Origin: Mytilus californianus
Taxonomy: Eukaryota
Reading direction: 5' to 3'
NCBI RefSeq assembly: GCF_021869535.1
Contig: NW_026262690.1
Span: forward strand, 83,204,001 to 83,268,000
Length of the DNA stretch: 64,000 nucleotides
Shown: piece after piece, positions 1 to 64,000 of the stretch
Layout of the letters: each line of letters opens with the position of its first letter
Position numbering within the stretch: position 1 is the stretch's first letter
Notes under the pieces: generated by a model
Database searches by the model: none
What the model saw: only the letters and a program-made list of their open reading frames with translations
What the model was told of the DNA's origin: nothing
Position numbers and translations under genes: made by a program

Positions 1-257
1 AAATACCAAATCATACTTAAAACTTACAGGAAAATTTGCATTAATATCTTTACTTGAGAAAAAGTCTGAATATAATCTAAAAAAAAAAAAAATTCAAACT
101 TGATCTGTGTTTTGTGGTAATAAGCATTTTGTATTAGTTTCATAATATTTGGCTGAGGCAAACTAAAGTTTGAGAACGGAAACCAACTTTGGGACGTACG
201 TAAGTACGGACAAGGGTAAAACTTAATGCCCCCTACTCTACGGCGGGGGCATAAAAA
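1..257 (-). mobile_element. 5' end of a non-autonomous Helentron-type (HINE-like) element, partial
   Basis: Hairpin atgccccc(226-233)/gggggcat(245-252) followed by an A-run (T-run on minus), with short gtac/gtcc-type simple repeats next to it. Same end architecture as the other HINE-like elements in the window. Confidence 0.45.
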
Positions 258-570
258 ACTCATATGTTATTGACGGTTAATCTTTTGGAATATTTTATGA
301 AATCATTGACAACTTGTCTGGACTCTGTAAGATAATTAATTTTACATATGGTTCATAGAAGACACACCTCTAGATGACTTTTTAAGGTTTTATCATTGCT
401 GAGTTGCTGTTTCATCAAATTTAACAACACACCTTCTTTTACTCCCATTTATTAGAATAAGTTATCTCTATACCAAACCCCATTCTTTATATATCTAAAA
501 GTTTTATATGTGTCAAAAGGGGTCTATAACTGAAATATGTTTAAAATGCCTCTTAATTATCTGTTATTAC

Positions 571-3500
571 CTTTATTCAACATCTCATCTGCTTCATCAA
601 GCACCAGCATCTTTATAGATCTTGTTCTCAAATTTCTTCTTTTTATCATATCTGTAGTGAAAAGTAAAATGTTGAAACTATCTCACAGGATGAAATGTGA
701 AGACTTTTTCATTTACAAATAAAATGCTTCGTTGGGGCGCAGCTTGATACGACCGCAGAGGTCGAACCCTGAACAGTTGGGGCAAGTATGGACACAACAT
801 TCAAGCTTGATACAGCTCTGAATTTGGATTGTTATTAAATATTTGACACAGCATAGGTTTCTGACACAGAAAGAATGTGGTCTAAGAACTTGAATTTTTT
901 TAATTTACCTATTATGGTCCAATGTCCAAAATCAAAATACATGGTTAGATTCAGCTTACAAAGAACCCCATATATTCAATTTTTGTTAAAATCAAACAAA
1001 GTTTAATTTTGGACCCCAACTTGGACAAACTTGAAAACTGGGCCCATAATCAAAAATCTAAACACATGTTTAGATTCAGCATATCAAATAACCCCAAGAA
1101 TTCAATTTTTGCTAAAATCAAACTAAGTTTAATTTTGGACCCTTTGGACCTTAATGTAGACCAATTTAAAAAATGGGACTTAAAATTAAAAATCTAAATA
1201 CACGGTTAGATTTGGAATATCAAAGAACCCCAATAATTCAATTTTTGATGAAATCAAACAAAGTTTAATTTTGGACCCTTTTGACCTCAATATGAAACAA
1301 TTTGATAGCGGGGCCCACAAATAAAAAATCTAAATTCATGGTTAGATTCAGCATATCAAAGTACCCCATATATTCAATTTTTGTTGAAATAAAAAAAAGT
1401 TTAATTTTGGACCCCAACTTAGTCCAACTTGAAAACTGGGCCCATAATCAAAAATCTAAACACATGTTTAGATTCAGCATATCAAAGAACCCCAAGAATT
1501 CAATTTTTGTTAAAATCAAACTAAGTTTAATTTTGGACCCTTTGGACCTCAATGAAGACCAATTTAAAAAACGGGACCCAAATTAAAAATCTAAAAACAC
1601 GGTTAGATTTGGCATATCAAAGAACCCCAATAATTCAATTTTTGATGAAATCAAACAAAGTTTAATTTTGGACCCTTTTGACCTCAATATGAACCAATTT
1701 GATAGCGGGGCCTACAAATAAATCAAAGCACGAAAGCGCTGTAAAGGCAGTTAATTACAGGTTGTGTGTATTTTAAGTCCAGTTATATCATTATCTTGCA
1801 TAGTACAGTGTACTTATCAGAGGTGGCTTTCAGTATTTAAGATTTAGAGTTCTCTAATGATATTGAATAAGTTTTATGAATGTCATATTCTGAGCACTAT
1901 ATGAAGGCGATTGTTCTCACTTGTTTATGAACTAGTGCATTATGTCCAGTTTGTACCTTTTTTATCTATGTTTATAGTCAAATTAGTTATCAAAGGTACC
2001 AGGATTATAATTTAATACGCCAGACGTGTGTTTCGTCTACATAAGACTCATCAGTGACGTTCAGATCAAAATAGTAATAAAGCCAAACAAGTACAAAGTT
2101 GAAGAGCATTGAGGACCCAAAATTCCAAAAAGTTGTGCCAAATATGGCTAAGGTAATCTATTCCTTGGATAAGAAAATCCTTAGTTTTTTCATTGGCAAT
2201 CATAACACATCTCCTTATTTATATAATGATCTATATTCAACGACCTCAGGTACAAAAAAAATGTATGTAACTAAACTATGATGGGAAACCTTTGACTTCT
2301 TTCTTTATATAAACTTTTGATTTGGTACCATAGAACTATGTAGAGTAAATGTACATTGCAACATGTCAACTCCAAGCAAAATTATATTTCCAAGCATAAA
2401 GTAATTTATGAATGAAATAAAATGCTCCGCTGGGGTGCAGCTTGATACGACCGCAGAGGTCGAACCCTGAACAGTTGGGGCAAGTATGAACACAACATTC
2501 AAGCTTGATTCAGCACTGAATTTGGATTGTAATTAAATATTTGACACAGAATAGGTTTCTGATACAGAATGAAAGTGGTCTAAGATACTTAAAAAAATTT
2601 AATTTACCTATTCAAACCATATCATTATTATTTGCTTTTATATATAAATCAGAAATAACAAATTTAAAATGGAAAATTTTAAAGAAAAAAAAGGAAAAAG
2701 AATCCCCCCCCCCCAAATTTTTTGAACCCCCTTATGATTCATCACCCCAAAACTCAATCCCAGCCTTCCCTTTGTGGTATGGTACCTTGCAGTACAATTT
2801 CAGAGAGATCCATACACTTGAACACATGTTATTGTCTGGAAACTAGAAAAATGCTTATTTTTGGCCCCTTATTCCTAAACTTTTTGGGCAATTACCCCCA
2901 AACTCAATTCCAGCTTTCCCTTTATGATATGGAACCTTGTAGTACAATTTCATAAAGATCCATACACTTACACACAAGTTATTGCCATGAAACTAGAAAA
3001 ATGCTTGTTTTTTGCCCCTTTTTTGCCCCTTTTTGGCCCCTTTTTCCTAAAATTTGGAGGCAATTACCCCCAAAAATCAATCCCAGCATTCCCTTTGTGA
3101 TATGGAACCTTGTGGTACAATGTCAGAGAGATCCATACACTTACACACAAGTTATGTCTGGAAGTTACATAAATGCTTATTTTTGGCCCCTAATTCCTTA
3201 ACTGTTGGTACCATAACCCCCAAAATCAATCCCCACTTTCCTTTTGTGGTATTGAACCTTATTTTAAAATTTCATTGAGATCCATTCACTTAAACTAAAG
3301 TTAGAGTGCGAAAACTAATGTGTCTTCGGACGACGACGCCGGACGACGACGACGCCAACGTCATACCAATATACGACCACAAAATTTTTTTTGCGGTCGT
3401 ATAAAAAGTTCTTAATTAAGAAATAAACTGATTCGCTGAGCGCAGCTGGATACACCCGCAGAGGTACTACCCTGAACAGCTGGGGCAAAAATGGACACAA

Positions 3501-6500
3501 TATTCAAGCTTGATACAGGTCTGAATTTGGAATGTAATTAAATATTTGACATATTATAGTTTCTGAATAAATGTAGTCAATGAACTTGAAATCGGTTATA
3601 TGAATTGAATTTATATTCAATTAAAGATTTCTTGCTGTTGTGCAATACTTAATAAATCTGTTGCCAGACTATAAACAAATAAAGTTCAATTTCTTCTCAA
3701 TGTCATATTTGAAATTTATGAAAATCAATAGGGAGATTACATCAATAGCTATAAATAATTCACCAAAGTTTCATGTGAACTGCTTAAAGCATTTTTGAGT
3801 TGTTGTCCAAAAACTGGAAAATCCCCCCTTTTTTAATGAATAAAACCCCATAACTCAGAAATGTAAAATCTAAAATTTATAAAATTCTAAAGGGAGCTTA
3901 CGGATTGATAATTTAGTCTTAGATGCAAGATTTTTTTATCAGTTGTTAGTGGCTTTGAACTAGCTGTCAGTAACTGAGAGTACTCTCAGATTTGTACTTA
4001 GTGTCTTTTTGTTGTTTGGATGTACAACTACCCGACCACGTCCACTTGTATTTGTATTTATCCATCTGATGAGTTTAGCCTCTTTCAACTGATTTTTATA
4101 GTTCTTTCTTATATTGTACTGTTACACCACTGTCCCAGGTTAGGGGAGGGTTGGGATCCCGCTAACATGTTTAAGCCCGCCACATTCTGTATGTACATGT
4201 ATGTGCCTGTCCCAAGTCAGGAGCCTATAAAAGTGTAATTCAGTGGTTGTCGTTTGTTTATGTGTTGCATATTTGTTATATTTGTTCATTTGTTTTACAT
4301 GTACATAAAATAGGCCGTTAGTTTTCTTGTTTGAATTCTTTTACATTGTCATTTCTGGGCCTTTGATAGCTGACTGTGCGGTATGGGCTTTGCTCATTGT
4401 TGAAGGCCGTACTGTGACCTATAGCTGTTAATTTCTGTGTCATTTGGTCTCTTGTGCATGTGTGGAGAGTTGTCTCATTGGCAATCATACCACATCTTCT
4501 TTTTTATATTTACATCAACAGATATAAAAAATTCACCAAAGTCAAGGTGAGACAACAAAACTTAGTTGTAAGATCTCTGAAATTTTTTACAGGGTACGAG
4601 TTTTTCTCATTGTTGGAGATTGTACGGTGACAGTAACACCTGTAACTGCTTAAACCCATTTCTTATGCACTTTAGTTTGATAAACTCACTGAATATCATA
4701 CCACATCTCCTTATTTTTATATGCATTACAATTTACATGTGCATGTAATTGTAAATATATATATATCAGAACAAAATTCATTGCGTCACTTTTATTTATG
4801 CATCCTTTGGCACAATACAAGTTCTAAAATTACACAACATAAAACAACTAAATGTTATTTCAGATGAAAGTTTGATTCAGTTCCATTCATAGGATTTATT
4901 AGAATTTTGTATGTTTTGCCAAGTCCAATAATTCGCTCTATGTGACATAGAGACATAGTTGACTAAACCACCAGGTGTCGAACATTCAAGAATTTTCAGT
5001 GTTTCTGTTTTTATTTGATGAAAAGGTTGCCTGAGCTCTAGGAGCTTTAGGTTTTATCACAGGATATTCTGTGCTGTCAATAATAATCCAAGTCGTAGGA
5101 AACTTTAATTTGAAGTTGGATGGTGAAAAATACCTGACTAAACCACTAGATGGCCAAGTGTTAGCCTCACACCACTGTTTAGACATAAAAACAATCCATG
5201 TATACACAATATTCTTAAAACTAGATTCAATCTAGAATCTAGACAGTTCAAAGTTGGTTGTATGATGCCTCAATTTCATCAAAGTCATAAAAAAACTGAT
5301 TTTCAACTGACACCCTATCAATTTGAAAATATATGTATCTCAAACAATGTGCTGCTGGTCCAAGTGTGGTCAAAACAAATAAAAATTTAGTATACAACTC
5401 TAAACCGGTATAAAAATGCATGGCTGTGTCACGTATCTTCATTTCAAAATTCTCTGCTGAAAACATAGGCATTGATGGTGTTTGCGTAATTCCATCTGTG
5501 AAGCTCAACATTAGCTCGGCAGTTGGTGGTGGACAGTCATAAATCCTTTCTGCAGTATGAATGACTCCTTCAGGAAAACCAACTTTACAATCAAAACTTT
5601 CCTCTAGATTTCTACTACAATATTCATCAAGTTTATTTCTTTTGTTTTCACAGGAAACTGCCCTGATTTTTCTTTTTGCGGACGATTCAGTCTCTTGCTT
5701 GGTCCAGGAAAATAGGCTGGGAATTGCAGTAGACTTAAGTCTCTGTATGGTGGGTTTGCGCCCTGAAAAAGGTTATAAAACATTAGTTTTTTTATAATTA
5801 AATGAACTTCCATTAGCAATGTATACTTTGTACTACCTGGCGAAATATTAACTAGATTTATTCATTACAATCTGGATAAAACTATGTTTGCCTGATTCAA
5901 TGTATGTTATGTAAATCCAAAGGACAAACAATGAGAGACTTATGCAACAAACGTACATTGTTTGTACCTAAATAACTATAATATAGATGAGAGCATGTCA
6001 TTGTTTTGTTCCTGTTAACATTGTCATTGATATTTTTCAAGAAAGTCTATGAGGCATAGCTTATGCATTCCTGTCATTACTACATTAGCATAATTACTGC
6101 TAAAATAATTCTCAGTATGATATACCTCTTGTAAGAAATCATTATAATTGTAGCAATCACCAAAAAATCTCAAACAGATCACATTGAATCGTAATTCAAA
6201 AAATTATGACGTCTTGAATTACCCACCCCCTTTTATTCTAAAACGATAATTGCGGTTGTAAACAGACTTTGGTTTATTCGCATGGCGATTACATATATAA
6301 CTATATATTTCACAAAGAAAATAGAGTTTTACCATGAATAGTTTCCTGCACGTAGTCTTTTTCAGTAAAACGTGCCTTGCAAACAACAGCTGATTGAGAT
6401 GGACTCCACGATATCATCGTGTTCTCGTCCAATCTGCGTATGGGCCATGGCGTTGATCCAACTTTTCCTTCTTTTTAAGTCATTTGGAAATGCATGTCCT

Positions 6501-9500
6501 CCTCTTAAATGACATCCAGGTACACAACAACAAGTACTTATCATCGTTAATTAAAAATATAACTGAAATAGTTGCACAGTGCAGAAACCGGAAGTAGAGG
6601 AACAGGATCCGCTACCACGGCGCCACATATTCAGGAACGATAATTTGCTACTTTATATAACTGCGAAAATAACGTTAGACGGGTTCACGTGCATAAACAG
6701 AAATGCGCTTTTAATTGTATAATATAATTCATGTTCAGTCGACCTTTAATTATTATATCAACGACTGAAATGATTTATAAACATCTAGATTGCAGATAAC
6801 ACTCGAAATTAACCCGAGCTCTTTCCACACGGAATTCAAATAATTCTAGTTTGTCAATCGGTTGACTGCTTATAATGCAAAATACTAATATATCAAAAGT
6901 TTTTAAAACTAACTAAACACAATGATCGTTTCTCTATTTCCCAATGTAAATGAAATGAAACAAAAAACATTTTATATCGCAATAAGAAGAGGAGAGAATT
7001 CAACATTTCCGGATCTACTTGGTGTCTAATGACCCCCCACGGAGATAAGTTGGATATCGCGGAAGGAAGGATTAACCCGGCAACTAGAAAGGCATTAAAG
7101 CACTGCCTTTAAAAATCTAAATACATGGTTAGATTCAGCATATCAAAGAACCTCGTATATTCAATTTTTGTTGAAATCAAACAAAGTTTAATTTTGGACC
7201 CCAATTTGGACCAACTTGAAAACTGGGCCCATAATCAAAAATCTAAATACATGTTTAGATTCAGCATATCAAAGAACCCCATATATTCAATTTTTGTTGA
7301 AATCAAACAAAGTTTAAATACTGGACCCTATCTTGGACCAACTTGAAAACTGGGCCCATAATCAAAAATCTAAACATATGTTTAGATTCAGCATATCAAA
7401 GAACCCCAAGAATTCAATTTTAGATGAAATCAAACAAAGTTAAATTTGGACCCTTTTGACCTCAATATGAACCAATTTGATAACGGGGTCCACAAATAAA
7501 AAATCTAAATACATGGTTAGATTCAGCATATCAAGGAACCCCATATATTTGAAAACTGGACCCAAAATTAAAAATCTAAATACACTGTTGGATTCGGCAT
7601 AACAAATAAATAAATGTGATCAAAGATTTACAACTCTAATGCGCCATACTGTGCAATTAAAGATTTCTTCTTGAAATTTTTCAATATTTGAAATTTGAAA
7701 AAAAAAATAATATTTGAAGAATAATTTTTTTAATTTCTGAAATCTGAAATGAGAAAAAATTGACCCCCCACAATTTCTTTTTACCCCCCCCCCCCCCCCC
7801 CCCTTTTTCCCCCCAAAAATTCTTTCCCTCAAGATATGGTCATAATCTCAATTCAAATTTCCAATGGAGTTGGCAACCATAATTACCCATTTAAATTTAC
7901 CATAGTGCTAACTTAATCTATTTTAAAATAGAATTAAAAATATAGTGTCAAATCTTTCATATGGATTTTTTTGTAAAAAAAAAGATGCAACATTTGCAGA
8001 TATTTTTACTGGTCTTCCTTTATAAATATGCATTTCTTTAAACATAATTTAAAAGCAGTGTAAGGGAAGTTACCAAAACGTTGTATTTGTATTACCTCCC
8101 TTACACTGTTTTAAATTATCTTTATTGTTCATTAACCATTACTTTATACATAATTTAAAAGCAGTGTACGGGAGAAAATTTCAATGATGTATTTGATTTA
8201 TCTCCCTTACACTGCTTTAAATTATGTTTTGTACTAAAGTATTTGTCCATTACCCAGGACAACCTTGTTTTTCCCCCTAATTCCTAAACTGTTTGAGCCA
8301 TAACCCCCCAAAGCAAATCCTAACCATCCCTTTGTGGTATGGAAACTTGTAGTATAATTTCAGAGAGATCCATACACCGTTCCACAGTTATTGTCTGGAA
8401 ACTAGAAAATGCTTATTTTTGGCCCCTAATTCCTTAACTGTTGGTACCATAACCCCCAAAATCAATCCCAACCATTCTTTTGTGGTATTTAACCTTATGG
8501 TCAAATTTCAAAAAGATCCATTTACTTAAACTAAAGTTAGAGTGCGAAAACCAATGTGTCTTCGGACGACGACGACGCCGCCAACGTCATACCAATATAC
8601 GACCACAAAATTTTTTTGCGGTCGTATAAAAATAACATGATTAAAGGAATAACGCAAACAAATAAAAGAAGAATTGGTGTCCATAATACACAATTCCCCA
8701 ATCACACTATCACATTTCCAGATTCAGCGATCCACAAAATCTTGGTGCAAACTCCTTATTTAGCAAACATTAAAAAAAAAAATTAAAGTTGAATTTGTGT
8801 ACAAAGTTTCAAGTTTTATTAATATGACCACAACTTCAGTGTTATCTACTGTATACCAAAACTTTAAACTCATAGATAGCACAGAGAAGCAGACACATAG
8901 ACAGTTAAACAAAATGCGCAATTGTAACTTTTTTTCATTTACAATATTTTCAAATCGAAAATATAAGATTAAAAAGTCACCAGCTGAAATTACTCAACCA
9001 TCATGGAAGAGAGGTAATGTGTATACTAAATTAGTAATCAGAATTTTTTTTCAAAAGCAACATGCTCAATGAAAAGTATGTGTCAAGATTTATGCTGGGC
9101 AAAACCAGATGTTTGGTGCCATATACTGTATCAAAAGATATGACTTGTAATTGCAGAGAAAAATAACACGAAACTTGTTACAGACAGATATACAGAGGAA
9201 AATTAGTATTCTCCTCTCCTTTGGAGCGTAGTATAAAAAATCAATGTTAAATGTTACCAAATACTCTGCCTGGTGTTCCTGATACCACATGTTGACCATA
9301 ATCCAGTTTTCTGATGTCTTCGCCAATGTTTGTTCCTCCAATACAGGAATGGCATTGTACATTCATGTAATCCCCCAAAGCTAGAATAACCTGAAATAAA
9401 CATGATGTGTCAAGTCATACATTGTATCTTCTTCAAGTTTCAAATAATTTCTTACATTAGAAAAACAAGCAATCTGAGAGTATTGCATGGCAATACATAG

Positions 9501-12500
9501 TCCCCTACCGGTCAAAAATTAATTGTACTGGAACAAAATGCTAACTTGATCTATAACTTGTCATGACCATAACTCTGCAAAAAATCATCAAATCGAAACA
9601 AAATTCAAACTTGGTCTGTAACTTGTCATGATAAAACTATATACCAATTATCAAATCAATATCTTCAAGCATGACGAAAAAAAGTGCGGAAAACTGATTA
9701 TTTGAGTGAATTTTTTAAGTCCAAGGACCATAACTCTGCACAAAATCATCAGACCGGAACAAAATTCGAACTTGATCGGAGTGCAAACCTAAAGTCCCCT
9801 TTCGACGGTCGACGGTACGGGACTAAGAATTAAGACATGATCATGAATAACCAGTTTTAAATAAGACGAGAAAAATACCGTAGAGACATTCAAAACTCAT
9901 TAGTAGAAAAGAAACTGATAACACCATGGCAAAAAAGAAAAACAACAGTGTAAGATTACATTACTTTTAAGCAAAAATGTCCTTCTGTCAATATACAAAA
10001 TTGAATTCAATCAAAATTGTTGCTTGGCCTATAATGAAAACTGACATATTAAATTCATTAATGCAAAAAATATATTATGCTATGAATTTGAAACACTCAT
10101 ATATTTTGAACTTGAAGAAAAATATTTCCCCAATAAAAACTAAAAGTGTAATACCAATTACACATATATTTTGCATATATTTTAATATCAAATACCAATA
10201 TCATATTAACACTCATCATTTAAAACTTAACTGACAAGGCTACCTTCTGTATTTGTGTAGCAAGTTCTCTGGTAGGAGATAATATTAATGCTTGTGTTTC
10301 TCTAACTTGTGTGTCCAGACATTGTAGAATGGATATGGAAAATGTTGCTGTCTTTCCTGTTCCAGACTGAGCTCTAGAAAAAAAAAATGTTTATCTTATA
10401 AATGTAGAATGCACCATGTACTCAACATTTTTTGGACAAGGATAGTCAGAAATTCTTAGAGAAACCATATCCATTTTTTTTCATTCTTTAAGACTTTTTA
10501 ATACAAACCAACATGACAAGAGTCATATTTAGATTCACTTTTTGGTTAAAACTTTTGAAATTAAATGTTAGTAAATTTAATTGATTCAGCTGATAATAAT
10601 TTCAATGCATCTTTGTAGTCATCAGTTCAGAAAATGATGAGCCCAGTCTTTTCTTTTGTGGACACTTAGACTTGTGTTAGTGAGAATCCAGAATGCATAT
10701 ATACATGTGTATTAAAAAAAACTGAAATTTAAGCAAATCAAATAATTTAGTTAAACCAACATAACATGTTCTTAAAAAAAATCTTACATCTATCTGATAA
10801 TAGATACATTTTATTTAATAACAATACAGATATTTTATTTTTTAAGAAGTATCTGATAATTAGTACATTTTATTTAATAACCATACAGATTTTTTTATTT
10901 TTACGAAGTAAAATAAGATAAGATCCAATTCACTTATTTCTTAATTTTGAAAATGTAAAGTAAATTACAAAATGTATAGAAGAATTGCCCTGAAAGCTCC
11001 TGGTACTAATATGTCTTTTGATTGAGTTAAGCCATTTAAATTGATATTTTATAGTGTGTCTTTCTATGTTGTGATGTTACACTATTGTTTCAGGTAGGGT
11101 GAAGGTTGGCGCCTATTAAAATGTTTAAACCCACTGCATCTGTTTGCACCTGTCCTAAGTCAGGAACCTGATGTTCAGTGGTTGTCGTTTGTTGATGTGG
11201 TTCATAAGTGTTTCTCGTTTCTTGTTTTTTATATAGATTAGACCGTTGGTTTTCCTGTTTGAATGGTTTTACACTAGTCATTTTTGGGGCCCTTTATAGC
11301 TTGCTGTTCAGTGTGAGCCAAGGCTCTGTGTTGAAGGCCGTACTTTGACCTATAATGGTTTACTTTTACAAATTGTGACTTGGATGGAGAGTTGTCTCAT
11401 TGATACTTATACCACATCTTCTTATATCTAAGTATAGGGTGTATACCAAAGAATTCAGTTAGTCTGACTTACTGTGCAATAACATCTCTTCCTTTAACAA
11501 TAGGTTTGACAGCTCTTTGTTGAATAGCTGATGGTTTCTCAAATCCTACAAATATAATATCATGAAAAATAAAGTTTTGATATGAATTTCTGCTCTGGAA
11601 TGTACATTACATGTCCTAAATATACAAAATTTCTTTCTGTTACAATCATATATATGTAGCTATTGATCCTCATCATTTTACCCAAGGTTAGAATTCATTG
11701 AATTCCTGAAAGTTCTGAATTTATGTAGATACAAGTTTAATTAGTCATTGTTAGTGAATGTGTGTGTGGTTCCTCTTTTATGCTAAAACAACTAAATTGA
11801 TAAGTTACATATGATACATGCATACAAAATATTTTAAACATTCTGAAATAATTTTATATACTACATGTATATTTTGAAAAAAATTTCACTTCAACTTAGT
11901 CAAACTTATCTTCTAAAACTACAACAACATATTTAGAACATGAGCTACAAAAGTAATGATAAATTAGAGGTAAACTATAAGAAAAGGGTACTTGCATACC
12001 AAACTAGAGGCTCTCAAGAGCCTGTGTTGCTCACCTGTATTTGGAAATCATGTAAAATAAGGTTAAAATCATAATTAATAGTATTAGATATTAAACACAT
12101 GTTAGATATTATAATGATATCTAAGATAATAACAAAAACTGCAAAATTTTTGTAAAATTACTAAATCAGGGGCAGCAACGGGTTGTTGGATTCGTCTGAA
12201 AATTTCAGGGCAGATAAATCTAAATCTGATGAACATTTTTGCCACCTGTCAGATTTGCTCTAAATGCTTTAGTTTCAGAGATATAAACCAAAAACTGCAT
12301 TTTACCAATATGTTCTATTTTTTACCAAGTCGGCCATGATGGTTGGAAGGCGGGGTCATCGCACAAATTTTTAAACTAGATACCCTTAAATGATTATGGC
12401 CAAGTATGGTTAAATTTGTCTCAGTAGTTTCAGGGAAGAAGATTTTTGTAAAAGATTACAAAAAATTGTTAAAAATTGACTATTAAGGGCAATAACTCCT

Positions 12501-15500
12501 AAAGGGGTCGACTGACAATTTTGGTCAAGACAACTTATTTGTAGATCTTACTTTGCTGAACATTATTGCTGTTTACAGTAATCTCTATCTATAATAATAT
12601 TCAAGATAATAACCAATAAAATGCTTCGCTGGGGCGCAGCTTGATACGACCGTAGAGGTCGAACCCTGAACAGTTGGGGCAAGTATGGACACAACATTCA
12701 AGCTTGATACAGCTCTGAATTTGGATTGTTATTAAATATTTGACACAGCATAGGTTTCTGACACAGAAAGAATGTGGTCTAAGAACTTGAATTTTTTTAA
12801 TTTACCTATTATGGTCCAATGTCCAAAATCAAAATACATGGTTAGATTCAGCATATCAAAGAACCCCATATATTCAATTTTTGTTAAAATCAAACAAAGT
12901 TTAATTTTGGACCCCAACTTGGACAAACTTGAAAACTGGGCCCATAATCAAAAATCTAAACACATGTTTAGATTCAGCATATCAAAGAACCCCAAGAATT
13001 CAATTTTTGCTAAAATCAAACTAAGTTTAATTTTGGACCCTTTGGACCTTAATGTAGACCAATTTAAAAAACGGGACTTAAAATTAAAAATCTAAATACA
13101 CGGTTAGATTTGGAATATCAAAGAACCCCAATAATTCAATTTTTGATGAAATAAAACAAAGTTTAATTTTGGACCCTTTTGACCTCAATATGAACCAATT
13201 TGATAGCGGGGCCCACAAATAAAAAATCTAAATTCATGGTTAGATTCAGCATATCAAAGAACCCCATATATTCAATTTTTGTTGAAATCAAAAAAAGTTT
13301 AATTTTGGACCCCAACTTGGACCAACTTGAAAACTGGGCCCATAATCAAAAATCTAAACACATGTGTAGATTCAGCATATCAAAGAACCCCAAGAATTCA
13401 ATTTTTGTTGAAATCAAACAAAGTTTAATTTTGGACCCCAATTTGGACCAACTTGAAAACTGGGCCAAAAATCAAAAATCTAAATACATGTTTAGATTCA
13501 GCATATCAAAGAACCTCATATATTCAATTTTTGCTAAAATCAAACAAAGTTTAATTTTGGACCCTTTGGACATTAATGTAGACCAATTTAAAAAACAGGA
13601 CCCAAATTAAAAATCTAAAAACATGGTTAGATTTGGCATATCAAAGAACCCCAATAATTCAATTTTTGATGAAATCAAACAAAGTTTAATTTTGGACCCT
13701 TTTGACCTCAATATGAACCAATTTGATAGCGGGGCCTACAAATAAAAAATCTAAATACATGGTTAGATTCAGCATATCAAAGAACCTCATATATTCAATT
13801 TTTGTTGAATTCAAACAAAGTTTAATTTTGGACCCCAATTTGGACCAACTTGAAAACTGGGCCCATAATCAAAAATCTAAATACATGTTTAGATTCAGCA
13901 TATCAAAGAACCCCATATATTCAATTTTTGTTGAAATCAAACAAAGTTTAATTACTGGACCCTATCTTGGACCAACTTGAAAACTGGGCCCATAATCAAA
14001 AATCTAAACACATGTTTAGATTCAGCAAATCAAAAAACCCCAAGAATTCAATTTTTGTTAAAATCAAACTAAGTTTAATTTTGGACTCTTTGGACCTCAA
14101 TGTAGACCAATTTAAAAAACAGGACCCAAAATTAAAAACCTAAATACACGGTTAGATTTGGAATATCAAAGAACCCCAATAATTCAATTTTAGATGAAAT
14201 CAAACAAAGTTTAATTTTGGACCCTTTTGACCTCAATATGAACCAATTAGATAACGGGGTCCACAAATAAAAAATCTAAATACATGGTTAGATTCAGCAT
14301 ATCAAAGAACCCCATATATTCAATTTTTGTTGAAATCAAACAAAGTTTAATTTTGGACCCCAATTTGGACCAACTTGAAAACTGGGCCAAAAATCAAAAA
14401 TCTAAATACATGTTTAGATTCAGCATATCAAAGAACCTCATATATTCAATTTTTGCTAAAATCAAACAAAGTTTAATTTTGGACCCTTTGGACATTAATG
14501 TAGACCAATTTGAAAACTGGACCCAAAATTAAAAATCTAAATACACTGTTAGATTCGGATGAGAAAAAATTGGCCCCCCACAATTTCTTTTTATCCCCCC
14601 CCCCCCCCTTTTTCCCCAAAAAAAATTCTTTCCCTCAAGATATGGTCATAATCTCAATTCAAATTTCCAATGGAGTTGGCAACCATAATTACCCATTTAA
14701 ATTTACCATAGTGCTAACTTAATCTATTTTATAATAGAATTAATAAAAATATAGTGTCAAATCTTTCATATGGATTTTTTTGTAAAAAAAAAAAGATGAA
14801 AACATTTGCAGATATTTTTACTGGTCTTCCTTTATAAATATGCATTTCTTTAAACATAATTTAAAAGCAGTGTAAGGGAAGTAACCAAAACGTTGTATTT
14901 GGATTACCTCCCTTACACTGTTTTAGATTATCTTTATTGTTCATTAACCATTACTTTATACATAATTTAAAAGCAGTGTAAGGGAGATAATTTCAATGAT
15001 GTATTTGATTTATCTCCCTTACACTGCTTTAAATTATGTTTTGTACTAAAGTATTTGTCCATTAACCAGGACAACCTTGTTTTTCCCCCTTTTTTGCCCC
15101 TAATTCCTAAACGGTTTGAGCCATAACCCCCCAAAGCAAATCCTAACCATCCCTTTGTGGTATGGAAACTTGTAGTATAATTTCAGAGAGATCCATACAC
15201 CGTTCCACAGTTATTGTCTGGAAACTAGAAAATGCTCATTTTTGGCCCCTTTTTGGCCCCTAATTCCTTAACTGTTGGTACCATAACCCCCAAAATCAAT
15301 CCCAACCTTCTTTTTGTGGTATTTAACCTTATGGTCAAATTTCAAAAAGATCCATTCACTTAAACTAAAGTTAGAGTGCGAAAACCAATATGTATTCGGA
15401 CGACGACGACGCCAACGTCATACCAATATACGACCACAAAATTTTTTTGCGGTCGTATAAAAACTGCAAAATTTCCTTAAAATTACCAATTCAGGGGCAG

Positions 15501-18500
15501 CAACCCAACAACAGGTTGTCAGATTTGTCTAAAAATTTCAGGGCAGATAGATCTTGACCTGATAATCAGTTTTACCCTATTTCAGATTTACTCTAAATGC
15601 TTTGGTTTCAGAGATATAAGCCAAAATCTACATTTTACCCCTATGTTCTATTTTTAGCCATGGCGACCATCTTGGTTGGTTGGCGTGGTCATCGGACACA
15701 TTTTTTAAACTAGATACCCTAATGATGATTGTGGACAAGTTTGGTTAAATTTGGCCCAGTGGTTTCAGAGGAGAAGATTTTTGTAAAAAGCTAACGACAA
15801 CGGACGCCAAGTGATGAGAAAAGCTGTGTACAGGTAAATATCAACTACTGAACAGATCTTCATTGACTGTAAGCAAATCATCTGAACAGTATTGAATTTA
15901 CTGCAGTGATTAAGTCTGAAATTGACTGAAAGACCGTACTCGACATGCTTGACTCAATCATTTATTTTGTTCAGTCCTTTAAGAGTTGTCAAAATTGTTT
16001 TACTAGTCATGACTATAGCTAGCTAACAGACACTTCTTCTATCACAGGTAATACCTGCTTCATAATCATAAATGGGGAAAACTTTTTTTACTATCAGCTG
16101 CTCTTGCGCATTACCCTGTTCCTAATCTTGTTTTTAAATGCTGCAATGTTGAAAGTCATGCGATTTCCCAAAACTTTGTATATCTGATTACCAAAAATGA
16201 ATAATGACAACAATACAATGAAAATAAAAATTGTATTATGAATTTATGGACTTAGTACTCTTTCACACTCACAGGTAGTCCAAAAAATTATGACATCTTG
16301 AAAGGCTTTTATATTTTTTTGCTTTGACACCTTACAGCGACGTCATAAGATATAACGCCGAACTCATATTTTCAGTTGGACTTTGAGAGAGAATTTACTG
16401 CTTTATTAAAATGTTTAGCTGATTTCTCCTTTAGATGCTGTACTTTAGGAGTATAAAATATACTTTTGCACCAAACTCGGTAAAATTTACAAAATATAAA
16501 ATAAACATTCCGGAAACTCGGGTCTGTCAAATTTTACTGAGTTTGGTGCAAACATTCATTTCATTCTCTCCTAAAAATAAATCAGATAAATGTTTTTAAA
16601 AGAGCAGTAGATAATCGTCCGCCTTGGATGGAATTGTAACTTATTTTATCATTTCTTTAGGGAATTATTGAGAATATTTTGTGCAATCAAACACATAAAA
16701 GGTAAGAATTTGTATATATGCAAAAATTTCTAGCCTTCAATGAAAATTTTATGGCTAAATTGGGTCTCAAAGTTGAGAGCAAAAATTTCTAGCCTTCAAT
16801 GAAAATTTTATGGCTTAATTGGGTCTCAAAGTTGAGAGCAAAATTCTCTCTCAAAATCCAACCAAAAAAAATGTCTTTAGATTTATGACGTCACTGTAAG
16901 GCATCAAAGCAAAAAAATATAAATCCTTTCAAGATGTCATAATTATTTGAGGGTCTTAATGGGGGTACCTTCATGACGAATAACGGTAAAAAAAATTGGC
17001 CAAATGACCTTAACTGTAATTTTTGGTGCATAACGATAAAATGTACACTTTCTTTAACAGTGTTCCCGCCTGCCCTAAATAGAAGGGCGGCCCGCCCTTG
17101 GTGCCCTTACCCCCGCCCTTCTGCCCTCCAAAGTAAAAGAATGCCCCCCTCTTCCTTTTCAAAAAAATAAAATTTCCAAATTTCATGCCTACCGGCGTTT
17201 CCGGTAAAATTGTTACCTGATTGTGTAACACTAATTAACTGACAATGGGATTAAGTTAAATACCTAATGCTTTGGCAGTTTTATCACCTTTGTTAATGAC
17301 TGTTTACTGCTAATTAGTGGATTTAAGATAATTGAACAAATACTAGATATTTAATACAGAATGAAATGTCCACATGTTATCCATTTTGTAATGTTTATTT
17401 ACAGCATGTACACCATAAAAAATTTATTTCAGTAGGCATAAAATAAAAAATAAAATCTTAAACAATTTTAAAGGCATACATAGTTTTGACTTAATTGGTA
17501 AAAAAAATGTTTTGTTTCATAACCATGAGTATGAAATTTAAAGAAGAATCAAAGAAATTTGTACTTTGAACATAACAAGATTCACTTCCTGTTTTACTTC
17601 TTGTATTTTATAATCCTCCTGACATATGAGCACTCAACAAATTTATTTTTAACAATGATGGAGAAAAAAGTAACTGTTTATACCTTCTGCAATATATTAT
17701 TGCATCAATATAATATGATCATCTCCTGTCTCACCTGTCATATTTATAAAACTCCTTACTGAGGAGCACTTTGGTGTGCACTTAAAAATACTTTTTTGTT
17801 ACAATTCAAATGATAATAAATAACTCTCAATAACATATATACTATATGTTTGAACAAGTAATTTAAATGTAGATTATTTAATTACATTAAACATTCAATT
17901 TTGCATGTATAACTCCATCTTTCAAAACTACTTGTTTATTTTGGTATAAGTTATAAATATTGAAATTTCTGATGATTATTTTCCTTACCAAATGTACAAG
18001 TTTGTTTAGAATAACATCAAAATGATATGCTTTGCTTCATGGTATGATAATTTGATAAAAAAAATTCTTTCTGGAACCAACATCAAGAACACATTAATTT
18101 CTAAATATGGTTTAAATACAACTAATGTTCTCCAGCTGAGCCTAGCAATATTCAAGGTAATTTATACACTGTCCAACATTGCCCTTAAAATCTGGGTTAA
18201 AACGCTAAAGTGCCCTTTCAGACAACTAGCACCCTTCTGCCCTAAGATTCAAGCTGGAACACTGTTTAAGGTTTGCAGGAATGAAAAAAAATGCCCATCA
18301 AAATCCAAAAAATATTTTATCTTTCTGAAACACAAAATGCATTTAACTTTTATATATCTAGTGGATACCAGGACTTAAAACTTTCCAAACTGCACAGGTT
18401 AGTCTGTACTCAGAGTAGTTTTTGAGGTCTACACAGCCATTTTTGTCCATTTGTTATGATGAACCTTAAGACGATAAAAAGATCGACTGATTTTGACAAA

Positions 18501-18997
18501 TCACGTTAATTTTTTTCCAATAACGATAATTATTTGAGACCTCTGATGAATCACAATTAGGATATTTTGACACTGTAAAATTTTAACCAATTTGATGCTA
18601 ACGGTAGCCGAAAATGACCGTTTGACGTCTTATTTGGACTAACTCACAGGCAACGCACGACTCATATTAGTAGATAATTACTGACGTGATCCTCTCTAAA
18701 ATTGAGACTTGTCTCATATACCTTATGTTTTTGGTTTATTGGAACCTATAGTCAACAAAATGCATGAACTTAAGGGCCAAAGAAACGATTAACCCAAGAT
18801 GACTGAACGACACAAATACATAATTTTACGTTTATAGTATACTGTAATAAAGTCATGTATATACCGTAAGCATATATTCCTCGAAGTAGTTCTTCTCTCA
18901 GGCCCATGTTATCAAACGTTGGTGTAACATCAACCTCTTCACTAGTTTCAAATTCAACATTTTTAAGATCCTCGGTCATCACGCGTCTTCCTGCCAT
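571..18997 (-). CDS. EIF4A3: Eukaryotic initiation factor 4A-III (DEAD-box helicase DDX48, exon junction complex core), exons 1-5; the gene continues beyond the left edge
   Basis: Exons 18997-18865, 11545-11473, 10373-10244, 9390-9258 and 651-571 are all GT-AG with matching phases. They translate to [100 protein letters not shown]. The [19 protein letters not shown] and DEMLNKG segments match eIF4A3 rather than eIF4A1/2. Confidence 0.96.
1950..2190 (-). repeat. Retrozyme/Penelope-associated dispersed repeat carrying a hammerhead ribozyme
   Basis: Non-coding repeat-like segment containing the hammerhead fold at 2017-2060. Boundaries are approximate. Confidence 0.55.
2017..2060 (-). ncRNA. Minimal type I hammerhead ribozyme
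   Basis: Minus strand reads ACGTCA-CTGATGA-GTCT(tatgt)AGAC-GAA-AC(acac)GT-C^TGGCGT. Stem I is 6 bp with one G.U, the CUGAUGA/GAAA core is intact, stem II is 4 bp, stem III is 2 bp, and the GUC cleavage triplet ends at 2023. Confidence 0.8.
2419..3407 (-). mobile_element. HINE-like family B, copy lacking the 126/136-bp array but with about four ~150-170-bp units of a second internal repeat
   Basis: Same termini as the other B copies (aaaatgct..gcagcttgatacgaccgcagaggtcgaacc at 2419; gcggtcgtataaaaa at 3393-3407). Repeated ccccaaaa..aatcccagc..ccctttgtg..gagatccatacac units at ~2746, 2895, 3068 and 3218. Confidence 0.75.
3428..3590 (-). repeat. Degenerate 3'-terminal fragment of HINE-like family B
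   Basis: Diverged copy of gcgcagcttgatacgaccgcagaggtcgaaccctgaacagttggggcaag..ttcaagcttgatacag. Confidence 0.6.
3905..4512 (+). repeat. Abundant unclassified dispersed repeat (family R1)
   Basis: Shares cctgtcc.aagtcagga, gttgaaggccgtac..tgacctata and ggagagttgtctcattggcaatcataccacatcttct with 11025-11430 and 32640-32925. Many short copies of the terminal motif occur elsewhere in the window. Confidence 0.7.
4796..6544 (-). pseudogene. THAP-domain + HTH/DDE_Tnp_4 (ISL2EU/PIF-Harbinger-related) transposase pseudogene
   Basis: CCVPGC..HAFP.D..RRKSWI, then after a frameshift WSP..VVCKARF; intron 6332-5763; [11 protein letters not shown]; [14 protein letters not shown]; IIDSTE..KP..QATFSS.KNRNT; TPGGLV.YVS; then a deletion, followed by [13 protein letters not shown] and a stop at 4796-4798. 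Several frameshifts. Confidence 0.8.
9462..9828 (-). mobile_element. HINE-like element family D
   Basis: gtattgcatggcaatac hairpin, agtcccct sub-terminal repeats and internal aacttgatct..aacttgtcatga repeats. Second copy at 62243-62916. Confidence 0.65.
11025..11430 (+). repeat. Dispersed repeat family R1
   Basis: Near-identical over ~280 bp to 32640-32925; ends in ggagagttgtctcattg..ataccacatcttctt. Confidence 0.75.
12618..15462 (-). mobile_element. HINE-like family B, copy 2 (uninterrupted)
   Basis: Complete terminal structure (sub-terminal atacgaccgc repeats, (gtc)n microsatellite, 3' hairpin), two internal tandem arrays and an internal double palindrome at ~14850-15040. Confidence 0.85.
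12842..14560. repeat. Higher-order tandem array of 126/136/136-bp subunits (A, B, C)
   Basis: Unit starts (ttagat) at 12842, 12968, 13104, 13240, 13366, 13492, 13627, 13763, 13889, 14016, 14152, 14288, 14414 and 14549, giving the order ABC AABC AABC AB. Confidence 0.9.
16282..16948. mobile_element. Fold-back/MITE-like element with long outer inverted repeats and a nested inner inverted repeat
   Basis: aaaaaattatgacatcttgaaagg..cttacagcgacgtcataa (16282-16350) is inverted at ~16880-16948. An inner inverted repeat spans ~16396-16490 / 16530-16620, and a 59-bp tandem duplication lies at ~16721-16840. Confidence 0.7.
17058..18264. mobile_element. Non-autonomous DNA transposon with CAGTGTTCC termini and a 5-bp TSD
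   Basis: cagtgttcccgc at 17058 and gctggaacactg ending at 18264, flanked by tttaa on both sides. GCCCT-rich subterminal repeats at both ends. Confidence 0.7.
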
Positions 18998-19168
18998 TTT
19001 GCAAATTTCTTGATCAGTGTCAATATTTTTCTTGTAATTCATCATTTTGTTTCATTTATTTTAAGCGCGCAATAGATTATGACTTTTAATAGAAAAAATC
19101 AAAGCGCTAGAGCACAGTAGGCCTAAGACTTACAATAAATAAAGCAAGTGCTGCTGATTTTTAAGGAT

Positions 19169-20590
19169 TTCTACTTCTACTTCTACCGGTTAGTGACCAC
19201 CGTCATCATGTTGACTATTCTGTCACTTTTGGGTGTGCGCAAATATAATTTTGATTAAAGTAACAAACAAAAAAAGGAGCTATACAAATATTTAACCATA
19301 ATATTAAGTGGGGATTAAAAACAAGGGCTTTTGATTGATTTGTTTGTCAGGAGCCTCTTGAACGATTCAAGGCTGCTGACAGATGTACTTGTAACTGATG
19401 AGGGTAAGGCATTCCAATTCCTGATGGTCCTCGGGTAGAATGACTCTTTCCTTGTTGTCGTGTTACATTGTGGGATCTGAAAAGAGTTTGTGCCCATATT
19501 TCTTGAGATCCTGTCCGGTGGAACGAGTTTGTGGCTTGCTGCAACGTTGACCTCCTGATTGTTGATCTTATACAGCATTGATAGTCGTGCGCTTCTCCTT
19601 CTATCTTCAAGTGGTGTCCACATTAGTTGTTCCAACATATCAGTAACGGATGATCTGTTACTGTACCGGTTTGTTACATATCTGGCAGATCTCCTTTGTA
19701 CCATTTCTAACTTGTGTTTATCTTTTTGGAGGTATGGATCCCATAGAGAGCTGGCATACTCGACTGTTGGTCTAACGAGGGAGATGTAGGCCTTTTCTTT
19801 GATATCGCTGTTTGAGATATTGAGATTTCTTTTGAGAAATCCGATGGTTTTATTTGCCTTGGCACAGATGTTTCCGATATGTTTTTCCCATTTAAGGTCT
19901 GATGTTATAGTTACTCCTAAGTATTTTGCAAATGTTATGTGCTCCAAAGTGTGGCTATGTAAACGGTAATCCTTTATAATAGGTGTTCTGTTCTTTGTTA
20001 CTGATAATACCTGACATTTATCTGGATGGAATTGCATCATCCATTTTTCTTCCCAGACAGCCAACTTGTCTAAATCTTCCTGGAGGGTATTATCATCTGA
20101 TGTTACTGTGATGTATGCAATGGTGTCATCTGCAAATAGCCTCACAGTTGATTTAATATTTTCTGGCATGTCGTTTATATAGAAGAGGAAGAGGCTGGGT
20201 CCTAGCACAGATCCTTGTGGTACCCCAGACTCTACATCAATGGAGTCAACATCAATGTTTCCCCTTCTATTAGTACTCTTTGGGTTCTCTCAGATAGGAA
20301 GCTTTTAATCCAGTCGTTTGTTTTTCCTCTTATTCCATAGTCACGGTTGAAGTTTGTGGGTTAGTAGACTATGGTCGACCTTGTCAAATGCCTTCGAAAA
20401 GTCCATGATTAGGCAGTCTGTTTGTTGGCCACTATCAAGGTTTTTGGTGATGTCGTCGATGAATTCTATCAGCTGGGTTTCACATGATAGTTTCTTCCGA
20501 AATCCATGTTGAAGGTCATGCAGGATGTTGTTTTTATCTGCATGGCACATGATATGGCTGGTTACTATGTGCTTCATCTTTGCTTCACAT
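19169..20590 (-). mobile_element. 5'-truncated CR1/L2-group non-LTR retrotransposon (reverse transcriptase C-terminal half)
   Basis: ORF 20577-20341 (QHGFR..SCETQL..DFSKAFDKVDH) and ORF 20208-19315 (LGPSLFLFYIND, FADDT, KYLGV, LVRPTVEYASSLWDP) are separated by frameshifts. (GTAGAA)3 tail at 19169-19186. Confidence 0.9.
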
Positions 20591-20727
20591 GCTTTTTTAT
20601 TTTCACTTGTTTACAAAATTGTTTCCTGCATTTTATGTTGCAGAATATTCAATATTTTCAAACTCCTCTTGCCACCTGCAACGTGCACCCGCTTCCAAAA
20701 TTAATTGGTCGTCCTATAATATCGGAA

Positions 20728-20955
20728 GGGTCGCGGTGGTCTAGTTGTCTAAGTAGTTATTCTACTGTATCACTAGCCTTTCAACACTGAACGGTTGTGA
20801 TGTCGAATCCCGCTAGACTCCAAACATTATTGACTAGGATTGTCATTTTATTATCGAAGGTCAGTGGTTCTCGATCTCCGTGCACTCCGACTTCCTCCAC
20901 CAATAAAAACTTACCTCCACGAAATTGGCGTTAAACACCAATCAATCAATCAATC
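20728..20955 (+). mobile_element. tRNA-derived SINE (degenerate)
   Basis: A-box-like ggtggtctagttg, B-box-like gtcgaatccc and a (caat)n tail. Homologous to the better-preserved minus-strand copy at 49987-50250. Confidence 0.7.
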
Positions 20956-21309
20956 TAATATCGATAAGCCTTAATTTTTTCCCCAAACGATCATGGTGTT
21001 GATTTAAAAGTCGTCATACGGTATTTTTCATTTTGTCAAACGATGCTAATGTATATATATATACATGATATAAGTTGTTTAGAAAATAAAAACAAAGGAG
21101 ATTATGCACGGAAAACATTTTTTAGTGACTAGAAAGATCTTTAACGTTAGAATTTTAAAATAAAATATGAGAAGAAAACTCTTATAATGTGATTGCTGTA
21201 AATAAACATAGAAAATTGGGACCACGGAACTAACTTTCTTGCTAAAAAACAAAGATAGCTAAATTTCCTACATATTACTATACAAATTTGAAACAAAACA
21301 TATGAAAAC

Positions 21310-21810
21310 TAAAGACTGAGCATCACGAACCCCACCAAAAAACGGGGGTGGTCTCATGTGTTTCGGAAGGGTGTGCTGATTATGCTCCACATGTGGCACC
21401 CGTGGTGTGTTCATGTAAGTACATATCAGGTGGTAAGTCTCATTCAGCAGGCCACATTAGAGGAAAAGAGGATGGGATTGAGGATAAAAAATCATTTTGA
21501 ATATATCCGTCGTCATCTGGGAAAAATATATTACATGACGGTCAGACAAATCGTGATGGCTCCATTAAATTTTCGACTTCACTACTTGGAAATCTTGTTT
21601 TAAGAGCTTCCTTGTAAGCAGCAGCACTCTATCAAGTAATTTCATGGTAGGAAATGCAAGCTCTGGAATATCGTATCAACTGCGAGATATATACTCCATA
21701 TGCATGCACTACTGGAATGATACTACATAGAAATGGAAAGTTCACAATGGGGAAGCTGAAATCATCTCTTTTGTCGTAATGTCAATTTCTAGATGTAAGT
21801 CAAGATATAA
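21310..21810 (-). mobile_element. Penelope-like retroelement fragment (RT C-terminal region), degenerate
   Basis: Minus strand translates YLDLHLEID..YDKRDDFSFPIVNFPFLCSIIP..AYGVYISQLIRYSRAC with stops and frameshifts. I recognise this motif set from bivalve Penelope-like elements (recall, not searched). Confidence 0.6.
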
Positions 21811-23908
21811 GGCAAACATTTGGTCTAGTTGTCTCATTGGCAATCTTTAAATTTGATAAAAATCTATTGTAATAGTTCAGCATTCCCAGATAAGCTTTCA
21901 ATTCTGCCACGTTTGTCGGACTTGGGGCTTTATCTATCGCCTCAACTTTACTCTCCACTGGATAGATTCCGTGTTTGTTTATTTTAAATCCCAAATAAAC
22001 AACTTCTTCGGCCATAAACACACACTTTTGTCTCTTTAACCGAATTCCTATTCTCTTGAATCTAGACAAAACCTCAGAAAGAGTACTTAGATGTTCCTCC
22101 ATTGTTTTACCCGTTATCAGTATATCATCTACTCGAACCAAAACATTTGAGATACCTTGAACAACATTTTCAAGTGTTCTCTGGAAAATACCTGGGCTGG
22201 ACGCTACACCATACGGAAGTCTATTGTACCTGAATAAACCCTTATGCGTGTTTATAGTCACATACCTTTTACTGTCCTCATCAAGTTCAATTTGTTGGTA
22301 TGCTTGATTTAAATCCAATTTTGTATATTCTTGTCCTCCTCCAAGCGTTGCGTATAAATCCTCAGTTTTAGGAATCGGATAATTATCCAACTTTGAAACG
22401 GCATTAACGGTTACCTTGTAGTCACCACAAATTCTAATAGATCCGTTCTCCTTAACTACAGGTACTATTGGAGCGGCCCAGTCGAAAAATTCCACTTGCT
22501 GAATTTGACTCTCCTTCTCAAGACGTTCAAGTTCCATCTCCACTTTATCCTTCAACGCATACGGCAAAGGGCGAGCCTTGAAATATTTCGGTACAGCACT
22601 CTCATCAACATAAATCTTGGCTTTCATGCCTTTTACAGTTCCAAGTTCATCTTTGAAAACCTCCTTATTTGCTTCCAAGATCACATTTAAATCACTCGGT
22701 TGATTATCAGTTCCAACGACGGAGAAAATATCCTTCCAATCCAGTCGGAGTTTGTTCAACCAGTCTCGGCCAAGTAAATTCGGACCTTTACGCTTCACTA
22801 TCAGTATTGGCAATTTTGCGCTTTCCTTCTTGTAATTGACATTGACGATTGCACGTCCTATTACAGGAATCTGCTCTCCCATGTATGTTCGGAGTTTAGC
22901 ACTTGTCGGTTCGATTCTGAATTTAGACTTGTATTCCTTGTAAGTATCCTCGCTCATGATAGAAACTGACGCTCCGGTATCTATCTCCATGGCTATTTCA
23001 CATTCATTCACATTGATTTGCACTTTATATGCCTCATTAGATTTATTTCCAAAATAAAAAACTGAGTAAACTTCATTTTCACTTTCACTTTCGCTACTTT
23101 CATCCTGCTCCATGAAATGAGCACGTGGTTTAAAACGTGATTTGAACTCTCTGTGATTTTCACTTAAATTCCCATTGGCAGATTTGTTACGGCATTTCTT
23201 TGCGATATGTCCTTTCTTTTTACAACTGTGGCATTTTGCATCCTTAAACCTGCAATCGGCGGCTAAGTGATTTCCTCCACACCGGTAACAATCTCCTTGT
23301 TTCGAATTTCCAGAGTTGTTTCTTGTATATGATTTTGAAACTTTGTTGACTTGTTTCTGAAATGTTGCATTTGTCCCACTCGCTTGGATGTCTTGTGCGT
23401 TCTTCTCAGCAGTCTCCATAGCGGTAGCAATTTCCAATGCCTTGTCAAAAGTTAAATTCGGCTCTGCTAACAGCCTCCTCTGTATGCGGTCACTCTTTAT
23501 TCCGACGACTAACCTGTCTCGTAACATCGCGTTTAACGTGTCACCATAATTACAGTGTTCTGTCAGACTTCTTAGTGCTGCAATAAATGTCCTCACTGAC
23601 TCATCGCTGTGTCTTGTTCTACTGCTAAATTTAAATCTTTGAATAATTTCTGATGGTACTGGATCTCGGTGGTCTTTCACTAGTTTTGTTAAATCGGCCA
23701 GTGATTTCGTTCCTGGTTTGGCTGGTGCTAATAAATCCCTTATTAATTTGTAGGTATTCTTCCCACATACACTTAAGAAAATATCCCTTTTCTGGTCTTC
23801 TTCGTCTATCTCATTAGCATTAAAATAATGTTCCATACGTTCTACATATTGTGTCCAATCTTCGGATTCATCAAAAGAGTCTAATTTACCGTAAGTCGGC
23901 ATTGTCAC
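21800..23908 (-). pseudogene. Gypsy gag-pol ORF (702 codons open; the last ~15 codons come from unrelated flanking repeat)
   Basis: ORF track 21800..23908 with the domain order described above. Confidence 0.85.
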
Positions 23909-24194
23909 TTGTAGAAATTCACATTTATTTTAATATTCAGTTTTTTCCTCGTCGCCAAAATGTGTAATATATTTGCTATATAATAATACAATCCAGTTTC
24001 TATAACTAATTTATTAACAAGTACATCGTTTGATGGTCAGACTACAGAATGACAACATGTGTATAAGAACTTCAATTGATCTATTTAATTATGTTTATTT
24101 AAGAACGTGCAGACATGTGAGAGTTGCTGATCTGTCAATTATAATTACTGTAACAGATGATACTGTAATAAAGTGCGGTGAACTTTATAACACA
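21848..24194 (-). mobile_element. Ty3/Gypsy LTR retrotransposon, 3'-truncated (5' LTR, PBS, gag-protease-RT)
   Basis: Single gag-pol ORF starting at 23908 with WTQYVERMEHYF gag, two zinc knuckles (CYRCGGNHLAADC, CHSCKKKGHIAKKC), protease DTGAS, and RT motifs WAAPIVPV/RICGDYK/LPYGVASSPGIFQ/VDDILI. Similarity stops at YYNRFLSNL; no integrase or 3' LTR seen. Confidence 0.93.
23947..24194 (-). repeat. Gypsy primer-binding site (23947-23957) and candidate ~234-bp 5' LTR (23961-24194)
   Basis: Minus strand reads ..tattacaca ttt TGGCGACGAGG. The LTR candidate begins tgtgttata and ends tattacaca (8/9 inverted match) and contains AATAAA. The outer boundary cannot be confirmed without a second LTR. 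Confidence 0.55.
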
Positions 24195-24379
24195 CATCTT
24201 CATAATTTTATAATAACTGTATCTGTTGTATCCTTTATTTCAAGTTCGATGGGATAGATGCGTTCAGCATAGTCACCAAACATTGAAGTATTAAGTGAGA
24301 GGGCATCATCTACATATACAGCAGAACGTGAAGTTAAATGATATTATGCTAGCTTCTTTTCATAATTTTAATGACGATT

Positions 24380-24757
24380 TTTACCATTTTTTTTTGTGTT
24401 TTGCCTTATATGATAAAATTATATTAGATAAATAGAAACTATCAATAACAAAAATGATCATCAAGTCAACATCCACAAACAAGTCAAATTTTGCTGATAT
24501 AGTTAGTAGACTGTCACACTTCATAGGAGTGATTGTCCTTAAATGAGGATTTCTTTTACTCTCTTATGTGTTTTGATCAAAAACTAAAAGAGATAGAGAG
24601 AAACTAAATAGACAAAATTATCAGCAATATAAGATCAATAAAAAAGATTTTTTTAATGAATTCTATTCTTGTTTACAATGTTGGAAAGAGTCCATATTTG
24701 TTGATTATGCACATAGACCTAGGTGAGCGACACACGGGCTCTTTAAAGGATCTAGTT
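24380..24757 (+). repeat. 3' remnant of HINE-like family A
   Basis: aagtcaaattttgctgat.tagttagtagactgtca and a ggtgagcgacac..ggctcttt..tctagtt end, both shared with 59544-60490. Confidence 0.6.
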
Positions 24758-25375
24758 TCATTTTCTGAACTATAGTTGATAGAATCGGATATAGCATTAG
24801 ATCACGCCATTTCAATGTTGTTGTTCATAAAGTTAACAGAGTAGACTCGACATCTTTTTTTTAAATACTATTAAAGATTGGTTTGCGCTATAATTCTGTG
24901 CTTCTAAATAATTTAAAATCAATACATGACCAGTACGCATTCAAAGCGACAGTAAAGCAACATATGAAAAATAAGTAAATGTGTATCTTTATTTGTGACT
25001 ATATGGGGGCTCTATAATTAATATCGATTCCTAATGAATTTTACCTTTTACCTTCTATGGTCATCAATCGCGACATGATCTACAGAACTGCCACTTAATA
25101 AGATCTAAAAAAAAAAAAGCAAATATAAAACTAATTGCAGTAAAGGTAAAAATAAACATCAAAATGGCTTATTTTTACCAGGTGCACGTTCCAGTTAGCA
25201 GAGAACCTCTTGTTTTTGTTCAGTCACGAACTTGGGGGAAATAGCATAAAATTAGGAAGATATCGAGTCACCGTCATTCAAAAGGCTGCCGTGACGAATA
25301 GTATTCAATCCTGAGGAATGAAAGTGGTTTTATTCATGCATGCTTCAAGTTTATTACATATTTATTTTGTATTTT

Positions 25376-26385
25376 ACCTACAAATCAACTCGGACCGTCT
25401 ATAAAGTTAACTTGGACCGTCTACAATGATCTCAGACTAACTTCAATAAGTATAAATATGAATATAAAGTTTGTGCTATCTAAATGATCAAATGTTATAT
25501 TTCACATAAAAATATCCCTTATACATACCTTGCTTCAATTCCAAAATGAAGTAAAACTTATAAAATAATATAGATAAGAATAAAATTAATGATAGATTGT
25601 AAATTTATACATAGAAGTCAGGATTCATATACTCACGGACTTGTTTACCTTTTTTAGGGGGAAAAAGAAAACAACCAAATTATAAACGAAGAAAGGGGAG
25701 ATATAATAGTCCCACCATTTATCTAAAGTTATAATTAAATAAGATAAATTTAACAATCAGTACTGTAAATTTAATTATTCAGATAGTCAACAATAGACTG
25801 ATGCAGGTCAACACAAAAAAGTTGTGATCTGGAATATTGAGGGTCTATATGATGATTATATCATAATTACATTACATGTATGTTTCATTATAATACGTCA
25901 TTGAAATGTAACATTCATGATGACACGAGCTTCCACAATAAAGTGCACAGGCAAATAAAAGAAAAACTTGATAGAAATCGAGTTTTCATGATCCTAGCAA
26001 AAAAAATGTAATGTTATAAGTATTGAATGCAGCGTTTAGTAATTTTATAGGGTAGTAAAGCGTTGACCGTGCGCACATTTTTAGAATGAGGCAAAATGTA
26101 TTTCGGTCAACGCTTTTACGCCCCAATAAATTTACAAAAAGAAGCATTCAATTCTTAAATGAGACCGACTTGTCTTCACATAATTACGGTCCGAATAGTC
26201 TTTTTCGTAAACACTCATTTAATCATTTATATAGTCAAAACTTTTCTTAAATACTTTTCTCATGTGGGCATTGTAGACTGCCTGCGTTGACCTTACAGAC
26301 GGTCCGAGTTCACTTATTGACGGTTCGGTTGTCTTTTTTTGTAGATGGTCCGAGTGGGATTCGGGCCGAGTTGACTCGTACCCGA
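25376..26385. mobile_element. MITE-like element with inverted arrays of aactcggaccgtct; contains a long palindromic insert at ~26020-26150
   Basis: caactcggaccgtct / aacttggaccgtct (25386-25422) are inverted relative to gacggtccgagtt / gatggtccgagt / ggccgagttg (26298-26375). Internal taaagcgttgaccg..ggtcaacgcttt palindrome. Confidence 0.5.
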
Positions 26386-26525
26386 AAAATTATTTACTTC
26401 GGAGTCAAAGTCGGTTATGGTCTATTATTGTCTTCCCATGCCAAATAATCTGTATACATGCAATAACCTTTAAAATAATTTCATTCGATTGATTTTGTAT
26501 GTATAATTTCTAAGATGCACATGCA

Positions 26526-29500
26526 ATGTCTGAAGCGAAAGTTTCAAAACGAGGGAGGAAGCCAACTTTGACTGATTCAGATAGAAAACGACGACGTACG
26601 GAAATAAATGCCAAAAATAATAAGAATAGGATCTACATAGGTGCCCAGTATGATCGCTGGAGTAAGCTTAAGAGTGCTCTGTGTGTGCAAACACATGCTG
26701 AGGTGGCGAAAATTTTGCTTGATGGGTAATTTTCTAAAGACCGAATTTTACCCGACAAAATTACATGTATTTGAAGGAATTTCTACTGTTCCCTGAAAGA
26801 CTAAATAGTAAAATTTGCCTTGGCTCAATGGAGAGCAAAGGGATTTTTTAAAAAGTTTATGGGAATGACAACTTTAACATTGGAAGTATGGTGAAAAAAT
26901 ATATGAAAAACGGAAGACTTAAGAAATTTAAATGCATTGCAGTTCCAAAATAATTTTCCTAAGTGTACATACTTGATATTCAATCCTTTTTATAGTACCT
27001 ATTAGGGGCCATATGTATATATATAGTTGTTTGGTTTTTTTTTTGGGGGGGGGGATATTCTGGCCTTGTAAGAACTAATAAAAATGAATATAAGCTTGGC
27101 CAAGTCTGGATGATTGACAATGAATATTCTGCAACAGTAAATGCAGCAGGAAGAAATTGTCAACAAAATTAGAACACAAATTTTCATGTGGCTTATTCGC
27201 CCCAAAAATTAAGCAAGCAGTACCAAAGGGGAAATGAACATACTATAAAAAAATCCCTGCAACATGAAATAATGTCTCCCATGAAATATTGTCTGTCGAA
27301 AAAATTTTCATATAAAATATTGTCTGTGGACACTTTTTTATAATGTAATTAATAACTGTGCAGGACAATATTTCATCATGAACTAGGGTCCTTGTCCTTG
27401 AAATTTCTTTCACCTCTTTCTTGACAATATTTTACTATGCAATACTTTCCATGACAATATTGTACCAAGGATTTGTATAGTTAGACAATATTCTAACTAT
27501 ACAAATCCTTGATTGTATGTGAAATTCTGTCCATGACAATATTTCAATGTGAAATACTGCCCACAAAAATATTTTTTAATATATGTCTTCCCTGTGAAAT
27601 TCTTTGCCATGAAATTGTGAGTTCATCTGGAATGTTTTTAATATTTTTTTAGGAAGAGTATGTGCACGTGTATAACCATAAATTGCTGCATAAATTTTAT
27701 GGGACCATTGAAGAACAACTTACCTTTTTTAAAAGAGAAAGATTAAATAAATCCTAAAACAAATGCCCAGAATCGATCAAAATAGGCCAGACATCACTTT
27801 CTAGAATATATTGTATATTTTTTATTTATTAAAGTGTTTCAAACCATGTTATGAGAGGTACAGTATTTTCATTTAAACCTCTTGCAAATTAGTGATATAG
27901 ATTAACATACAAAAAAAAATTGTGAATTTTGAACAAACATCAATTTCATTCCTATTTTATACAGGTATGAAAAACATCCTATGATTGACCAAAGAATTCC
28001 TGTGCCAAATGACATCAACATTAGACCAACCAGCCCTCCTCGTACATGTAGTGAAAATCAAGAAGAGACCTCAGGTGTGAGTATAATATATGAAACAACA
28101 TCAATCTCTGGTCTAGTGAAATCTACATTGAAGCAGCATTCTGTACACATATCTGATGTATCTGGTATATCATTTTGTCTTGCTTTGATGAAGTTGTTAA
28201 GGCTAGACCTGGGCCTGCTTAAGACATCGATGTCTACCTGTTGAACTGGAAAAGTTTTAAGGCTTTGCTGGTCCTTCAAAAGTGAAATTTTACTTTGTGT
28301 GTTTTATGTTTCAGAAAGTTTAGACCCTTTTCTTGATTTTAATGTAGCTTTTTTTTATTCCTACAGAAGGTGCCAAAATAATCTGAAAAAATTAACAGTA
28401 TGCTTGATGATTGATTTGTGTTTGCTTAATGTCCAGTGGCAAATAGTGGGGATTTAAACTGTGAAGCTTAGAGGAATGTATGAATTGAAATCCAGGTGCT
28501 TGTTTATTTTACATGTACCATCTTCTGTAGACTGAGACTTGAACAAAATTTTATCTCAGTATCTTAAACAGCTTTTGTTTTTCTAAAACACACAATGCAT
28601 ATTATTACGTACATGGGGGGACATATACTTGCCTCCCCATGCCGCTGAACTTATATTTAATTGAGAGCAACAAAAACACATCTACTGCCATGGCACATTT
28701 ATTTAGAAGAGCCAGATTACAGCACATGATAAATATGCATCATTACACAAAGGGACACTACTCTCACGACTTTACAATAAAACACATACGACAATACATA
28801 TACATAACAATATATTTAATTTTGCTTTCATCATCGTGAGAACAAAACATTTCATAAGTCTAATCAAGGGGGTATGAATTAATTAAGTTTTTGGTTTTAA
28901 CTATTTCATATTATATTTTCCTTCCAGTACTTCAGGACTCTTATAACCAATATCTCATATCTTTGGTCCATGAGTCTGTACCAGTGAGTTTGCTCTTTTA
29001 GTTATGTAACTCATACACAAATTAAAGTATCCGATGGACAAATAAAACTAATAAAATGAAATTAAAATAAAAACATATTAAAAAGAGACACTAACACAAA
29101 ACAAAATTTAATGTAAATTTATTTTACTGCATACCTTTGTTAGAAAGTTAAAGCTGGTATATATCTTGGTCCAGTCATGCCTTTAAAGTTTTCCAAGTAC
29201 ACATGTTTTTCTTAGTAAATTTGATAATGTGGAAATTAAAGTATGAATCATTTTACATAACTTGTACATTTTGTACTTGTCAACCTCAAAATATTAATAT
29301 ATATGAAACTGAACTAGTCTAGATGATGCACTTAATATCTTGTTGAAAACTTTTATTGTACAATTATGCCACTCAATTTTAAAGATTAATTAATTATTGA
29401 TTACATAATGTCTTTTTTTGTGAGCTGGCACTAAATTTAGTTCTCTTTGCTACTTGTATAACATTAAGCAGTTTCAATTGGGTCAAAATCCATGATAATT

Positions 29501-32500
29501 ATTCATTTTCACATATCAACAACATTGCACATTTGACTTCTTGCTTGTGTACAACTCTAAATCTTAACATTTTCTGTTCAATAGCATTAAATTTTGTCTG
29601 ACTTGTAGTCCTTCAAAAAGTATTTCATAAAGACTCCTTTTCAAGGATAAAACTTTATTGTATGTATAAATTTACCATACATTGTAGTACATGTAGGTAC
29701 ACGTAAGAAAATATTTCTGCTATTTAAAGAAGCACATTACAAATACACTTATTTAGTGGCTAACATCTAGCCATTTGGTTTCTGGTGGAGAGTCATGTCT
29801 CATTGGCAATGATACCACATTTCCTTATTCTATATTATTTATATTCTTTATTCGAAAATATTTCTTTGTACATGTAGTTTATTAATTTTATATTTTTTAA
29901 AGGTCAATGCCAGAGTGATGAATACCAGAGATGTAGGTACCTTTGAAGACCAACCTGATGTTGTAGAGCCAGTAGAAGGTACATATTATTATAATGACAT
30001 TAAAATTTTGACAAAGATCCCTGACAGTTCTGCCAACAGTTTGAAAATTAAAAAAATCTTTAATATATTTGAATTTATGAAGTACAAATTAAGGAAGTCA
30101 AAAGCTTAGCCAAACTAAAAATTGAGAGACTGTAATTTTTTTTGTAGTCATATGGTTAAAAATTTTATTTCTGCATTATAGATGATTGGAACATTACAGT
30201 ACATTTTATTATTCTGCACTACAACATTTGTGATATTTCAAGCAGCTGCCTCTGCAATAAATTTATGGTTCTCATCAAACTGATATCACGACAATAAAAG
30301 ACGTAAAAAAATTGAACTATAAAGGTGGGAGAAATTTTTTATTTTAGCCACAATTGGCAAAAATTTTATGAAGAAATATTTTTAGATTATTTTTGGATCT
30401 TTTCTCTTTCTCCTTTTGAACTAATGGAACAATATATGTATAAATAAACACAATCTAGTTATCAGACACTGTCATCCTGACATATGATTACAGGTGCGTA
30501 AGTAAACAATATAAAAATAAGAAGATGTGGTATGATTGCAAATGAGGCAACTATTCACCAAAGATCAATGTGGATGTAAGCAATTATAGGCAACCATATG
30601 GCCTTCAACAATTAGAAAAACCCATACCGTATAGTCGGCTAAAATAGGCCCCAACATGAAAAATATAAGACAATTAGATTGAGAAAACTAACAGCCTAAT
30701 TTATAACAAAACAATTTACAGACATTATTCTTTACATTTTAACCAATCTCTATTTTCATGGACAAAGCGACACAAATGCTTTAAAATGTTTGCACATCTT
30801 TTTTTGTAGCATGCCTGGCAAGGGAGAGTACAGAGGCTATAATGAAATTAATTTTATCCTCAGAGAGCTCAATTTTTCTAGAGTGGCCAGACAATGAGAT
30901 CCATATTGAGGATAGTAAGATTTCTATTAGAACTAAATAGATAGACCAAGGATAGTTCACTGTGGCCCCTTTTTTCTCCTTAAACTAAGACAAAACTAAT
31001 ATTTTTATTTTGCCTATCCATACACACATCCAGATATGGATAAAAATGTTTACTTTTAGGTTTATTTCACCATGTTTACAGTAACTGAAGATGATATGTC
31101 AATGATACTTCGTATACATATAGATATTAGATAGTACCAAATGATGTTGGAGGGGGTAACTAATTTCTGATTTACAGTATGCAAATAGATTAGTATTTCA
31201 AAATACTGTAAAATTACCAAGAGGGACTTTGAAGAATTAAAATATTTGGGATACAAAAATAAGGAGATGTGGTATGATTGCCAATGAGACAACTATCCAC
31301 CAGAGACCAAATGAAGTAGATGTTAACAACTCAAACATCAAACATCTCACAACACACATACACAGAAATCTTAAACCATAGATTTTACTATTACCATTGC
31401 ATTACATTTTGAAAAAATACTACAATCTAACTGGTGTCTATAACCTCTTGCAAAACATGTATGAACATTTTATTTGAAGTTTTGTTTGATTGCAGATTCA
31501 CTGCAAAGTGATGATGAATTTTCAGAATACATTATACAGTATAAATATGACCAGGAGGCCATAGCAATGGAAGGTAAATCTCACAAAAACTCAAGAATTA
31601 ATAGAACTTTCAAAATTGTTGAACAATGACTGCTAACACATTGCTATTAGATATTTGTGTCCCTTCATTAAGAAAATTACCATAAAATCGATGGAAATAG
31701 ATCCATTATTATGTCTGTTCTGTTCTTTGTATGACCTTTCTGAAAGGATGAGATTTAAGCAATTACAATGAACATTATTTTCGAGTACTAAGTATTCATA
31801 TAAGAAACTGTGTCACCTTGACCTACATTTAACATGCATGACAGGTTAAGGTTTGTAGTTGCTACTACAAGTCAATTGATAAAATAAATTTCAGTACTTG
31901 GAGAAAGCTGAATATCAAACATTTTTTTTTTTATTTTTAAGTTAACCTATATCTTTAGCATGCATAAACCTATTGCACTTAATGCTATTTATATATTCTT
32001 CCAATTAATATCAGATTTTATCACAGCCAAATATAGGTTTCAGAAATTTATCAAAGTTGCCACACATATCTCCTATGCATTATTTCCTACACTGGCCAAC
32101 ACAAAAAAAAAACTTGCACAGACTCTCCTACAAACATGAAAGTTGTGCATCTCTTATTATGACTTTTTATTTGAATTATTTTAGGGGTTTTCCTTGGCCA
32201 AAAAGGTTATCAATTTTCAGTTTATATTTCATCAAACCAACCTACATTATTATGTGAATTATTGATTTCAAATATTTTAAGTTACGAATGTAAAACAGAT
32301 GCAAAACTCACAACTAAATTATATCATAAATTATAAGTTTGAAGTGAAATTTGTGGTTTACCTGTACCCACATGATGAAATCAGCAATAATTGGTATCCC
32401 ACGAAAAGTAATGAATCCACAGTAGATGTTTTAATCAAATTTATACAGTGAAAAGACATAATATTACGGTACATGGTGTACACATTAAAGAAACAGGTGG

Positions 32501-33748
32501 ACTTGACCTTCATTTACACAAATTACTAGTTAAGTTATGCAAAGCAATCACAAGTCAAGGAAGAAATTTTATAGACATTGGTTTTTTTTCAGTACTTTGA
32601 GGAAGGAGTTTATCAAACAGTCTTTTTGTTTTAAGTAAACCACCTGTCCTAAGTCAGGAATCTGATTACAGTAGTTGTCGTCTGTTTATGTAGTTCATAT
32701 GTGTTTCTCGTTTCTCGTTTTTATATAGATTAGACAGTTGGTTTTTCCGTTTGAATGGTTTTACACTAGTAATTTTTTGGGGCCCTTTATAGCTTGCTGT
32801 TCGGTGTGAGCCAATACTCCGTGTTGAAGGCCGTACCTTGACCTATAATGGTTTACTTTTATAAATTGTAACTTGGATGGAGAGTTGTCTCATTGGCACT
32901 CATACCACATCTTCCTATATCTATGTATATTTTCAGCATGTGTGAACCTTGTGCACTTTCTATTTTTATTAATCTAATTTTAAATTACGGTATGTCTGAA
33001 GTTTCTCATATATTCTGATATTTGAAACATAATTTTTTTTTCAGACCAAGAAAGTCTGCAGAGTCATGATGTCAAAACTGAAATGGTTGATAGTGATGGC
33101 ATCTTTGATAATGAGTTTCATGTTGTGTTTTTGGACCATGTCTACTGTCAACGACCATATGTCAATTTTGGTGAACTTGTATGTGAAAGAACTCGAGAAA
33201 GGTTGGAACGTGAAAGAACTAGAGAAAGGTTCATCAACCTTAAAGAAGAGTGTAAGCTAAATCTAACTGAACATGCCAATTTTGAATTAGTGAAAAGGTC
33301 AAAATATCTAAGGTACGTTGAACTGTATGATACAGAAATTCCAACAATACAGACTTGCATCACCATTTATGAAAATTTTCGAGCTGAAATAATTGTTCAT
33401 GGACAAAAGTTATCAGACAATCATGCTATATGGAACACACCTGAACTACCATCTGAGTTTGTTGGAATTCATCATGTGCAGGAGCTGCTGCAAACAGTCT
33501 CTTACTATACAGTCTGCATTGGAAATCCAGATCCTGATTTCCTGAACAATTTGCTGCTTGGTGACTATGGAAATAAACCATCCTCAACATGTGCAGGCTA
33601 TTTGGAAGAAACTTTTGGAGCCTACTACAGATACTTTTACTATAACAGAACCATAAGATCAAGCAACTGCTCTTTTTTGTCACTTGTAGAAAGGTGTAAG
33701 AATTGCAAAGTTTACCGTAAATCACTCATCAACAAGAAAATCGCCTGA
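26526..33748 (+). CDS. Uncharacterised 5-exon gene, 389 aa: basic N-terminal module, acidic linker, Cys-containing C-terminal domain (possibly transposase-derived)
   Basis: Exons 26526-26725, 27965-28076, 29903-29978, 31496-31573 and 33045-33748 are all GT-AG, with phases 2,0,1,1 that join into one open frame ending TGA at 33746-33748. No expression evidence is available. Confidence 0.7.
27466..27511. repeat. Perfect 20-bp inverted repeat with 6-nt loop
   Basis: caaggatttgtatagttaga-caatat-tctaactatacaaatccttg, embedded in degenerate gacaatatt/aatattgtc repeats (~27270-27620). Confidence 0.85.
30515..30720 (-). repeat. Dispersed repeat family R1 (3' part)
   Basis: aataagaagatgtggtatgattgcaaatgaggcaact is the reverse complement of the R1 terminus. 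Confidence 0.6.
32640..32925 (+). repeat. Dispersed repeat family R1
   Basis: Matches 11148-11430 closely. Confidence 0.75.
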
Positions 33749-34484
33749 ACATGTTACATGACGGAAATAGTGATTGACGGACGATGAAAAGATTATCAAA
33801 TTTAATCAACTTACAGTTCTAACAATAGATTTGAAAAATAAGATTAAAACCTTAGAGAAGAAATTACAGCAAGCTTCATAAGTGAATGATTTTATATATT
33901 TATTATATTATGGTATCCTAAGGCAAAGTGGTGGATTTAAATATATAACTCAATATTGTAATAGTTAAGTCGTGCAATGGTAAATATGAGGGTTGCCAGC
34001 TCATAAGCCCTTGTTTCACTCATATGAAACACTTGCAGAAAAATACAAGATTTTGCTGTGGAAAGTAAAAACCTTTGTCCCACGAAAAAAGGTTATAACA
34101 AGAAACTCACTATAATTGCTGTCAATGCAGAGCATAAAAAAATATTTAAATTTGATATTAATTTACAAAATATAAACATAACAAAATCTCTATAATTAAA
34201 TTTCATCAAACATGAAACATTAAAAGAAATTAAAGTGTAGTATATCTATAAAGTATGTCAGTGAATCTGCTTTTATTGCATGACATGATTTCAGTACACT
34301 TTTGTAGCAAACGATTTTTCAGATTGGTTTGTACATATGAGTCTACAAATGCACACATTTAATTTGTTCTTTTAGCACTTAAGGCAACAGGTTGACTTTC
34401 ACAGATATTTCCAGTTCTAACTTTTTAGTTAATGGGCAATTGAATGGAGGTAGACAGTGAGATATAGTATAATATGTTCACCAA

Positions 34485-34830
34485 TTGGCTGCTTAACGTC
34501 CAGCGGCAAATTGATATGCATATTCAGGACAAGAACATGTTAATGTGATATAAATATTAACCCTGCTTTGTACTAGACTGACACCCTGAGCCGGAGTTTT
34601 AACATGCTAGTTCTCAAGGTAACAGTCCACAGGAAGACATGTCACCTTACCTGGACACATTATTCTGACTCCGAGCCGACCAGTCTTTGCTCTTACTCCT
34701 TAATGCTGCATGCTTAGCGGAGAAGCAGTAAATGCCAATTTTAAAGTCTTTGGTTTGACACGGTGGGGAATCGAACCCATGACCTCCCGCACTTGAGGCA
34801 AACACACTACTACGAGACCAACGAGGCGGT
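34485..34830 (-). mobile_element. tRNA-derived SINE, MetaSINE-like central domain
   Basis: Minus-strand head accgcctcgttggtctcgtagt..gggttcgattcccc (A/B boxes) followed by gcattaaggagtaagagcaaagactggtcggctcggagtcagaataatgtgtcc. The Meta-domain assignment is from recall. Confidence 0.65.
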
Positions 34831-34992
34831 ATCCAATATGAAGTCTTTGTTATCTGGTGATAGGCACAGTTGGACCCAATAGTATTTTGTCATGAAGTTG
34901 TCTAGATTGTTTCTGTGAGGGAAACTATGTCCACAGGAGCAGAAAAATACATTTTAGGTCAGCACTTTGTCAGTAGCTGCTTTTGTCATTAT

Positions 34993-35150
34993 CAGAGGCG
35001 GATTTAGAGGGTTTTTCAGGGGGCCCGGGCCCCCCTTTTGTTGGAAAAATTTGGTTGACTATTTAGGGAATCACTGAAGCATGACTGGAGCGGGTCCCCT
35101 CTTAGGCAGTCAGTGGGCCCCCCTTATGAAAATTTCTGGATCCGCCACTG
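34993..35150. mobile_element. 158-bp MITE with CAG termini and a 5-bp TSD
   Basis: cagaggcggatt / ggatccgccactg imperfect TIRs, with attat on both flanks (34988-34992 and 35151-35155). Confidence 0.75.
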
Positions 35151-37757
35151 ATTATACTCATGAAATGATGTTTTGTTTTAAAACTTGAATCTAGTTCTAT
35201 GTATCCAGTTTAAAAAAGGAGGGGTGCTGTTAAAGAATGAAATCAACTTGTGCATTTTGTAAAAATAATATTTATGTATAAACATGATACATTGTACTAT
35301 TTTGTATTTATTCATTCATTCACATACTGAACTTTAACAAAGTTATATAGTATGATTTATATGATATAAATAAGAGGTGAAAAGTTAAAAATGATTAAGT
35401 GTTAAGTCATATTATTTTCTCTTATCATTTTGATCATCACTGGTAATGTAAAAAATTCTTTGTCCTTTACAACTGCTAAGAAAGTGTATCAATGGGCAGA
35501 TTTATGATCTGCCAATAAATAGTCTGTTCTAACAGTAAAGTGCCAGTCTTTGTAAGAATCAGGCAATTTTGAAAAAAATCAAAACATGGCCGAAAAAAAC
35601 CCACCAACCTTACCATCCTATTTTGAATTTACCTTCATCCTGAGTTAAAACTAGTAGGTCTTTCCTTTTTGCTTGTCTGGTAATTCGAGAAAATTCTAGA
35701 TAAATTTTGGTTAGAATGATAGCAAATTACAGAGTTAGCTCCCTTAATTGTAATTTCTAGTGCATTTCAATCAAATTATATCTTGAATTACCAGAACAGA
35801 AAAAGGAAACAAATGTTATATTGAAGCACCATTATACATTTTGAACATAAATTAATGTCAACTTAAGTGAGTTTTTTTTGTCATGTTTTCCCCAGTTGAT
35901 TCTTAGGCAGATTGGCACTTATTTAAACTTAATAAATACATTGTTCAGCATTTTAACAGAAAAATAAATGTGATGTAGTTGTCTCCAGGTAGTTCATTTA
36001 GTTTAAAATACAATTATAGATGAAAAAAGATAATTATAGAATAACAAATCAAAATATTCAAACATAGAAACAACACCTTAATTCACAAACGTGTATTATC
36101 ATCCTCAGTTTTCCAAAAATTTCATTAAAATGAATTAGCAAGACTAGGAGATGTGAGGTATACCTCAATGAGACAGCAACTCAATGCCAAAAATAACCAA
36201 AAGACTTCTAGAGGGCAACATACCATCTCTGACGTTATACAATTTTTTCAAGCTCTAAATCTTCCCAAGTCTATAAAAGGAAGTAAATTAACTTAACAGA
36301 AACCATCAAAGTTTTTCCATATACATCCTGCTATTCAAATAAAGAAAACCATTAAGATATGACATACAACATGGTTCCTGACTCTGTACAAGCATATGAA
36401 AATGTGGTAGGGTTTATCTAGTATTTTTAGCTACTAACCCTCCCCCTTTTTAATCTCGATCAGGAGATGAACAAAACATACATAATAGAACATACAATAA
36501 AAAGCAGTACAGGAAAAGCCCTTAACTCTAAAACAACTGTATATCAGATAACAAACACACAAATTAAATAACAAATTATATCCCAATAAAAGAATGCTCG
36601 CAGTAACTGAAAGCAAGCTCAAATTAGATAACCTGCAAAAAAGATACCATGCCATTCTACACATTGTATCAGTTGCTATTCTACATAGAAGATTTAATGT
36701 CATAAACAGTACAGGAAAGCGTGATCTTTTGCAATTACCAAGACAAACTATACAGAGAAAAAAACAACTATTTTAGTATTGCTTCAAATTATGAATTAGC
36801 AAATTGATGTGTATTCCCAAAAATACCAGACTTGGTGACTGAAGAACAACAGTATATGATTATAACCTTCATTAATAAGTTTTAAGCCAAAGAGACAAAT
36901 TTGAAGGACATTCTTATATGTATAAGGTTTATAAACAATATTACAGTTACAAGAGGCTTCTATTAATTAAGATGAACCTTTGTCATCAAACTGTTCAATT
37001 TCTGTTGTGTGTAAATTTATTTTAGATATATCCACATATTCACACTGTCAGCAGCCACATGATTTATTGTTTTTAAGTGAAATAAAAAGCTTAAAAACTG
37101 CATAAGGACCATAAGTGCAACTAGCTGCAATCTTCATTGATTTGAAGTAGAAGAAACAGTTTTTTGTGTAAGAAACTTGAATCTTCTGCTGGTGATGTTC
37201 CTGTAAGGTCCTGTGACCATTACATGTAATATCAAATGACTGAAATTAAAAATTTGAACATATTTCATTTTTTTGCTGCTCTTGATCTTTAAATTAGTGA
37301 TCTCAAAATCAATAGAGAACATTTTCCAAAGGCAATATATCCACTAAAGATCTGAATTAAAGGCCCATTTCTTGGATATTATAAGCAATAGGTCAACCAT
37401 ACCGGTATTCAGTTTATGGATAGATTGTACCTCATTTTCATGATTAAATGATAATGCTTAGTTAATGTATTACTTGAAGTAAAACCTTTATTAATATAGA
37501 CTTTCAACATTAAAATCAATCATTTTTTTAATCAGTAAAGCAGGCAAGATATTTCAGTGTGTGCACTTTTGTATTTCAACCACTTTCTCCTGATGTCTTT
37601 AATAACTATCCAAAGGGCGGTAGTTTAATTAAATTTGTGCTGTCAATCTTCTTTCAAATTAAACCTCCAATGGAAGATGCATATTCCATATCTTGGAAAT
37701 CCTGTCATTCGCATAGATAAAATTCTACATGTACAAAATTTCTGAACATATCAATTT

Positions 37758-40700
37758 TTATTGACAATAATTATTGATTTCTGTCTCTATTTCCTTCATT
37801 TGTGTTAAAACCTCTGTCAGTTTTGTTTCATCCATCTCAAACCGCACAACTTCAGATTTCTGAAAGGAAATATACATTTATTGTTATACAAATACCAATT
37901 CACTATAATATCAGTTATTGAATTATTGGGGTAATAGCTTGATATATTTTTCGATTGATACAGGTTTGTATGAATAACTATCATGACTATATATGTAGGT
38001 TCACAGAATTAAAAGAAAATGTGATGATTTTTTTTTTTATTGAAAAATTACAATAAACTAAAAAAAAATAGGAAAAGGGAGACAACAAATACAGTGTATT
38101 CGCAGTATTATATGATGACAAATTACATTTTGTATGAATTTCAATGGTTTCTTTTGTGAATGTCTTCCAATGCCTGCTAGTTCAAATGAAGATTTTCATC
38201 CAATTGATGCACCTGATCTCGCACTCTTCTGGATTGATGGGATTCCAGCTGTTTTCACTATCAAGTTTGTCTGTTTTCACCAGGACTTGTGATATTTTAA
38301 CAGACAGGTTTACTACTTTCAAAAATGAACTGATGATTTTAACTATCTTATTTATAACAAAAATTTCAAAAATTATGGCTATAACTTCATCAAGTTCATG
38401 TAAATTGATATGAGTACATGTAAATTTAAGAAATGTACATATCTATTTCATTCTTAGATTTTGAATAAGTCAACAACACATTAAAGTACAAGATCACAAT
38501 ACACTTACATTTTCTGGAGAATTTATTTGGAATTCCATTATGGCTGACGATTCATTCATTTGTTCCATGTTCCTAGCTTGAGCTTTTAAATCTATTCTCC
38601 ATAACACATTCTGTAATGAATTATTCCATTTTGTCTTTGCTATGATACTGTCATGAATTTTATTTTTATTATTTTTCCAGAACTTTCGGAATACTTGTGT
38701 TTGTTCTTCAGTTAAAGGGTTTTCTCTGCGTTTAGTTTGTGACACTAGAAATGCATCTAATTGATTGAAATCCATATCAGCTGACACCATATTCTGAAGA
38801 AAAAAACAATTATTTACATGCTTTAAAGAAAAATTTCATTCATTTGAAATATTTTGCTTCTATCAGATGGAAGACAGATCACCCCCCACATAGTTGAAAC
38901 CTATGAATTGAAAATTCTGACTTTTTGAAATAAAAATTATCAAGAAAGCTGAGCATGAATTTAAAATTGTGTTATTGATAAATGTATAGAGCAGTAGTAG
39001 AAAATTGTTATAGTTTATTGATATTGCAAAAAATAAAATCTAAACAATCAAATGAATAATGTAAAACAACTTTTTTAAATGCAAATTAACAAAAGTAACA
39101 GAAAATAAATAATTTTACATCTTAAAATGTATATATTTCAAGAAAAAACTACAATGATCATGGCATATAGTGTTTGCAGTACAAGGACTGGCTTTAAGCT
39201 CGGACAAAAAAGAAATACATATCTCTCCTTTATGTCCATAGTTCCTCCTTATTAAAATGGCTGCTTATAATTTAATCAGGAACAGATATTATGACATTGT
39301 CTATAACAAAGTTTTTAGTGGAACATCTGTTTATATGGTGACAGCTAAACCTAGGATTGAAGATTAACAGGGTAGTGATCGGTGCTTGAAAACCATTTTA
39401 ACCCTGCTACATATTAATCAGGTTGGGGACAACCCAACTAATGGGAACTATTCCCCAAATGAGTAACAATCCTTTAATTGAACAATCATTTGATAGTGCT
39501 AAAAAACAAGATTTTCTTCACGGAGTCTGTTTGTCAAGGAATAGAATTTCCTTCATAATATAAGTTCCAAATGGAAACAGTATTCTGGAATATTATTTCC
39601 ACTGGAATAAATATTACAGTGGAACTTCTGTTAGGCGGAACAAATATACGTTGACATGTTTACTAAAAGTGGCTCAAATTTATAGAAAATGAAACAACTT
39701 CTTTCAAAGAACCATATTTTCATTTTAGGTTTTAAATAATTTCATGAAGTTAGCAGTTTAATAGTAGCCTTGAAAATTGTGAATTTTTTGAAATTTTCAT
39801 AGGCTTGTAACTTCTCTGTAGATCTGGTTAGGGCTATTCATCTTTTGGTGAAATTTGCTGCATTTTGCATTAAAATGTGCAATTTCAAGTATGAAATGTA
39901 TATATAATTTAAAAAACAGTTTCTTAACACTAGAAGATTATCCCTCATTTGAGAGATCATTTTTTCATTGGGGTTATAATTCTCCATTTGGCAGGTTGTT
40001 CCCAATCAGTTTTTGTGTCAGGCCTAAATCTATCTTACATTGTCCTTTGTTCAATGTTGTTACAGCTTAATTTTTAGGGTAGATCGTTAAATTCATACAC
40101 AACTTTTCTTGATTCAGGGCAATCAAAAGTAAAACACTTTCTTTTTGAAGACCATAGATTCAAGATTCAGATTCAATATCTTATTAAATTCTAACCACTT
40201 GTATAACATAAAACATTCAAGTGCACATATAAAACATAGCGTATAACCAGAGACATATATAACATAAAAAATTCAAATACATATATAAAACAATTATAGC
40301 ATATATTAAAACTATAAACTAAAATATCATTATAGTTCAAATACTAAAACATATACAAGTGCCATATTAAGGCATATATGGACCTCTAGAAGTCGTTTGC
40401 ATTTGGTATTTATCTGTTGTAGGGTTGCTGTCTCATTTACATAAATATATACAGCAAATCTTCTTTTGTTTATTTTATCTTACATTTTTGTATGTGGCTT
40501 TATGTCTATTCTTATATCTATAAAATAATAAATAAATAAAAAAAAACATCCAATAACAAAGAATCACTCAAAAATTTAAAACCCATATCTAAACATGTAA
40601 AAAAGGTCTTCCTAAATAAATTTGGAAAAGGGGGCGTGTCATGACAAACCTTCATTAAACCTGTGCATTTTGTAATCAAACCACTTGATTCCTCTTTTGG

Positions 40701-40817
40701 CATATCTGGGTAAATTTGTGAGAGAAGGAAATCGTCCGACAACTCTTCCTCTCCATAGTAAGTTCGTCTTGCAATACCATTCAGCAAAGCAAGAAGCTTC
40801 TTGGCCTCGTCCCCCAT
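37758..40817 (-). CDS. COMMD1: COMM domain-containing protein 1 (copper metabolism MURR1 domain), 184 aa, complete
   Basis: Exons 40817-40650, 38793-38509 and 37859-37758, both introns phase 0 and GT-AG. Translates LLNGIA..SQIYPDMP..SADMDFNQLDAFLVSQTK..KFWKNNKNKI..WRIDLKAQAR..FEMDETK, matching COMMD1. Confidence 0.95.
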
Positions 40818-41077
40818 CTTCTCCAAAGCAACTTGTGAAAATAGCTAAAAACCGAAAATGTGTGAATGGTGACTGTAGACCTCAACATAAGATATATTTT
40901 CCCATTTAATATAGATTTTCCCATCAGTAAAGACTTTAACTACTATTATAATTTCTAAAGAAATTAATCTTTAATTTTAAATAATTTGTGAAAGAAAATC
41001 ACAAAAAATCGACGGTTTAATTGTTTGTTCCCTGTCCAGAGTGTCGGACTCAATTTATGTCATCCACATTTGTTTCA
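40818..41077. promoter_or_regulatory. Bidirectional promoter region shared by COMMD1 and INTS7
   Basis: Only 260 bp separates the divergent ATGs, so both TSSs must lie here unless an untranslated first exon exists elsewhere. YY1-like caATGGCGG motif over the INTS7 start codon. Confidence 0.7.
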
Positions 41078-44000
41078 ATGGCGGCGCCCATGCAAACTGT
41101 TCTTTCTCAAGATAATATTTCATCTGATCAAGAACAGGATGCTAATTTGGCATTTTCCGAGTTAGATAAAGGTTGTATTACGATCTTTTGTTTGTTTGAC
41201 ATCGGACTATTGAATCTTTATGCTAAGCACTCTTCCACAGTACAACAAACATATTCTTATTCGAGTTCACCCCAAAATTTAAGAGTTTTCTGTTAAAAAG
41301 AGAGGGAAGATACCAAGGAATAGCTCATAAGTCGAATAAAAACAGACCATGGTAAAATAGAAAACTTTCAAAAAACAAACAGTCCAAAAACACCACCATG
41401 TACATAGAGTGCTAGACTAACCCTAAAACATTATTGGATTCTGTGTCCACAGAGTCACAGTAGTTGGCAAAGAATTCCAAAAGGAATTTAACAAACTCTG
41501 TCAAATTGGGTTGGGAGAGAGTGTTGATCTCAGGTTGTCTTGAACTAATATGAGGCAGGTGTTACCTGTGAAAGGGGACGAAGTCCGTATAAATTATTTT
41601 TTTTAATTCAAGCATATTTTTAACTCCAGAATCTGTTAAGAAAGAAACGGAAATACGGAAACGTTTCCAATATTGGTCCTGTTCGTAGGGATATTCGTTG
41701 TGACATCTTTTTTAATGTAAACAAAGAAACTCTCTATGATTTCATTAGTACAAATGTATTATGATTTTTATATTGATTTTGAGTTCTATTGATTTGCTTA
41801 CTGTATAAGGCACGTCCCCATAATATTTTACTCAAATCCCGAGATAAACAATATCAGAAAAGATTTCTGTGCAGATGCAGGAAAATAAAAAAAGTTAGAA
41901 AAAAAAAGTTAACGATTTTGAGTAGATTGATTTATTTTTTTTTTTTTTTTATATTGATTTTTCTACTGTAATAATAGCTTCCCCATATGAGCAGTACCTT
42001 TATGTGTGGTTCAGTCTTGTAAAAATATCCTTTACAACTTGAATTAGAATGTTATTGTACCCTCTTGTAATAGTACAACCATCACCATATTCACTGTATT
42101 CGAATGTACATTATTCAACCCTACTTACTGAAATAAAATATGAGGCAAGTTTTATTTGTGGTCCTCTATTAATTTTAACATTTATCTTGGGGTAACTTGC
42201 CACGAAGTTGGACATACCTTTGAGTCAGACATTTTTAAATCATTTTAGCATCATGACAAGATAAATTCAATATTGTGTTATTGGTACAACATAATTTTTT
42301 TAATCTGCATTTGCTGATAAATACTTATACAACTAGATTATATTCATACTTCCTTTTTAATATGTTTGAAAATTAATTTTTTGGCTGCTTGGATGCTCTT
42401 GATTGGTCAACAAATTAAGTACATTGTATGTTAAGTATCATATGATTTTTTTATAACTTTTATTAGGTTTGAGATCACCAAAGATTGGAATACAATGTGA
42501 ATCCATTGTAAGATTTCCGAGTCTGTTTGAGAAATATCCATTCCCTATCCTGATCAACACTGCATTCCTTAGATTGGCAGATATTTTTAGGAATGGGTAT
42601 GTTTGTGATCATGGCTAGGACTGTCAAAATCTCAAATTAGAGTATTATTTGAATAAGAATTTTATATGTTTATATTTTGTACTGATAATGACTGAAGAAA
42701 GGAGTAATGTTAATACAGAAATCCTTCAATTGAAAAAAAAACTTCGAAATTTGTATTGATTGAAATTCTCATGTGCTTACAGTTCAAAACAATCCCATAT
42801 TTGTAATGTTCATACATATAATAATAATGTAATACCATTATGTTTTAGAAACAATTTTTTGCGATGGTGTATCTTGCAAGTAACCGAACAAAGCAAAAAA
42901 CATTTGGAGAAAATTTTAAACATAGATGAATTTGTGAGGAAGATATTCTCAGTAATTCACAGCAATGATTGCACTGCAAGAGCTTTGACCCTAAGGTAAG
43001 TTGCATTCAGATTTTATAAAAACTATAAAAATAAAGATATTTTGACTATGAGTGTGAAGACTTTAATCAAAATTATAATGTAATTATTTTATACAGGGTT
43101 CATTATCTATTCACCTCAAATTTCCAAACATGAACTATCCCTGAAGTGATCATTTGTCCCATTTAAACCAAGCTTGTTTCAATGTTAAGTTATTGATAAA
43201 AGTACATTGATGTGCTTAATGGTGAGTTACGGATAAAGTTTGCATTTTGTTTTGTCTGGTTACAGATGACATACTTTTCACTGAATTATGACTTGGAATT
43301 TGGTAACATGTAGGACCATTTGTCATTATTACACACAACTAATATTGCTAATGACTCTCAACATTTTTCTAGAACCCTTGCTAACCTTGCCAGTATTATA
43401 ACTGAAAGGAAGAATGTTCACCATAGCATTGTGAATGGTTTTGATTCCAACGATGCAGTCGAAGTGGATGCTGCTGTTTTTGCTGCTGGGAAATTTGCCG
43501 AACAATCAAGGTTAATATTTAGGAAACTGTAAATAAATATATGCTGTGATTCATTTACTTTTGTGGATACAAATTTTTGTGGTTGAGGAAAAACTACCTT
43601 TTCATGGATATTTGATTTTGTGGTTCTGCCAAAGTCTACATACAAGCATATAGAAAATTTGTACTTTGTTGAACATTTAAATTTTCGATTTGTGGTTTAT
43701 CTATACCCATGAAATCCTCGAAAATTGGTATCCAACGAATAATAATGAATCCACAGTACTTAGTTTTAAGAAAATATAGTTAATAATATAAAAGTTTCCT
43801 CCTAATTGCTTTAGTTTTCTTTATATATATAATTATGTAAGAACTGAAATAAAAGGTGGGAAGCCAGAAAGGATATCAAGGCTATGAGATCTGAGAGATC
43901 AGTTGGACAAAATTAACATTTTTTTATTGTGCACTTTGAAAATAATTATGGTGAGTAGGTCATTCAGGTTTTACATGAATTGAATATTTTATACATGTTA

Positions 44001-47000
44001 AAAGAGGTAGAAAGGAGGAAGTTTATTATTTTTTTTTAACTATATGCACATTTGTATTTGGATTTTTTCAGTTCTTTTGCTGCCAGTATCTGTAACAATT
44101 TATCTGACATGATTCAAAACATAGCAACACCAGTTGATTTGAAGTTACAGTTAATACCCATACTACAGCACATGTATCATGATGTGCAAACATCATCTAA
44201 GGTAAAATATAAGGTCACACCTATTTAAGGTATGAGGACATTTTTTTTCTCGAGTATAATCTTATTTCTCATGGGCTTTGGTCAGTCCTTAATAGCAATT
44301 TTCAATCATAAAAAGCATTCAAAATTTATAAACTGCTTGATTTTAAGTTTAACCTTTTGTCGTTGGTATTTGTAAACCAAAGTGTTGACACTTAAAAGCT
44401 CACCAGCATTTCTATCATTTGTTATGAGGTTGAAGTTGTTTTAAGATTTCAACCCAACATTTTGATTCGTATCATTAATAGTATCTAATTTTCTTTTGTG
44501 ATGGGCATAACATAACAAATTAATATTTTTAATAAAATTGAAGATGTTTGAATAGAAAAAAATGAATGTGGTATATTAATTCATTTCACATAATCTCTTT
44601 AATTGCTGTTCTTCATCTTAAAGACACAGGGAGGCTTTAACATGGAGCAAAAGCTCACAATTCACTGCATATTCAAGACAACCCTGGCACCAATTTAAGC
44701 AAAATCTTTGCTAGAAGCCATGATTTACGTTAAGATATAAATTTTGAATATCACTTAGTATTACTATGATATGCTCGCCACGATATAGCCTTTTGGTGCT
44801 GATGTGTCATATAGCAATCACTAATTCATTGATATATTTAGCAACTTAATTTGAAAGTCTTTGTAATATTTTAAATGTCATCTTTCACAGGCAAGACAAG
44901 TGTGTTTGGAACTGCTATCCAGTTTGCCCTCACAGAAGTTTGTCATTAGGACACTACAGACAATGACAGCACTGGCCTGTCAGTCATTGATTGATGTTCA
45001 ATCACAGGTTGATCTATTGATCAGTCGAGTCACTGATGATCCAAGACAATCGGTCAAACTCATAGCTCTAAAAGATCTAAATTGCCTAGCAATGAAAGCA
45101 CCTCAGATGTGGAAATATTCATCTGTAAAGGTATTGTATTGATTTTTTTAATTCTGTTAGATTAATGGCAATAAAGAATTCAATTGGTATATATTCTTGA
45201 CAAATATTTAATTCTTTTTTTTTTTTTTTATTAAAAACACTTTGAAAGAAGTATATATGTGGAAATACTCATCACTAAAGGTGAGCTAAATGAAAACATT
45301 TCAGCTTTCTTAATATCATTGGTTATACTTTCAGAGTCTTATAACAGTTGTACTGCAAGCCAAATCCACAGCTGTTAAGATTGCCATACTAGAAGTCCTA
45401 GGAACATTAGCAAAATCTGTAGCATTTCATCTCTTTCTTACTCATGATGGTACGTATATCAAATAAAATCAGAATATTCCATTGCATTTTGATTTGTTTG
45501 GTCAATGATATTAAGATAAACAATACTTAGTTCCTAGATAGTCTGTTTCACCTTGTCTTATTCCATTTTATACACAAATGTCACGTGATAACATCAGAAA
45601 TCTATACATTGTCTGCCAGAAAACATCAACATATGGACACTGTCACCTTACGGAAGGTTTTCATGAGGGTGAGGAAGTCAACTAGAGCTTTTTATGCCCC
45701 ACCTAGGGGCATTATGTTTTTCAGTCTGTGCGTCTGTTTGTTCCTCCATCCGTTTGTTTGTTCGTCCGTCCGTTCGTCTGTCTGTCCCACTTCAGTTTAA
45801 AGTTTTTGGTCAAGGTAGTTTTTGATGAAGTTGAAGTCCAATCAACTTGAAACTTACAGTACAAATTTCGCGAAAGGCTTCCCAAACTCCGAACACCAAG
45901 TTTTTTCTTGGTGTGACACCAGGAAACTCCGACATCCCTCCCTAAATTCTCGGAGAAATTTGGGAGTATTCCCTCCGACTTCCGCGTAGATTCGCTACCT
46001 TTTGTTTATTGTATTAGCGGCATCTCTCCTAGTCCGGTGCGACGCAGTGTCACACCAGGTAATTAATTGCCCTAATCCTTCTGATCTATACCGGCACGCG
46101 ACAGTCAAGGTATGTGAGATTACTTATGTAATTAAACAATTGTATTTCCTGTCTATTGATAATCAGGTTATATTTCTGATTGCTTGAAACAAATAAAAGA
46201 TTTAAAAGCAAAACGTTGTTGTTAATTCTTTCAATTACACTGTACATTTAAAAATAGTTTTATTAAAAAAAAAACTATATTTGATTTTTACCTCGTTTTT
46301 TTTTTCTGGTCAGTAAATTAATATTTAATTTATAAAAGAGACATACTTGTGTAAAAATAAACGGAGACTTACGCTGAATAAAAGTGGGCAGTTTAAAGGA
46401 AAATTACATGTCTCAAAGTTTTGTATACAAGTAAAAAAGAAAATATTATTCACTATTCGTTATGCTAATAAGTCCACGCCATTTTCATTTTACGATTACA
46501 TAATTGCTTGAAACAAATTAAAGATTTAAAAGCAGAATGTTGTTGTTAATTCTTTCAATTGCATTAAAGTTTTATAACAAAAACTATACTTGATTTTGAC
46601 CTTGTTTAAGTTCATCGGTAAATTATTTTATTTACGAAAAGAGACATACTTGCGTAAAAATAAACAGAAACTAACGCTGAATATAAAAGTGAGCAGTTTA
46701 AAGAAAATTACGTGTCTCAAAATTTGTATATGCAAGTAAAAAAGAAAATACTATTCACCATTCGTTATGCTTAATAAGTCTACGGCATTTTCTCTTTACG
46801 ATTTGTTGGCATTACTTTAGGATAAATAATTACATTTCGGCTACAACAGGAATACTTCTATAGTTGCATCAACTCGTCGTTGCATAATATTCATTTACGC
46901 ACAATGAATGTAAACTTGTGTGTTGTATAAAGGACAGTGATTTTAATTTTTTTTAAAGAAATTAATTGCCGTCGGAAGACGATACACATCTCAGTGATCA

Positions 47001-50000
47001 ACAGTCCGTGGTTGAACTTTGAACTTGACTTCACTCACAATATTGAATGCTAAAAATAGTGACATCAATTTTGTCCACGAGATTTTTATTTGGCGGGAAA
47101 TATTATCACGTAACAGTAAACTCAGGTGACCTTTCTGGATGACCGTGGGAAAATTCATTCGGGGTTTAAATTTGCTTTGGAATGATTGACATTTGTATGC
47201 CTTAAGATTGAGGCTCTAGAAGGTCCTTTTACAATTAATTAACCGGAATCTAAAATATAATCCTTTTCTGAATAAACGAACACCAGCCTTTTAATTTTAC
47301 ATACCTGGACATTATTTATACGTCCATGGTCAACAATATACATAAATGGTAGATGAAAACAGGATGCATGTCGTTCAGTTCCTGTTGGGCGTTGGTAGAA
47401 ATCCTCTGTGAAAATGTGTAGATCGTAAAAATCCGATCCACATTTTTTTCACATATTTCTTTCTCGTAGAACACGATATAATTTCATTTAAATAATCTAT
47501 AGTATCATAGTATTAATTGTTGAAATGCTTCTTATTTTTATTTCGCCAAGGACTTTTAACGAGCAGTAAAATACGGATTGCGCCCATCCAATTCTATTTT
47601 AAATAATAAAGGATCAATAACAGATCATAACAGAGATAAACAACACATGATTTTTTTTTCTTCATATAATTAAATTAGGTTGTGATTATTGTGTTGTGTC
47701 TGGGCGGGGAATGTCTCTCAGTGTTGTGTTTTTATGAATATAGGGCACATTGCATACAAAACGTTTTCCCTTCATTCAACAGAGTTGTCACTTTACAGTT
47801 TCTTTTCTGAGTTCAAATATTTCAAGTCGGTAATCTACCGAGGTAGTGAAACATAATATTTTACATTGCAAAATAAATTGAAAGTAACAGAGTTCACTTG
47901 TTGATCCGATAAATTAACTCTTGGGTTTAGATTGGACAAATTACCGTAAAAACATCATTTTGTTTTAAGCAAGTTGATATTTATATATTGAACAATTAAT
48001 GAACCGGATATTGCTCACTGAGTAGGTCATAAAAGATTCTAATTGTAGTAAAATCGTCTTTGTTGAAAAAACAAAAATTATGACCTGACCGGACTATAAT
48101 AAAAATACAAAATAAGTGTTTTGTTCGTATTTTTATACGTTTGTACGTTTTATTTCAAATGACAATGACATGGGGCAAATACATACAAGAATAATTATCT
48201 TATTTTGAAAGAAAATGTCACATTTTTATCTGTCAAAGAAAGGAAATTTTAATACCGTGTTTTAAAGCACACAGGTGCAATCAAGATCGATTAAATGTAC
48301 AAAGGTAATAAATCTGGCTAATCCGATTATGTTGTCACGCGTCATTAATTTTCAGTACATCCGATGGGCAATAAACCAATTAACAGCCACGCGGTGTTGG
48401 GAGAGAATCTTTGGAGGAAATTGGGAGTATAATCCGTGAATCGCGGTGTGACACCGCTACACTCCGAAATCCGTGATTAGAGTTCGCGATTACAAACTCT
48501 CTGTGCGTACTGTAGTACACATGTTCCCTATGATATGATCTTTCTAATTTTAATGCCAAATTAGAGTTTTGACACCAATTTTACGGTCCACTAAACATAG
48601 AAAATGATACTGTCCCGCTTCAGGTTAAAGTTTTTGGTCGCTTCAGGTTAAAGTTTTTGGTCGCTTCAGGTTTAAGTTTTTGGTCAAGGTAGTTTTTGAT
48701 GAAGTTGAAGTCCAATCAACTTGAAACTAAGTACAAATGTTCCCTATGATATGATCTTTCTAATTTTAATGCCAAATTAGATTATTACCCCAATTTCACG
48801 GTCCACTGAACATAGAAAATGAAAGTGCGAGTGGGGCATCCGTGTACTATGGACACATTCTTGTTTAGTTGTAAATCTAATTAAATCATAACATTTGCTT
48901 AATTTGCATGTGTAAAAATCTAGGCATGTGCATAGAAAAAATTCACGTGGTGCAACTTTTTCAATCCCCACATTGAAACAACTGTCCCAGAACTCTCCTA
49001 TTCTCATTCCTTCATTGTCACTTCTTTGGCACACATGGAAGACTTAGTATGTAGTGATAAGGATGCATCAGAAGGACGGTAGGTAATATCATATGCTATT
49101 TTATGCAAATAACATATAAAGAAGCTGCCTCAGGCTACTGGTGAATGATGAATAGTTAATCCTTTTAATTCCAATATTTATTTTCAGTATCAGCAGCAGA
49201 CATGCAGAAAATACAGGAAGTGTGTAATCTATGTTATGTATCTCAGAACCCAACATTGTCAGCCAAAGCCATGGAGTTCTACACAAACATTGCCATTTGT
49301 TTCAAAAGTTTCAGTATGTAATTATTTTAACACTTGACTGTATTGATCAGCGTTAATGTCAGGTGGTTCTTAAAAGGAAAAGGCAAACTTTATAACTGTT
49401 AAAATTTCAACAGTTTGTTTGTATGACTAATAAATTTTGGTTAATTTTCTGACATATGTTTCTTAAGATATGCATATTCTAGATGTTATTTATAAATTTC
49501 AATGACATATTTATTGCAACTATTTTTCAGTCCTATGTTTTTTTCTTCAATTTATAAGATGATTTAAAACTACTTCATGAATTTGTTTGAAATTTATTCA
49601 TTACTGTTATGACGAAATATTGTTTTATGCATACCTGGAAATATTGCATTTTTTTGGACAGAGAGGAAATTATTTCGTTTGGACCAGGACCCAGTAGAAG
49701 GGGCTAGACTTGCAATAACAACACAATGCTGTTTATCAGTTTGGGGTACAACAAAAGAAGATAAAAAAGTTCTTAAGGTAAAACCGTCTATCAGAAAGAA
49801 GAAAAAGTAAAGTTTAATGTCTTATGTAGAAATTGTAGAAAGCTGTTACATGGGGTAAACTTTTTTGCATTTTAGGAGTGGAATTTCATCCACCAAATTA
49901 AATTGTATTTAAAAGTTAATTAATAAATTCAAAGTTTTTTGCGCAAATAAGAAATATGAAAAGATATGGTGATCAATACTAAAAAGGATTTGATTTGATT

Positions 50001-53000
50001 TTTTTGTGTTTTAACGCCACTTTTAAGCACCGCTTTTGGGCTATTTCGTGGCGGCCAGTTTTTATTGGTGGAGGAAGCCGGAGTGCCCGGAGAAAACCAC
50101 CGACCTTCAATAGGAAAACTGACAATCCTAGTCAATTAAGATTGGAGTCGAGTGCACCCGCACGAGGGGGGTTCGAACTCACAACCTCAGTGTTGACTGG
50201 CTAGTGATTACAGTAGTAACTACTTAGACCACTCGGCCACCGAGGCCCCCTACTAAAACGGAGAGTAAATATATACAGTCCCTGCAGAGATTGCATAAAA
50301 ATATATTATTGATACTTGTGTATTGCAGCTTTGTTTACAGTGTGCTGTACACCTGGTGAAAAAGTTTCCAGATACAACCATGTTTTTCCTGTCCGAAATT
50401 GTGGAACTTTTAGAGACAACTGAAAGCGGTAAGTGGAGAATATTTGTAACTCATAGCAATCTGCAGAACACTAGGTAAAAAAGCTTACATAGCCATGTCC
50501 AACTTGTCAGAACTTATATGTAGGAGGCATAAACGTTTTGTGCAAAATGGACATATAAAATATTAGGGTAGACACATTCTGCACCCTTATAAACATGTCT
50601 TTTATGTTTAAATGGGTAATGGTCAGAAATGGGCTTAAATACAAATTGTGTTATTACTCTTATGTTCATATTAAATAAGATGAATAGATTAAACAGCATT
50701 CAAGATACATTTATTTCTGTATCACCGAGGAGATTAATAGGTTAATTAATGATTTATCATGGTATGTATATGAACAAAGGAAAAGTAAGGTAGACCTAAC
50801 AACACAATAAAACCAGAGTTATTGGCCACACTTTTTTGGTATTATCTGACTTTTTAGCTTGGTGAAGTTCAATATTTTTTGTGGACAGTTTTCAAGGAGG
50901 CAATGAATTTCGAATAAGATACTGATTGATTGTTTATTCCGCAATTTCATTTCAATATATTTTGTGCAGAAACTGAAGTATTTGAATGACGAAATTGCTA
51001 AAACTTTGAAATTCAATATCTAACATAATTTTTTTCAGAGGAACATGCTTTGATATTGTGTGAAGGATTAGCAGCCATTGGTTCAGAAAATCACATATAC
51101 ATACGAGAGATAATTCCCAACATTCTTTCACTGTTACAGAGTAGTGCCATTTGTCAAGAAGGTCAAGTTAAGGTAAGGCTATTCTTATAAGACCATGACT
51201 TCCTTCACTCTTCACAACTCTTAAATGGGTGATTAATTTTTTTTGGCTACAGCATGCAATGAGACAAATTTTTTGTAAATGACAGATGATCTGCAAAATA
51301 ATTTCTTATGTTTATAAAGGGGGTCAATTTCAGCCTAGAATCTCAGGTAAAACAAAAAATAACTTTAATGATAAATTGGGACTTACTATAAGCATATCTA
51401 TATATCAAACAATTAATTTCATAATTCAGAATTTCAAATTATAACCTCTGAACAGTTTAATCTTGATTCAGTAAATTGCCATATTTGCCCTTATTAATAC
51501 ATATATTATTTCCAATTTTTATTGCAGACCTACCTTGGGACTCTAATATTCCAAGCAGCAGGTAGTGAAACAATCCCAACAGAGATACAGAAACTGATTC
51601 TCAGAAATGGACATAAGTCACCATGGTTTATGTATAAACTGGCCAGACAGGCTATGAGATATGGACAGCATCCTGTTGCAGCTGACCTCTTCAATTCTCT
51701 CTCGCATCTGGTAAGTAAACTTACCAGTGAAAACATTGTTGCACAAATGAATCACTTTAAAATTAAGCTTTACTACTATGGATTTAGCTTCAAAGATTCC
51801 AGTTTTATGATTTGGAAGGAAAATGATAGCTACTGGATTATTCGTTTTATGGTTTGGTCATTTGATCTTGCTGAAAATTATTATTTCGTTCAACACTTTA
51901 ATTATGGTTTTCTGTTTCAATGAATTTAACACTAATAAATATTACATGAATAATTATTTTTCATCACTGCATCTGTTGTCCATCCATCATGAAGTTTTTG
52001 ATGTAAAATTCTCATTTGTTACACTTTGGATTCATTTATTTTTTTATGAGTACAAATTTTTGTGGATTAAGGAAAACTTGTATGGTCTGAAAAGCCTTTC
52101 TTCTAATGCTTGAAATATTGATTAGTAATGACATGAGGCAATGTTTTATAGCGGAATTTACAGGTCCAAATAAGTCCCATAATGTACCTTGTCCTTTCCC
52201 AAAAATAAATTTCTATTGTATGCTTATTTTCTTTTAAGGTTGCATCAGAACATCTCCATTTTTGGATGGTAGCTTTACAAGAAATTAGTGAAGGTGAAAG
52301 TTATCTGATGAAAGAGAAAGATGACAGTGGGATGACAAAGACACTATTATGTTATCAGAAATCTCTTTCTTCACTGAAGGTAAGCTTCCAGTTCTTAGAG
52401 AAGAAATTTATTGTAACACTTGCCTAATAATAAAGATATTAAACAATCTGTTTTTCACAAACATTTATAATAATTTTATAACATTTTCTTTTGGAAAACT
52501 ATGTATGGAGATGTTCTGATGCAACCTAAAAAGAAAATAAGCATACAATAGAAATTTATTTTTGGGAAAGGACAAGGTACATTATGGGACTTATTTGGAC
52601 CTGTAAATTCCCATATAAAACATTGCCTCATATCATTACAAGTTTGATTGTAATTACTATCATCTCAGACTATCATACACTGCAATGTAGGCTTTGATAT
52701 TTTGGTTGATTATATTAGATATTCAAGTTAGTAAACAGAAAATATTTAGCCCAGAATTTTATATGACACGAAAAATAAACATCATGAATCACACTAAGTG
52801 AATATGTACCTTGTTTTGTGTCCATAAGTAGTACCTTTAAGTAAAATTCCTCAAGTATATGCAATTATTTTTACAGGCTGCTTCCACACAAGTGTTCCCG
52901 ATGCAGTTTCAAACAGATCTAGTCCATCTTAGAATAGAACTCCTCCAGGCTCTGACTCAACTGATACAGACCTGTAATACATTCAGGACATGTCCTCCAC

Positions 53001-56000
53001 CTGCCATAGCTACAGCATTAGCACTAACTAATGGTCAAGAAATATCACGCTGTGGTCAGATATTGTCACAGGTAGGTCAAAGTAGTTGGTGCATACCGGT
53101 ATGTATTTTTCAGACGTTAACATAATGATAATTATTAATATTTTAGGTTTAGTGTGTTTATGCAGTTGTGACATTTGAACTAGAAATTCAACTCATTTTA
53201 TATTTGTACAGTACAGAAATTGTCAGTCAAATTTTCTCACCAAGAGAAAATATTTGACATAAAGTTCAAGAAGGACCGTTCTTAAGATCAACAGTTAAAA
53301 AATTAGTTCAGTTATATAGTGCTTCTTCTCTTTTCACAAATAACAAGTGACATTTGAGTATAACTGATGACCAAATTTAAATAGAAGCTTTTTTAGCTCA
53401 CCTGGCCCAAAGGGCCAAGTGAGCTTTTCTCATCACTTGGCGTCTGTTGTCCGTCGTCGTTACATTTTGAACTTCTTCTAGTGAACCACTGAATGGAATG
53501 AAACAAAACATGGCATGAATGTTCCTTATGAGGTGCTGACCAAGTGTTGTTACTTTGCAGTCGGTCCATCATCCAAGATGGCCACCAGCGGGGGACTTAG
53601 TTTAACATAGGACCCTATGGGAAATACATACAAATGTCTTCTTTTAGAGAACCATATGAATGGAATGAAACCAAACATGGCATGAATGTTCCTTATGAGG
53701 TGCTGACCAAGTGTTGTTACTTTGCAGTCAACCCATTATCCAAGATGGCCGCCAGCGGGTAACTTAGTTTAACATAGGACCCTATGGGAAATACATGCAA
53801 ATGTCTTCTTTTAGAGAACCAGTGAATGGAATGAAACCAAACATGGCATGAATGTTCCTTATGAGGTGCTGACCAAGTGTTGTTACTTTGTAGCCGATCC
53901 ATCGTCCAAGATGGCCGCCAGGGGGGGACTTAGTTTAACATAGGACCCTATGGGAAATACATACAAATGTCTTCTTTTAGAGAACCACTGAATGGAATGA
54001 AACAAAACATGGCATGAATGTTCCTTATGAGGTGCTGACCATGTGTTGTTACTTTGCAGTCGGTCCATCATCCAAGATGGCCGCCAGCGGGGGACTTAGT
54101 TTAACATAGGACCCTAAGGGAAATACATACAAATGTCTTCTTTTACCGAACATGTGAATGGAATGGAACCAAACATGGCATGAATGTTCCTTATGAGGTG
54201 CTGACCAAGTGTTGTTACTTTGCAGTCGGTCAATCATCCAAGATGTTCACCGGGTGGGGACTTAGTTTAACATAGGACCCTAAGGGAATTACATACAAAT
54301 GTCTTCTTTTAGAGAACCACAGAATGGAATGGAACCAAACATGGCATGAATGTTCCTTATGAGGTGTTGACCAAGTGTTGTTACTTTGCAGTCGTTCAAT
54401 CATCCAAGATGGCCGCCAGCGGGGGACTTAGTTTAACATAGGACCCTATGGGAAATACATACAAATGTCTTCTTTTAGAGAACCAGTGAATGGAATGAAA
54501 CCAAACATGGCATGAATGTTCCTCCTTATGAGATGCTGACCAAGTGTTGTTACATTGCAGCCGATCCATCATCCAAGATGGCCGCCAGCGGAGGACTTAG
54601 TTTAACTTAGGACCCTATGGGAAATACATACAAATGTCTTCTTTTAGAGAACCACTGAATGGAATGAAACAAAACATGGCATGAATGTTCTTTATGAGGT
54701 GCTGACCAAGTGTTGTTACTTTGCAGTCGGTCCATCATCCAAGATGGCCGCCAGCGGGGGACTTAGTTTAACATAGGACCCTATGGGAAATACATACAAA
54801 TGTCTTCTTTTGGTATAAAACCACTAATTCATAGCCCCATTGCTTTCTATGTTAAATTCTGCAATTTCAAGCATAAATGGCTACTTTATCTTAATTTCAA
54901 ATAAAGTGGCAGTTATTTCATGTCTAAACTGTACCTTATGCTGACTTGTGCTGAAAAAATCAACATACCTTTAATTGCATATTAGAGCGTACTGGTTCCC
55001 GGAAGTTTGATAGTACAAAAACAGGAACTTCTGATCTGAACAACAGGCCAAATGAGCCCTCCTATTAAAATTTCCTATACTTCTTTATTATTCAAATAAA
55101 ACTTTCAACAAGGGTTCTACAGTGACCCCAAGTCCCCAACCTTTCATTCGATACTAAAACTACCCAAATATTTCCACTATTGACAAAGATGCAGCTATGC
55201 GTAGGAACTATTTTGTTTAAAATATGTACTACTTTCTTGTATGTTCTTTCCGACCGGGCCTGAATTAGTAGTTCTATACCTATAACAGCACCAACTTTGT
55301 TATATTGACTTCTGCTTGACTTTATTTCCTTCTATGATCTATTTTTAGCATAGAAAAACACATAAAGCTTTTGTCAAAACACTATATCACTGGATTCAAG
55401 CTCAAATTGAACTGGTATTAACATATGCGTTAAACAAAGAAAACTACATATGGATACTAATAGTGACAGATATGACACTTTTTCAATTTTTACCAGTTCT
55501 GATTTGTTAATATCTACTCAAATAACAGTGTTCTTACTTATATGTCTTATTTTTATCAGAGATTCTTCCTTGAATATAAATACAGTGGTCCAAACATAAA
55601 ATATAATTGATAATTTTGTCCCCCCTTTTTTCTACATGTTGGAAAAGGAGAGTGATTTGGTAAAAAAAAACATACTTTTATGTATAAACATGGATCAACA
55701 AGAGCAATTTATGTATCTCCAAGCTAGACAATTTGCTAAAATGGTCTTAAAATGCATTTCAAGTGAGATTTTGGAATTCCTATATAAGTATACACCAATA
55801 ATCCTTGAAATAAATAATTCACCAAGAAACACAATAAAAAATGAACACTCACTATATAATATGACCAAAAACAATATTTATACTATAAACTAGTCATAAT
55901 ATACAAGTTTCATTGGTTTCAGTGTTAGATAATCCAAAAATTTAAATTTCAGGTAAAATCTTAACTGTGTGCATGCTAAATGACCAAAAAAGGCTAAAAT

Positions 56001-59000
56001 ACCTTCTTGTAGTAATTTGAGGGCTGTAATTTGACACTAAAATAATTGTTACATAAAAAAAATAATGTAACATGATTTCTGACAACAAATGTGACCAATT
56101 TTCACTGTAAAGGGTATGATTTCTAAAAATAGAATTTCACATGCCTGTCAGTAATAGGTATAAAACCACTAATTCATAGCCCCATTGCTTTCTATGTTAA
56201 ATTCTGCAATTTCAAGCATAAATGGCTACTTTATCTTAATTTCAAATAAAGTGGCAGTTATTTCATGTCTAAACTGTACCTTATGCTGACTTGTGCTGAA
56301 AAAATCAACATACCTTTAATTGCATATTAGAGCGTACTGGTTCCCGGAAGTTTGATAGTACAAAAACAGGAACTTCTGATCTGAACAACAGGCCAAATGA
56401 GCCCTCCTATTAAAATTTCCTATACTTCTTTATTATTCAAATAAAACTTTCAACAAGGGTTCTACAGTGACCCCAAGTCCCCAACCTTTCATTCATTAGT
56501 AAAACTACCCAAATATTTCCACTATTGACAAAGATGCAGCTATGCGTAGGAACTATTTTGTTTAAAATATGTACTACTTTCTTGTATGTTCTTTCCGACC
56601 GGGCCTGAATTAGTGGTTCTATACCTTTTACAGAACCACTGAATGGAATGAAACAAAACATGGCATGAATGTTCCTTATGAGGTGCTGACCAAGTGTTGT
56701 TACTTTGCAGTCGTTCAATCATCCAAGATGGCCGCCAGCGAGGGACTTAGTTTAACATAGGACCCTATGGGAAATACATACAAATGTCTTCTTTTAGAGA
56801 ACCAGTGAATGGAATGAAACCAAAGGTGGCATGAATGTTCCTTATGAGATGCTGACCAAGTGTTGTTACATTGCAGCCGATCCATCATCCAAGATGGCCA
56901 CCTGGAGGGACTTAGTTTAACATAGGACCCTACGGGAAATACAAACAAATGTCTTCTTTTAGAGTACCACTGAATGGAATGAAACCAAACATGGCATGAA
57001 TGTTCCTTATGAGGTGCTGACCAAGTGTTGCTTCTTTGTTGCCAATTTACTGTTCAAGATGGCCACCAGGATATTTTATTGAATAACAGGACCAATATTA
57101 AACCAAATTTGGCCTCAAACATTATTTGGGTATCTGTTATGATTTTTATCTATCTTTACATGATTTCTAAAACCAAAGTAGAGTCAGGTGAGCGACACAG
57201 GCTCTTGAGAGCCTCTAGTTTGTGAAAAGAGTCACTTGAATGTAAAATTGTAATATTTTGTCTTCAGAAATTTCAATTGTCAATAAATTCTACCAATACA
57301 TGGTAAAATATTTAAATGTGTGTGATAAAATTTGAACATATATTGAATTGAAGTCTGATTAGAAAAAAATAATATTCTGTATGCATTTTATATTTCAGTT
57401 AACAAAGTGTATGAAAGATTTTGAAAATCTAAAACAGAAATTTGGAGATTTGTATTTAACTTGTTTTGATGCTGACCCACAGACTTTATATACAGTGACA
57501 CAGTATCCTTTAGAGTAACCAATCATGAAGAACTTGATATATGTCATAGAGAGTTTTATCACAGTAGCCAATCACAGCAGGCATTACATATATCAAGATT
57601 TAATTAAATGCAATGGAAAGAGGCATCTATGATACCTAGTTTGTTGCTATATTAAGTTGAAAGTTTGAGATCTGCCCCAAATTATTTCCTCGTTTGGAAG
57701 ATTATTTAGTATCATCATTTTTTAGGCATTACTTCTCATCACTTTTCTTCTATTTGTTAATTTTAGCAACATTTGTAAATGTAACAAAAGTGTTAAATTA
57801 GCTAAAATTGATGAAAAATAAATGTATGAGCTGAAACAAAATACCAAATTGCACCTGACTATGTACAATGATGTAAACATAGTTTTCAAATATTTGATGA
57901 AAAAAACACTTTTGTTAAAACTGAAATAAACAACCATTTGGCAATTTTGGGAGATTTGTAAAATTTAAGAAAGTTCTATAGATAACTTTTGGTAAAAAAA
58001 AATGACTTTGAATTTAAATGTTTTAGATCTGCATATTGGTATCAACTTTATATAGGAGACTGTGATAATTACTTTTTCTTAACCAATTATAAAGATTACA
58101 GTATTGTTGTGAAGTAATGAAGGCTGGAGTATCAGCAGTTATAACAACAGATAACTCCAGGTAAGTGGAAGAGTTTAGTTCAGGGTTAAATTCATGTAAT
58201 ACAAATACATCATTGAAAATCAGAATAAAGGGAGATCTGGGGTACATGTCAAGTAGACTGCAAGTAATCAAAGTATTAAATCCAAACGACGTCTAGACAT
58301 ATTGTCTAAAATGAGAGATATGTGTCTATACAATATTTCAAGCTCTAGATGAGGATTTCCAAAATCTGTGATCATTCATCGATATGATTGATACAAAACA
58401 GGAATATACACTGATGAAGTTGGACATTCATATTAACTTGTGGAAGAGTTAAAAGAAATTTTTGAGTTTTGACATCTCTCCCTCTTTGTATTTATGAGGA
58501 ATATGACGAAAGGTATCGAGATAAACACGCAATAAAAATCAATTTAGAACATTCACTTAACTCAGTAATGGAGGTATGACAGATACAAAATTACAACCAC
58601 CAAGCTACAAGGAAAACATACTAGATATTACCATAAGTATTCTTGGCACTTGACTAAACGCTAACCAAGGGTTTTAATGTGCCGTTTAACAAAATACCTG
58701 CCTTCAGTGTGAAATTCCCAGAACCTTAACTGTATCACATATGATAACATTTGTAATTTCAGGTTGTTCCCTGTGTCCAGTGAGAATAGTGATGTCCTGT
58801 CAGTAACACTAGTTACCATACAGAAAGATCTGAACCATATACTCAAAACTAATAGCCAAGCTTTAACTCATGAGGTAGGACAACATTGTTGGTTGATAAG
58901 CAGAAAAACTATTAAAAAGCAAAACTATTTATATCTGTTTAAGATGAGCCTTCGTTTCAATTTCTGTCATCAAAATTTGCAGTACATGGCTTTAATGTCT

Positions 59001-61872
59001 TCTTTTGAACATAATTATGTCTCATTGCATAGGGACCCTATATATCCGACATATATTCTTGTAAATTTTAATTCCTTTTGTTCTATTTGGACTCTAATGA
59101 AATAAACACTTTATAAATTTTATGTGTCTGAACTAAACATTTGAAAGCCAGGATGCGTAAATATGCTTCAACTTTTGGAGCTATAGGACTAAAAATGACC
59201 TAAACAGAAAAACAAATTCATCCAAGGTCAACTTTGCCTGTCAGAGGGAATTTGAACTTTGTTTCTTAATAGTTGCTTGACAGAATATTACAGTATTATA
59301 TTTCATTATTTAAAAATCAATTACTGCATTATTTATTCTATCAAAATGTTTGACAGTCAATGTGTTGTTTTGTATGTTTATATTTGTAAAAATATGAGCC
59401 CCTCTTTTACAGCACATGGATTTCCTATGTAAAAGCGTACAGAGTTTGTTACAAGTACCATTTAGATACCCACGATATTTCTTCCAGAGTATACAAACAA
59501 CAAAACTTAATGTAAGTTGAATTTTTCATTCAAATGTATTTGCTTTTAGCTAACCTGGCCCAAAGGGCCAAGTGAGCTTTTCTCATCATTTGGCGTCCGT
59601 TGTCGTCTGTTAAGTTTTACAAAAATTTACTCCTCTGAAACTACTGGGCGAAATTTTACTAAACTGGGCCACAATCATCATTGGGGTATCTAGTTTAAAA
59701 AAGGTGTCCGATGACCCCCCTTGCCAACCAAGATGGCTGACATGGCTAAAAATAGAACATAGGTGTAAAATGCAAGTTTTGTCTATATTTTTGAAAACAC
59801 CGTTTTAAATAGCAAAAATCTGACAGGAGCAAAAATGTTCAGAATGTTGAGCTCTACCAATTGTTCATATATGTCCAAACTGTCAGACTGCCCTTAAATG
59901 ACAAATTTTACCATCTTTTTTCATTTTTGCCTATTATCTTGAAAAATATAATAAATAGATAGAAACTTTAAACTGCAAAATTGATCAGCAAGACAAGTTC
60001 TACAAATAAGTCCACATGGTCGCAATCGTCAGTCCACTTCTTATTGGAGTTATTGCCCTTTGATGACAATTTTTACCAATTGTTTGCGTTTTTGCCTTAT
60101 ATATTAAAAATTATAATAGATAGATAGAAACTTAAATAAGCAAAAATGATCAGCAAGACAAGATCTACTATTAAGACAATATGGAGGAAATCGTTCGACT
60201 CCTTATTGGAGTTATTGCCCTTTTATGATGATTTATACCTTTTTTTTTTGGCGTTTTGTCTTATATGGTAAAAATTATAATAGATAAATAGACACTTTAA
60301 ATAAAAAAAAATTATCAGCAAGGCAAGATCTACCAACAAGTCAAATTTTGCTGATTTAGTTAGTAGACTGTCAATAAAAAAAACTGGTTTTTGTCATGAA
60401 TTCTATTCTGGTTTACAATGCTGGAGAGTGTCCTTTGTTGAATATGCATAGACCAAGGTGAGCAACATAGGCTCTTTAGAGCCTCATGTTAGAATTTTTT
60501 TACAATAATACATGGTTTGTCTGTTTAGGCTTGTTATTCAGCTTAATTGGTCTTAAGGGTAAGTGTGATTATTTTCACCACTTTGCATCCATCATGAGTT
60601 TTTTTTTTACTAATTCAAATATGTTAACCTGTTTGCAAATATACTATTTTGATAAAAAATTAACCAAGGAATAAAGAATATATCACTTATACAAAGTTTC
60701 AATCATGAGATGTGGCCAGTTGAAATTTTTTTTCTTTTAATTTGCTTACATTTTCAAAAATGTCATAGATCTTCATAGATAAGATCTTGAATTTTATGTG
60801 TGTGAAATATAAGTTTTCATTTGTATTTCTGTGTTCTTACAGTTAGCCGTTACACCCCAGCAGAACATGAGAATGGAGCCATTACTTGTACATCATAACA
60901 CTTTATTTACTCTGAAAGTTGAAGGGGTGATTGAACACAAGCAACAGATGTTTAGACAAGTTAGTCAAATCTGTATAGCTGTAAACACAGAAATTACTAG
61001 CCAACAACATAATACAGACACAAAGGTAAAGCGTTATAGAACACAAGCAACAGATGTTTAGACAAGTTAGTCAAATCTGTATAGCTGTAAACACAGAAAT
61101 TACTTACCAACAACATAATACAGACACAAAGGTAAAGTATTATAGAACACAAGCAACAGATGTTTAGACAAGTTAGTCAAATCTGTATAGCTGTTAACAC
61201 TGAAATAACTAACCAACAACATAATACAGACACAAAGGTAAAGTATTATAGAACACAAGCAACAGATGTTTACATAATCTAACTTATGATATGATTTCCA
61301 TGTTCAAAACATTCGTTTCTTATGTAACCTTCAATAGGTATGCTCAAGATCAAAATTGTAGTAGGTCTAATTTATAATAGGTTTCAGATCTTTAGGGATA
61401 TGGTTAGAATTCTTCAGTGAAAGTATCCAAGATGCAAAGCCTCGGGTGTAATCAGGATGATGAGACCTACATTTCATGGTTCAGTAATTGGTTAAATGTT
61501 TGGCTTCAGTTTAGGATTAGTATGGTATAATATGAAACTTTCATGCTATATAATAATTACACAAAATTTGTATGTCAAAAGTGATAAAGTGTCAACCTTC
61601 TGTCTTACTTTTGATCTTTTCAGGTCAAGGATCCAAACAGAAGTTATGAAGAAACAGTTCGACCACATAAAGACTATTTCTCCTGTAGTTTTCTGTTATC
61701 ATTTCCTGTTGCTGGACTTTACAGTGTACAAATCAGAGGTTTAGTTTTAGATGACGCTGGAACAAAATGGAATACAGGACCTCAGTTTACAATGACCTTT
61801 AAATCATATGACGATACAATTCATAGAAAGCCTAAAACAGTAGTAAGCAGAACTTCATTTGGACAGATGTAG
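41078..61872 (+). CDS. INTS7: Integrator complex subunit 7, 933 aa, 20 coding exons, complete
   Basis: Exons 41078-41171, 42467-42596, 42849-42995, 43373-43510, 44072-44201, 44891-45130, 45335-45449, 49188-49313, 49662-49777, 50329-50428, 51039-51172, 51528-51710, 52239-52379, 52877-53071, 57399-57502, 58095-58160, 58763-58874, 59413-59511, 60843-61025 and 61624-61872 total 2802 nt with consistent phases. Motifs ELDKGLRS, KYPFPILIN, HLEKILNIDEFV, TPVDLKLQLIPILQHM, VASEHLHFW, PPPAIAT, FDAD, LKVEGVI match INTS7. Confidence 0.96.
43542..43758. mobile_element. Small MITE (tactgtggattcatt-type termini)
   Basis: tgctgtgattcatt ... aatgaatccacagta. Partial relatives at ~32340-32425 and ~52025-52075. 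Confidence 0.55.
45689..48866 (+). mobile_element. HINE-like element family C, interrupted by a 2.66-kb insertion
   Basis: 5' ttttatgcccc..ggggcat hairpin and (gtcc/gtct)n microsatellite, internal ~200-bp repeat, and 3' ggggcatcc plus gtgt..ggacac hairpin. Confidence 0.75.
45857..48512. mobile_element. Non-autonomous DNA element with TA duplication, 6-bp TIRs (CAGTAC/GTACTG) and an internal ~324-bp tandem duplication
   Basis: Removing the element and one TA restores gaaactTAgtacacatgttccc, matching the sister repeat at 48723. Internal direct repeat 46179-46502 / 46503-46803. Confidence 0.75.
49987..50250 (-). mobile_element. tRNA-derived SINE
   Basis: Minus-strand head ggggcctcggtggccgagtggtctaag (A box), gttcgaaccc (B box) and (aatc/aaatc)n tail. 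Confidence 0.8.
52125..52639. repeat. 135-bp inverted duplication (52125-52259 vs 52505-52639) spanning the INTS7 exon 13 acceptor
   Basis: The right arm is the reverse complement of the end of intron 12 plus the first 21 nt of exon 13, with 4 mismatches seen by eye. Confidence 0.92.
53389..57220 (+). mobile_element. HINE-like family A element carrying a ~166-bp satellite array (about 10.6 units), interrupted at 54812-56625
   Basis: 5' ttttttagctcacctggcccaaagggccaagtgagc plus (gtc)n; 3' caggtgagcgacacaggctcttgagagcctctagtt. Unit starts at 53483, 53649, 53816, 53982, 54148, 54314, 54480, 54649, 56633, 56799 and 56964. Confidence 0.88.
54812..56625. mobile_element. Non-autonomous composite element: two 469-bp direct repeats, each with its own ~19-bp TIRs, around an 876-bp core (KolobokP-like)
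   Basis: Repeats 54812-55280 and 56157-56625 both start ggtataaaaccactaattc and end gaattagt(a/g)gttctatacc. Outer flanks are TTTT/TTTT inside a satellite monomer. Confidence 0.8.
57503..58094 (+). other. INTS7: U12-type (minor spliceosome) GT-AG intron, INTS7 intron 15
   Basis: 5' splice site GTATCCTTT (57503-57511), branch site TTTCTTAAC (58075-58083) about 12 nt from the AG, and no polypyrimidine tract. The flanking exons join in frame (phase 2). Confidence 0.88.
59544..60490 (+). mobile_element. HINE-like family A element (complete ends, degenerate internal repeats)
   Basis: ttttagctaacctggcccaaagggccaagtgagc 5' end and ggtgagcaacataggctctttagagcctcatgtt 3' end. Confidence 0.75.
60933..61271 (+). 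repeat. 106-bp tandem triplication of the INTS7 exon 19 3' end and its splice donor
   Basis: Units start at 60933, 61039, 61145 and 61251 (partial). GTAAAG donors at 61026, 61132 and 61238. Confidence 0.92.
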
Positions 61873-62242
61873 GGCTTCATTATGGAAATATGTATTAAAA
61901 AATCATTGGACAGTTACAATCAGAAATATTAAGTGCCAACCAAATGTGTATATTGTCTGTCTGCTTCGTGCATGTGCACACTTTAAAAGCCGAGTGAATT
62001 TCTTTTGATATGAATTGATATCGCCATTTTCAATAGATTACAAATTAAAAATTGTTACACAGGAAATAGACATGACTGACAAGAAACAAATGATTCACAG
62101 GCAACAATTGATGTATAAGCTCCATGCAGTCATCCAGTAAAATTGTGGATATTGCCTCCAAGGAGAAGTTTAAGCTCTTGCTTATTACAAGAACTTAATC
62201 ATTAGTACTCTTAAGGTAGTTTGTTATGTAATAACAATAAAC

Positions 62243-62916
62243 AACAAGCATTCTGTGAGTATTGCATGGCAATACAGTCCCCTACTAGTTATAAATTCAT
62301 TGTAATGGAACGAATTTCTAACTTGATCTATAACTTGTCATGGTGTAAACTACATAAAAATATCAAGTCAAAATCTTCAAGCATGACGAAAAAAACTGTT
62401 GAAAACTGATTATTTAAGTGAATTTTCTATGTCCAAAGACCATAAGTCTGCACAAAATTATCAGACTGGAACAAAATTCCAACTTGATCTGTAACTAAAG
62501 TCATGATAAAACTATATACTAATTATCAAATCAATATCTTCAAGAATGACAAACAAACCTACCACTAAATTCTTCAAACAATTTACCAAAGAAAAGGAAA
62601 AAAATCCAAAATGTCATTTAGTCTTTTAAAAAATGAGTTATTTCCCTTTGAACAGAAATCTACTAATTAATAAGTATTTCATCAAAAATTTAATTCTAGG
62701 GAAAGGGCTTTAACTGAACAAAGAGAAAAGCTAAAATTGTGAAAATTGAACTTGACCTGTAACTTGTCATGATAAATCAATAAACTAAATATCAAATCAA
62801 TATCTTCAAGCACCAAGAAAAAAGTCTGGAAAACTGATTTGCCAGACTGACAGATGGACAGACAGACAGATAGAGTGCAAATCTAAAGTCCCCTTCGTCG
62901 GTAGGGGACTAATAAA
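62243..62916 (-). mobile_element. HINE-like element family D
   Basis: gtattgcatggcaatac hairpin, agtcccctac / gtaggggact repeats and (gaca)n microsatellite. Homologous to 9462-9828. Confidence 0.7.
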
Positions 62917-63069
62917 ACAATATTACACTCCTTATATTTTTTCCGCAAACTTAAAATAGTCACTATACAATAGTAAGAATTTTGTGGAAAAAGTATTGTT
63001 TGCTATAATTTTAACAACTTTTATTAGACAATACTTGTGTCTTACCCCTTTGTTCTTTATTTACACATG

Positions 63070-63260
63070 GCAGCTATGTTGATTGGCTAGAAGGTTAATT
63101 GGACATAATTTTTAAACCAGATACTCTGCTCATGTTTGTGGTCAATTTTGGTTGCAATCAATGGTCTGGTAGTTTCAGAGATGATTTTTGTTAACAGATG
63201 ATGAAGGATGTCAAGTGATGAATATAGCTTACTCTGTTCCTTTGGGCCAGATGAGCTAAA
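63070..63260 (-). repeat. Degenerate 5' end of HINE-like family A
   Basis: ctttgggccagatgagctaaa (~63240-63260) is the reverse complement of the family A start. Confidence 0.55.
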
Positions 63261-64000
63261 TACAAAACTCCTTTACCCATTTTGACCAGGCTCAGATGAA
63301 AATGTTCTTGGATGGCACCTTTAAAATTTTTGGATTTTCTCCAGTCTTCACTCCCTCTTGCATAGCTCTGATTCCTTAGCTGTGATTAACTAAACCTTTT
63401 TTGTTCATTCAATGCTTGTTTAAGGTTCTGGATTCCAAAATATTTGAAGTGTCACTATTAGTTGAAATGTGCAGAACACGGCACTTGCTTCTTATTAACA
63501 ACCCTCACTAGCAATGAACTCAAACATTTTACCAGTAGAGATGAATTCAAACTGCAATTTGGTAAAAATATTTTATTGGGTAGGAAATAAAACCCTTCCC
63601 CGTATTCAGTTGATGTTTGCCTGGCCATTTACATTTTTGCAAATTAAACTGTCCCCTTGAATAAATACAATAGCAATTGTTCTCTGTGGAGTTCTTTTGA
63701 TGGAAAATTAAAATTTCTCCTTGGAAAAAATAATCATTCATTGATTAATTTGGCTGTACAAAAAAAATAAACCAGTGATTTGAAGATGCAAGATACTATT
63801 TTCATTTCACATTTAACAACATTGCTGTATGAAAGCTACTTTAAAGTAAAGCAGATGTGACCCTTTTCTTTTCATATAAAGATATATTATGGGCGTAATG
63901 AAGACAAACCAAAAGGGTTTAACCCCTGCCTTCTGTTTACGTACAAGTCCCATGTCTTCTCATTTGTAGCTGCTTTTTCTTATTTGTATGTTAAGGAATT

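What the first reader, a model, noticed from the sequence alone, without database searches (positions are those of the whole stretch)
2017..2060. Minimal hammerhead ribozyme in sense orientation within the eIF4A3 pre-mRNA
Seen: a complete type I hammerhead (stem I ACGUCA/UGGCGU, CUGAUGA, stem II GUCU/AGAC, GAA, 2-bp stem III, GUC cleavage site at 2023) on the same strand as eIF4A3, inside intron 4. Known: minimal hammerheads with very short stem III mark Penelope-like elements and retrozymes, and cleave mainly as dimers through a palindromic stem III loop. Here the loop region reads ACACACGU rather than a perfect palindrome, so dimer activity may be attenuated. Inference: co-transcriptional cleavage could influence splicing of an essential exon-junction-complex gene, or selection may have tolerated only a weakened copy.
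Basis: partly seen in the sequence, partly recalled or inferred. Interest (0 to 1): 0.7.

Follow-up and report, generated by a model that had tools for sequence, protein, structure and literature searches.

The report
Hitchhiking hammerhead ribozyme in eIF4A3 intron
The self-cutting RNA motif is really there and points the same way as the essential gene eIF4A3, but it is a piece of a common mussel "retrozyme" repeat carried into the intron by a 5.4-kb jumping DNA element present in about 170 near-identical copies, so it is most likely an ordinary and probably weak passenger, not a gene-specific switch.

Summary
Observation confirmed. A complete type I hammerhead lies on the minus strand at 2060..2017. 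It is on the same strand as eIF4A3, inside the 8.6-kb intron between coding exons 4 and 5. Rfam RF00163 scores it 29.5 bits, below the gathering score of 34.

It is not a local invention, and it is not a Penelope element or a retrozyme array.
- It sits in a 208-bp fragment (0.59 unit) of the 354-bp tandem retrozyme of this mussel genome, which is probably Mytilus californianus. 4152 hammerheads in the genome keep the canonical ACGCGCGUC.
- That fragment lies 260 bp from the 3' end of a 5.4-kb non-coding element (window 1721-7115). The element has fixed termini, subterminal inverted repeats, a 3' stem-loop, T-run ends, no target duplication and a central 161-bp satellite. These are the hallmarks of a Helentron-type non-autonomous element.
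- The non-palindromic ACACACGU loop is shared by 167 copies. A sister subfamily of 62 copies keeps GCGC. The change therefore predates this insertion.

Folding predicts that the GCGC versions form the double hammerhead and this version does not. No read data could be obtained, so cleavage is untested.

Most likely this is a neutral, weak or inert passenger. Earlier notes of this scan report other hammerhead and satellite elements elsewhere in this genome.

The parts
2017..2060 (-). Type I hammerhead motif; predicted cleavage 3' of C at 2023 (between 2023 and 2022)
   Evidence: Sequence; RF00163 at 29.5 bits, full-length alignment
1981..2188 (-). Retrozyme-derived fragment: 208 bp, or 0.59 of the 354-bp monomer (monomer positions 228-354 plus 1-80)
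   Evidence: 90-94% identity to tandem retrozyme monomers in L025, L032 and L051; boundaries
1721..7115 (-). 5.4-kb non-coding carrier element, Helentron-type non-autonomous (HINE)-like
   Evidence: Aligns to the full copy in L019 over its whole length: 96.7% for 2-4393 and 93% for 4453-6055. Both termini present in 12 of 12 sampled copies.
7088..7115 (-). 5' terminus: run of five T, then a palindromic subterminal repeat that includes the 10-nt TAAAGGCAGT
   Evidence: this terminus occurs 613 times in the genome
1721..1751 (-). 3' terminus: inverted 10-nt repeat (1751-1742), 5-bp stem-loop (1740-1727), terminal TTGATT
2744..3303 (.). Central tandem array of the carrier (period 150-173 bp here, 161 bp in the L019 copy)
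   Evidence: TRF
4989..5772 (-). Two open frames (174 and 81 aa) that look like remnants of a THAP / DDE_Tnp_4-type transposase; a lead only
   Evidence: no Pfam hit; Atlas best cluster THAP at 0.88
652..9257 (-). Host intron of eIF4A3 (8606 nt). Upstream exon ends at about 9258 (GTPGRVF). Downstream exon starts at about 651 (DMIKRR...[10 protein letters not shown]).
   Evidence: Six-frame motif search and splice-site context
900..1720 (.). 136-bp satellite array into which the carrier inserted; it continues at 7117-7700
   Evidence: TRF; the two flanks are 85-88% identical to each other in register

Best explanation
The hammerhead is a passenger. A 0.6-0.8-unit piece of the mussel's 354-bp hammerhead retrozyme became part of the 3' region of a non-autonomous DNA element that looks like a Helentron (HINE-like). 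In one lineage of that element, two CpG-to-CpA transitions changed helix III/loop 3 from ACGCGCGU to ACACACGU. That lineage then amplified to about 170 copies. One copy landed, in the sense orientation, in a satellite array inside intron 4 of eIF4A3.

Shown:
- homology to the retrozyme;
- the structure of the carrier;
- copy numbers;
- the shared loop genotype;
- the position in the gene.

Inferred: in the pre-mRNA this single hammerhead, with no partner and an unstable 2-bp helix III, cleaves slowly or not at all. It therefore has little or no effect on eIF4A3 and is effectively neutral.
For: 1. The window copy is one of 156 exact 38-nt matches. 167 copies share the ACAC loop and the retrozyme-carrier junction.
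2. Only 208 bp around the motif match the retrozyme monomers, whose hammerheads recur every 354-355 bp in L025, L032 and L051.
3. The carrier is one unit with fixed ends. 12 of 12 sampled copies have both termini (4.4-9.4 kb) and no target duplication. All 16 copies listed on contig C1 have a same-strand 5' terminus 4-12 kb upstream.
4. The terminal features match the HINE description in PMC4067079:
   - terminal T strings;
   - a 5' subterminal repeat a few nt from the end;
   - a 3' repeat followed by a stem-loop;
   - a central tandem array;
   - a T-rich target.
   The carrier split a 136-bp satellite within its T-run.
5. The sister subfamily (62 copies) keeps GCGC and is more diverged: 2.0% within it against 0.6% within the ACAC group.
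6. The double-hammerhead dimer is predicted for the GCGC versions only. The monomer hammerhead fold has probability 0.1% or less in all versions. In 251 nt of native context the minimum-energy fold is not a hammerhead.
7. No second hammerhead lies in window 1-20000.
8. Literature: a short helix III with a palindromic loop works through dimers (PMC4209133). A mussel retrozyme hammerhead cleaves at only about 0.1 per min (PMC7229834).
Against: - No RNA data could be obtained, so 'weak or inert' rests on thermodynamics and on analogy.
- PMC7229834 reports that invertebrate retrozyme hammerheads, including one cloned mussel repeat, self-cleave without needing dimeric constructs. The monomer fold energy is unchanged by the loop change (-5.4 against -5.7 kcal/mol). 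Monomeric activity near 0.1 per min is therefore not excluded.
- The Helentron assignment is structural only. The inverted repeat is 10 nt, against the usual 12-15. No Rep/helicase partner was found next to the listed termini.
- 3 of the 8 fixed differences between subfamilies fall within the 44-nt hammerhead. This could be CpG decay or something more.
Confidence: 0.72

Rival explanations
1. One reading: the sense-strand hammerhead cuts nascent eIF4A3 pre-mRNA and so modulates splicing or output. Alternatively, selection at this gene tolerated only a weakened ribozyme.
For: - The orientation is sense and the core is intact.
- The cleavage site is 1371 nt upstream of the 3' splice site, so there is a kinetic window.
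- Intronic ribozymes can compete with splicing, as shown for CPEB3 (PMC10919898, abstract seen).
- Retrozymes are depleted from introns in Xenopus (bioRxiv 10.64898/2026.07.22.740005).
Against: - The loop genotype is a family trait of 167 copies, not a local adaptation.
- The insertion is young: about 0.6% divergence among sampled copies.
- There is no partner hammerhead in the scanned part of the gene.
- The dimer fold is lost and the monomer fold is disfavoured.
- At 0.1 per min or less, and typical polymerase speeds (my own knowledge), only a few per cent of transcripts would be cut before the 3' splice site is made.
Confidence: 0.07
2. The 5.4-kb carrier is itself a giant retrozyme-like or Penelope-mobilised retroelement. 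It would be transcribed in the hammerhead-sense direction and the ribozyme would process its RNA.
For: - The hammerhead is in the same orientation as the element, at a fixed distance from the 3' end, in two subfamilies.
- Some copies carry two hammerheads 354 bp apart (L057, L062).
- Retrozymes are thought to be Penelope dependants.
Against: - No 5' truncation: every sampled copy has both termini.
- No target duplications in 12 copies.
- No terminal direct repeats, and inverted subterminal repeats instead.
- No RT or GIY-YIG frame: no open frame of 75 aa or more has a Pfam hit.
- Only one hammerhead per unit in 22 of 24 sampled copies, so no ribozyme-bounded unit exists.
Confidence: 0.12
3. 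The motif acts in trans. The ACAC hammerhead in the pre-mRNA pairs through helix III with abundant canonical retrozyme RNA and is cleaved as a heterodimer.
For: - Retrozyme circRNAs are reported at very high levels in mussel tissues (PMC7229834).
- 6 of the 8 helix III positions would still pair (sequence).
Against: The predicted heteroduplex is weak: -3.0 kcal/mol against -13.3 for GCGC:GCGC. There are no data for it.
Confidence: 0.03

Closest known systems
Mussel non-LTR retrozymes (Cervera and de la Pena 2020, PMC7229834)
   Same: - The hammerhead is of the same family: about 5000 copies in M. galloprovincialis and 4152 canonical copies here.
- 208 bp around the motif are 90-94% identical to the 354-bp monomers.
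- Helix sizes and the short helix III are the same.
   Different: - Only 0.59 of a unit is present, with a single hammerhead and no tandem array, so no ribozyme-bounded RNA can be released.
- Loop 3 reads ACAC instead of the palindromic GCGC.
- It was moved by a different vehicle.
Helentron-associated non-autonomous elements (HINE/DINE-1; PMC4067079) and oyster HINEs carrying satellite arrays (PMC7492417)
   Same: - Terminal T strings and subterminal inverted repeats.
- A stem-loop near the 3' end.
- A central tandem repeat array.
- Insertion in a T-rich target without duplication.
- Non-coding, with hundreds of copies.
   Different: - The inverted repeat is 10 nt, not 12-15.
- The 3' repeat lies about 25 nt from the end, not 38-60.
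- The element is large (4.4-9.4 kb).
- It carries a retrozyme hammerhead and transposase-like remnants.
- No Rep/helicase partner was identified.
Penelope-like element hammerheads (PMC4209133)
   Same: A type I hammerhead associated with a mobile element. A short helix III implies action as a dimer.
   Different: - There is no RT/GIY-YIG frame and there are no pLTR direct repeats.
- This motif has a helix III and a loop, unlike the min-HHR.
Intronic self-cleaving ribozymes of vertebrate genes (CPEB3 HDV-like ribozyme, PMC10919898; amniote intronic hammerheads, from my own knowledge)
   Same: A sense-strand ribozyme in an intron of a protein-coding gene.
   Different: Those are single-copy and conserved at the orthologous locus. 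This one is one of about 170 near-identical recent transposon copies.

Membership tests
Hammerhead ribozyme type I (Rfam RF00163) | Catalytic core CUGANGA ... GAA, with a cleavage triplet NUH | tested here: met
   CUGAUGA, GAA and GUC are all present
Hammerhead ribozyme type I (Rfam RF00163) | Three helices with helix I open and loops on II and III | tested here: met
   Helix I 6 bp, helix II 4 bp, helix III 2 bp plus a 4-nt loop; full-length model alignment 1-45
Hammerhead ribozyme type I (Rfam RF00163) | Score at or above the curated gathering threshold (34 bits) | tested here: not met
   29.5 bits. Canonical copies of the same genome reach 34.4-44.8 bits.
Hammerhead ribozyme type I (Rfam RF00163) | Self-cleavage | not testable with these tools
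The thermodynamic fold is not hammerhead-like.
Metazoan non-LTR retrozyme | Tandem repeats of 170-400 bp, each with a hammerhead | tested here: not met
   One hammerhead within 20 kb. The fragment is 208 bp of a 354-bp unit.
Metazoan non-LTR retrozyme | Sequence homology to the species' retrozyme monomers | tested here: met
   90-94% identity over 208 bp
Penelope-like element | RT plus GIY-YIG ORF, and terminal direct repeats (pLTR) holding the hammerhead | tested here: not met
   No long ORF. The ORF pieces have no Pfam hit. The ends are inverted, not direct.
Helentron non-autonomous element (HINE) | Subterminal inverted repeats, with the 5' one a few nt from the end | tested here: inconclusive
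   A 10-nt perfect inverted pair lies 5 nt from the 5' end and about 25 nt from the 3' end. This is shorter than the 12-15 nt of PMC4067079.
Helentron non-autonomous element (HINE) | Stem-loop between the 3' repeat and the 3' terminus; T strings at the ends | tested here: met
   A 5-bp stem-loop at 1740-1727, five T at the 5' end and TT at the 3' end
Helentron non-autonomous element (HINE) | Insertion in a T-rich or TT target without target-site duplication | tested here: met
   No duplication in 12 copies. The window copy sits in the T-run of a 136-bp satellite unit whose neighbouring units are uninterrupted.
Helentron non-autonomous element (HINE) | Autonomous partner with Rep/helicase(/endonuclease) sharing the termini | tested here: inconclusive
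   The genome has 126 Helitron_like_N matches. None lies within 10 kb of the roughly 100 listed 5' termini. No further DNA could be fetched.
PIF/Harbinger transposon | Terminal inverted repeats and a 3-bp target duplication | tested here: not met
   No terminal inverted repeat beyond the subterminal 10-mer; no 3-bp duplication
Gene-specific intronic regulatory ribozyme | Locus-specific sequence conserved at the orthologous intron | tested here: not met
   The same 38-mer occurs at 156 places. Orthologous introns of other species were not available.

The most novel reading that the evidence does not exclude
A rolling-circle-type DNA transposon has picked up a hammerhead retrozyme module and now spreads it. 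Some copies carry a complete unit bounded by two hammerheads and could seed new circRNA-producing loci. Purifying selection against ribozyme cleavage of host transcripts may explain why the dimer-dead ACAC lineage (167 copies) outgrew the GCGC lineage (62 copies) and can sit in sense orientation in an essential gene's intron.
Probability: 0.1. Interest if true: 0.55.

Novelty: new member of a known kind. Interest (0 to 1): 0.3.

Why it matters
The result mainly serves as a caution. A textbook-perfect ribozyme in an essential gene's intron can simply be transposon cargo.

Its modest positive value is a natural pair of otherwise near-identical hammerheads: GCGC loop (62 copies) and ACAC loop (167 copies), both carried by one element family. 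This pair would allow two tests:
- whether the palindromic loop 3, and so dimerisation, matters in vivo;
- whether sense-intronic ribozymes are selected against.

It also documents a DNA transposon carrying a retroelement's ribozyme module in a bivalve.

Tried and rejected

2. **5'-truncated retroelement.** I first read the carrier this way because BLAST alignments broke at varied points. I rejected it. The breaks come from variable internal arrays, and all copies have both termini.

3. **Classical Helitron on the plus strand** (A|TC start). Rejected in favour of the opposite, Helentron-like orientation, which fits the published layout.

4. **Transposase-like frames.** Pfam on five open frames of the carrier gave nothing. 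The Atlas gave only a sub-threshold THAP lead.

5. **Rep partner.** Searched by co-location and not found.

6. **Earlier findings.** A look-up by sequence was blank.

7. **Joined protein model.** eIF4A3 was identified exon by exon from the six-frame translation. I deliberately did not build or search a joined protein model, so orthologous introns in other assemblies were not retrieved.

Full report
**1. What is in the sequence**

The plus strand at 2017-2060 is the reverse complement of a hammerhead. Read on the minus strand from 2060 to 2017 it gives:
- helix I of 6 bp;
- the CUGAUGA core;
- a 4-bp helix II closed by five nucleotides;
- GAA;
- a 2-bp helix III (AC/GU) closed by ACAC;
- the GUC triplet, whose C is base 2023;
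- the returning strand of helix I.

Infernal aligns it end to end with RF00163 (Hammerhead_1) at 29.5 bits. E is 5.7e-5 in 1.1 kb and 0.001 in 20 kb. This is under the gathering score of 34, which is why the default scan of the window is empty. The lost bits are in helix III, where the model expects the CGCG-type palindrome.

By energy alone the 44-mer does not prefer the hammerhead fold (z = 0.07). This is also true of the canonical copies.

**2. The host gene**

Six-frame motif searches find eIF4A3-type exons on the minus strand:
- the ATG exon, near 18997-18863;
- [11 protein letters not shown], near 11543;
- AQSGTGKT...PTRELA, near 10372;
- ...GTPGRVF, ending at 9259;
- DMIKRR...[10 protein letters not shown], from 652.

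The intron with GT at 9257 and AG ending at 652 is 8606 nt long. The hammerhead lies in it on the gene's strand, and its cleavage site is 1371 nt upstream of the 3' splice site.

The genome has 1.65 Gb in 175 records, with a largest record of at least 142.2 Mb. This fits the published Mytilus californianus assembly: 176 scaffolds, 1.65 Gb, largest 142.4 Mb (PMC9710001). Earlier notes of this scan also call it a mussel.

**3. The motif belongs to the mussel retrozyme family**

An Rfam-guided search of the whole genome finds many type I hammerheads. In several loci they recur every 354-355 bp on one strand (L025, L032, L051). These are the tandem non-LTR retrozymes described for M. galloprovincialis: about 5000 hammerheads, repeats of 350-390 bp, abundant circRNA, kobs about 0.1 per min (PMC7229834).

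Pattern counts in the genome:
- 4152 hammerheads with the canonical ...GAAACGCGCGUC;
- 200 with ...GAAACACACGUC;
- 156 exact copies of the window's 38-mer.

The window's motif differs from the canonical one in three places:
- Two G-to-A changes at CpG sites in helix III/loop 3, turning ACGCGCGU into ACACACGU.
- One G-to-A change that turns the outermost G-U of helix I into A-U.

**4. The copy is not a retrozyme; it is cargo**

Only 208 bp around the motif (window 2188-1981) are homologous to the retrozyme monomer. They cover monomer positions 228-354 plus 1-80 at 90-94% identity. That is 0.59 of a unit with one hammerhead.

The fragment lies 260 bp from the end of a much larger repeat. The window's copy runs from 7115 to 1721 and aligns along its whole length with a 6057-bp copy in L019.

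All 12 sampled copies have the same 5' and 3' termini, at 4.4-9.4 kb apart. The length differences come from a central array of 161-bp repeats and from internal insertions. All 16 copies listed on contig C1 also have a same-strand 5' terminus upstream.

There are no target-site duplications and no long open frames. The few open frames of 75 aa or more have no Pfam match. Two of them look like THAP and DDE_Tnp_4 remnants, but this is a lead only.

**5. What kind of element the carrier is**

In the hammerhead-sense orientation the element has:
- a string of five T at the start, followed by a palindromic subterminal repeat;
- a perfect 10-nt inverted copy of that repeat about 25 nt from the 3' end;
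- a 5-bp stem-loop after the inverted copy, and then the terminal TTGATT.

The window copy split a 136-bp satellite that continues on both sides. The break is in the satellite's T-run.

Terminal T strings, subterminal inverted repeats, a 3' stem-loop, a central tandem array, a T-rich target and no duplication are the published hallmarks of Helentron-associated non-autonomous elements (PMC4067079). Such elements are known to carry satellite-like arrays in oysters (PMC7492417).

The fit is not perfect. The repeat is 10 nt rather than 12-15, and I found no Rep/helicase partner next to the listed termini. I therefore call the carrier Helentron-like with moderate confidence.

The earlier idea of a 5'-truncated retroelement was an artefact of alignments breaking in the internal array. 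A Penelope element or a 'giant retrozyme' is disfavoured by the fixed ends, the lack of duplications, the inverted ends and the absence of an RT frame.

**6. The loop genotype is a family trait**

The junction between the retrozyme piece and the carrier's last 260 bp occurs 167 times with the ACAC loop and 62 times with the canonical GCGC loop.

The GCGC copies form a sister subfamily:
- They share the last 469 bp at 96-98% identity.
- They appear to share the 5' terminus, judged from the coordinates.
- They have a different interior, and their retrozyme piece is 270 bp long.
- Two of the 12 sampled carry 1.76 units, and so two hammerheads 354 bp apart.

In the shared 470 bp, mean divergence is 0.6% within the ACAC sample, 2.0% within the GCGC sample and 3.3% between them. 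There are eight fixed differences, and three of them lie in the hammerhead. The ACAC sample was chosen as the best BLAST hits, so its divergence is biased low.

The ACAC change therefore arose once, in a source copy, before the burst that put a copy into eIF4A3. It says nothing about selection at this gene.

**7. Likely activity**

PMC4209133 states that a 1-2-bp helix III with a small palindromic loop impedes monomeric cleavage, and that two nearby copies form an active dimer.

ViennaRNA reproduces this:
- The homodimer minimum-energy structure of the GCGC versions is the double hammerhead with an 8-bp intermolecular helix III (-29.5 kcal/mol).
- The ACAC version folds differently (-23.9 kcal/mol).
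- The helix III duplex is worth -13.3 kcal/mol for GCGC:GCGC, -2.3 for ACAC:ACAC and -3.0 for ACAC:GCGC.
- The monomeric hammerhead fold costs the same in all versions and is rare (probability 0.1% or less).

In 251 nt of native context the predicted fold is not a hammerhead. No second hammerhead lies in the 20 kb of the gene that I could scan.

On the other side, PMC7229834 reports that invertebrate retrozyme hammerheads cleave without dimeric constructs. Slow monomeric cleavage therefore cannot be excluded. Even at 0.1 per min, only a few per cent of transcripts would be cut before the polymerase reaches the 3' splice site. That estimate is my inference from typical elongation rates, not a tool result.

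**8. Limits**

- The part of the gene beyond the window's start was not scanned.
- No consensus of any element was built.

**9. Verdict**

The motif is transposon cargo shared by about 170 loci. A specific role in eIF4A3 is unlikely (about 7%).

It is a new member of known kinds: a retrozyme-type hammerhead in a satellite-carrying, Helentron-like element of a bivalve.

Other notes of this scan describe hammerhead, retrozyme and satellite elements elsewhere in the same genome. One of them reads a comparable element of about 200 copies as a retroelement. For the family studied here, my data do not support that reading.

Noticed in passing
window 900-1720 and 7117-7700; also 717-913: The carrier is nested in a 136-bp satellite array. 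Next to that array lies a 197-bp segment 92% identical to an internal part of the carrier (L019 copy positions 5155-5352). A second such segment is at 12615-12810. The host array may itself be the centre of an older related element. L012 and L023 show the same segment joined to 136-bp repeats.
   Followed up: partly
window 8264-8632 and 15076-15463: Two further short arrays, 75-84% identical to the carrier's 161-bp satellite, lie in eIF4A3 introns. They are probably remnants of older related insertions.
   Followed up: no
L057 and L062 (= L035), sense positions about 1127 and 1481: Some GCGC-subfamily copies carry a complete 354-bp retrozyme unit bounded by two canonical hammerheads inside the DNA-transposon-like carrier. 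If transcribed, such a locus could release a unit-length RNA.
   Followed up: partly
window 4989-5772 (minus strand): Open frames of 174 and 81 aa show an AIPSLF-type motif, a YTGL...F..L motif and an IIDSTEYP motif. These recall THAP, HTH_Tnp_4 and DDE_Tnp_4 transposases. Pfam finds nothing, and the Atlas best cluster is THAP at 0.88.
   Followed up: partly
G000 whole genome: The carrier's 25-nt 5' terminus occurs 613 times. Only about 229 copies carry the hammerhead junction, so further subfamilies without this ribozyme module probably exist.
   Followed up: no
window 14843-15044 and 8036-8232 (plus strand): Clusters of weak, sub-threshold matches to plant and animal microRNA precursor models (best 30 bits against a gathering score of 55). 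They are probably hairpins of repeats and chance matches.
   Followed up: no

What the first reader, a model, noticed from the sequence alone, without database searches (positions are those of the whole stretch)
26526..33880. Orphan 5-exon gene that looks like a chimera of a ZNF653/ZNF692-type N-terminal module and a P-element-transposase-associated domain
Seen: five exons splice into an uninterrupted 389-aa frame. Exon 1 encodes GRKPTLTDSDRKRRRTE..RIYIGAQYDRWSKLK..THAEVAKILLDGY, which by recall resembles the N-terminal segments of vertebrate ZNF653 (GRPRLTESDRARRRLE..RVYLG) and ZNF692 (RIRLGG..QW..LK..HSQLAKFLLDRY). Exons 2-4 are short acidic/Pro-rich linkers. Exon 5 has VC.GNPD..TIRSSNC..RCKNCKVYRKSL, which by recall precedes the core of THAP9/P-like transposases in marine invertebrates. 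No C2H2 fingers and no DDE core follow; a broken coiled-coil remnant (LKNKIKTLEKKLQQ, ~33830-33875) lies past the stop. Inference: a transposase-derived neogene or chromatin factor assembled by exon capture, or a decaying intron-rich transposase gene.
Basis: partly seen in the sequence, partly recalled or inferred. Interest (0 to 1): 0.7.

Follow-up and report, generated by a model that had tools for sequence, protein, structure and literature searches.

The report
Chimeric mussel gene from transposase fragment
This is a real, conserved mussel gene that joins the first exons of one bivalve gene family to the non-catalytic front domain of a P-element-type "jumping gene" enzyme; it is a tidy but not unprecedented case of a transposon piece becoming a host gene.

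Summary
The window is Mytilus californianus, and the gene is LOC127738702, lying between eIF4A3 and COMMD1/INTS7. A sixth in-frame exon (30810-30914) appears in both public gene models and gives 424 aa.

The RefSeq protein starts in exon 2.

The gene is not an orphan:
- Exons 1-2 are 59% identical to the N-terminus of a mussel/oyster family that ends in a different domain, possibly DDE-transposase-like.
- Exon 3b and exon 5 match a M. californianus paralogue, LOC127704353.
- The exon-5 domain has 175 cluster representatives in the 50%-identity library. In six it precedes a P-element/THAP9-type RNase H/GTP-binding core with no THAP domain. In seven it precedes C2H2 arrays.
- It has no Pfam match and no convincing PDB fold match. 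Four Cys and two His are near-invariant.

Exons are 95-97.5% identical between the two species against 80-92% for introns, and omega is 0.2-0.35.

No transposase core, C2H2 fingers or convincing TIRs are in the window, and the coiled-coil relic past the stop is real. The ZNF653/692 link could not be tested. This scan did not find the gene on other DNA.

The parts
26526..26725 (+). Exon 1, with start codon. It encodes a basic N-terminal module: a KRGRKPT...RKRRR stretch followed by predicted helices. It is absent from the RefSeq CDS.
   Evidence: ORF and GT donor. It is 97.5% identical to M. coruscus against 86% for intron 1. Omega is 0.11-0.19. It is the N-terminus of the M. coruscus protein P0155 and is homologous to P0181, P0182 and P0183.
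27965..28076 (+). Exon 2, a Pro/Ser-rich linker. The RefSeq start codon lies at 27981.
   Evidence: Phase-2 acceptor matches the exon 1 donor. It is 97.3% identical to M. coruscus. The ATG at 27981 is AGG in M. coruscus. It is homologous to exon 2 of family A.
28077..28200 (+). In-frame continuation of exon 2 past the annotated donor. It may be an alternative longer exon or a relic of the ancestral exon.
   Evidence: It is 96.8% identical to M. coruscus. The reading frame stays open and stays homologous to P0181/P0182 as far as the ...QHSVH.SDVS.IS motif.
29903..29978 (+). Exon 3, an acidic linker. It is the least conserved exon.
   Evidence: It is present in the RefSeq and M. coruscus models. 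At 89.7% identity it is no better conserved than the introns.
30810..30914 (+). It is a 105-nt, phase 1-1 exon carrying the motif LEWPDNEIH.
   Evidence: It is present in P0001 and P0155. It is 95.2% identical to M. coruscus. It is homologous to a repeated unit of the paralogue P0156 (E 6e-4).
31496..31573 (+). Exon 4, an acidic linker.
   Evidence: It is present in both models. It is 96.2% identical to M. coruscus.
33045..33748 (+). Exon 5. It encodes the roughly 220-aa N-terminal domain of P-like (TNP/THAP9-type) transposases and ends at the stop codon.
   Evidence: 175 relatives were found. In six long relatives the domain lies N-terminal to TNP-like RNase H/GBD cores. The AF2 model has pLDDT 90.8. 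C145, C196, C205, C208, H106 and H114 are invariant and all retained here. Omega is 0.23-0.35.
33737..33740 (+). A-run that is one base shorter than in M. coruscus and L003. The frame shifts and the C-terminal tail is shortened to ...KKIA*.
   Evidence: Three-way DNA comparison.
33774..33878 (+). Out-of-frame relic of the coiled coil (leucine-zipper position) that follows the domain in transposases and in the paralogue.
   Evidence: tblastn to L002 and L003. It is continuous with the domain in P0006. Conservation is intron-like at 89.7%.

Best explanation
LOC127738702 is a real, selectively maintained chimeric host gene of the Mytilus californianus/coruscus lineage.

Origin of the parts:
- The 5' part (exons 1-2) was copied at the DNA level from a bivalve-wide gene family that I call family A. 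That copy supplies a basic, probably nuclear-targeting and nucleic-acid-contacting N-terminal module and a Ser/Pro linker.
- The 3' part (exon 3b and exon 5) descends from an immobilised P-element-type transposon. Only the roughly 220-aa N-terminal, non-catalytic domain survives. The coiled coil was cut off by a stop and a frameshift, and the HTH/RNase H/GTP-binding core is gone.

Most likely mechanism (inferred, about 40%): the protein goes to the nucleus. Through the probably Zn-binding (C4 plus 2 His) transposase N-domain it recognises the DNA sites, or the partner proteins, that related P-like transposases use. It would then act as a catalytically dead regulator: a KP/66-kDa-type repressor of those transposons, or a transcription factor using their dispersed sites. 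The acidic middle would serve as an effector or spacer.

Shown: the gene structure, the chimeric ancestry, the synteny, the selection and the domain's association with P-like cores. Inferred: splicing in vivo, zinc binding, nuclear location, and DNA binding or repression.
For: Identity and synteny:
- The window equals the M. californianus locus lying between a DEAD-box gene and the COMMD1 and INTS7 genes. M. coruscus has the same neighbours.

Exon 1 to exon 2 join:
- M. coruscus P0155 reads ...LLDG|YEKH....
- The same junction and phase are seen in family A proteins of M. edulis, M. galloprovincialis and Saccostrea.
- The exon 2 ATG is not conserved.

Chimera:
- P0155 residues 1-106 match P0182 at 59% (E 3e-39).
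- P0155 residues 193-426 match P0156 at 57% (E 1e-89), and exon 3b matches a P0156 repeat.
- The family A gene of M. edulis sits at another locus.

Transposase origin of exon 5:
- Six long relatives carry TNP-like RNaseH_N, GBD and RNaseH_C domains after the exon-5 domain and have no THAP.
- L002 shows domain, coil and pre-RNase H piece in a row.

Selection:
- Exon identity is 95-97.5% against 80-92% for introns.
- Omega for exon 5 is 0.23 (Fisher p 0.001) and 0.35 (p 4e-5). Omega for exon 1 is 0.11-0.19.
- All near-invariant Cys, His and Trp residues are kept.

Loss of mobility:
- No core, fingers or convincing TIRs were found.

Precedent for N-terminal-only P proteins acting as repressors: PMC7776569.
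Against: - No RNA evidence was available. The RefSeq model omits exon 1.
- Both public models may be partly ab initio predictions.
- Exon 3 is no better conserved than the introns, and a conserved in-frame extension of exon 2 hints at other isoforms.
- The domain has no recognisable DNA-binding fold. Its only weak structural resemblance (Z <= 5.2, within noise) is to RWD/UBC-like protein-interaction folds.
- Its fusion to C2H2 arrays is what one expects of an effector or oligomerisation domain, not a second DNA binder.
- The dimerising coil that KP-type repressors keep is lost here.
- The exon 1 model is of low confidence (pTM 0.41).
Confidence: 0.72

Rival explanations
1. Same gene, different mechanism. 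The transposase N-domain is a protein-protein interaction or oligomerisation module, analogous to KRAB, SCAN or BTB in front of zinc-finger arrays. DNA or chromatin contact would come from the basic exon-1 module. The protein would act as an adaptor, or as a dominant-negative partner of proteins that carry the same domain.
For: - Seven relatives carry the domain in front of C2H2 arrays. One of them does so within a single uninterrupted ORF.
- The only structural resemblances are weak and are to RWD/UBC-like interaction folds.
- The N-terminal regions of P transposase and THAP9 are reported to mediate oligomerisation (abstract of bioRxiv 10.1101/2020.10.06.328815, listed).
Against: - In THAP-less P-like transposases this domain is the only candidate for the site-specific end-binding function apart from the HTH.
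- The invariant basic residues R192, R204 and R212 around the CxxC helix fit nucleic-acid contact.
- The Z scores are in the noise range.
Confidence: 0.35
2. Exon 1, perhaps with the long form of exon 2, is not part of the exon-5 transcript in M. californianus. The RefSeq 352-aa model would then be right, and exon 1 would belong to a separate short transcript or be a relic of a duplicated family A gene.
For: - RefSeq protein XP_052106005.1 starts in exon 2.
- The frame through 28077-28200 stays open, is conserved at 96.8%, and runs to a stop at 28244. Exon 1 plus a long exon 2 could therefore encode a protein of about 160 aa.
Against: - The exon 2 ATG is AGG in M. coruscus, so exon 2 cannot start translation there.
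- Exon 1 is under strong constraint, and its donor phase fits the exon 2 acceptor.
- The M. coruscus model joins the two exons.
- The residues just after the junction (YE.H) are shared with family A proteins.
Confidence: 0.15
3. The locus is a decaying fragment of an intron-containing P-like transposon, wrongly annotated as a gene and without function.
For: - The coil after the stop is broken.
- A 1-nt A-run change alters the C-terminal tail in M. californianus.
- The related L002 copy carries a stop and a frameshift.
Against: - The ORF is intact in three species.
- Omega is well below 1.
- Exons are clearly better conserved than introns and than the post-stop relic.
- All invariant residues are kept.
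- The position is syntenic, and no TIRs or core remain.
Confidence: 0.06

Closest known systems
Drosophila P-neogenes, and the KP and 66-kDa P-element repressors
   Same: These are stationary or truncated derivatives of a P-superfamily transposase. They keep the N-terminal non-catalytic part and have lost the catalytic core. In the neogenes, new 5' sequence was recruited; that point rests on my own knowledge of Pinsker et al. 2001, whose citation appears. The repressor function of N-terminal-only proteins is described in PMC7776569.
   Different: The retained domain here is not THAP (no Pfam hit, and a different Cys pattern). The dimerising coil is lost rather than kept. The 5' exons come from another conserved gene family. 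The host is a bivalve.
THAP9 and TNP-like (P-element) transposases
   Same: The exon-5 domain is homologous to the N-terminal region of proteins with Pfam TNP-like RNaseH_N, GBD and RNaseH_C domains.
   Different: None of the THAP domain, the HTH, the RNase H core, the GTP-binding domain or the TIRs is present at this locus.
LOC127704353 (M. californianus) and LOC134691009 (M. trossulus), uncharacterised proteins
   Same: They have the same N-domain (61% and 38% identity) without a transposase core. LOC127704353 also shares the LECPDNEIH acidic unit.
   Different: They keep the coiled coil, which is expanded in LOC127704353. They lack the exon 1-2 module.
Family A: M. edulis P0181, M. galloprovincialis P0182 and Saccostrea cucullata LOC134259221
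   Same: Exons 1-2 are homologous (59-80%), with the same intron position and phase.
   Different: Their C-terminal part is a different conserved domain. It has only a weak, sub-threshold ISL3 DDE hit and is absent from the window. They lie at another locus.
Vertebrate ZNF653 and ZNF692
   Same: The only shared item is a recalled motif resemblance in a basic N-terminal segment. I did not verify it.
   Different: There are no C2H2 fingers here. No similarity was detected by any search I could run.

Membership tests
P-element/THAP9 (TNP-like) transposase | Split RNase H catalytic domain with a GTP-binding insertion | tested here: not met
   tblastn of six TNP-like proteins against the whole window matched only 33053-33739, which is the N-domain. 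Pfam gave no hit on exon 5.
P-element/THAP9 (TNP-like) transposase | N-terminal THAP (C2CH) DNA-binding domain | tested here: not met
   No THAP hit was found at E <= 10 in exon 1 or exon 5, nor at the E cut-offs used (1e-3 and 1e-4) in the TNP-like relatives. The conserved pattern here is C-x50-C-x8-C-x2-C plus two His.
P-element/THAP9 (TNP-like) transposase | Terminal inverted repeats flanking the element | tested here: not met
   Only weak AT-rich inverted matches (72-84%) were found around exon 5.
N-terminal domain family of THAP-less P-like transposases (not in Pfam) | Sequence homology over about 150-220 aa, with the near-invariant residues Y82, H106, H114, W117, C145, G147, N148, R192, C196, C205, C208 and R212 | tested here: met
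   phmmer found 175 representatives at E <= 1e-3 and 68 at E <= 1e-10. The alignment of 54 sequences shows every near-invariant residue present in the window protein.
Domesticated transposase gene (neogene) | Orthologues at a syntenic position in other species | tested here: met
   The M. coruscus locus L007 has the same flanking genes and is collinear at the DNA level. L003 from a third mussel aligns through the intron and the 3' flank.
Domesticated transposase gene (neogene) | Purifying selection on the transposon-derived coding part | tested here: met
   Omega is 0.23 (p 0.001) and 0.35 (p 4e-5). The exon is 96.9% identical against 89.7-91% for its flanks.
Domesticated transposase gene (neogene) | Transcription and correct splicing | not testable with these tools
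   No RNA-seq was accessible. The only support is two public gene models.
ZNF653/ZNF692-type zinc-finger proteins | C-terminal C2H2 zinc-finger array | tested here: not met
   Pfam found no C2H2 in any exon or in P0155. C2H2-bearing relatives match the window only in the N-domain.
ZNF653/ZNF692-type zinc-finger proteins | Homology of the basic N-terminal segment to exon 1 | not testable with these tools
   No reference sequences were at hand. The region-limited word search over proteins of 238-758 aa returned only bivalve proteins. Pfam and PDB sequence and profile searches were blank.
Family A (P0181, P0182, P0183) | Conserved C-terminal domain (weak ISL3-DDE-like hit) | tested here: not met
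   tblastn of P0182 and P0183 against the window matched only exon 1 and exon 2.

The most novel reading that the evidence does not exclude
The exon-5 domain is an undescribed, probably zinc-binding domain of molluscs. So far it is seen in bivalves and in Patella. It replaces THAP at the front of P-superfamily transposases and has been exapted repeatedly in three forms: as stand-alone genes, as this chimera, and as the N-terminal domain of tandemly expanded C2H2 zinc-finger genes. In the last form it would be a molluscan counterpart of KRAB or SCAN, that is, a transposon-derived module that defines a lineage-specific transcription-factor family.
Probability: 0.3. Interest if true: 0.7.

Novelty: new variant of a known kind. 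Interest (0 to 1): 0.5.

Why it matters
- It gives a clean, datable example of new-gene birth in a mollusc by joining pieces of two unrelated gene lineages. One piece is a transposase fragment, and there is evidence that selection keeps the product.
- It corrects the RefSeq model, which misses the conserved first coding exon.
- It points to a roughly 220-aa domain that is absent from Pfam and has no convincing PDB fold match. The domain stands where THAP stands in classical P elements and has been reused in zinc-finger genes. It is therefore a concrete target for structural and DNA-binding work on how THAP-less P-like transposons find their ends.

Tried and rejected
- Pfam scans of all exon peptides gave only noise.
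- PDB sequence and profile searches for both modules were blank.
- Foldseek against the PDB gave nothing below E 0.3. VIA-align wide gave Z <= 5.2, below the tool's stated noise level.
- The AF2 model of exon 1 had too low a confidence to search with.
- An exon-1 profile run against the 154 proteins then held gave no hit outside the exon-1 sequences it was built from.
- tblastn for exons 1-4 in L002 found nothing.
- The TIR search around exon 5 found nothing convincing.
- A search for remains of the family A C-terminal domain or of a TNP core in the window found none.
- Literature on ZNF692/653/276 covers only degrader targets.
- Earlier scan notes had nothing on this gene.
- The joined spliced protein of the window was never built or searched. 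Each exon was searched by reference, and the natural M. coruscus protein P0155 stood in for the whole.


Full report
**What the DNA is**

The window has no N runs. A 25.8-kb stretch of Mytilus californianus assembly GCA_021869535.1, chromosome record JAKFGE010000004.1, is contained in it without a difference.

The finding lies in the interval between a DEAD-box helicase gene on the minus strand (eIF4A3 according to an earlier scan note) and the COMMD1 (minus) and INTS7 (plus) genes. An LTR-retrotransposon gag-pol ORF lies upstream at 19.3-23.9 kb.

**Check of the observation**

With the borders read from the sequence, each exon has an AG acceptor and a GT donor. In one search I first set the exon 4 end three bases short; the printed context shows the donor at 31573|GTAAAT.

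| Exon | Coordinates | Length (nt) |
|---|---|---|
| 1 | 26526-26725 | 200 |
| 2 | 27965-28076 | 112 |
| 3 | 29903-29978 | 76 |
| 3b | 30810-30914 | 105 |
| 4 | 31496-31573 | 78 |
| 5 | 33045-33748 | 704 |

- RefSeq protein XP_052106005.1 (P0001, 352 aa) starts at the ATG in exon 2 (27981). It also uses exon 3b, which is phase 1-1, so skipping it keeps the frame. With exon 3b the full model is 424 aa.
Each exon was searched by reference.

**Is exon 1 part of the gene?**

The 90%-identity cluster of P0001 also holds Mytilus coruscus CAC5400473.1 (P0155, 433 aa). Several observations tie exon 1 to the gene:

It then runs through exons 2, 3, 3b, 4 and 5.
- Its locus (L007) has the same neighbours, a DEAD-box helicase gene, COMMD1 and INTS7, and is collinear with the window at the DNA level.
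- The exon 2 ATG that RefSeq uses is AGG in M. coruscus, so exon 2 cannot be the conserved start.
- Exon 1 is 97.5% identical between the two species, against 86% for intron 1. Omega is 0.19 against M. coruscus and 0.11 against a more distant copy (Fisher p 6e-10).
- In three Logan contigs from other mussels, DNA similarity starts at or within one base of the ATG and stops at or within a few bases of the donor.

I take the exon 1 to exon 2 join as well supported by homology. It is not proven by RNA.

**Selection on the rest of the gene**

Identity between M. californianus and M. coruscus:

| Segment | Identity |
|---|---|
| Exon 2 | 97.3% |
| Exon 3b | 95.2% |
| Exon 4 | 96.2% |
| Exon 5 | 96.9% |
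| Intron segments | 80-92% |
| Stretch after the stop | 89.7% |
| Exon 3 | 89.7% (no better than introns) |

- For exon 5, omega is 0.23 against M. coruscus (Fisher p 0.001).
- Against L003, omega is 0.35 (p 4e-5). L003 is a genomic contig from a third mussel that also aligns through the upstream intron and the 3' flank, so I take it to be orthologous.
- The ORF is intact in all three species.

**Where exon 5 comes from**

Pfam and PDB sequence searches were blank. The exhaustive phmmer search of the 50%-identity representative library found 175 proteins at E <= 1e-3 and 68 at E <= 1e-10. I scanned 19 long relatives against Pfam:

- Six (P0015, P0037, P0050, P0086, P0104, P0116) carry TNP-like RNaseH_N. 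Most also carry the GTP-binding insertion domain and RNaseH_C. This is the P-element/THAP9 core. In these proteins the exon-5 domain sits at the N-terminus, and none has a THAP domain.
- Seven (P0007, P0023, P0038, P0041, P0043, P0091, P0099) carry C2H2 arrays after the domain. In P0041 the domain and the fingers lie in one uninterrupted 2109-nt ORF, so that fusion is not a gene-model artefact.
- Four of the remaining six have no Pfam hit. The other two (P0109 with CUB domains, P0122 with VWA) matched the query only in short repeated stretches and are probably spurious.

Contig L002 carries mussel repeats also found in the window. It shows the same domain (55% identity), then the coil, then, after a stop and a frameshift, a 98-aa piece. 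That piece is 47-63% identical to the segment just before and overlapping RNaseH_N in the transposases.

Named relatives come from Mytilus species and from the limpets Patella vulgata and P. caerulea.

**What the domain looks like**

- An alignment of 54 relatives gives the near-invariant residues Y82, H106, H114, W117, C145, G147, N148, R192, C196, L199, R204, C205, C208, R212 and L215. Numbering is from the Met at 33083. All of them are present in the window protein.
- The four Cys (C-x50-C-x8-C-x2-C) and two His suggest a zinc site. That is an inference.
- AlphaFold2 with this alignment gives a confident model (mean pLDDT 90.8, pTM 0.84). It has a long helix, a four-stranded sheet with helices, then a beta-hairpin and a basic C-terminal helix that starts at the CxxC.
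- Foldseek finds nothing in the PDB below E 0.3.
- The wide VIA-align search gives at best Z 5.2 (rmsd 3.2 over 77 residues), to RWD/UBC-like and Mediator folds, for residues 46-142. The tool's own notes place this in the noise range.
- The fold is therefore without a recognised relative. I do not claim it is new.

**What is missing**

- tblastn of six transposases and two zinc-finger relatives against the whole window, and against the M. coruscus locus, matches only the N-domain.
- No convincing inverted repeats flank exon 5.
- The segment 33774-33878 lies out of frame just past the stop. It is homologous to the coil that follows the domain in L002, L003 and the paralogue.
- In all three orthologues the coil is cut off by the same stop. 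Its conservation is intron-like.
- M. californianus also has an A-run one base shorter (33737-33740) than the other two species, which shortens the tail to ...KKIA*. This could be real or a homopolymer assembly error.

**Where exons 1-2 and 3b come from**

A word search limited to residues 1-70 of the natural protein P0155 found three proteins with the same module:

| Protein | Species | Length | Identity |
|---|---|---|---|
| P0181 | M. edulis | 341 aa | 80% |
| P0182 | M. galloprovincialis | 672 aa, partial | 78% |
| P0183 | Saccostrea cucullata LOC134259221 | 390 aa | 63% |

- The homology runs through exon 2. P0155 residues 1-106 match P0182 residues 1-126 at 59% identity, E 3e-39.
- In the window the homology continues in frame past the annotated donor to about 28172. 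That stretch is 96.8% conserved with M. coruscus.
- These proteins end in a different conserved domain. P0182 and P0183 are 54% identical there, E 1e-58. The only Pfam signal is a weak, sub-threshold ISL3 DDE hit. No trace of that domain is in the window.
- The M. edulis gene lies at another locus. Synonymous divergence of its exon 1 from ours (pS 0.44) is about twice that of orthologous exon 5 against L003 (pS 0.22). This rests on only 44 synonymous sites.
- None of the exon-5-domain relatives then held (154 proteins in all) has the exon-1 module.
- Exon 3b is homologous to a repeated acidic unit (LECPDNEIH) of the M. californianus paralogue LOC127704353. That paralogue shares the exon-5 domain at 57-61% identity and keeps an expanded coil.

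The gene is thus a chimera of two lineages: exons 1-2 from family A, and exons 3b and 5 from an N-domain gene or element. The shared intron position and phase point to duplication at the DNA level and not to retrocopying.

**The ZNF653/ZNF692 idea**

I found no support for it and could not test it directly.

- There was no Pfam family at E <= 10.
- There was no PDB hit by sequence or by profile.
- The region-limited search covered proteins of 238-758 aa, a range I believe would include those proteins. It returned only bivalve sequences. That search needs shared 5-residue words, so a blank is weak evidence.
- The AF2 model of exon 1 is of low confidence (pTM 0.41), and I did not use it for a fold search.

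**Mechanism**

Shown: a conserved, syntenic, intron-containing gene whose product combines three parts:
- a strongly basic N-terminus (KRGRKPT...RKRRR),
- an acidic and Pro/Ser-rich middle,
- a folded transposase N-domain with all family-invariant residues.

Inferred: nuclear location; zinc binding; and action through the sites or partners of related P-like transposases, as a catalytically dead regulator.

The best-known precedent is the P element itself. N-terminal-only products (the 66-kDa protein and KP) bind P-element DNA and repress transposition (PMC7776569), and P elements have repeatedly become host genes (PMC3698922 and its references).

The main alternative is that the domain is an interaction or oligomerisation module. 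Its position in front of C2H2 arrays and the weak RWD/UBC-like resemblance favour that view. I put DNA or site recognition at about 40%, protein interaction at about 35%, and other or unknown at the rest.

**Verdict**

The chimera and neogene reading is supported. 'Orphan' and the ZNF653/692 label are not.

The gene is a new variant of a known kind, namely P-superfamily domestication. The unusual points are that the retained domain is not THAP and that the 5' exons were taken from another conserved family.

Noticed in passing
window 28077-28244: The reading frame of exon 2 stays open past the annotated donor. It stays homologous to family A proteins up to about 28172 and is 96.8% identical to M. 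coruscus. This may be an alternative longer exon 2, or a short isoform ending at the stop at 28244.
   Followed up: partly
window 33737-33740: The A-run is one base shorter than in M. coruscus and in a third mussel (L003). This shifts the frame and shortens the C-terminal tail. It could be a real species difference or a homopolymer assembly error.
   Followed up: partly
window 27981-27983: The ATG that RefSeq uses as the start of LOC127738702 is AGG in M. coruscus. The conserved exon 1 (26526-26725) is missing from the RefSeq CDS, so the RefSeq model looks N-terminally truncated.
   Followed up: yes
window 29903-29978: Exon 3 is no better conserved between M. californianus and M. coruscus (89.7%) than the surrounding introns, unlike every other exon. 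It may be young or weakly used.
   Followed up: no
L009:10001-12109 (ENA ERZ25069853, contig ctg33115l): The same transposase N-domain is fused to a C2H2 zinc-finger array in one uninterrupted 702-aa ORF. Five close paralogues and a further relative (P0038) map to a contig or contigs of the same length (659,381 bp), presumably one contig. If so, this looks like a tandemly expanded zinc-finger family carrying this domain. The organism was not identified.
   Followed up: partly
L002:5800-7132 (ENA ERZ6864376): A contig from a metagenome assembly carries mussel repeats and a P-like transposon copy. The order is N-domain, stop, coil, frameshift, then the segment preceding RNase H. The contig ends there.
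   Followed up: partly
window 19315-23908 (minus strand): There is a 702-aa gag-protease-RT ORF and a 297-aa RT-like ORF of a retrotransposon between the DEAD-box helicase gene (eIF4A3 per the earlier scan note) and exon 1.
   Followed up: no
window 1302-1586 and 12772-13610: ORFs are made of a repeated unit of about 40 aa (…[38 protein letters not shown]…). This points to a tandem or dispersed repeat present at least twice in the window.
   Followed up: no

What the first reader, a model, noticed from the sequence alone, without database searches (positions are those of the whole stretch)
52125..52639. Inverted duplication able to sequester the entire 3' splice site of in-frame INTS7 exon 13
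Seen: 52505-52639 (intron 13, starting 126 nt after the donor) is a reverse-complement copy of 52125-52259 with 4 mismatches in 135 bp. The copied segment is host sequence, not a recognisable transposon: the branch-point region, polypyrimidine tract, AG and first 21 exonic nt. In pre-mRNA it would form a ~135-bp stem with the rest of the exon and its donor in a 245-nt loop. Exon 13 is 141 nt, phase 0-0, so skipping keeps the frame and removes 47 aa including the conserved VASEHLHFW motif. Known: long intronic stems cause exon skipping and recruit ADAR. Inference: a recent template-switch event that creates a built-in RNA-structure switch, or a hypomorphic allele, in a core Integrator subunit.
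Basis: partly seen in the sequence, partly recalled or inferred. Interest (0 to 1): 0.8.

Follow-up and report, generated by a model that had tools for sequence, protein, structure and literature searches.

The report
Segregating inverted duplication in INTS7 intron
A 133-base backwards copy of the upstream splice-acceptor region sits in the next intron of the single-copy INTS7 gene of what is probably a mollusc; it is real DNA and is missing from at least one other chromosome of the species, so it looks like a recent replication slip, and the little RNA data available shows the exon being spliced in.

Summary
Arms 52125-52259 and 52505-52639 are reverse complements (135 nt, 4 mismatches, sharp edges, 245-nt spacer). 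The left arm covers the 3' splice site and the first 21 nt of a 141-nt, phase 0-0 INTS7 exon (52239-52379).

- **Not an assembly artefact.** A 254-nt contig from a different study and organism label matches 52436-52688 without a difference, across both junctions of the right arm.
- **Polymorphic.** In another DNA run of the same species, a contig joins 52506 directly to 52640 with only 6 other letters between. Both flanks are single-copy. This fits a fold-back template-switch mutation: 6 nt replaced by 133 nt copied in reverse from 245 nt upstream, with an AT microhomology at the first junction.
- **Not a transposon.** The full arm has only two copies in the genome, although its outer 76 nt lie in an old dispersed repeat.
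- **Not conserved.** A distant relative lacks the repeat.
- **Possible effect.** The pre-mRNA could form a very stable stem (MFE -263 kcal/mol). The modelled unpaired probability of the 3' splice site falls from 0.41 to 0.03.
- **RNA evidence.** Available RNA shows exons 12-13-14 joined and no skipping junction. Depth is very low and the genotypes of the RNA samples are unknown.

Most likely this is a neutral or mildly deleterious structural allele, not a built-in switch.

The parts
52125..52259 (+). Left arm, the source segment: 114 nt of the 3' end of intron 12 (branch-point region, polypyrimidine tract, AG at 52237-52238) plus the first 21 nt of exon 13
   Evidence: only two full-length copies in the 1.65-Gb genome
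52505..52639 (-). Right arm, the inverted copy. The inserted part is 52507-52639 (133 nt). 52505-52506 (AT) is shared with the empty allele, giving a 2-nt microhomology at the first switch point
   Evidence: X8 contig 52436-52688 with 0 differences spans both junctions; X5 contig joins 52506 to 52640 with ATATTA between
52260..52504 (+). Spacer, the 245-nt loop in RNA: the remaining 120 nt of exon 13, its GT donor at 52380, and 125 nt of intron 13
   Evidence: 52380-52504 is single-copy in the genome
52239..52379 (+).
   Evidence: RNA joints 51709/10->52238/9 and 52377/9->52875/7 with GT..AG; Pfam 45.1 bits; PDB 7cun_G 553-594
51528..51710 (+). 3' part of the upstream INTS7 exon (exon 12), ending on a codon boundary at 51710
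   Evidence: X25 RNA contig piece 51526-51709; INTS7_N profile 460-503
52877..53071 (+). Downstream INTS7 exon (exon 14): 195 nt, phase 0, INTS7_HB profile 68-132
   Evidence: 85.6 bits
52086..52200 (.). Old dispersed-repeat fragment, 74-80% identical to copies elsewhere. The left arm starts in its middle and runs past its end, so the arm edges are not transposon edges
52236..52236 (+). Segregating SNP at position -3 of the acceptor. The reference has A (AAG acceptor); the X5 individual and the right-arm copy carry the T state (TAG)

Best explanation
This is a recent, still segregating structural mutation of the template-switch (fold-back or snap-back) kind. Inferred origin: during replication or repair synthesis through intron 13, the growing strand left its template after ...TATGTAT (52506). 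It paired its terminal AT with the AT at 52258-52259 of the sequence it had just made, and copied that sequence backwards for 133 nt, down to 52125. It then returned to the original template at 52640, losing 6 nt (ATATTA). Shown: the filled and empty alleles, the junction coordinates, and the fact that the copy is of local unique sequence. The strand-switch mechanism itself is inferred. As a by-product, carrier pre-mRNA can fold into a 135-bp stem that buries the branch-point region, polypyrimidine tract, AG and first 21 nt of INTS7 exon 13. The left arm is transcribed about 250-515 nt before the right arm (380 nt between matching ends), so splicing factors can load first. INTS7 is single-copy, and the allele occurs in several samples. 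I therefore expect at most a partial loss of exon 13 inclusion: a neutral to mildly deleterious allele, not a selected regulatory device.
For: The inverted repeat is exact at the stated coordinates. An independent DNA contig (X8, other study, other organism label) matches 52436-52688 with 0 differences across both junctions. The empty allele appears in X5 as a joint 52506->52640 with 6 letters between, at depth 3.9 against about 11 in the flanks, and the neighbouring contig ends exactly at 52506. Both flanks are single-copy in the genome, so that joint is allelic and not paralogous. The full arm has only two copies in the genome, and its edges do not coincide with the old repeat at 52086-52200. 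One arm mismatch (52236) is a segregating SNP whose other allele equals the copy. Arm divergence (3%) is similar to allelic divergence in the same region (22 differences in 995 nt). A distant relative with the same exon structure has no inverted repeat. The pattern 'short fragment replaced by a reverse-complement copy of nearby sequence' is the four-point template-switch model (PMC5453318), and such events are known to create RNA hairpins (PMC8794818). For RNA, the X25 contig joins exons 12-13-14, X21 has 5 reads on the 13-14 junction, and no 12-14 joint is listed.
Against: The empty allele rests on one low-depth Logan contig with only 30 letters on its shorter side, and I could not read that contig itself. 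Whether X5 also carries the filled allele is inferred from contig break points and depth, not seen directly. The inserted piece (133 nt) and the loop (245 nt) are larger than the 'short' template switches usually described. Microhomology at the second junction is unclear. The RNA samples' genotypes at this site are unknown and coverage was about 2-3x, so a substantial splicing effect in carriers is not excluded. Thermodynamic modelling predicts almost complete occlusion of the 3' splice site (unpaired probability 0.41 -> 0.026).
Confidence: 0.78

Rival explanations
1. Hypomorphic or splicing-altering allele. In carriers the 135-bp stem forms often enough to cause measurable exon 13 skipping, giving an in-frame loss of 47 aa of the helical bundle, or slowed splicing of intron 12. 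That would lower functional INTS7 from that chromosome.
For: The stem is extremely stable. The modelled 3' splice site accessibility drops from 0.41 to 0.026 once the nascent RNA reaches about 52580. The reference haplotype also carries a weaker AAG acceptor at 52236. Skipping preserves the frame. Intronic inverted repeats are known to promote loop-out exon skipping (bioRxiv 10.1101/2025.03.07.642063), and sequestering a branch point blocks splicing (PMC2275289).
Against: No 12-14 junction appears in either RNA run, while 12-13-14 and 13-14 junctions are seen. The gene is single-copy, yet the allele is found in several samples. The splice site is transcribed before its partner. Power is very low and genotypes are unknown.
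Confidence: 0.25
2. A selected, built-in RNA-structure switch that regulates INTS7 exon 13 inclusion.
For: Only the geometry supports this: the stem covers exactly the acceptor of an in-frame exon.
Against: It is polymorphic, with an empty allele. It is absent from a distant relative with the same exons. No alternative isoform is seen. The arm differences look like ordinary allelic variation and not like compensatory change.
Confidence: 0.03
3. Source of double-stranded RNA. The intronic hairpin is an ADAR editing substrate or is diced into small RNAs. This does not exclude the other readings.
For: A 135-bp near-perfect duplex is predicted. Template switches have been proposed as a source of new hairpin RNA genes (bioRxiv 10.1101/2023.04.19.537475).
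Against: No intronic RNA reads covered either arm (depth 0 in X21 at 52126-52232 and 52447-52660), so there is no evidence either way. There is no Rfam match.
Confidence: 0.15
4. Assembly artefact, for example a chimeric fold-back read.
For: Fold-back chimeras occur in long-read data. The best-matching run may be the assembly's own source.
Against: The X8 contig from another study and organism label spans both junctions with 0 differences. The arms differ at 4 positions and are separated by 245 nt of correct exon and intron sequence.
Confidence: 0.02
5. Transposon structure: terminal inverted repeats of a MITE or foldback element.
For: The outer 76 nt of the arm resemble a dispersed repeat. 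The genome holds young elements with long inverted arms (L014).
Against: The arm includes the unique polypyrimidine tract and 21 nt of a conserved exon. Only 2 full copies exist. The arm edges do not match the repeat family's edges. The spacer is the exon itself.
Confidence: 0.02

Closest known systems
Template-switch mutations under the four-point model (Loytynoja & Goldman 2017, PMC5453318; Monttinen & Loytynoja 2022, PMC8794818)
   Same: A short fragment (6 nt) is replaced in one step by the reverse complement of nearby sequence on the same chromosome. This creates a perfect inverted repeat able to form an RNA hairpin. The event is seen as a polymorphism.
   Different: The copied fragment (133 nt) and the distance to its source (245 nt) are much larger than the 'short' events those papers focus on. 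Here the source includes a working splice acceptor and exon sequence.
Loop-out exon skipping by intronic inverted repeats, e.g. inverted Alu pairs (bioRxiv 10.1101/2025.03.07.642063)
   Same: Complementary segments on either side of an exon can pair in pre-mRNA and loop out the exon.
   Different: Here the arms are not transposon copies. One arm is the acceptor itself, so the splice site is occluded as well as looped out. No skipping has been observed.
Inverted-repeat-driven circular RNA formation (Liang & Wilusz 2014, PMC4201285)
   Same: Short inverted repeats flank an exon.
   Different: Back-splicing needs a free acceptor upstream of the exon. Here the acceptor lies inside the stem, so circularisation is not expected.
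Larger replication-based inverted duplications (FoSTeS/MMBIR, ODIRA; PMC10766183)
   Same: Template switching between complementary strands with little homology, yielding inverted copies.
   Different: Those are kilobase- to megabase-scale copy-number variants. This is a 133-nt local insertion.

Membership tests
Template-switch mutation (four-point model) | The derived allele carries a reverse-complement copy of nearby sequence in place of the ancestral fragment | tested here: met
   Right arm = reverse complement of 52125-52259. The alternative allele has 6 letters (ATATTA) between 52506 and 52640.
Template-switch mutation (four-point model) | The pre-event state is observable in a closely related sequence at the same locus | tested here: met
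   X5 contig joint at depth 3.9, with both flanks single-copy in the genome. It rests on a single contig.
Template-switch mutation (four-point model) | Short-range switch and return, with source and target within a few hundred nt | tested here: met
   The source ends 245 nt upstream of the target. The copied length of 133 nt is unusually long for the class.
Template-switch mutation (four-point model) | Microhomology at the switch points | tested here: inconclusive
   A 2-nt AT is shared at the first junction. The second junction could not be resolved without the letters of the empty-allele contig.
MITE or foldback transposon | Many dispersed copies with the same terminal inverted repeats and target-site duplications | tested here: not met
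   Only 2 full copies of the arm, both at this locus. The arm contains exon sequence. The old repeat's edges (52086-52200) do not match the arm edges.
Conserved RNA structure regulating alternative splicing | Complementary boxes conserved across species or fixed in the species | tested here: not met
   An empty allele segregates. Distant relative L012 has no inverted repeat around the orthologous exon.
Conserved RNA structure regulating alternative splicing | The regulated isoform (exon 12-14 junction) exists | tested here: inconclusive
   No such joint in X21 or X25, and 12-13-14 is seen. Depth was about 2-3x and genotypes are unknown.
ADAR-edited long intronic dsRNA | Clustered A-to-G differences between RNA and DNA within the arms | not testable with these tools
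   No RNA reads on either arm.
INTS7 (Integrator subunit 7) | Matches to the INTS7_N and INTS7_HB profiles above the curated cut-offs, in colinear exons | tested here: met
   INTS7_N 89 bits (cut-off 42). INTS7_HB 45.1 and 85.6 bits (cut-off 23) at consecutive profile positions 15-67 and 68-132. All INTS7_HB matches in the genome fall at this one locus.

The most novel reading that the evidence does not exclude
The insertion allele is a natural splicing hypomorph of an essential, single-copy Integrator subunit. In carriers the 135-bp stem competes with co-transcriptional recognition of the exon 13 acceptor, causing allele-specific in-frame skipping and/or dsRNA processing (editing, small RNAs). 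The filled and empty alleles in wild animals would then be a ready-made experiment on how long-range RNA structure affects splice-site choice.
Probability: 0.22. Interest if true: 0.55.

Novelty: new member of a known kind. Interest (0 to 1): 0.36.

Why it matters
This is a clean, dated-by-polymorphism example of a large template-switch insertion, with both the before and after alleles apparently still present in the population. The copied piece happens to be a functional splice acceptor of an essential gene. That makes one question directly testable in genotyped animals: can a 135-bp stem completed about 260-380 nt downstream of a splice site (52240 to about 52500-52620; models occlusion once the transcript reaches about 52580) beat co-transcriptional spliceosome assembly? 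As it stands there is no evidence of any effect on INTS7. The event belongs to a known mutational class, so by itself it is a modest finding.

Tried and rejected
- **Orthologous introns from other individuals.** An exact look-up of the exon-14 ORF found no record. A word-based protein search returned only two distant contigs. L011 stops about where the insertion site would be, so it is uninformative. L012 is a distant relative and shows only absence.
- **Frequency of such events in the genome.** In those 200 kb plus the window, the only other young local inverted repeat is a transposon with more than 1,700 candidate copies. The event type is therefore not obviously common, but the sample is too small for a rate.
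- **Known RNA families.** Rfam at a permissive threshold gave nothing on the arms.
- **Earlier scan notes.** They held nothing on this feature.
- **RNA editing and exon-skipping ratios.** The single raw-read RNA run gave about 2-3x depth on exons 13 and 14, none on exon 12, and none on the arms. No ratio or editing call is possible.
- **Circular RNA reading.** Rejected because the acceptor lies inside the stem.

Full report
**1. The observation**

The arms are 52125-52259 and 52505-52639, 135 nt long, 97% complementary, with 245 nt between them. A base-by-base comparison finds four mismatched positions: 52132/52632, the adjacent pair 52151-52152/52612-52613, and 52236/52528. Similarity ends abruptly at both ends. 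It is the only long near-perfect local inverted repeat in the 64-kb window.

The left arm holds 114 nt of intron, including the AG at 52237-52238, plus the first 21 nt of the exon at 52239-52379. That exon is followed by GT at 52380.

**2. The gene**

- Translated exon pieces match Pfam INTS7_N: 89 bits for 44891-45133, and the end of the profile for 51528-51710.
- They also match INTS7_HB. The exon in question scores 45.1 bits at profile positions 15-67. The next exon, 52877-53071, scores 85.6 bits at positions 68-132.
- The 47-aa peptide aligns to human INTS7 residues 553-594 in the Integrator structure 7CUN. The VASEH..FW motif is conserved and also appears in a distant relative.
- All INTS7_HB matches in the 1.65-Gb genome fall at this one locus, so the gene is single-copy.
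- RNA junctions show that the three exons join in phase 0.

Run labels ('mollusc metagenome' RNA runs hold the exons), the genome size, the 33% G+C content and about 2% allelic divergence point to a mollusc. I did not identify the species.

**3. Real DNA or artefact?**

I laid four public runs on 50200-53400. Run X8 comes from a different study and carries a different organism label. It contains a 254-nt contig that matches 52436-52688 with no differences and no gaps. That contig crosses both the inner (52505) and outer (52639) junctions of the right arm. The inverted copy therefore exists in independently sequenced DNA. An assembly artefact is excluded unless X8 derives from the same specimen.

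**4. It is polymorphic**

Run X5 is the same species from another study. It has a contig that joins 52506 directly to 52640 ('skips 133') with six other letters, ATATTA, in between. Its depth is 3.9, against about 11 in the flanks. The neighbouring 335-nt contig ends exactly at 52506, as expected at a heterozygous branch point.

The spacer (52380-52504) and the downstream flank (52640-52860) each occur once in the genome. The joint is therefore an allele of this locus, not a paralogue. Both joint coordinates coincide with the arm boundaries to within two bases, and the six novel letters cannot arise from mis-traversal of an assembly graph.

I conclude that a chromosome lacking the right arm segregates in the species. 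The caveat is that this rests on one low-depth contig whose letters I could not read.

**5. Not a transposon**

A search of the whole genome with the arm finds only the two local copies at full length. About a dozen other places match arm positions 1-75 at 77-91% identity. Alignment shows that these belong to an old dispersed repeat. In the window it occupies 52086-52200, and in other copies it extends further upstream and ends at the equivalent of about 52200.

The arm starts in the middle of this fragment and runs 59 nt past its end, into the unique polypyrimidine tract and the exon. The duplication therefore copied whatever lay at the locus.

**6. Age and conservation**

- At 52236 the X5 individual carries T in the left arm, which is the state preserved in the right-arm copy. 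The reference has A. At least one of the four arm differences is therefore ordinary segregating variation.
- This SNP also changes the acceptor from TAG to the weaker AAG on the reference haplotype.
- X5 differs from the reference at 22 of 995 positions plus 9 gaps across 51149-52152. The 3% difference between the arms is no greater than the difference between alleles.
- A contig from a distant relative (L012) has orthologous exons 12, 13 and 14 at 1794-1973, 2644-2799 and 3281-3475. It has no inverted repeat around the exon.

Together with the empty allele, this marks the event as recent and unconserved.

**7. Origin (inferred)**

The filled and empty alleles differ by replacement of 6 nt with 133 nt that are the reverse complement of sequence ending 245 nt upstream. 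The AT at 52505-52506 is shared with the source (52258-52259). This is the pattern formalised as the four-point template-switch model (PMC5453318). Such events are known to create RNA hairpins in a single step (PMC8794818).

The simplest path is a snap-back. The nascent strand ending at 52506 folds onto itself and primes at the AT of 52258-52259. It copies back to 52125 and returns to its template at 52640. The event is larger than the 'short' switches usually catalogued. I could not resolve microhomology at the second junction.

**8. Consequence (mostly inferred)**

- Folded as RNA, 52100-52665 forms the full stem. MFE is -263 kcal/mol against -109 +/- 6 for shuffles, z = -25.
- I modelled intron 12 to intron 13 with and without the insertion. 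The mean unpaired probability of 52195-52240 falls from 0.41 to 0.026. The donor is unaffected (0.37 against 0.35). Occlusion sets in once the transcript reaches about 52580.
- Against a strong effect, an RNA contig of the species (X25) joins 51526-51709, 52238-52377 and 52875-53071, which is exons 12-13-14. Five raw reads of X21 cross the 13-14 junction. No 12-14 junction is listed in either run.
- Depth was only about 2-3x, exon 12 had no raw reads, and the genotypes of those animals are unknown. No RNA read lay on either arm, so editing could not be assessed.
- The acceptor is transcribed well before its partner, the gene is single-copy, and the allele turns up in several samples.

On balance I expect at most a partial effect.

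**9. Context in the genome**

In 200 kb of sampled genome plus the window, I found one other young local inverted repeat: 637-nt arms, 98.7% identical. It is a transposon with more than 1,700 candidate copies. Unique-sequence inverted duplications like this one are therefore not obviously frequent.

**10. Verdict**

The feature is a real, recent, polymorphic inverted templated insertion, a new and unusually large member of the known template-switch class. By accident it is complementary to the acceptor of an in-frame exon of an essential gene. There is no evidence that it acts as a switch. A hypomorphic effect remains possible (about one in four) and is cheaply testable in genotyped animals.

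Noticed in passing
window 60933-61272: A 106-nt unit is repeated 3.2 times in tandem at 96% identity. The unit contains the 3' end of a downstream INTS7 exon together with its GT donor (…AAG|GTAAAG), so the gene carries three near-identical candidate donors in a row. 106 is not a multiple of 3.
   Followed up: partly
window 53472-54811 and 56625-57030: A 165-166-nt satellite (8 copies, 92% alike, then 2.5 more copies) lies on both sides of the composite element that another note places at 54808-56629. That element appears to have inserted into the satellite inside the intron downstream of exon 14.
   Followed up: partly
window 50200-50250 and 52023-52083: Two short stretches are extremely high-copy in all runs. 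Summed contig depth is about 3x10^5 and 6x10^3 in X5, against about 11 for unique sequence. They are also abundant in RNA reads, so they are fragments of very abundant, transcribed repeats.
   Followed up: no
L014:7661-8297 and 8696-9333 (G000:C110:10007661-10009333): Inverted arms of 637 nt, 98.7% alike, 398 nt apart. The arm has more than 1,700 candidate copies in the genome, most of them 98-99% identical and often in inverted pairs. This is a very young, probably active element with long inverted ends.
   Followed up: partly
L012:3534-4408: In a distant relative's INTS7, the intron after exon 14 holds about nine tandem partial copies of the 3' half of exon 14, 78-86% identical at the protein level.
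   Followed up: no
window 52236: The reference haplotype has A at position -3 of the exon 13 acceptor (AAG). Another individual and the inverted copy preserve T (TAG), and a distant relative has CAG. The chromosome that carries the hairpin also carries the weaker acceptor.
   Followed up: partly
window 52436-52688 in run X8: A DNA run labelled as a different organism (B) holds this intronic stretch with zero differences, although alleles within species A differ by about 2%. This suggests a very close or hybridising taxon, a shared haplotype, or a labelling issue.
   Followed up: no
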